From: a virus
Taxonomy: Duplodnaviria > Caudoviricetes
DNA length: 27,294 nucleotides
Direction: 5' to 3' (one strand)
Virus record (IMG/VR): IMGVR_UViG_3300028136_000027
Location: 1 to 27,294 of that record
Under the pieces are notes generated by a model. The model ran no database searches and was not told the DNA's origin. It was given only the letters and a program-made list of their open reading frames with translations. Every line of letters begins with the position of its first letter. The first letter of the stretch is position 1. Both the position numbers and the translations under genes were made by a program. Of the stretch, positions 1 through 27,294 are shown piece by piece.

Positions 1-1
1 A

Positions 2-403
2 AACGGTAAACGATACGGCTTTATACCTAACCTAGACAATATGTCTTTTGGGGAATACATAGACATAGACACATACTTGGGGGATTGGGATAACATAGAG
101 AAAGCTATGGCAGTCCTTTATAGACCCGTACAGGGCAGTTATGACAAATTATACAACATAGAGCCATACGAAGCTAAAGATGCGCTAGAGTACAAGCATA
201 TGCCTTTAGGAGTTGTATTAGGGTCTATTGTTTTTTTTTACAATTTAGGGAGCGAATTGTGTCAGGTTATGATGGACTATTCACTCAAGGAGGGAATGAC
301 TTATCAACAGAAGCAAACTTTGGAGCAAAGTGGGGTTGGTATCAATCAATATACGGATTGGCTCAAGGAGACGTTACAAGATTTGAAAATATCACTAAAC
401 TAA
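2..403 (+). CDS. Tail assembly chaperone-like protein (gpG-like), 5'-truncated
   Basis: Frame is open from the window edge (NGKRYGFIPNLDN-MSFGEYIDID...), so the real start is upstream. Contains a T9 slippery run at 231-239 and precedes tail genes. Confidence 0.6.
   Translation, partial: NGKRYGFIPNLDNMSFGEYIDIDTYLGDWDNIEKAMAVLYRPVQGSYDKLYNIEPYEAKDALEYKHMPLGVVLGSIVFFYNLGSELCQVMMDYSLKEGMTYQQKQTLEQSGVGINQYTDWLKETLQDLKISLN
230..240 (+). other. Programmed -1 ribosomal frameshift slippery site (T TTT TTT)
   Basis: GTTTTTTTTTA gives an X XXY YYZ heptamer at 232-238 in the phase of the upstream ORF, with an open -1 frame after it. Confidence 0.65.
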
Positions 404-486
404 ATATGCATCAATGTTTATATGCATTAGAGTTTATGAAAGAGAAAAACGAATTAGAAGCAAAAAGAATTAAACGAAATGGCTAA
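238..486 (+). CDS. -1 frameshift extension of the tail chaperone (gpGT-like C-terminus)
   Basis: The -1 frame is open from 178 to 486 and reads LQFRERIVSGYDGLF...KWGWYQSIYGLAQGD directly after GTT TTT TTT. Confidence 0.65.
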   Translation, partial: LQFRERIVSGYDGLFTQGGNDLSTEANFGAKWGWYQSIYGLAQGDVTRFENITKLNMHQCLYALEFMKEKNELEAKRIKRNG

Positions 487-949
487 TATAGCAGCAAGAG
501 GTTTTTACCTTGTACTAGATAAAATAAAAGATGAGTTACTAGCTAACAATAGCGTTAATACAGTAACAACAGGGGATTTATTTGACATTGATTTAAATAA
601 GCAAAATATGTTTCCGCTTACACACATCATTATTAACAACGTAGGTATGCAAGAGCAGGTGTTAAACTTTCAGCTATCTATACTAGCTATGGATATTGTA
701 GACACATCAAAGACAAAGACAGCAGACGTACTTATAGGGAACGATAACGAGCAAGATATACTAAACACCCAGCTATCAGTAATTAACAAACTTGTAGGCG
801 TATTAAGACAAGGTACATTATACAGGGATATGTTTCAATTATCAGGAGACCCTACTTGTGAGCCTTTTTATGATAGGTTTGAAAATGAGTTAGCAGGGTG
901 GAGTTGCGACATAACAATACAAATACCTAATGACCAAAACTTGTGCTAG
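479..949 (+). CDS. Putative tail terminator / tail completion protein
   Basis: 156 aa, acidic, with a 'FPLTHIII' strand and C-terminal 'AGWSCDITIQIP'. Size and position in the tail module fit. Confidence 0.5.
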   Translation: MANIAARGFYLVLDKIKDELLANNSVNTVTTGDLFDIDLNKQNMFPLTHIIINNVGMQEQVLNFQLSILAMDIVDTSKTKTADVLIGNDNEQDILNTQLSVINKLVGVLRQGTLYRDMFQLSGDPTCEPFYDRFENELAGWSCDITIQIPNDQNLC

Positions 950-1479
950 ACAATACAGAGGACATATTAGAGAAATTTGCCAAGAGGGTTATACAGCAAT
1001 CTAGGACACGACTTACTAAAGGTAAGATGAACGTAGATAAGAAACTGTACAACAGCCTTAAATACGATTTAAAAGTATATCCTACTGCATTTATGTTACA
1101 ATTCCTTATGGAAGATTATGGAGCGTTTGTAGATGAAGGAGTAAAGGGTACAAAGTCAAGTGCTAAAGCACCTAATAGTAAATTTAGATACAAAGAGAGT
1201 AGCAACCTAGTAGGGCTAGAAGCAGCAACAGGTGTGTTTGGTAAGTGGGCTAAAAAGAAAGGTTTTAGATTAAGAGACCCTAAGGGAAAGTTTGCTAAAG
1301 GCACATATAAGCGTATGGGCTTTATACTAGCACAATCCATAAAAAAGAAAGGTATTAAAGCGACACATTTTTTTAGTAGGAGTTTTGAGCAGACATACGA
1401 CAAACTACCTAAAGAACTAATAGACGCATATAAATTAGATTTAGAAGAATTTTTAACATCATCGACAAGTGGCAACTAA
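943..1479 (+). CDS. Putative neck/tail completion protein (HK97 gp10-like)
   Basis: Basic 178 aa, GTG start, motifs 'LYNSL', 'YGAFVDEGVKG', 'GIKATHFF'. Confidence 0.5.
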   Translation: MLDNTEDILEKFAKRVIQQSRTRLTKGKMNVDKKLYNSLKYDLKVYPTAFMLQFLMEDYGAFVDEGVKGTKSSAKAPNSKFRYKESSNLVGLEAATGVFGKWAKKKGFRLRDPKGKFAKGTYKRMGFILAQSIKKKGIKATHFFSRSFEQTYDKLPKELIDAYKLDLEEFLTSSTSGN

Positions 1480-2641
1480 AATAAACGTAAGAAGTCCGTA
1501 TTATGTAAAAGCAAGTAATGCTAGTTTGGCATCAGCTACTTTAAGCCTGTATATATACACAGGTACATTTACAACGGACAAGGGAGCAGCTAAATACACA
1601 ATAACTAAAAACGAGATAAGCAGTAACAACTATGTTGTGTTTGAGATTGCAGAACTTGTAAGGGATTACCTAGATATAGATTTTGATGGGGAGTACGATA
1701 GTCAAACTGTATGGGTTGAAGCTGATGTAGAGATGTTTGATGCTATCAATGGTGGTGGTTCTAGCTTAGGCACAACAAGCACAGACTATATTGCTTTTGA
1801 CGGTTACGGATATTTTGAAGATGCCATCAATCCTGAATTAAGTAGAACGTACTTACAAAGTAACAACACTATATTCAGACCTAGTGACCAAAATGTTAGA
1901 GTACCTGTATTCACAGAGGACACAGATAGCGTTTCTTTTCTATACAAAGGAGAGGTAAAGCGAGTACAAAGCATAAGCAGTAGTACAAACACTAACGGAC
2001 AAATAGACTACATCACAGTATCAGGTGCTGACAACACAGATAACTATAAAGAACGTGTATTAGCTGATGGTGGTACACTTGAAGACAATAGCCTTTTAGA
2101 TGCGTTTTTAGACAGCGTAGATATAGGCTTGGTAGATGAACTATATATCAATTCAGATAGTGGCACAGAAGCCGTTAAAATAAGCACAGAGCCTTGTTCA
2201 AAGTATGAGCCTTACAAAGTTACGTTTATTAACAAGTTTGGTGCATTACAGGATATGTACTTTAGCCTTAAAAGCACAGAGAGCCTAAACACAAAGGGCG
2301 AAACCTACAAATCAAATGTAGTAGACTTTGGTACACTAACATACGACACCTACAAACCACAAGTAAGTCAGTATAACAAAATGGGTAAGGAAAGCATTTC
2401 GCTAAACACTAACTACCTATCAGAAGAATATAACGAAGTAATAAAACAGCTTATGATGTCAGAGCAAGTATGGCTTACTAGACTAGACAATCCTGCACCT
2501 GATAGCTACAACCTTGAAACCGTATTAGCTGTAATACCCAAGACACAAAGGGTAACATACAAAACAAGCCTTAATGATAGACTTGTACAATATACAGTAG
2601 ACTTTGATTATGCTTTTGATAAGATAAACACAGTAAGATAG
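1469..2641 (+). CDS. Tail structural protein (distal tail/baseplate-like)
   Basis: 390 aa, beta-rich, C-terminal 'FINKFGALQDMYF...QLMMSEQVW' module, translationally coupled to the next tail gene. Confidence 0.5.
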   Translation: MATKINVRSPYYVKASNASLASATLSLYIYTGTFTTDKGAAKYTITKNEISSNNYVVFEIAELVRDYLDIDFDGEYDSQTVWVEADVEMFDAINGGGSSLGTTSTDYIAFDGYGYFEDAINPELSRTYLQSNNTIFRPSDQNVRVPVFTEDTDSVSFLYKGEVKRVQSISSSTNTNGQIDYITVSGADNTDNYKERVLADGGTLEDNSLLDAFLDSVDIGLVDELYINSDSGTEAVKISTEPCSKYEPYKVTFINKFGALQDMYFSLKSTESLNTKGETYKSNVVDFGTLTYDTYKPQVSQYNKMGKESISLNTNYLSEEYNEVIKQLMMSEQVWLTRLDNPAPDSYNLETVLAVIPKTQRVTYKTSLNDRLVQYTVDFDYAFDKINTVR

Positions 2642-4794
2642 TGATTATACAATTATACATAGAAGGGCAAAGGGTAGAACTTTTTAAAGACGAAAGTGTT
2701 ACAATAACTGACAGCATCCAAAACGTAAAGGATATAGGTTCTATATTTACAGCCTTTAGTCAATCTTTTAATGTACCTGCAAGTAAGGCTAATAATAAAA
2801 TATTTAAGCACTATTATAATTATGATATTGATTTAGCATATTCTTTCAATGCTAATGATTTAGTTTCAGGGATTATAGAACTAAACAACCTGCCATTTAG
2901 GAAAGGTTTTATAGGGCTTGATGGTGTTACATTAAAAAACAACAAAGCACACTCGTACAAAATTACATTCTTTGGAGAAACAGTAGATTTAAAAACAAAA
3001 CTAAAAGAGACTAAATTAAGTACAGTGTTTCAGGGAGTTACTACTTATGACCACGAGTACGGAGTATCAACTGTAAAAACAGGATTAGAAAGTAGTTTAG
3101 CAAGTGGAGCAATAAGATACCCTTTAATATCACATACTGAAAGATTATTCTTTGATAGTGGTACGCATATTGCTAATGACCGTAATTTACATTATGATAC
3201 AGGAGGTGGTGGTGGTGGTTCACATAATCACGGTATAAGATACAATGACTTAAAACCTGCTATAAAATTAAGTACTATTGTAGATGAGATAGAAAACTTT
3301 ACAGGATTAACTTTTACAAGTGGAGCAAGTGATGACTTTTTTGACGAAACTAATAATCCTTTGTGGGGTACTTTATATTTGTGGTTAAGTAGAGTAAAAG
3401 GTGGTTTAGGCTTAAACGTAACAGGTACAGCAGTTGTAGATATGCCATTTACAGACTTTTATTTTTCAAGTGCAAGTCCTAGAGAATGGTATCCTGAACT
3501 ACAAGGTACTACCCCTAACTTATCGCCATATTCTAGGATAAATTCAGGAGTTTGGACTATAAGGCCACAAGCAGCTTTTTTTCCAAGTGATACATCATAC
3601 CAATACTATACAACTTTCACGCTAACAAGCACATCACAATATACGATGATTGTTGAAGATGTTACAAGTACACCGTTTACAGTAGCATCAACAACAGGAA
3701 CAGGAACACTTACATTAAGTAATGTGTTTGTAGGTACAAATAATGTTTATGGTCAAATAAGAAAAATAAGATATAGGGTAACAAGCGAAGACCCTGCTAT
3801 AACATTCACACCTACAATTGACTTCAAGTATCAAATCTTTCAAAGTGGTAGTCTTTCAACATTTCGCACACAAATTACAGGTAACGCAATAGAGCCTAAT
3901 GGTGCTGTTAGTAATATAGTAGTATCAGACCAAATGCCTGATTTAAAAGTTATTGATTTTCTTACAGGACTATTTAAGATGTTTAACCTAACAGCTTTTG
4001 TACAAGATGACGGTAAGATTAAGGTTATGACTTTGGATAATTTCTATGCTGATGGCACGTCTTATGATGTTAGTGAGTTTGTAGATGTAAACCAAAGCGA
4101 TGTTAATTTTTCTATACCTTACCAAGAGATAGCATTTAGATTTAAAAAACCAAACACATTTTTAGGTATAAACTTTAGCGAGATTAACAACAAAGTTTTC
4201 GCAGACCTAGAAAGCACAACAGCAGAAAACGCTGATGTACAAACAACTAATAGAGGTGGTAAGTATGTAGTGCAGTTACCTTTTGGCAAAATGATTTACG
4301 AAAGGCTTAATGATTTGGATGATGGCACACAAAGTTTAATGCAATACGGCTACTGTACTGACAAAGACCAAAATCCTATTAACATAGACCCTCTTATTTT
4401 AAATATAACAAACGAAACTTTAACAGCAGGGCATTATTTAAGTTTTTACAATGGTACAAGTACAGGCACTGCAGCAGGGTTAACTACATATAATAGACCA
4501 TCTAATACATACGGCACAAGTCAATCTTTAAGTTTTGGCACAGAGATAGACGAGTACACAGGACTAGCAGAAGATGATAGCTTATTTGAGAACTATTATA
4601 AGAATTATATTGTAGATACTTTCAATGCTAAAAGAAGATTAGTAAAAGTAAAAGCATTTTTGCCATTAAGGGTATTGTTAAACTATCAGCTTAATGATGT
4701 ATTTATTATAAATGGTAGGGAGTATATTATAAACAGCGTAAACACAAACCTGCTAACAGGCAAAAGTGATTTAGAACTATTAAACAAGCTATGA
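2641..4794 (+). CDS. Tail tip / baseplate hub protein
   Basis: 717 aa. N-terminus 'QLYIEGQRVELFKDESVTIT...FSQSFNVPAS..NNKIF', a T/S-rich central insert, and 'MPDLKVIDFLTGLFKMFNL'. Confidence 0.6.
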   Translation: MIIQLYIEGQRVELFKDESVTITDSIQNVKDIGSIFTAFSQSFNVPASKANNKIFKHYYNYDIDLAYSFNANDLVSGIIELNNLPFRKGFIGLDGVTLKNNKAHSYKITFFGETVDLKTKLKETKLSTVFQGVTTYDHEYGVSTVKTGLESSLASGAIRYPLISHTERLFFDSGTHIANDRNLHYDTGGGGGGSHNHGIRYNDLKPAIKLSTIVDEIENFTGLTFTSGASDDFFDETNNPLWGTLYLWLSRVKGGLGLNVTGTAVVDMPFTDFYFSSASPREWYPELQGTTPNLSPYSRINSGVWTIRPQAAFFPSDTSYQYYTTFTLTSTSQYTMIVEDVTSTPFTVASTTGTGTLTLSNVFVGTNNVYGQIRKIRYRVTSEDPAITFTPTIDFKYQIFQSGSLSTFRTQITGNAIEPNGAVSNIVVSDQMPDLKVIDFLTGLFKMFNLTAFVQDDGKIKVMTLDNFYADGTSYDVSEFVDVNQSDVNFSIPYQEIAFRFKKPNTFLGINFSEINNKVFADLESTTAENADVQTTNRGGKYVVQLPFGKMIYERLNDLDDGTQSLMQYGYCTDKDQNPINIDPLILNITNETLTAGHYLSFYNGTSTGTAAGLTTYNRPSNTYGTSQSLSFGTEIDEYTGLAEDDSLFENYYKNYIVDTFNAKRRLVKVKAFLPLRVLLNYQLNDVFIINGREYIINSVNTNLLTGKSDLELLNKL

Positions 4795-4937
4795 TAAAAA
4801 ATATACTAGACTTATTAGAATTAGCAAAAGGAGAAACAGAGAACATCCGTATAGCACAAGGTAAGTATCATTTGCCTAGTGGGTTAATGGGTGCAGGTAA
4901 AAAAATTAAAAGAGAAGCGAAATGGCAGAAAAAGTAG
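4791..4937 (+). CDS. Small hypothetical protein (48 aa), not in the ORF track
   Basis: MIKNILDLLELAKGETENIRIAQGKYHLPSGLMGAGKKIKREAKWQKK. ATGA overlap upstream and overlap with the tape measure start. Confidence 0.65.
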   Translation: MIKNILDLLELAKGETENIRIAQGKYHLPSGLMGAGKKIKREAKWQKK

Positions 4938-7318
4938 TTATACAGTTAGAGGCGGATACTTCAAAAGCTGTAAAAGGTCTTGAACAATTTGATAAAAAAA
5001 TAACCGACACAACTAAACAAACTAAAAAAGTAGGTGGTGGTATGGCAAAAGCCTTTACAGGCGCAAAAACAGCTATACTTGGTGCAGTACCTGCTTTAAA
5101 TGCTTTCAAAGGTGCTTTAATATCAACAGGTATTGGCGCATTTGTTGTTGCACTTGGCGCACTTACTAAATTTTTTATAGATGCAGGTAAAAAGGGTGCT
5201 GAATTTGGAAAGGCGTTAAGTGGTTTAAAAGCAGTTGCAGGTGCTACTGAACAAGAAATGTCTATACTATCTGACCAAGCTAAAGAACTTGGTAGTACTA
5301 CTGCATTTACAGCTTCACAGGTTGTTAAATTACAAACAGAACTTGCTAAGTTAGGTTTTACTGTTGCTGATATCAGAAACGCAACACCTGCCATATTAGA
5401 CTTAGCAGCTTCTTTAGAAGTGGATTTATCAAGTGCAGCAGAATTTGCAGGTAGTGTTGTAAGGTCATTTGGATTAACAACAGAAGAAACACAAAGAGTT
5501 GTTGATGTTATGGCATTAAGTACAGCATCATCTGCACTTAACTTTGATGCATTGACTGAAAGTTTGAAAGTGGTTGCTCCTACATCTAAAGCAGTGGGTA
5601 TAAGCATAGAAAGAACTACTGCTCTTTTAGGTGTGTTAGCAGACACAGGTTTAAAGGGGAGTATAGCAGGTACAGGGCTTTCTAAAACGTTTATAGCATT
5701 AAATAAAGAAGGTATATCATTAGAAGAAGCTATGGACAAAGTTCGTAGGTCATCTAACCAACTTAACACAGCAGTTGAACTTGTGGGTGTAGTAGGTGCA
5801 AAGTCGTTATTGAATTTAGCTAGTTCAGGAGATAAAATTGGAGATTTAGAAGATAAGTTTAATAATGCAGCAGGAGCAGCTAAAAACATAGCTGAAACTA
5901 GACTAGATAATCTTGCAGGAGATACTACAAAGCTAGGAAGTGCTTGGGAAGGTTTTCTTTTAAACATAGAAGATGGTTCAGGTGCTATTAACAAACTAGC
6001 AAGAGGTGGTGTTCAATTTTTAACTAAAGCAATAACATTTTTACAAGATAGTATTGAATTTACAGCCTTTGCATTTAAAGATGGTTGGAGAGGTATAAAG
6101 GAGTTTACAAATTCAGGTGTTCAAATAACAGGTGGTTATTTAGATTTATTAGGTCAGGGCATTAAATTATTTGCGAATAATGCTTTATTGTCAATTTCAG
6201 AAATACCAATTTTAGGTAGAGCAATTGATAAGGAGCAAATAGAGCAAAATATAAAGTTAGCACAAGAAGGATTACAAAAAGCAAACGATAAGATTGATGA
6301 GGGTGTTGCAAGGTATCGTGAAGAACAAATAAAGCAAGGTACAGCATACGCAAGGTTTGCAATAGAGCAAGAAACAAAAGCAACATTATTAGCTAAAAAG
6401 CAACAACAAAAACAAATAGAAGAAGAACAAGATTTAGTTGATGCAGATGCAGATGAAAAAGAGCAAGAGCGTTTAAAACAAAGAGAAAAAGACCTTGCTA
6501 AATTAGCCAAGATAGAAAAGGATTTTATAAAAAAGCAAGAAGACTTAGAAGATGTAACTGAACTTGCTAAAGCACAACGAAAAAGAGAAAGGGCATTAGC
6601 AGAGATAGAAGCACTAAAACTAACAGAAGAAGAAAAAAGAAAGGCAATTGCAGGTGTTAATGATTATTACGACCAAGTAGAAGCAGAGGCTAAAGAACAG
6701 GATGACGTTATTACTGAAGAAAAAAGGTTAGCTAATTTAGATATCCTTAAAAAACAAGCAGAAGAAGAAAGGCAAATAGAATTACAAAAGATACGAGATA
6801 AGCAAATGGTATTGGATGCTGTTAGTCAATTTGCATCTGCAGAAACAGGTATAGGCAAAGCTTTACTTATAGCTAAACAGGCTTTAGCCCTGAAAGAAAC
6901 TTTATTAGATTTAAAAAGAATTACATTTAAAGGTACACAAGCAGTAAGCGAAGCAGGGGTTTCAACAGCACAGAACGTAGCACAAAGTAGTAAGATAGGC
7001 TTCCCACAAAACATAATTACAATAGCAGCAGCTATTGGTCAAGGTATATCTATTATAAGAAATGTTAAAAAAGCAGTAAGTAAAACAAAGGCAGGAGCAG
7101 CTGCAGCGGCAGGAGGAGTATCAACACCAAGTGTAGCTACACCATCAGCTTCATCACAACCCCCTGCATTTAACATAGTAGGCGCAAGTGGTACAAACCA
7201 ATTAGCTGAAACAATAGCAGGGCAAAACGAAAGACCTATTAAAGCGTTTGTAACATCACAAGACGTAACAACTGCACAAAGTTTAGAGCGTAATATAGTA
7301 GAGGGTGCATCAATATAG
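4922..7318 (+). CDS. Tail tape measure protein (TP901-type core)
   Basis: 798 aa, Ala/Gly-rich and helical. 'AKELGSTTAFTASQV...LAKLGF', 'LGVLADTGLKGSIAGTGL' and 'LDNLAGD' motifs, then a coiled coil. Confidence 0.9.
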   Translation: MAEKVVIQLEADTSKAVKGLEQFDKKITDTTKQTKKVGGGMAKAFTGAKTAILGAVPALNAFKGALISTGIGAFVVALGALTKFFIDAGKKGAEFGKALSGLKAVAGATEQEMSILSDQAKELGSTTAFTASQVVKLQTELAKLGFTVADIRNATPAILDLAASLEVDLSSAAEFAGSVVRSFGLTTEETQRVVDVMALSTASSALNFDALTESLKVVAPTSKAVGISIERTTALLGVLADTGLKGSIAGTGLSKTFIALNKEGISLEEAMDKVRRSSNQLNTAVELVGVVGAKSLLNLASSGDKIGDLEDKFNNAAGAAKNIAETRLDNLAGDTTKLGSAWEGFLLNIEDGSGAINKLARGGVQFLTKAITFLQDSIEFTAFAFKDGWRGIKEFTNSGVQITGGYLDLLGQGIKLFANNALLSISEIPILGRAIDKEQIEQNIKLAQEGLQKANDKIDEGVARYREEQIKQGTAYARFAIEQETKATLLAKKQQQKQIEEEQDLVDADADEKEQERLKQREKDLAKLAKIEKDFIKKQEDLEDVTELAKAQRKRERALAEIEALKLTEEEKRKAIAGVNDYYDQVEAEAKEQDDVITEEKRLANLDILKKQAEEERQIELQKIRDKQMVLDAVSQFASAETGIGKALLIAKQALALKETLLDLKRITFKGTQAVSEAGVSTAQNVAQSSKIGFPQNIITIAAAIGQGISIIRNVKKAVSKTKAGAAAAAGGVSTPSVATPSASSQPPAFNIVGASGTNQLAETIAGQNERPIKAFVTSQDVTTAQSLERNIVEGASI

Positions 7319-7336
7319 TAAAATATAAAAAATAAA

Positions 7337-7351
7337 CGTTATAGTTATATG
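7337..7351 (+). promoter_or_regulatory. Putative late promoter, copy 1 (CGTTATAGTTATATG)
   Basis: Motif ends in the ATG of the protease. TAAAA lies 13 nt upstream. Four copies occur in the window. Confidence 0.7.
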
Positions 7352-8443
7352 AGGATAGTCGAACTTATTTTAGATGAAAATAGTGTAGAGGGTATAGAGG
7401 CTATCTCTATTGTAGAAAACCCTGCCATTGAAGAAGACTTTGTTGCACTAAAAAACGAAGAAGTACAACTAGCACAAATAGACAAACAACTATTAGTAGG
7501 TGCTTTACTTATTCCTAACAAACCTATATACAGGCGTAGAGGAGAAGATGAGTATTATATTTATTTCTCTAAAGACACTATCCGTAAGGCTGCTGAAATG
7601 TACCTTATGAAAGGCAATCAGAACAACAGCACACTAGAACACCAACACAGCTTAAATGGGCTTACGCTAGTAGAGAGTTGGCTAGTAGAAGATGAAACAC
7701 ACGATAAGTCTAGGAAGTATGGCTTAAACGTGCCTGTGGGTACTTGGATGGGTGTAGTCAAAGTAAACAACGATGAAGTTTGGAATGACTATGTAAAAAC
7801 AGGCAAAGTAAAAGGTTTCTCAATAGAGGGCTACTTCATAGACAAGATGGAAAGACCTAAAGAACCTTTAAATGACTTTGAAGAAGAAGAAGCAGAGGAG
7901 ATGCTATCTTATATACGTAGAATTGTAAGAGATGACAAACGTTATAAACACGGTAAGAAAGAAGAATTGGAAAGCTATTCAGACTATCCTGATGCTGTAA
8001 AAAACAACGCACAAAGAGGTATAGACCTAAACAAAGAAGTAAACAACAAGTGCGCAACTGATGTAGGTAAGATAAGAGCGCAACAATTAGCACAAGGCAA
8101 ACCTATTAGCGAAAACACTATAAAACGTATGTACTCTTATTTGTCAAGAGCAGAGGAGTATTACGATGAAGGAGATACTAAAGCGTGTGGTACTATATCC
8201 TACTTGTTGTGGGGTGGTAAAGCTGCCAAGAGATGGGCTGAAAGCAAACTAAAAGAATTAGGCTTGTTAGAGTTAAGTGAAGTAGTAAGCGACACTATGG
8301 CTATTATAGATGATAGACTAGCATACGCAAGTAAAGAACTAGCAATAAAAGCAGCACAGGATATAGGTTGTGAGAGTTACCACGAACACGAGTATGAAGG
8401 TAAGACTTGGTTTATGCCTTGTGAGCAACACAAATTAGATTAA
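7349..8443 (+). CDS. Prohead serine protease (XkdF-like) with C-terminal accessory domains
   Basis: 'AISIVENPAIE', 'LLIPNKPIYR', 'STLEH', 'VESW', 'GTW', 'GKVKGFSIEG'. Lies upstream of the scaffold and capsid genes. Confidence 0.8.
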   Translation: MRIVELILDENSVEGIEAISIVENPAIEEDFVALKNEEVQLAQIDKQLLVGALLIPNKPIYRRRGEDEYYIYFSKDTIRKAAEMYLMKGNQNNSTLEHQHSLNGLTLVESWLVEDETHDKSRKYGLNVPVGTWMGVVKVNNDEVWNDYVKTGKVKGFSIEGYFIDKMERPKEPLNDFEEEEAEEMLSYIRRIVRDDKRYKHGKKEELESYSDYPDAVKNNAQRGIDLNKEVNNKCATDVGKIRAQQLAQGKPISENTIKRMYSYLSRAEEYYDEGDTKACGTISYLLWGGKAAKRWAESKLKELGLLELSEVVSDTMAIIDDRLAYASKELAIKAAQDIGCESYHEHEYEGKTWFMPCEQHKLD

Positions 8444-8574
8444 TGGCTAAACAAATACAAATAGGTAAGATTGTGAAGCCTAAAGTAAGGCGCAAGGGTG
8501 TACACGCTAAAACTAAAATGTCAAGTATAAAAGGCAGTAAGCTATATAAGAAAAAAAATAGAGGGCAAGGATGA
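8443..8574 (+). CDS. Small Lys/Arg-rich protein (43 aa), not in the ORF track
   Basis: MAKQIQIGKIVKPKVRRKGVHAKTKMSSIKGSKLYKKKNRGQG, with TAATG and ATGA overlaps at its ends. Confidence 0.65.
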   Translation: MAKQIQIGKIVKPKVRRKGVHAKTKMSSIKGSKLYKKKNRGQG

Positions 8575-8702
8575 AAGATTTAACAGTATCAAGAACAAGT
8601 CCTAAAAGCAGTAAACGTGGATGTTTATGTGCTGACAAAAACACTTACAGTACAAAATGCTGTAAAGGTAAACTAATCAATCAAGGCATTGGTAAAATCT
8701 AA
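8571..8702 (+). CDS. Small Cys-rich protein (43 aa), not in the ORF track
   Basis: MKDLTVSRTSPKSSKRGCLCADKNTYSTKCCKGKLINQGIGKI. CxC...CC motif and ATGA overlap. Confidence 0.65.
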   Translation: MKDLTVSRTSPKSSKRGCLCADKNTYSTKCCKGKLINQGIGKI

Positions 8703-8726
8703 AAATGTAAAATAAGTTAAATAAAT

Positions 8727-8741
8727 AGTTATAGTTATATG
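8727..8741 (+). promoter_or_regulatory. Putative late promoter, copy 2 (AGTTATAGTTATATG)
   Basis: Ends in the ATG of the scaffold gene. TAAAA lies 14 nt upstream. Confidence 0.65.
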
Positions 8742-9344
8742 AAAGCAACCGAAATGTTAAATAAGATTAAAACCTTTCTTGGTGAAGAAACTGCTGACTT
8801 TGTGAATGATGTTGAAGCACAAGAAAAGGTAGAACTAGCGACTGCAAAGCTAGAGAACGGTACTGTGTTAGAAGCAGAAGCGTTTGAAGCAGGAAACGAA
8901 ATATTTATAGTTACCGAAGATGAAAGAGTAGCACTGCCTGTTGGCGACTATACTTTAGAAGACGGTAAGATGCTAGTAGTAGCAGAAGAAGGCATTATTG
9001 CTGAAATCAAAGACCTAGACGAAGAAGAAGCTGAAGAAGAAGTAGAAGCTGAAGATTTAGGCTATGTTACTAAAGAAGAACTAGCAGAAGCAGTATCTGA
9101 AATCAAAGCTATGATTGAGGATATGAAGAAAGAAGAAATGAGCGAAGAAGTAGTTGAAGAAGCTACTGACGAAGTGGAGTTATCAGAGGAATTACCGAAA
9201 GAAGTAAAAGAGGAATTGTCTGAACCTGCTGCCGAGCCTATTGCTCATAACCCTGAACAAAAAAATAACAATATCGGAGTTAAGTTTGCACAAAACAGAA
9301 AACCAAGCACACTTGATAAGATAATGTCTAAAATTAACAACTAA
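8739..9344 (+). CDS. Capsid scaffolding protein
   Basis: Very acidic 201 aa with 'LPVGDYTLEDG' and a basic C-terminal tail, between the protease and the capsid gene. Confidence 0.7.
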   Translation: MKATEMLNKIKTFLGEETADFVNDVEAQEKVELATAKLENGTVLEAEAFEAGNEIFIVTEDERVALPVGDYTLEDGKMLVVAEEGIIAEIKDLDEEEAEEEVEAEDLGYVTKEELAEAVSEIKAMIEDMKKEEMSEEVVEEATDEVELSEELPKEVKEELSEPAAEPIAHNPEQKNNNIGVKFAQNRKPSTLDKIMSKINN

Positions 9345-9355
9345 AAATAAATAAA

Positions 9356-10252
9356 ATGCCAAACCCAACAATTACAAATTCAAGTTATAGTGGAGAGTTT
9401 GCAGGTAAGTATCTAGGTGCTGCCTTGTTATCCGCTAAAACACTAGACGAAGGTGCTGTATCAATCCTTCCTAACATTAAATATAAAGCTGCTATGAAAG
9501 TAGGAGCGTTTTCTGACCTAGTACGTTCAGCAGATTGCGATTTTGACGATAGCACATCTACTTTGACACTAACAGAGAAAGTACTTACTCCTGCTGAATT
9601 GCAAGTAAACTTACAGATTTGTAAGAAAGAATTACATTCAGATTGGGAAGCTGCTCAAATGGGCTTTAGTGCTTTTGATGAATTACCCCCTTTATTTTCT
9701 GACTATGTTATTGCTAGAGTTGCTGCTGAAGTAGCTAACGCAACTGAAACATCTATTTGGTCAGGTAGTGCAGGAGAGGGTTCTTTTGATGGACTTGTTA
9801 CTCTTGCTGCTGCTGACACAGACGTAGTAGACGTAGTAGGTACAACTATTACAGCAGGTAACGTAATTGACGAACTTGCAAAGGTAGTTTCAGCCATCCC
9901 AAGTGGTGTATATGGAAAAAATGATTTGACTATCTACATTTCACAGCACGTAGCTAAACAATATATTGCTGCACAAGCTGCACTAGGTTATAGAGAATTA
10001 TATAACGTAGGTCAAACAGAGATGAACTTTCAAGGTATCAAATTGTTTGCAACAGGTGGACTAGGAGATAACACAATTTTGGCGTCACAAGCGTCAAATT
10101 TATTTTTTGGAACAGGGCTTCTTGATGACCGCAACGAAGTTAAAGTTATTGATATGGCTGACCTAGATGGTTCACAGAATGTACGTGTAGTAATGCGCTA
10201 CACAGCAGGTGTACAGATAGGTGTAGGTTCTGACGTAGTACTTTACGCTTAA
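9356..10252 (+). CDS. Major capsid protein
   Basis: 298 aa after protease and scaffold, with 'ETSIWSG...FDGL'. Followed by a strong terminator. Confidence 0.8.
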   Translation: MPNPTITNSSYSGEFAGKYLGAALLSAKTLDEGAVSILPNIKYKAAMKVGAFSDLVRSADCDFDDSTSTLTLTEKVLTPAELQVNLQICKKELHSDWEAAQMGFSAFDELPPLFSDYVIARVAAEVANATETSIWSGSAGEGSFDGLVTLAAADTDVVDVVGTTITAGNVIDELAKVVSAIPSGVYGKNDLTIYISQHVAKQYIAAQAALGYRELYNVGQTEMNFQGIKLFATGGLGDNTILASQASNLFFGTGLLDDRNEVKVIDMADLDGSQNVRVVMRYTAGVQIGVGSDVVLYA

Positions 10253-10266
10253 TAATTAACTAACAT

Positions 10267-10305
10267 AAAAGGGGTGGGCTAGGCGTATCCTACCTGCCCT
10301 TTTTT
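10267..10305 (+). terminator. Intrinsic terminator after the major capsid gene
   Basis: AAAAGGGGTGGGCTAGG-CGTAT-CCTACCTGCCC-TTTTTT hairpin plus U tract. Confidence 0.8.
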
Positions 10306-10324
10306 AATAAATAAATAAATAAAT

Positions 10325-10864
10325 ATGAGTTGTGCAATAACAAAAGGTAGAGGTATAGGCTGTAAGACGGCTTATGCAGGTATCAAAAATGTATATATTC
10401 TTGATTATAGCGCAGCAATAGCAGCGTTAAGCCCTTCATCAGGTACAGTAACATTACCATCAGATGCTAGTGCTGAATTTTTCAAGTTTGAAGTCAAAGG
10501 TGGTCAAACATCTTTAGAGACAAGCGTAACATCAAGTAGAGAAAATGGAACTACTTTTTATGAAAGTACTTTAAATATTACTTTTCAAAACCTAGATGTT
10601 GAAACACAAGAGGAGATAAAACTCTTAAACAGAGGTAGAGCGCACTATGTTGTTGAACTATATCCTGATGGTACAGGTACTACAAAGTACTTACTAGTAG
10701 GAAAGGACAACGGTGCAGAGGTTACAGGTGGTACTATTGTAACAGGAGCAGCAGCAGGGGATTTACAAGGGTTTACTCTTACAGCAGTAGCTAGTGAGGT
10801 TAATCCACCATTTTTTGCAACAGAGCCTGAAGTAGATGCTGCAGGAACTATTACTCCTGCTTAA
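10325..10864 (+). CDS. Major tail tube protein
   Basis: 179 aa with 'MSCAITKGR..CK...GIKNVY', 'SRENGTTFYE' and 'TGAAAGDLQGFTLT'. Beta-rich. Confidence 0.7.
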   Translation: MSCAITKGRGIGCKTAYAGIKNVYILDYSAAIAALSPSSGTVTLPSDASAEFFKFEVKGGQTSLETSVTSSRENGTTFYESTLNITFQNLDVETQEEIKLLNRGRAHYVVELYPDGTGTTKYLLVGKDNGAEVTGGTIVTGAAAGDLQGFTLTAVASEVNPPFFATEPEVDAAGTITPA

Positions 10865-10875
10865 TATATTTTTTA

Positions 10876-10883
10876 TATATTTG
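10876..10883 (+). promoter_or_regulatory. Bacteroidota sigma70-type -7 element (TATATTTG)
   Basis: Intergenic match to TAnnTTTG. No ORF lies between it and the terminator. Confidence 0.5.
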
Positions 10884-10887
10884 CATA

Positions 10888-10948
10888 GAGTATAAGTTTT
10901 TTTTTGATTATGATTATAAGGGGGGTGCATTAGCATCCCTCTTTTTTT
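10888..10948 (+). ncRNA. Candidate ~60-nt U-rich small RNA
   Basis: Bounded by the -7 promoter element and an intrinsic terminator. Confidence 0.4.
10918..10948 (+). terminator. Intrinsic terminator
   Basis: AAGGGGGGTGC-ATTA-GCATCCCTCTT hairpin followed by a T run. Confidence 0.85.
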
Positions 10949-10970
10949 ATTACAAATTCTTACATTTTAG

Positions 10971-10985
10971 CGTTATACTTATATG
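10971..10985 (+). promoter_or_regulatory. Putative late promoter, copy 3 (CGTTATACTTATATG)
   Basis: Lies just after the terminator and ends in the ATG at 10983. TACAAA is 14 nt upstream. Confidence 0.7.
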
Positions 10986-11402
10986 AGAATACTCACAACA
11001 AGTACTGATGCACAAATAATTAAGTTTATACCACGATTATACAACACAGAAGCAGCTATGATTGTAAGAGATGACACTACAAATATTGCAACTGTTACTG
11101 ATGTTACTTTTACACAAGATGGGGATTATTTAACGCTATCACACTCATTTACTTTAGTAGAGGGTAGGTTTTATGATTTAGAATTTACAAGAGACCCTTC
11201 AGTATGGGGACAATCTCTTTCACAATGGGAGTTGGAGCAAAAACTTTGGAACGATGACGAGGGTATTACATTACTTGTGTATAGAGATAGGATATTTTGT
11301 ACTGACCAAGATGTAGACCAAACACAAAACAAATACTATTCTCCTAATAAAAACGAATACAAGTCAAACAATACATTTGACAATAACTATATAGTACTAT
11401 GA
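10983..11402 (+). CDS. Hypothetical virion protein
   Basis: 139 aa, first gene of the portal operon, with a W-x6-W-x6-W insert. Confidence 0.55.
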   Translation: MRILTTSTDAQIIKFIPRLYNTEAAMIVRDDTTNIATVTDVTFTQDGDYLTLSHSFTLVEGRFYDLEFTRDPSVWGQSLSQWELEQKLWNDDEGITLLVYRDRIFCTDQDVDQTQNKYYSPNKNEYKSNNTFDNNYIVL

Positions 11403-13189
11403 TACACGCATTAAGTTTATCTAATTATGTAAGCCCTACTATTGAAGAAAAAAAGAATAAGGCATTTGTAACATACGGAGATAAAAACTCTTACTTTCAG
11501 TACCTAATAGACCGTTATAATGGTAGCCCTACAAACAATGCTGTTATAAACGGTATTAGTGAGATGATATACGGCAAAGGTTTAGATGCTACTGACAGCA
11601 ACAAGAAGCCTGATGCATACGCACAAGCCATTACACTACTACACAAAGACTGTACACGTAAACTATGTGCAGACCTTAAACTCTTTGGTCAATGTAGTAT
11701 GCAGGTAATTTACAGTAAGGATAGAAAAAAGATAGCAAGGGTTGAGCATATACCTGTTGAACAACTAGCTGCTGAAAAGTGCAACGACAAAGGAGAAATA
11801 GAAGCATATTACTACTCTAGTGATTGGGCTAAATACAACCGTATTAACCAAGTAAAGCGTATACCTGCTTTTGGTATGAGTAATGAAGCTATTGAAATTG
11901 TGTACGTTAAACCTTACAGAGCAGGATACAAGTACTATGCTACCCCTGACTATCAAGGTGGGTTGCAATATGCAGATTTAGAAGAAGAAATATCTAACTT
12001 TCACATCAACAATATACAATCAGGACTATCTCCTAGTATGCTTATTAACTTTAATTCAGGTACTCCAAGTGCAGAAGAAAGGGAGATGATAGAAAGACGC
12101 ATCTATGATAAGTTTTCAGGAAGTAGTAATGCAGGTAAGTTTATACTATCATTTAACGATAGCCCTGAAACAGCAGCTACAATAGACCCTGTACAATTAA
12201 GTGATGCACATAACCAATATCAATTTTTAAGCGATGAGAGCAGCCGTAAGATACTTGTATCTCACAGGGTAGTATCTCCTATGCTTTTGGGAATTAAAGA
12301 CAATACAGGGCTTGGAAACAATGCAGAGGAGTTAAAGACTGCATCTATACTAATGGATAACACCGTTATTAGACCATTCCAAAACTTACTACTAGAAGCG
12401 TTTGATAAAATACTAGCTTTTAACGGTATATCTCTTAATCTATACTTTAAAACACTACAACCTTTAGAGTTTACAGAGATTGACAATGACCTTGTAGATG
12501 ACGAAACAAAAGAAGAAGAAACAGGTATAAAGTTAGCTAGTGATTTAGATAAGTTTGTAGACACAGATATTGCTGATGCCCTTATAGATTTAGGACAAGA
12601 CGAAGAAGAACTACTAAAAGACTTTGAGGTTATAGACGAACAAGAAGTAGATTATGACAATGACGATGACCTTAACCAAAAGATTAAAGAGTTAAACGAG
12701 CAAACTAATCTAGCTAGTACAGGTAGTGCAAAGCCGTATAGTGAAAGCAAACAAGATGGTAAGAGTAAACAAAAAGGTCAAGAGGACAAAACATATTTAG
12801 TTAGATATATGTACAATCCTGCAAAGACTAAAGACACATCTAGGGAGTTTTGCAAGAAAATGGTAAGTGCTAAAAAGGTATATCGTAAAGAAGATATAAA
12901 CGCTATGACAAGTAAAGTTGTAAATGCAGGTTTTGGCAAAGGTGGTTCAGATACTTATTCTGTATGGCTTTACAAAGGTGGAGCGAGATGTAACCACAAA
13001 TGGTTTAGACGTATTTACGCACGCAAGGAAGGTTCTAAAAGTCTAGGTAGTGTAATTAGTACAACAGAAGCTAAAAGTCAAGGATTTAAGCCTGAAACTA
13101 ACGCTCAAAAAGTACCTGTTGCTCCTAAAGATATGAAGTACAAAGGTTATACAGCAGCTTATTGGAATAAAATGGGTTTTAAAAATTAA
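11399..13189 (+). CDS. Portal protein with C-terminal MuF/minor-head-like extension
   Basis: Portal motifs 'YGDKNSYFQYLIDRYNGSPTNNAVI', 'FSGSSNAGKF', 'ILVSHRVVSPMLLGI', 'VIRPFQ'. An acidic linker leads to 'SREFC...GGARCNH'. Confidence 0.85.
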   Translation: MIHALSLSNYVSPTIEEKKNKAFVTYGDKNSYFQYLIDRYNGSPTNNAVINGISEMIYGKGLDATDSNKKPDAYAQAITLLHKDCTRKLCADLKLFGQCSMQVIYSKDRKKIARVEHIPVEQLAAEKCNDKGEIEAYYYSSDWAKYNRINQVKRIPAFGMSNEAIEIVYVKPYRAGYKYYATPDYQGGLQYADLEEEISNFHINNIQSGLSPSMLINFNSGTPSAEEREMIERRIYDKFSGSSNAGKFILSFNDSPETAATIDPVQLSDAHNQYQFLSDESSRKILVSHRVVSPMLLGIKDNTGLGNNAEELKTASILMDNTVIRPFQNLLLEAFDKILAFNGISLNLYFKTLQPLEFTEIDNDLVDDETKEEETGIKLASDLDKFVDTDIADALIDLGQDEEELLKDFEVIDEQEVDYDNDDDLNQKIKELNEQTNLASTGSAKPYSESKQDGKSKQKGQEDKTYLVRYMYNPAKTKDTSREFCKKMVSAKKVYRKEDINAMTSKVVNAGFGKGGSDTYSVWLYKGGARCNHKWFRRIYARKEGSKSLGSVISTTEAKSQGFKPETNAQKVPVAPKDMKYKGYTAAYWNKMGFKN

Positions 13190-13192
13190 GAT

Positions 13193-13693
13193 ATGGCAAC
13201 AGCATTATTTATAAATAGAACTGACCTTGTAAAAAATAGTATCTTGGATGGTAATGTAGATACAGATAAGTTTATTCAGTTTATTAAAATAGCCCAAGAG
13301 GTACACGTAAGAAACTATACAGGAAGTAAATTGTATGACAAATTACAAGCTGATATTATAGGGGATACATTAACAGGTAATTATTTAACTTTAGTAGATG
13401 AATACCTTGCCCCAATGCTTATACACTTTGCTATGGTAGAGTATTTACCTTATTCAGCTTATCAGTTAAAGAATGGTGGACTATTTAAGCACACAAGCGA
13501 AAATTCTGAAACACCTAGTAAAGATGAAGTAGACTTTATTGTTCAAAAAGAACGCAATTTAGCAGAGTATTATACAACAAGGTTTATAGACCATATGAGT
13601 TTTAACAGTAATTTATATCCTGAATATGAAAATAATTCAGATGATGATATATATCCCGACAAAGATAGTTTATTTAATGGGTGGGTTTTATGA
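13193..13693 (+). CDS. Putative head-tail adaptor
   Basis: 166 aa helical protein right after the portal, with 'IKIAQEVH...GSKLYDKL'. Confidence 0.55.
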   Translation: MATALFINRTDLVKNSILDGNVDTDKFIQFIKIAQEVHVRNYTGSKLYDKLQADIIGDTLTGNYLTLVDEYLAPMLIHFAMVEYLPYSAYQLKNGGLFKHTSENSETPSKDEVDFIVQKERNLAEYYTTRFIDHMSFNSNLYPEYENNSDDDIYPDKDSLFNGWVL

Positions 13694-13809
13694 GAATGTA
13701 TAAACCAAAAGAAAAGAATTTAGTTAAATTACAAAAGTTTCTAAATGGGTACAACATTAGAAGGAAAGCAAATAAATCAAACGTATCAGGGTTTACTAAA
13801 AACAACTGA
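13690..13809 (+). CDS. Small basic hypothetical protein (39 aa)
   Basis: MRMYKPKEKNLVKLQKFLNGYNIRRKANKSNVSGFTKNN. ATGA overlap, fills the gap before the fibre gene. Confidence 0.4.
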   Translation: MRMYKPKEKNLVKLQKFLNGYNIRRKANKSNVSGFTKNN

Positions 13810-15835
13810 TAACAACGAGGTTGGTTCATCTGCAAAAGAAATAACGGATGGTAAGGGTAATGGCACAGGTGTTACACTAGACAATAGTGGTAATCTTGCT
13901 GCTAATGCTACTGTTACTGCCAATGCTTTTGTAGGAGATGGTTCACAGCTTACTAATGTACCTTATCCTGTTACAAGCGTAAACACCCAAACAGGAGATG
14001 TAGTACTTGATACTGATGATATTGCAGAGGGTAGTAATGAATACTATACAGATGCTAAAGTAGAGGCTAATAGTGCTGTTGCTGCTAATACGGCAAAGGT
14101 TGGAATAACTGCACAGCAAACTTCTGATATTTTAACTAACAACGATAAGGTTGGTATTACTACACAACAAGCTAACGAGATAGCAGCCAACACTCTAAAG
14201 GTAGGGATAACAACAGACCAAGCAAACGAAATAGCTGCCAATACTTTAAAAACAGGTATAACACAATCCCAAGCAGATGCCATTTCAGCAAACACTTTAA
14301 AAAATTCTTATCCTACTGATGATGCAAATAAATTATTAAGCATTGAAGCAGGAGCAGAAGTAAACACAGTTGATAGTGTTAATAGTTTAACAGGTGCAGT
14401 ATCTTTAGGTTTATTAGACCTTGATGATGTAGGTTCTGATGGTAATTCAGGAGAAGTATTAACAACGAATGGAGCAGGTAGCTTTACATTCGCACCTGCA
14501 GGGGGTGGCACAGGAACGGTAACAAGCGTAAATACTAAAACAGGTGAAGTAGTATTAGACACAGACGATATTGACGAAGGGGATAACAACCTATATTATA
14601 CAGAGGCAAGGGTAAGTGCAAATACAAATGTAGTAGCTAATACTGCTAAAGTTGGAATAACTACTCAACAAGCTGCTGACATTACCACAAATAACGCTAA
14701 AAATAGCTATCCTACTACTGATGCAACAAAAGTAGGTTTTATAAGTGTTACACAGGCTGTTGATTTAGACACAATAGAAAGCAATGTAGCAACGAATAAC
14801 GCTAAAGTGGGCATAACTACCCAACAGGCAAACGATATAACAGCAAACAACGCTAAAGTAGGAATTACCACACAACAAGCTAATGACATAACGGCTAACA
14901 ATGCTAAAGTTAGTATGGTGCTAGGAACAAGTGCAGGTACAGCTTTAGAAGGAGATACTGCTTTACTACAATTAGGTACAACATCTACAACAGCTTTAGC
15001 AGGAGACACAACAACCATAAGTGCACAACAAGCAAGTGATATAAGTACAAATAATGCAAAGGTTGGTATTACAACAGGTCAAGCAGATGCAATAGTAGCT
15101 AACACAGCAAAAACAGGTATAACAACTGAACAGGCAGATGCTATTGTAGCAAACACAGATAAAGTTGGTATTACTACACAGCAGGCATCAGACATTACGG
15201 CTAATAACGCAAAAGTAGGTATAACGACACAGCAGGCTGCTGATATTGTTACTAACAATGCTAAAAACTCTTATCCTAGTACAGATAGTACTAAGGTTGG
15301 TTTTATTAGTATAACGCAAGCAGTAGATTTAGATACTATTGAAAGTGATGTAGCTACAAACAATGCAAAGACAGGCATAACAGCGCAACAAGCATCAGAT
15401 ATTACTACTAACAACGCAAAGATTAGTTTTGATAGCACTTCATCTACTAAACTAGGAACTATCGCAGAAGGTGCAGAGGTTAATGTAAATGCTGATTGGG
15501 ATGCTACAAGTGGAGATGCAGAAATACTAAACAAGCCTACAATACCAACAAACAATAACCAACTAACAAACGGAGCAGGTTATATAACAGACGGTAATAC
15601 AGGGTGGGATAACTCTTATGGTTTTATTACTGCTTCTACAACCGACACACTAACAAATAAAAGTGGTAACAACAGCCAATGGACTAATGATGCAGGTTAT
15701 ATAAACGAAGCTGCACAAACAATACACACAAACGCAATAGGAAACGCAATAGACTTTAGTGCAAGAGTTACTTTAGACGGTGGTGTAGCAGAGGGCACTA
15801 GTGGAATAATTAAGAATTTACAAAATATATTATAA
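13745..15835 (+). CDS. Repeat-rich fibre protein (tail or head fibre)
   Basis: About 13 copies of a 17-aa unit (VGITTQQAxDIxxNNAK), VxSVNxxTGxVxL motifs, and 'DTDDIxEG..YYT' and 'GAEVN' fibre motifs. Confidence 0.8.
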   Translation: MGTTLEGKQINQTYQGLLKTTDNNEVGSSAKEITDGKGNGTGVTLDNSGNLAANATVTANAFVGDGSQLTNVPYPVTSVNTQTGDVVLDTDDIAEGSNEYYTDAKVEANSAVAANTAKVGITAQQTSDILTNNDKVGITTQQANEIAANTLKVGITTDQANEIAANTLKTGITQSQADAISANTLKNSYPTDDANKLLSIEAGAEVNTVDSVNSLTGAVSLGLLDLDDVGSDGNSGEVLTTNGAGSFTFAPAGGGTGTVTSVNTKTGEVVLDTDDIDEGDNNLYYTEARVSANTNVVANTAKVGITTQQAADITTNNAKNSYPTTDATKVGFISVTQAVDLDTIESNVATNNAKVGITTQQANDITANNAKVGITTQQANDITANNAKVSMVLGTSAGTALEGDTALLQLGTTSTTALAGDTTTISAQQASDISTNNAKVGITTGQADAIVANTAKTGITTEQADAIVANTDKVGITTQQASDITANNAKVGITTQQAADIVTNNAKNSYPSTDSTKVGFISITQAVDLDTIESDVATNNAKTGITAQQASDITTNNAKISFDSTSSTKLGTIAEGAEVNVNADWDATSGDAEILNKPTIPTNNNQLTNGAGYITDGNTGWDNSYGFITASTTDTLTNKSGNNSQWTNDAGYINEAAQTIHTNAIGNAIDFSARVTLDGGVAEGTSGIIKNLQNIL

Positions 15836-17100
15836 TGAGTATATACCAAAAAGCAAGTTTAGTACAAATACCAAGCGGATATAAGGCAGCAGATGATAAG
15901 CTGTATTCTGTTGTGCCTAATAATGGAGATGGAGACTTTACAATAGATAGTGACGCCGATGCTACAAGAGTAAACAAAGACGGGCTTATAGAAAGCGTAG
16001 TTGCAGACCAAGCTAGACTTAACTATAATTTTATCGATGGTGTAGTACAGCCTGACCCACATTTACTTTTAGAGCCTAGTAGGTCTAATTTAATTACACA
16101 GTCTGAAACTTTTACAACCATATCTAAAGCAAATCTAACTGTTGCAGATAATACAAGTATAGTAGACCCACAAGGTGGAACAAACACTAAAACACTAACA
16201 GCAACAAGCTCAGGCCAGCCTAGATTAGAATGGCGAGGAACTGCTGTTCCTGCAAGTAATACAAGCTATGCTATGTCTTTTTGGGTAAGATACAATACCG
16301 CAAGATATGTAGCAATAGCGCACTATTCACAAACAGGCGAATATGCTATATTTGATTTAGTAGATGGCGAAGTAGAAAATGATGTAGGAACGCAAACAGC
16401 TAAAATAGAAGCGTACAAGAATGGATGGTATAGGGTATCTAAAAGTTTCGAAGTACCTTTAACTGCTTTGGAGAATTATTGGAAGCTTACATTGTGTACA
16501 CAAACAGCGCCATTTACAGGAGTTAGTGGCGAAAAAGCAGATGTTTTTGGTATGCAACTCGAAGCAGGTAGCTACCCAACAAGCTATATACCAACAAGCG
16601 GTTCACCAGCTACAAGGACAGAAGATTTTTGTAATATATCAAGTGGGGGTGCTAGTGTGATAAATAGTTTTAAAAACGAAGGTACTATTTTCTTGGACTT
16701 TGAAGTGCCAACAACTGACCCTTTTTTCCAAATAACTATTTGTAATTTAACAAGTGGAGGTAATAGAATTATATTAAATTTTATTTCTAATGAGATAAGA
16801 TTTCAGGTGCTTCAAAATGGTAGTGGTGCTGTGGGTAGTGTTTTTGCAAATACGCCTGTTTCTTATAATCAAAGAATTAAATTAGCAGGAAGCTTTAAAA
16901 CAGGAGCAGGTATCTTATACAAAAATGGTTCTTTAGCTGATGATATAGACACATCTTTTACTTGTGATTTTGGCGAAACATTACAAAGCGTTAAGTTTTC
17001 GGGAGCAGGTAATACAGCTAAATTTACAGGGAAAATATATCAATTTATGTATTTTGACACAGCCTTAAGTCAATCGGAGTTAGCAACATTAACAAGTTAA
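15835..17100 (+). CDS. Lectin-like (LamG/ConA-type) fibre tip or receptor-binding protein
   Basis: 'ATRVNKDGLIE', 'LLLEPSRSNL', 'NGWYRVS', 'QLEAGSYPTSYIPTSG', and C-terminal 'ALSQSELATLTS'. Confidence 0.7.
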   Translation: MSIYQKASLVQIPSGYKAADDKLYSVVPNNGDGDFTIDSDADATRVNKDGLIESVVADQARLNYNFIDGVVQPDPHLLLEPSRSNLITQSETFTTISKANLTVADNTSIVDPQGGTNTKTLTATSSGQPRLEWRGTAVPASNTSYAMSFWVRYNTARYVAIAHYSQTGEYAIFDLVDGEVENDVGTQTAKIEAYKNGWYRVSKSFEVPLTALENYWKLTLCTQTAPFTGVSGEKADVFGMQLEAGSYPTSYIPTSGSPATRTEDFCNISSGGASVINSFKNEGTIFLDFEVPTTDPFFQITICNLTSGGNRIILNFISNEIRFQVLQNGSGAVGSVFANTPVSYNQRIKLAGSFKTGAGILYKNGSLADDIDTSFTCDFGETLQSVKFSGAGNTAKFTGKIYQFMYFDTALSQSELATLTS

Positions 17101-17110
17101 TAAATAGATA

Positions 17111-17431
17111 ATGGAATTATTTAAGAAATACGAGTTTAACTCAAAAGAACAAGCAGATACTAAAATAACTGCTTTACCACATATAACTGATGAACTAACA
17201 GAAGAAAGTTATTTAGATGGTGGGCATACTATTGTACATCTAGGTCATTTATGGATTGAAGAGCCTACATACGATGAACAAGGCGAAATAGAAACAGAAG
17301 GAGTTGCATCTGAAAAATATAGTGTAGATGTGCTTTGGCAAGATTTAGACAGCAGCCCTTACGGTTGGGCTTCTTACGAAATTACAGTAGAGGGTAATGG
17401 TTCACACACCTTTTTAGGTAGAAACTTTTAA
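17111..17431 (+). CDS. Hypothetical protein, possibly a fibre assembly chaperone
   Basis: Acidic 106 aa following the tip gene. Confidence 0.5.
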   Translation: MELFKKYEFNSKEQADTKITALPHITDELTEESYLDGGHTIVHLGHLWIEEPTYDEQGEIETEGVASEKYSVDVLWQDLDSSPYGWASYEITVEGNGSHTFLGRNF

Positions 17432-17433
17432 TT

Positions 17434-17589
17434 ATGGACTTAAACTCGTTTAAACTTTACGTATTAAATTTATCAGCTATTACAGTTAGTACAATGGATA
17501 TATTAGAAGATAGCCTTAAAATACTTTTATTACTAGTTACTATTGGCTATACCGTTCAAAAGTGGTACGAGTTAAAAAAGAAAAAGTGA
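17434..17589 (+). CDS. Small membrane protein, putative holin (51 aa), not in the ORF track
   Basis: MDLNSFKLYVLNLSAITVSTMDILEDSLKILLLLVTIGYTVQKWYELKKKK. Hydrophobic segments, poly-Lys tail, GTGA overlap with the endolysin. Confidence 0.7.
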   Translation: MDLNSFKLYVLNLSAITVSTMDILEDSLKILLLLVTIGYTVQKWYELKKKK

Positions 17590-17939
17590 GATACTTTAAT
17601 TATAGTGAGTTTGATAGCCCTGATGTACAAGGTAGTGGTCAGATGATGGACAAGACTTTACTAGAAATGCTAGACGAAGTAAGAGACAAATTCGACAAAC
17701 CCATACACATCACAAGTGGCTTTAGAACACCTTCACACAATGAAGCAGTAGGTGGTGTAGAAACAAGTAGCCACTTAAAAGGTTTAGCAGTAGACATAGC
17801 TTGTAAAAAGAGTACAGATAGATTTGATTTAATTAACTGCCTTTTAGACGTAGGGTTTAGCAGGATAGGAGTAGGTAATACTTTTATACACGCTGACATA
17901 GACACTGACAAGACACAAGGTGTAATTTGGACATATTGA
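17586..17939 (+). CDS. Endolysin, peptidase M15 family
   Basis: 'ITSGFRT..HNEAVGG', 'SSHLKGLAVD' and 'FIHAD' zinc-peptidase motifs. The GTG at 17586 is a more likely start than 17562. Confidence 0.85.
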   Translation: MRYFNYSEFDSPDVQGSGQMMDKTLLEMLDEVRDKFDKPIHITSGFRTPSHNEAVGGVETSSHLKGLAVDIACKKSTDRFDLINCLLDVGFSRIGVGNTFIHADIDTDKTQGVIWTY

Positions 17940-18085
17940 GCATAGCAATTATATTTTTATTCCCTACTTCGTTTATAGGTGGTATATCTTACTATCCTAA
18001 AAATGCAGATTACCCATTTAATGAACTAAACATTTATTTGTTTTTGATACAGTTACAATTTAGAACTTATGAGCAAACCATTTAA
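17936..18085 (+). CDS. Small hydrophobic lysis-cassette protein (49 aa), not in the ORF track
   Basis: TTGA overlap. MSIAIIFLFPTSFIGGISYYPKNADYPFNELNIYLFLIQLQFRTYEQTI. Confidence 0.5.
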   Translation: MSIAIIFLFPTSFIGGISYYPKNADYPFNELNIYLFLIQLQFRTYEQTI

Positions 18086-18512
18086 AGATACTAAAGTAGG
18101 TAAGTTTCTAATAGGCGAGAAAGGTTTGTTTAAGAATTTAGCCAATACACTGCCCGACAAAGGCTTTTTAGGCGTTTTAAAGAACTTAATACATACTGAT
18201 AATAGTTTATCCCCATTTGAAAAAGAAAAGGCGTTAGAACTGCTTAAAATGGATATACTAGAAATGGAGCAGGTCACAGAAAGATGGACTAGCGATAATA
18301 CAGCGGATAGTTGGATGTCGAAAAACACAAGACCACTTACATTACTTTACTTAACATTTATGACTACTTTGTTTGTTATTTTAGATAGTAGTGATAGCCC
18401 TTTTAAAGTTAGTACTGAATGGGTAGAACTTCTTAAAACACTTTTAGTTACTGTTTATGTTGCATATTTTGGCAGTAGAGGCTTTGAAAAATACAAAAAA
18501 ATTACTAAATAA
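18069..18512 (+). CDS. Holin, GTA 3TM-holin-like
   Basis: 'RWTSD...DSWMSKNTRPL', two hydrophobic helices and 'AYFGSRGFEK'. Confidence 0.75.
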   Translation: MSKPFKDTKVGKFLIGEKGLFKNLANTLPDKGFLGVLKNLIHTDNSLSPFEKEKALELLKMDILEMEQVTERWTSDNTADSWMSKNTRPLTLLYLTFMTTLFVILDSSDSPFKVSTEWVELLKTLLVTVYVAYFGSRGFEKYKKITK

Positions 18513-18660
18513 TATATAGTTATATATATATATATATAGTTATATATAATATTGATATATAGTATAACAAGTATATAACATATAACTACTATATAACACC
18601 TACTATATATAGCATATAACTATAAATAAAAACTACTATATATCAGTTAGTATATATGTG
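18513..18660. repeat. AT-rich repeat array, candidate replication origin
   Basis: (TA)n at 18521-18538, TATATAGT x3 facing ACTATATA x3, TATAAC x5. Longest non-coding stretch, at the late/early boundary. Confidence 0.6.
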
Positions 18661-18696
18661 TTAAAAACTATATTTTTAGATGTTTAGAAGTAGGCT

Positions 18697-18704
18697 TATC
18701 TTTG
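18697..18704 (+). promoter_or_regulatory. Early promoter -7 element (TATCTTTG), leaderless
   Basis: TAnnTTTG followed by 4 nt and the ATG at 18709. Confidence 0.7.
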
Positions 18705-18708
18705 GCAT

Positions 18709-18921
18709 ATGATAGAAAACATATTAGCAGAACAAACAACAGACAATCAGAAGATAGACAAGCTACTAGAATTAGATTGCAACCTATATACAAATCTTGG
18801 TAGTGATAGTACAAAGACCGAGAAGCAAGAAGTAAAGCGTATGTCAAGAAAAATATATAAAGCAATACAGGGTATTAATGAGCCTATTGGTAAGTCTTTA
18901 TTACAAGCTATGGATAAATGA
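18709..18921 (+). CDS. Hypothetical early protein (70 aa)
   Basis: Directly after the promoter, with an ATGA overlap to ninG. Confidence 0.7.
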   Translation: MIENILAEQTTDNQKIDKLLELDCNLYTNLGSDSTKTEKQEVKRMSRKIYKAIQGINEPIGKSLLQAMDK

Positions 18922-19280
18922 CTAGAAGCAAAATAGTTAAAAAGCTAGATAGTGTGTTCAGCCTATACATCCGCAATAGATTTGCAAACAATGGCAAAGC
19001 TGAATGTTTTACTTGTGGTAAAGTAGATGATGTAAGTAGATTACACGCAGGACACTTTATGAGCCGTAAACATTATGCAACTAGATGGGATACGGTAAAT
19101 GTACAAGTACAATGCCCTAAATGTAATTTATTTGGTCAAGGAGAACAGTACACCTTTGGGCTTAATTTAGACAAAGAGTACGGAGAAGGTACAGCAGAAA
19201 AGTTACAGCAAAAAGCTAGAAATTTAGTTAAATTGTCAAATGATGACCTAAATGAGTTGATTGAAAAGTTTAAAGTATAA
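18918..19280 (+). CDS. ninG: NinG/Rap-like recombination endonuclease
   Basis: 'LDSVFSLYIR', 'CFTCG', 'HAGHFMSR', 'TRWD..NVQVQCPKCN'. Confidence 0.85.
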   Translation: MTRSKIVKKLDSVFSLYIRNRFANNGKAECFTCGKVDDVSRLHAGHFMSRKHYATRWDTVNVQVQCPKCNLFGQGEQYTFGLNLDKEYGEGTAEKLQQKARNLVKLSNDDLNELIEKFKV

Positions 19281-19354
19281 CCTGCGCTTGTAGGTTAGTT
19301 TCTCTATATGTTTGTTCGAAAAGGGGTTGGTTTTATTACTAGCCCTTTTTTTTT
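19278..19354 (+). ncRNA. Candidate 3'UTR-derived antisense regulatory RNA
   Basis: 8-bp hairpin at 19278-19297, linker complementary to 23630-23643 and 23091-23102, then a terminator. Confidence 0.5.
19319..19354 (+). terminator. Intrinsic terminator after ninG
   Basis: AAAAGGGGTTGGT-TTTATT-ACTAGCCC-T9. Confidence 0.85.
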
Positions 19355-19367
19355 AAAATATTTTTTG

Positions 19368-19375
19368 TAAGTTTG
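19368..19375 (+). promoter_or_regulatory. Early promoter -7 element (TAAGTTTG), leaderless
   Basis: TAnnTTTG followed by 4 nt and the ATG at 19380, immediately after the terminator. Confidence 0.65.
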
Positions 19376-19379
19376 CCTT

Positions 19380-19511
19380 ATGACATATAATGAGGATTTA
19401 TTACGGCTAAGAGAAGCAGAAGCCGAAGCACTTCGAAAAAAAGTAGAAATGCTTGAAGCAAAAATAGAGATACTTACACAACAAATAATGACAAATGATA
19501 TATACGAGTAA
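19380..19511 (+). CDS. Small coiled-coil protein (43 aa), not in the ORF track
   Basis: MTYNEDLLRLREAEAEALRKKVEMLEAKIEILTQQIMTNDIYE. Confidence 0.65.
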   Translation: MTYNEDLLRLREAEAEALRKKVEMLEAKIEILTQQIMTNDIYE

Positions 19512-19887
19512 AGTAAATACAGTAGTAAAAGGCGAAAGTTTTAGACTACCTGACGGAGTTACTATGAATAAATACACAGTAACATTCGCTAACGGACATA
19601 ACCCTAATGTTTATTCTCCTAAGGAATTGACATTTAATGAAGGGGATGAAGTTGAGTATGATTTAGACCAAAATAAAAACAAGGCTAAAATACTTGGTAA
19701 GAAAAGTAGTGTAGCACCACCTGCTACTAAAAACAACTATTCTAATCCTAAAGATGATGTACAGAAATACATTATAAGACAAAGCAGCTTAAATAGAGCA
19801 ACTGACTTGTATGCAGGGAAAGAAATAAATACAACTGAAATAATTAATTTAGCACGCACATTTGAAAATTACGTGTTTAACGGATAA
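19495..19887 (+). CDS. Putative ssDNA-binding/annealing protein
   Basis: OB-like beta N-terminus, linker, and helical 'IIRQSSLNRA' C-terminus, in the replication module. Confidence 0.45.
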   Translation: MIYTSKVNTVVKGESFRLPDGVTMNKYTVTFANGHNPNVYSPKELTFNEGDEVEYDLDQNKNKAKILGKKSSVAPPATKNNYSNPKDDVQKYIIRQSSLNRATDLYAGKEINTTEIINLARTFENYVFNG

Positions 19888-19898
19888 AAATAAATATT

Positions 19899-20165
19899 AT
19901 GACTAAAACTTGGGTAGACGGATTGAGAATATTCGACAACAAACAGGAATGGATAGTTTGCGACATTAAAATAAATGCAGACGAGATGATAAATTGGATA
20001 AACCAAAATAGAGCAAACGTCAACGAACGTGGTTCTATTCCAATTACGATAGCTAAAAGTGAGAAAGGATTGTACTCAATGCTAAACACTTATGAAGTAC
20101 AGAAGTCAAAGGAAGTTACAACAGCACAACATTCTCCTGACCGAGAAGCAGACTTGCCTTTCTAA
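19899..20165 (+). CDS. Putative single-stranded DNA-binding protein
   Basis: Ends in the SSB-type acidic tip 'EADLPF' and precedes the helicase. Confidence 0.55.
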   Translation: MTKTWVDGLRIFDNKQEWIVCDIKINADEMINWINQNRANVNERGSIPITIAKSEKGLYSMLNTYEVQKSKEVTTAQHSPDREADLPF

Positions 20166-21076
20166 TGCTTATACAGCTAGACAATCACATAAAGAAGTTA
20201 GACGAATACCGAGCAGGAACCTTAAAAACAGGGTTAAGGCTTGGTATTCCAAGACTTGATGAACACTTTAGGTTTAAGTATGGAGATTTTAATATCATAC
20301 TAGGACACGCAAACGTAGGAAAAACATCTCTAGTCTTATACCTAATGACACTATACGCTATGAAGCACGGCATTAAATGGCTTGTGTTTAGTAGTGAGAA
20401 TGAGCCTTATTCTATTATAAGAAAAATAGTAGAATTTAGAGAAGGCAAACCAATAAACAAAATAGAGGAAACACACTACAAGGAGCAAGTAAAGTGGATT
20501 AACGAACACTTTAAATTTATTGATGGTTCAAAGCTATACACTTACAAATCATTACTTGATTTAGCACAGCACGTAAAAAAGGCTTGGGATTATCAGGGTT
20601 TTTTATTAGACCCTTACAACTCACTAAACAAAGACAAAGATGTACTAAAAGGTATATCAGGACACGAGTACGACTACCAAGCAACAAGTGAGATACGAAT
20701 ATTCTGCAAAGAGAATAATATAAGTACTTGGGTATGTACACACGCTGCTACACAAAGTTTAAGAGAGAAACACCACAAAGGAGATTTTTATGAAGGTCAT
20801 CCTATTCCACCTAGTGCAGCATCAGTTGAAGGTGGGGGTAAGTTTGTTAATAGGTGTGATAACTTTTTAGTGATACACAGATACATATACCATCCTGCTG
20901 ATTGGATGTATTCACACATTCACGTTAAAAAAATTAAGGACGTCGACACTGGTGGCAGACCAACAGCGATGTCAGACCCTATAAGACTAGAAAGCGTAAA
21001 GAACAACGTAGGCTTTAACGTAGAGGGAAAGAACCCTATACAATATCCTAAACGTGAGCAAATAGAATTACTGTGA
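20165..21076 (+). CDS. DnaB-like (SF4) replicative helicase
   Basis: Walker A GHANVGKT, 'FSSEN', Walker B-like 'FLLDPYN', 'VEGGGKFVNRCD'. Confidence 0.85.
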   Translation: MLIQLDNHIKKLDEYRAGTLKTGLRLGIPRLDEHFRFKYGDFNIILGHANVGKTSLVLYLMTLYAMKHGIKWLVFSSENEPYSIIRKIVEFREGKPINKIEETHYKEQVKWINEHFKFIDGSKLYTYKSLLDLAQHVKKAWDYQGFLLDPYNSLNKDKDVLKGISGHEYDYQATSEIRIFCKENNISTWVCTHAATQSLREKHHKGDFYEGHPIPPSAASVEGGGKFVNRCDNFLVIHRYIYHPADWMYSHIHVKKIKDVDTGGRPTAMSDPIRLESVKNNVGFNVEGKNPIQYPKREQIELL

Positions 21077-21390
21077 ATTTCAAAAATACATACAGACCTT
21101 TACCAAAAAGCCTTACTATTAAAAAGTCAGGTATAGATGGTTTAGGTTTGTTTGCTATTGATGATATTAAGGTAAGCACAGAATTAGGTATTACACATAT
21201 AGACCTTTGGGATAATTGGATAAGAACACCATTAGGGGGGTTTATAAATCATTCTACATATCCAAACTGTTATATTAAAGAAATAATTAAACAAGATAAA
21301 AAGTGTAGAGTTTTATATACTTTGCGAGATATAAATAAAAAAGAAGAACTTACAGTTTATTACAAAATAAAAGAGTATATTAACCATTAA
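21073..21390 (+). CDS. SET domain protein
   Basis: 'KKSGIDGLGLFA', 'GFINHS..PNC' and 'EELTVYY' SET signature motifs. Confidence 0.85.
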   Translation: MNFKNTYRPLPKSLTIKKSGIDGLGLFAIDDIKVSTELGITHIDLWDNWIRTPLGGFINHSTYPNCYIKEIIKQDKKCRVLYTLRDINKKEELTVYYKIKEYINH

Positions 21391-21399
21391 ACAACCACA

Positions 21400-21897
21400 T
21401 TGATAACCAAGATACTAACAAGCAAACATAATAAATGGATAAGTTATTGCCGTAGTTGGGGGTGTAATCCTGACACATCAGAGGACTTAGTGCAAGAAAT
21501 GTATTTAAAAGTATTAGTACTTATACAAAACGGTATTGATATTACATTTAAAGACGATATAAACGACTTTTATATTTATAAAACGCTTCGTAGTATGTTT
21601 TTAGATTTATGCCGTAAGGAGCAACGTACACAAGTTGTAGACCTAACAGACGATTACATAAAACACTTAATAGAAGAAAAGACAAAGGTAGAGTTAGAAG
21701 ATGAAAAGATATTTGAAGAAGCCTTTGACAAAGTAAACCAAGCACTAAATGAGATGCATTGGTACGACAAAAAGGTATTTGAACTTGTACAGGACACTAA
21801 CAATATATCTGCACTATCTAGGGAAACCAATATAGAGTACAGAAGCCTTTACAATACCTATCAGAAAGTTAAACGCAAGATAAAAGATAAGCTGTGA
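21400..21897 (+). CDS. Phage ECF-like sigma-70 factor
   Basis: Region 2 'SEDLVQEMYLKV...LRSMFLDLCRK' and region 4 HTH 'ISALSRETNIEYRSLYNT'. Confidence 0.8.
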   Translation: MITKILTSKHNKWISYCRSWGCNPDTSEDLVQEMYLKVLVLIQNGIDITFKDDINDFYIYKTLRSMFLDLCRKEQRTQVVDLTDDYIKHLIEEKTKVELEDEKIFEEAFDKVNQALNEMHWYDKKVFELVQDTNNISALSRETNIEYRSLYNTYQKVKRKIKDKL

Positions 21898-22373
21898 GCA
21901 CAAATATTTTAAATGTAACAAGCGAAAGGTATAAAATATGTTCTTCTGATGGCAATAAATTTGAAGAATTGTTTAAGAATAAAGTTTTAGAAAAAAAATT
22001 AAATTACAGCAAATCAGATAAAAAAGATGATTGGTATAACCATATTGATTGCTATGTTAATGGATATGGTGTTGACGTAAAAGGTAATAGACACATAAAT
22101 ACTATTTGGCTTGAACATACAAACGTAAACGGTAATTTAGGTTGGTTAAGAGGTAAGGCTAAATATATTGCTATGCATATTTTTGAGTTAGATTGTTTTT
22201 CTATTTATTTAAGAAAAGATTTATTAAAATATGTGAATGAAAATGTATTTGAAACTACTGAAAATAAAAATGATTATTTAAAGTTTTATACTAGAAAAAA
22301 ATGGGGTAAAAAAGATATGGTAGTAAAAGTAAGATACAATGATATAAAACATTTAGAAATAAATAAGCTATGA
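21894..22373 (+). CDS. Putative PD-(D/E)XK-type nuclease
   Basis: 'FEELF...HID...VDVKG...IWLE...GWLRGKA'. AT-rich and flanked by a 12-nt repeat. Confidence 0.5.
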   Translation: MSTNILNVTSERYKICSSDGNKFEELFKNKVLEKKLNYSKSDKKDDWYNHIDCYVNGYGVDVKGNRHINTIWLEHTNVNGNLGWLRGKAKYIAMHIFELDCFSIYLRKDLLKYVNENVFETTENKNDYLKFYTRKKWGKKDMVVKVRYNDIKHLEINKL

Positions 22374-22495
22374 GATTAGGAGATTTAGTATATTACATAA
22401 CCAAGTACACAGGTATAAGATATGTTTACAAAAAGATATATCCTGACTGTGGGTGTGATGACCGTAGAAAGAAATGGAATGATTTAGAATTATAA
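22370..22495 (+). CDS. Small Cys-motif protein (41 aa), not in the ORF track
   Basis: MRLGDLVYYITKYTGIRYVYKKIYPDCGCDDRRKKWNDLEL, with an ATGA overlap. Confidence 0.7.
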   Translation: MRLGDLVYYITKYTGIRYVYKKIYPDCGCDDRRKKWNDLEL

Positions 22496-22496
22496 G

Positions 22497-22718
22497 ATGC
22501 CAAAAGGAAAAATGAGCCAACACCAAGTATCACAATGGCAGGTATTTCTTGCTACACTTGGAAACAAATTAACAAACGTGCAGTATAAATTTGTATGTGA
22601 GATACACGCTGATTTATTTGCACACCCTTACCACGAACCTTGTACGTGCAGCCCAAAACGCATAAAGGAATGGATAGCACAAATAACAAGGATATATGAA
22701 ACTAGACTTAATACATAG
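22497..22718 (+). CDS. Hypothetical protein with a PCTC motif
   Basis: 73 aa ORF tightly packed in the operon. Confidence 0.65.
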   Translation: MPKGKMSQHQVSQWQVFLATLGNKLTNVQYKFVCEIHADLFAHPYHEPCTCSPKRIKEWIAQITRIYETRLNT

Positions 22719-23109
22719 TTTTGAGAAAGCCCTAGTTACTGCTCTTAACCTAGACGGTTGGAGATTAGTACACACAGGGGAAACAATGCTACCATACGAT
22801 GCACAGGGTATTACTCCTAAAGGATTAAAGTGTGTTATTGAGATGAAGTTTAGAGATAAGTACTATGAAACCAAAATACTAGAGGTTGGTAAGTATAACA
22901 ATCTTATGAAGATGGATAGCGATATTCAGAAGTTTTACTTTGTAAATGACCCTAAAGGAAACTATATGTTTTGGCTAAATGACCTAAAGGATTTAAAGAA
23001 AGAAGAACTGTACTGTCCTAAAACTACAATGTGGAACACCAATAAACAAAATAAAAGTGTATATTTGTTACAAGAGAAACAAGCTATAATAACAAACATA
23101 TATGAATAA
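22696..23109 (+). CDS. Putative PD-(D/E)XK-type nuclease
   Basis: 'YDAQG...VIEMKFR...ILEVGKY' arrangement (D...ExK). Confidence 0.55.
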   Translation: MKLDLIHSFEKALVTALNLDGWRLVHTGETMLPYDAQGITPKGLKCVIEMKFRDKYYETKILEVGKYNNLMKMDSDIQKFYFVNDPKGNYMFWLNDLKDLKKEELYCPKTTMWNTNKQNKSVYLLQEKQAIITNIYE

Positions 23110-23254
23110 TAAAGATTTTATTGCTATGAGTTGGGAAGAACGCATAGACTATTTTAGAGGTGTAGGGTTAAGAACTACATTTAATATTGCTATGGATGAT
23201 GACCATCCCTTATGCATAGATGCAAACGATTACCTAGACGAGAAGAATGAATAA
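23102..23254 (+). CDS. Small hypothetical protein (50 aa), not in the ORF track
   Basis: MNNKDFIAMSWEERIDYFRGVGLRTTFNIAMDDDHPLCIDANDYLDEKNE, overlapping both neighbours. Confidence 0.6.
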   Translation: MNNKDFIAMSWEERIDYFRGVGLRTTFNIAMDDDHPLCIDANDYLDEKNE

Positions 23255-23381
23255 GAAACGAGCAAGTCAATCAGCAAGAATACAAGAACTAGAACAGCAT
23301 ATAGTTAAAATATATATGATACTAGAACAAGTAGTAGAACAGCTAAAAAACAAGGATGAACAGGGAACTACTAAAACTTAA
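23247..23381 (+). CDS. Small hypothetical protein (44 aa), not in the ORF track
   Basis: MNKKRASQSARIQELEQHIVKIYMILEQVVEQLKNKDEQGTTKT. Confidence 0.55.
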   Translation: MNKKRASQSARIQELEQHIVKIYMILEQVVEQLKNKDEQGTTKT

Positions 23382-23631
23382 ATTTCAAGGAGACTTTACA
23401 GCAGCCTCTCACATCATACAGAAGTGGTTAGAGAAAAGCCCTGACAATAAAGAACTGAAACACGTTACGGAGTATTTAACAAACTCCTATATTTATGCAA
23501 CAGCTTGTGAGATGCAAATAAAAGAAGCTAACGCAATTATAAACAGATTAAGAGAAAAGAGAGATAAGCAAAAAGAACTAGCAGACGATTACAAAGAACT
23601 ATACGAGAAACTACAAGAGAAAACATTATAA
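23356..23631 (+). CDS. Hypothetical protein with a C-terminal coiled coil
   Basis: 91 aa ORF in the operon. Confidence 0.65.
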   Translation: MNRELLKLKFQGDFTAASHIIQKWLEKSPDNKELKHVTEYLTNSYIYATACEMQIKEANAIINRLREKRDKQKELADDYKELYEKLQEKTL

Positions 23632-23645
23632 CAAACATATAGATT

Positions 23646-24416
23646 ATGATAACATTACTAAACGGAGAGAAGTGGGATAGGCAAGAGTTACTATCTAAAA
23701 TGGATGATGATAGCTTTTACTATGGGCATTTAGGTAAACACGCATTAAGTAGCAGCAGCATTAAATTGTTACAGACAAGCCCAAAAAAATATCACTACAT
23801 TACAAAGTACAGCAAGAACGAAACTTCTCCTGCTTTACGTGCAGGGCATTTATTCCACACAGCTATACTAGAGCCTGAAAAATACAGCGAGATAAAATTC
23901 ATAGACGTACAAAGTAGAAACGCTAAAAAGTTTAAGGAAGCAGTAGAGGAGTATGGCGAATGTTTTACAGCAAAAGAGAGGGGCGAAAACGAAAGGTTAA
24001 TAGATGCTTTCTTTAAGAACGAACAAGCCTTACAACTTATTACTGATTGCCAAACAGAAGTACCTGCTATTGGTAATATAGATATGATGCCATTTAGAGG
24101 CAAAGCAGATGTATTAGGTAAGCAAGGTATAGTAGATTTAAAAACTACAACCGACATACGAGCATTCCCCTATTCAGCTAAAAAATACGGTTATGATATA
24201 CAAGTGTATATATACTGCCAACTATTTAACATACCTTATACGGAGTTTACGTTTATAGCTTTAGACAAAGGCACATTAGACATAGCGATATACGACGTAT
24301 CAGAGGACTTCTATTTAGAGGGGGAACGCAAGACACTAGAAGCAATAGATAGATACAAGATGTTCTTTATAGAAGATGCAGACCTAGATAGTTACACATT
24401 AAGAGGCACACTATGA
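23646..24416 (+). CDS. RecE/exonuclease VIII-like PD-(D/E)XK nuclease
   Basis: 'LSSSSIKLL..SP', 'GHLFHTAILEP', 'RGKAD...IVDLKTT', 'YGYDIQVYIY'. Confidence 0.85.
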   Translation: MITLLNGEKWDRQELLSKMDDDSFYYGHLGKHALSSSSIKLLQTSPKKYHYITKYSKNETSPALRAGHLFHTAILEPEKYSEIKFIDVQSRNAKKFKEAVEEYGECFTAKERGENERLIDAFFKNEQALQLITDCQTEVPAIGNIDMMPFRGKADVLGKQGIVDLKTTTDIRAFPYSAKKYGYDIQVYIYCQLFNIPYTEFTFIALDKGTLDIAIYDVSEDFYLEGERKTLEAIDRYKMFFIEDADLDSYTLRGTL

Positions 24417-24547
24417 AACGATTTATAAGCGATATGGAAACCATACAACTAGCCATCAAGCTAGGAGATTATGAAGATGCTTTAGAAATGCTACAAGAGG
24501 TTAAAGAAGAAATGATTATATTAGACGCATTGAATTATGATAAATAA
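24413..24547 (+). CDS. Small acidic hypothetical protein (44 aa), not in the ORF track
   Basis: MKRFISDMETIQLAIKLGDYEDALEMLQEVKEEMIILDALNYDK, with an ATGA overlap. Confidence 0.6.
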   Translation: MKRFISDMETIQLAIKLGDYEDALEMLQEVKEEMIILDALNYDK

Positions 24548-24556
24548 TAAATAGTT

Positions 24557-25261
24557 ATGTCTATTGGTGATTTAAAGCAAAATATTATTGGTGGTGGCAT
24601 TACTTTAAACGATGATGTTTTGTATTCTATTGAAAACGAAATAAAAAACAAAAATAAATATATATATATTATTACGTTATTAGATACCGAAAATAAAAAA
24701 TATACTAAAATAGGTGTTTCTAAAAATGTAAATAAGAGGTTTAATCAATTACAACAACAAATAGAATATCAAATAAACCTTTATTATAAAAAATATATAC
24801 CTAATACTTATGTAATAGAAAAGCACTTAAAAGATTTTTTAAAAAAACACAAGATAGATGAATACACTTTTGGTAAGTATAACAAAAAGAACATAAAATT
24901 ACCAAATCATACTGAATGGTTTTTAATAAATGAAGATGTAAGAAATAATATAAAAAACTTTTTAAATGATATAATTGTAGTAGACAATGGTAAACAAGAA
25001 GACGAAAATATTTATTTTACAAACGAGAAACAAGAAGTAAAAGAGAATAAAAGTTATTCAAGCGTAGTTTTAAGAAATAAAAAGAAATTCTTTAAGTTGA
25101 GTTTGTATCAGTTAAAGCAAATTAGAATACTAAAAGATTTGGTTAAAAACGATAGGGAACTTAATTTTTTAAAAGGTATGATTGACAACTTTCAGCTAAA
25201 TAGACCTATAACAGAGAAACAAAAAGATTATTTAAGATATATTTATATTAAATATTTATGA
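24557..25261 (+). CDS. GIY-YIG superfamily (T5orf172-like) nuclease
   Basis: 'YIYII...TKIGVSKNVNKRFNQLQ...IEKHLK...TEWF'. Visibly more AT-rich than its neighbours. Confidence 0.75.
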   Translation: MSIGDLKQNIIGGGITLNDDVLYSIENEIKNKNKYIYIITLLDTENKKYTKIGVSKNVNKRFNQLQQQIEYQINLYYKKYIPNTYVIEKHLKDFLKKHKIDEYTFGKYNKKNIKLPNHTEWFLINEDVRNNIKNFLNDIIVVDNGKQEDENIYFTNEKQEVKENKSYSSVVLRNKKKFFKLSLYQLKQIRILKDLVKNDRELNFLKGMIDNFQLNRPITEKQKDYLRYIYIKYL

Positions 25262-25437
25262 TGCGTAAGACAACACTAATAAAAAGTTATTCCTACTTTA
25301 AAGGCGAACTACAAAGAGCATACGAAAACACAAACGAGAAACTAATAAACTATTATACTGATGAAATACAAAAACTTCTTACTAAATACTACACAAAGAA
25401 ACAGGGAGAACATACAACACCTAAAAACTTTGATTGA
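25258..25437 (+). CDS. Small hypothetical protein (59 aa), not in the ORF track
   Basis: MMRKTTLIKSYSYFKGELQRAYENTNEKLINYYTDEIQKLLTKYYTKKQGEHTTPKNFD, with an ATGA overlap. Confidence 0.55.
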   Translation: MMRKTTLIKSYSYFKGELQRAYENTNEKLINYYTDEIQKLLTKYYTKKQGEHTTPKNFD

Positions 25438-25861
25438 GAAGCAAACAGGAAAAGACATAACAATAAACACTAGACACAGAGAAATAGTATTTGCTAGAAA
25501 GATATACTACAAGATACTTACCCTAACTACTAAAATGAGTTACAAGTCTATTGGGGATACACTAGGGCAGACACACGCAACCGTAATACATTCCCTAAAT
25601 AACTTTGATTGGGATTATAACCACAACCCTGCATTTAAAGAAGCATACGATAGAGTATACAACTTGTACACTAAAAAGGGTACTGTTGCTACTGTTGAAA
25701 CAATGCTATACGAAAACAGAGTATTAGAAGAAAAGATAGTTGAACTAAAAGGTCAGATAGACGAATTGAGAAACGAGTTAAAAGAAACACGTAGAAACAA
25801 TATAAGACCTAGAAACCAACAAGCAACTATATACAATGCTTCTGAAACAGTAATACTGTGA
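25361..25861 (+). CDS. DnaA C-terminal (domain IV)-like HTH protein; start uncertain
   Basis: 'TRHREIVFARKIYY...MSYKSIGDTLGQTHATVIHS' resembles the DnaA DNA-binding domain and is followed by a coiled coil. Confidence 0.75.
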   Translation: MKYKNFLLNTTQRNRENIQHLKTLIEKQTGKDITINTRHREIVFARKIYYKILTLTTKMSYKSIGDTLGQTHATVIHSLNNFDWDYNHNPAFKEAYDRVYNLYTKKGTVATVETMLYENRVLEEKIVELKGQIDELRNELKETRRNNIRPRNQQATIYNASETVIL

Positions 25862-25953
25862 AAAAAGCTATATACATAATAGCAATTATATGGGCTACCT
25901 TTCTAACAATAGGAGTAATAGGTGGGTTGATTAAAACAATAGTAAACTTATGA
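25858..25953 (+). CDS. Single-TM micro-protein (31 aa)
   Basis: GTGA overlap. MKKAIYIIAIIWATFLTIGVIGGLIKTIVNL. Confidence 0.55.
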   Translation: MKKAIYIIAIIWATFLTIGVIGGLIKTIVNL

Positions 25954-26042
25954 AAATAAACCACACAAAAATATTAGCTTGGATAGTAATGGGAATTATG
26001 ACAATAGCTATATGGAATAGCATATATAATTTAGTGTTTTAA
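25950..26042 (+). CDS. Single-TM micro-protein (30 aa)
   Basis: ATGA overlap. MKINHTKILAWIVMGIMTIAIWNSIYNLVF. Confidence 0.55.
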   Translation: MKINHTKILAWIVMGIMTIAIWNSIYNLVF

Positions 26043-26058
26043 AAAAGTAAACTAATTA

Positions 26059-26073
26059 CGTTATACTTATATG
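26059..26073 (+). promoter_or_regulatory. Putative late promoter, copy 4 (CGTTATACTTATATG)
   Basis: Identical to copy 3 and ends in the terS ATG. TAAAA lies 14 nt upstream. Confidence 0.7.
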
Positions 26074-26430
26074 TATAATACTGAAGAAATAAAACAACAG
26101 GCTATTGATGCTATCAAAGAAAATAACCTATTATTCATAGGGGATATTATGGCATATGTACCCTACTCCAAGCAAACTTTTTACACACATAAATTAGACG
26201 AAGTAGACGATATAAAAAGCCTACTGCAAAAAAACCGTTCTGATATGAAAGTTAAGATGCGTAAGAAGTGGTACGAAAGTGATAACGCAACATTACAAAT
26301 AGGACTGATGAAGCTGATTAGTGATGATGATGAAGCACACAGATTGAATGGTACAAAGCGTGAGATAAAGCACGATACAAAACAAAAGAGTTTTAAGGTA
26401 GAAGTGATTGACCACAATACAAGTAAATAA
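26071..26430 (+). CDS. terS: Terminase small subunit
   Basis: 119 aa with HTH-like 'SKQTFY', directly upstream of and overlapping terL. Confidence 0.7.
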   Translation: MYNTEEIKQQAIDAIKENNLLFIGDIMAYVPYSKQTFYTHKLDEVDDIKSLLQKNRSDMKVKMRKKWYESDNATLQIGLMKLISDDDEAHRLNGTKREIKHDTKQKSFKVEVIDHNTSK

Positions 26431-27294
26431 AGTATATAACCATCTAACTAACTCTAATAAGAAGATAACATTAGAAGTTGGTGGAACAAGAAGCGGTAAG
26501 ACATACAATGTCCTCCTGTGGATTATTCTACACTATTGTCAACACAACGAAAACAAGATTATAACTATATGCCGTAAGACGTTCCCTGCATTGAGGGGTA
26601 CTGTAATGCGAGACTTTATAGAGATACTTAAAAATATGGACTTGTATGATGATGAGAAGCACAACAAGTCAAACCACGAGTATAAGCTAGACAGCAACCT
26701 TATAGAGTTTATTAGCCTAGACCAAAGTCAGAAAGTAAGAGGGCGTAAAAGAGATTTGCTGTTCTGTAATGAGATGAATGAACTTGATAGAGAAGCATTC
26801 CAACAGTTAGCATTTAGAACAACAGGAAAGATTATAGGAGACCTTAACCCTTCTGATGAGTACCATTGGATATGGGAAAGACTAGAGCCAAGAGATGACG
26901 TAGAAATATACAACACTACCTACCTAGACAATCCATTTATAGACGATAGCATAAGGAGCGAGATAGAACTACTAAAAGATACAGATGAGAACTATTGGCG
27001 CATATATGGACTTGGACAAAGAGCAATATCTAAAGCAACTATATTCAAATACACAGAGATTGATAGCATACCTGATGATGCACAGCTTGTGGCTTATGGG
27101 ATGGACTTTGGATTTAACGACCCTACTACACTTGTTGCGACATACAAGAAAGACCACAACCTATACTTTAAAGAAATGCTATACAGGTCAAAGATGACAA
27201 CAGAGGACATACACCAATACTTAAAAGGTGTAGAGGTATTAGGTATGACTTATGCAGATAGCGCAAGACCTGAAATAATAGAACAGCTTAGAAG
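26408..27294 (+). CDS. terL: Terminase large subunit (PBSX/SPP1-like), 3'-truncated, not in the ORF track
   Basis: TTG start. Walker A GGTRSGKT, Walker B 'LFCNE', 'DLNP', 'TYLDNPF', 'YGLG', nuclease 'GMDFGFNDP' and 'ADSARP'. Confidence 0.92.
   Translation, partial: MTTIQVNKVYNHLTNSNKKITLEVGGTRSGKTYNVLLWIILHYCQHNENKIITICRKTFPALRGTVMRDFIEILKNMDLYDDEKHNKSNHEYKLDSNLIEFISLDQSQKVRGRKRDLLFCNEMNELDREAFQQLAFRTTGKIIGDLNPSDEYHWIWERLEPRDDVEIYNTTYLDNPFIDDSIRSEIELLKDTDENYWRIYGLGQRAISKATIFKYTEIDSIPDDAQLVAYGMDFGFNDPTTLVATYKKDHNLYFKEMLYRSKMTTEDIHQYLKGVEVLGMTYADSARPEIIEQLR

Follow-up and report, generated by a model that had tools for sequence, protein, structure and literature searches.

A short segment behind ninG is predicted to yield an RNA antisense to early-gene start regions in a family of uncultured phages

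We identified a short segment directly behind ninG that probably yields a trans-acting small RNA directed against start regions and damping several early genes of the phage that encodes it. The initial annotation had proposed an antisense relation to two translation start sites in a single phage. Across the family, the segment pairs better with the phage's own start regions than with foreign ones in 19/19 clades and in 7/7 hold-out clades, with controls at chance and with covariation between the segment and the leader of the helicase gene. The targets are several early genes, differing by clade.

The element in the window and its surroundings

The window, a stretch of 27,294 nt that makes up the entire contig, carries structural genes, lysis genes, an early module from 18709, and terminase, in that order. 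The early module contains ninG, a helicase gene, a SET-domain gene (21073-21390; PF00856, E 7e-12), a sigma-like gene, an exonuclease VIII-like gene, and a DnaA_C-HTH gene. A low-GC stretch 3' of the exonuclease region carries an inserted T5orf172/MUG113-domain gene (24557-25261). Among the 40 ORFs scanned on this possibly incomplete contig, none matched an integrase or repressor family, and a lysogenic state is thus not indicated. The nearest relatives are uncultured IMG/VR contigs, and among 50,697 phage records no cultured relative exceeded 36% identity for NinG or 35% for the helicase. RNA runs containing the phage DNA were mostly from seawater.

Promoters of the Bacteroidota follow the −33/−7 consensus TTTG/TAnnTTTG (PMC6847099). 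TAnnTTTG boxes ahead of the operons, together with two Flavobacteriales MAG contigs that carry the post-ninG unit (a weak host hint, as phage contigs can be mis-binned), indicate a Bacteroidota host, and the hosts of the family are probably Flavobacteriales. An E. coli-type promoter scan is not applicable to this host group. The −7 boxes of the two early operons lie only 4 nt 5' of the ATG, a layout kept in the close clade, so both early mRNAs would be leaderless or nearly so. Immediately 5' of the ATG of four late genes (7338, 8728, 10972, and 26060) we observed the motif GTTATA-n-TTAT, a possible late promoter for leaderless mRNAs that is perhaps read by the sigma-like protein encoded at 21400-21897. 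T/A-rich low-complexity repeats at 18510-18660, between holin and the first early promoter, form a possible origin or regulatory region.

The hairpin, linker, and terminator first described behind ninG hold in all their coordinates, in the sequence as well as in the predicted fold (Table 1). The whole 77 nt (19278-19354) folds at −26.8 kcal/mol (z −5.4), and 0/200 shuffles were equally stable. An Rfam scan of the element returned no family at the gathering score and two weak matches (E 0.36 and 0.73), neither of them C4. A candidate promoter within the element at 19291-19298 departs from the consensus and has no well-spaced TTG. Metatranscriptome contigs of seven runs (X1-X6 and X8; contigs only) cover ninG and the next operon, and those from X4 and X5 extend into the linker, to 19315; the gap over the element coincides with strain differences and does not bear on expression.

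Table 1. Features of the window bearing on the post-ninG element and its predicted targets
Feature	Position	Strand	Basis or remark
TAnnTTTG −7 box, probable promoter of the 70-aa ORF/ninG transcript running into the element	18697..18704	+	function inferred
NinG/Rap junction endonuclease gene	18918..19280	+	PF05766 E 4e-11; phrog_5034 E 2e-28
5' hairpin of 8 bp, from the ninG stop codon onward	19278..19297	+	fold prediction
Unpaired linker, predicted seed	19298..19316	+	fold prediction and conservation
Intrinsic terminator, stem 19318-19351, U tail to 19354	19318..19354	+	fold prediction
TAnnTTTG −7 box, probably the promoter of the following (replication) operon, whose ATG is at 19380	19368..19375	+	function inferred
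TAnnTTTG box within the 3' end of the 137-aa ORF, possible internal promoter	23060..23067	+	kept in 26/26 sequences listed
Predicted target site 2, 12-nt complement, last base the A of the 50-aa ORF ATG	23091..23102	+	
50-aa ORF, predicted target	23102..23254	+	no family found
Predicted target site 1, 14 nt complementary to the linker, in the spacer ahead of the exonuclease gene	23630..23643	+	
Exonuclease VIII-like gene (PD-(D/E)XK, DUF3799), predicted target	23646..24416	+	phrog_412 E 8e-33
Weaker 10-nt complement, 15 nt upstream of the DnaA_C-HTH ORF ATG (25361)	25336..25345	+	−12.4 kcal/mol

Both complements reported initially, the 14 nt before the exonuclease ATG and the 12 nt at the ATG of the 50-aa ORF, are exact, and both are longer than any other antisense match to the linker in the window. 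Site 1 is the reverse complement of linker positions 19303-19316 and ends 2 nt before the ATG at 23646; site 2 falls within the last codons of the 137-aa ORF. The weaker complement ahead of the DnaA_C-HTH ORF was not a match in the start-region test (−25 to +12). Both targets lie behind the possible internal promoter at 23060, whose box is also under coding constraint, and a leader starting there would include site 2 plus an 8-nt site at 23073-23080. A cis hairpin is predicted over site 2 (23057-23102), and its 5' arm overlaps the possible promoter box; site 2 pairs with 23057-23070 at −7.1 kcal/mol (z −1.5). In a long read-through mRNA site 2 is predicted to be paired (mean unpaired probability 0.13), and only a transcript begun at the internal promoter would leave it unpaired.

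The match exceeds chance in length and not in energy. When the 22-nt linker, whose limits were set after the match was seen, was dinucleotide-shuffled, 0/2000 shuffles reached 14 nt among 44 start regions (−30 to +14), 3/2000 reached at least 12 nt there, and 9/2000 reached 14 nt genome-wide. The best duplex energy at a start region, −16.8 kcal/mol, was equalled by 263/2000 shuffles and is unremarkable by itself; the match is A/U-rich. Taken alone, the case from the window for antisense pairing is suggestive only. The strongest linker duplex in the window (−21.0 kcal/mol) sits within the terminase gene, at 26776-26797.

Pairing of the unit with start regions across the family

Three scans yielded 216 ninG loci, with ninG as the anchor gene immediately upstream of the unit across the whole family. 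A short body lies between the ninG stop and the terminator in 202/216 loci, 127 of these 202 behind a −7 box. For the clade set we retained 71 loci, each with a distinct body and no fewer than 10 genes downstream, and sorted them by single linkage (75% NinG identity, or a 13-mer in common) into 19 clades. Left out were 23 pattern-scan loci (unoriented, mostly on the same contigs), 3 edge loci, 14 loci without a definable body, 45 loci with fewer than 10 genes downstream, and duplicates of a body in the same clade (157 reduced to 71). In most loci the unit consists of a promoter, a short U/G-rich body without an ORF, and a terminator, with a median length of 64 nt (54 loci measured). A Bacteroidota −7 box precedes the body in 57/71 distinct loci, and in 47 of these 57 it is accompanied by a TTG at a spacer of 19-20 nt. 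Body sequences differ from clade to clade. The window's clade has no clear promoter of its own, and its RNA would thus derive from the transcript starting near 18709. The proposal that the RNA is the 3' end of an early transcript is accordingly most likely right for the window's clade, while most relatives have their own promoter.

For the cognate test, genes were called by a simple ORF rule (approximate calls) and start regions were taken from −25 to +12. For each body, the three best ungapped helices in the phage's own start regions were scored, and their rank was taken among draws of equal size from the start regions of other clades. Own start regions outscored foreign ones with a clade-mean quantile of 0.87, above 0.5 in 19/19 clades (Wilcoxon p 7e-5, the clades being related to one another). 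Ranked by the longest Watson-Crick run, the quantile was 0.79, with 16/19 clades above 0.5. Own start regions also outscored the phage's own coding windows in 18/19 clades and shuffles in 19/19, and a re-run with pooled foreign draws gave 18/19, one clade falling below 0.5. The reversed body, its reverse complement, the post-terminator spacer, and an antisense piece of ninG gave quantiles of 0.51-0.58, none significant. Two further scans and the two MAG loci then supplied a hold-out of 42 loci unlinked to the earlier clades. With the method frozen, 7/7 new clades (18 distinct usable loci) showed the effect (p 0.008); the reversed and reverse-complement controls were not significant (reverse complement 0.48-0.51). 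Non-target start regions were not more alike within than between genomes (7/19 clades), so a genome-wide style of leader does not explain the pairing. Predicted seeds were no more open than the remaining positions of the body (5/16 clades).

Predicted pairing is concentrated shortly before the start codon. Coverage of own start regions peaks at 9% between −12 and −4, against 3.8% for foreign ones and ~1-2% in the flanks. With a match defined as a score within the top 2% of foreign scores, 132/1538 start regions were matched; 54/71 loci have at least one match, 36/71 at least two, and 17/71 none. Early genes (within 6 kb) were matched in 120/1109 cases, late genes in 11/337, and structural or lysis genes in 9/501, with a background of 2.6%. 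Free-standing starts were matched in 19-22% of cases and starts overlapping an upstream gene in 4.7%. The sigma-like gene was matched in 0/70 cases; selective sparing was rejected as an explanation, as 54/70 of its starts overlap the upstream gene and such starts are rarely matched.

The positions covered by the helices also bear on the sign of regulation. Matched helices cover −3, −6, −12, or −13 in 117/132 cases, and 53/132 cover the A of the ATG. Initiation in Flavobacterium johnsoniae relies on adenines upstream of the start codon and on little structure, and paired start regions lower translation (PMC6847099). Bacteroidota leaders are unstructured, A-rich, and without a Shine-Dalgarno sequence, so that a duplex over these positions would plausibly repress. 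We consider it highly unlikely that the RNA instead activates or stabilises its targets at the same sites, for example by opening the cis hairpin at site 2 or by shielding cleavage sites. The predicted sequestration of site 2 in the long mRNA is consistent with such activation, as is the target-dependent effect of the satellite RNA SviR (bioRxiv 2022.04.08.487710); the coverage of the initiation positions and the F. johnsoniae results argue against it.

Orthologous leaders follow the body of their own clade. The helicase leader covaries with the body in 10/12 clades (permutation p 0.005), and in five clades the helicase leaders have different sequences, each matching its own clade's body. Covariation was also found for an Erf-like annealing protein (6/7, p 0.015), a 91-aa ORF family (9/13, p 0.015), and the window's exonuclease family (5/9, p 0.04); altogether 9/30 orthologous families reach p<0.05, uncorrected. 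The exonuclease family is a strong match in 1/9 clades, only in the window's clade. The earlier suggestion that the RNA times recombination or nuclease activity is not upheld as a general role by this count, nor by the loss of site 1 among close relatives described below.

The foreign start regions show a peak at the same positions, −12 to −4 (3.8% against ~1.3-1.6% in their flanks), which suggests that the bodies are generically directed against leaders. The RNA might then act outward, on co-infecting or superinfecting relatives sharing the tag or on A/C-rich leaders of the host. Such a role would fit a linker that is nearly fixed in the window's clade while individual target sites come and go, and it has precedents in the C4 RNA, which serves immunity (PMC5320573), and in STnc6030 and sas, which serve exclusion (PMC12197685). 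Own start regions are nevertheless paired more than twice as often as foreign ones, and the 40 ORFs of the possibly incomplete contig, with no integrase or repressor family, do not point to lysogeny; we give an outward role only a small chance.

Conservation and rearrangement among close relatives

We compared 33 loci of the window's clade whose NinG proteins are 79-99% identical. The 26-nt core at 19290-19315, which includes the linker, is identical in 30/33 relatives, while synonymous sites of ninG in the same loci differ at up to 40/93 positions (up to 43%). The three other cores show one substitution, one 2-nt deletion, and one rearrangement with a displaced copy. The terminator has been replaced by another in 5 relatives with the linker kept. 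A plain intrinsic terminator without further role was therefore rejected, the linker being more conserved than the terminator. In an alignment of 15 sequences, three pairs of the 5' hairpin have a one-sided change, the terminator has likewise changed on one side only, and no compensatory pairs were found in either.

The two target sites differ in their history. Site 2 is unchanged in 20/20 relatives covering it, though the gene behind it differs; this constancy is moderate evidence only, since the site is also coding sequence. Among 18 relatives, site 1 is full in 7, altered and still pairing in 6 (−13.2 to −16.5 kcal/mol), and lost in 5 through gene overlap, with the linker unchanged. Site 2 is different in the five nearest loci that lack the linker, and as these form one lineage they count as one event. 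The expectation that linker and targets covary in relatives thus held across clades for orthologous leaders such as that of the helicase and not for site 1 within the window's own clade.

The conserved linker contains a TAnnTTTG box at 19307-19314, which raises the alternative that in this clade it is retained as a promoter element or for binding a protein, that the targets share the box on the minus strand, and that site 2 is kept by its coding role and by the local hairpin with 23057-23070. A promoter here would fire directly into the terminator, and the nearest upstream TTG is 16 nt away rather than 19-20. The box occurs 13 times on the plus strand of 17000-27294, mostly inside genes, and fixes only 6 positions of a 14-nt match. 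The seeds of other clades are not promoter-like and show the same pairing effect. We regard this alternative as very improbable.

Rearrangements are found next to the element. In L009, L014, L019, L020, and L029 (also in L036-L038) a variable minus-strand cassette, made up of one or two small genes plus a −7 box and a terminator of its own, lies between ninG and the next promoter; the leaders of these cassettes resemble the target sites (an 8-nt match, and a scored match in L014). In L005 (10331-10642) the hairpin is joined to a minus-strand promoter and leader, followed by a partial duplicate of the 43-aa ORF and then by the linker and terminator; this arrangement appears to be a recombinant or an assembly chimera.

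These arrangements allow a reading in which the complementarity is a by-product at the level of DNA: either recombination has copied and inverted the leaders of swappable early-gene cassettes, or the body is what is left of the leader of a minus-strand gene since lost, and the terminator is the sole function. The cassettes with similar leaders adjoin the element in the five loci named first, L005 is rearranged at the linker itself, and the spacer variants of the exonuclease look as though a longer sequence mirroring the linker had been shortened by deletion. Allowing G-U pairs did not beat allowing A-C pairs (10/19 clades, p 0.48), and plain Watson-Crick pairing, which copying of DNA would also produce, makes up most of the signal and gave the highest z, so this test showed no preference for RNA pairing and did not distinguish RNA-level pairing from DNA-level copying. 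The mirror is always antisense, however, with the reverse-complement control at chance (0.52-0.54; hold-out 0.48-0.51), and a full bipartite promoter is kept before an ORF-less body in 47/57 loci. CAT is present in only 17/71 bodies, with minus-strand frames of 1-37 codons, and a remnant would not remain identical in 30/33 loci at such divergence of synonymous sites. The by-product reading is weakened by an orientation that is always antisense, a promoter that is retained, and a linker that does not vary, and we judge it improbable.

Proposed action and relation to known RNAs

We therefore return to a trans-acting RNA directed against the phage's own early start regions. In the window's clade it would most likely come, whole or processed, from the 3' end of the 70-aa ORF/ninG transcript, and in most other clades it would be made from its own host-type promoter. 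Its unpaired U/G-rich linker would pair with the A/C-rich start regions of several early genes, in the window those of the exonuclease and of the gene behind the 137-aa ORF. The duplex would block ribosome loading, and early protein synthesis would be damped as the RNA accumulates. From the sequence patterns we infer that transcription, pairing in vivo, and the sign and timing of regulation are likely as proposed.

The predicted mode of action resembles that of two described RNAs. GibS of Bacteroides thetaiotaomicron is trans-encoded and represses mRNAs lacking a Shine-Dalgarno sequence by pairing with their start regions without Hfq (PMC7366714). Common to both are a Bacteroidota setting without Shine-Dalgarno sequences or Hfq/ProQ, an A/U-rich single-stranded seed, and the start regions of more than one mRNA as targets. 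GibS is encoded by the host and acts on metabolic genes, as proven in vivo, whereas the post-ninG unit is phage-encoded and predicted, is ~64 nt long, targets the phage's own genes with seeds that vary between clades, and has no sequence match in Rfam. The C4 RNA of P1 and P7 is likewise a phage RNA (~77 nt) that is cut from a longer transcript, pairs in trans with ribosome-binding regions of its own phage, and takes its specificity from a variable seed (PMC5320573). C4 has three stem-loops with loop seeds a' and b', is processed by RNase P, and acts in immunity (PMC5320573). The post-ninG element, in contrast, has two hairpins with the seed in the linker before the terminator, and has no C4 match in Rfam. 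Its predicted targets are several replication-module and small early genes rather than an antirepressor of an immunity region; no antirepressor, repressor, or integrase family was found among the ORFs scanned on the possibly incomplete contig. By these comparisons the element is predicted to work like GibS and C4 and belongs to neither family.

Other phage RNAs that tune their phage's own expression post-transcriptionally, 24B_1, sar, OOP, aQ, and PAK_P4, mostly act in cis as antisense RNAs or on one target and are linked to lysis or to the lysis-lysogeny switch, and none is described in the review's account of them as mirroring a tag of several early starts (PMC12197685). SviR, encoded by the PLE satellite, is a trans-acting multi-target sRNA that lowers translation of phage genes; it differs in belonging to a satellite and in acting against a helper phage in Vibrio (bioRxiv 10.1101/2022.04.08.487710). 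Few trans-acting sRNAs of phages have known targets, and those covered in the same review come from proteobacterial phages (PMC12197685). We found no description of the post-ninG element in the literature searched. The main text of PMC10690425 holds no passage on NinG or Flavobacteria, and four of its supplements gave no match; the element may stand unannotated among the 8495 candidates of that study.

If the proposed action is correct, these phages would have a means of translational control in the absence of a Shine-Dalgarno site that could be blocked, and the unit would provide an RNA route to early-gene shut-down as well as a small natural scaffold for knocking down translation in Flavobacteria. 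We suggest more tentatively, and with some doubt, that early shut-down is brought about by this one tiny RNA, with lineage-specific tags in the leaders of selected early genes, which lack a Shine-Dalgarno sequence, and their mirror in an RNA made from a host-type promoter behind ninG coevolving as lock and key, timing the infection and possibly discriminating self from related phages. Seeds and targets change together across 26 clades, making the unit a testable, family-wide case in marine phages.
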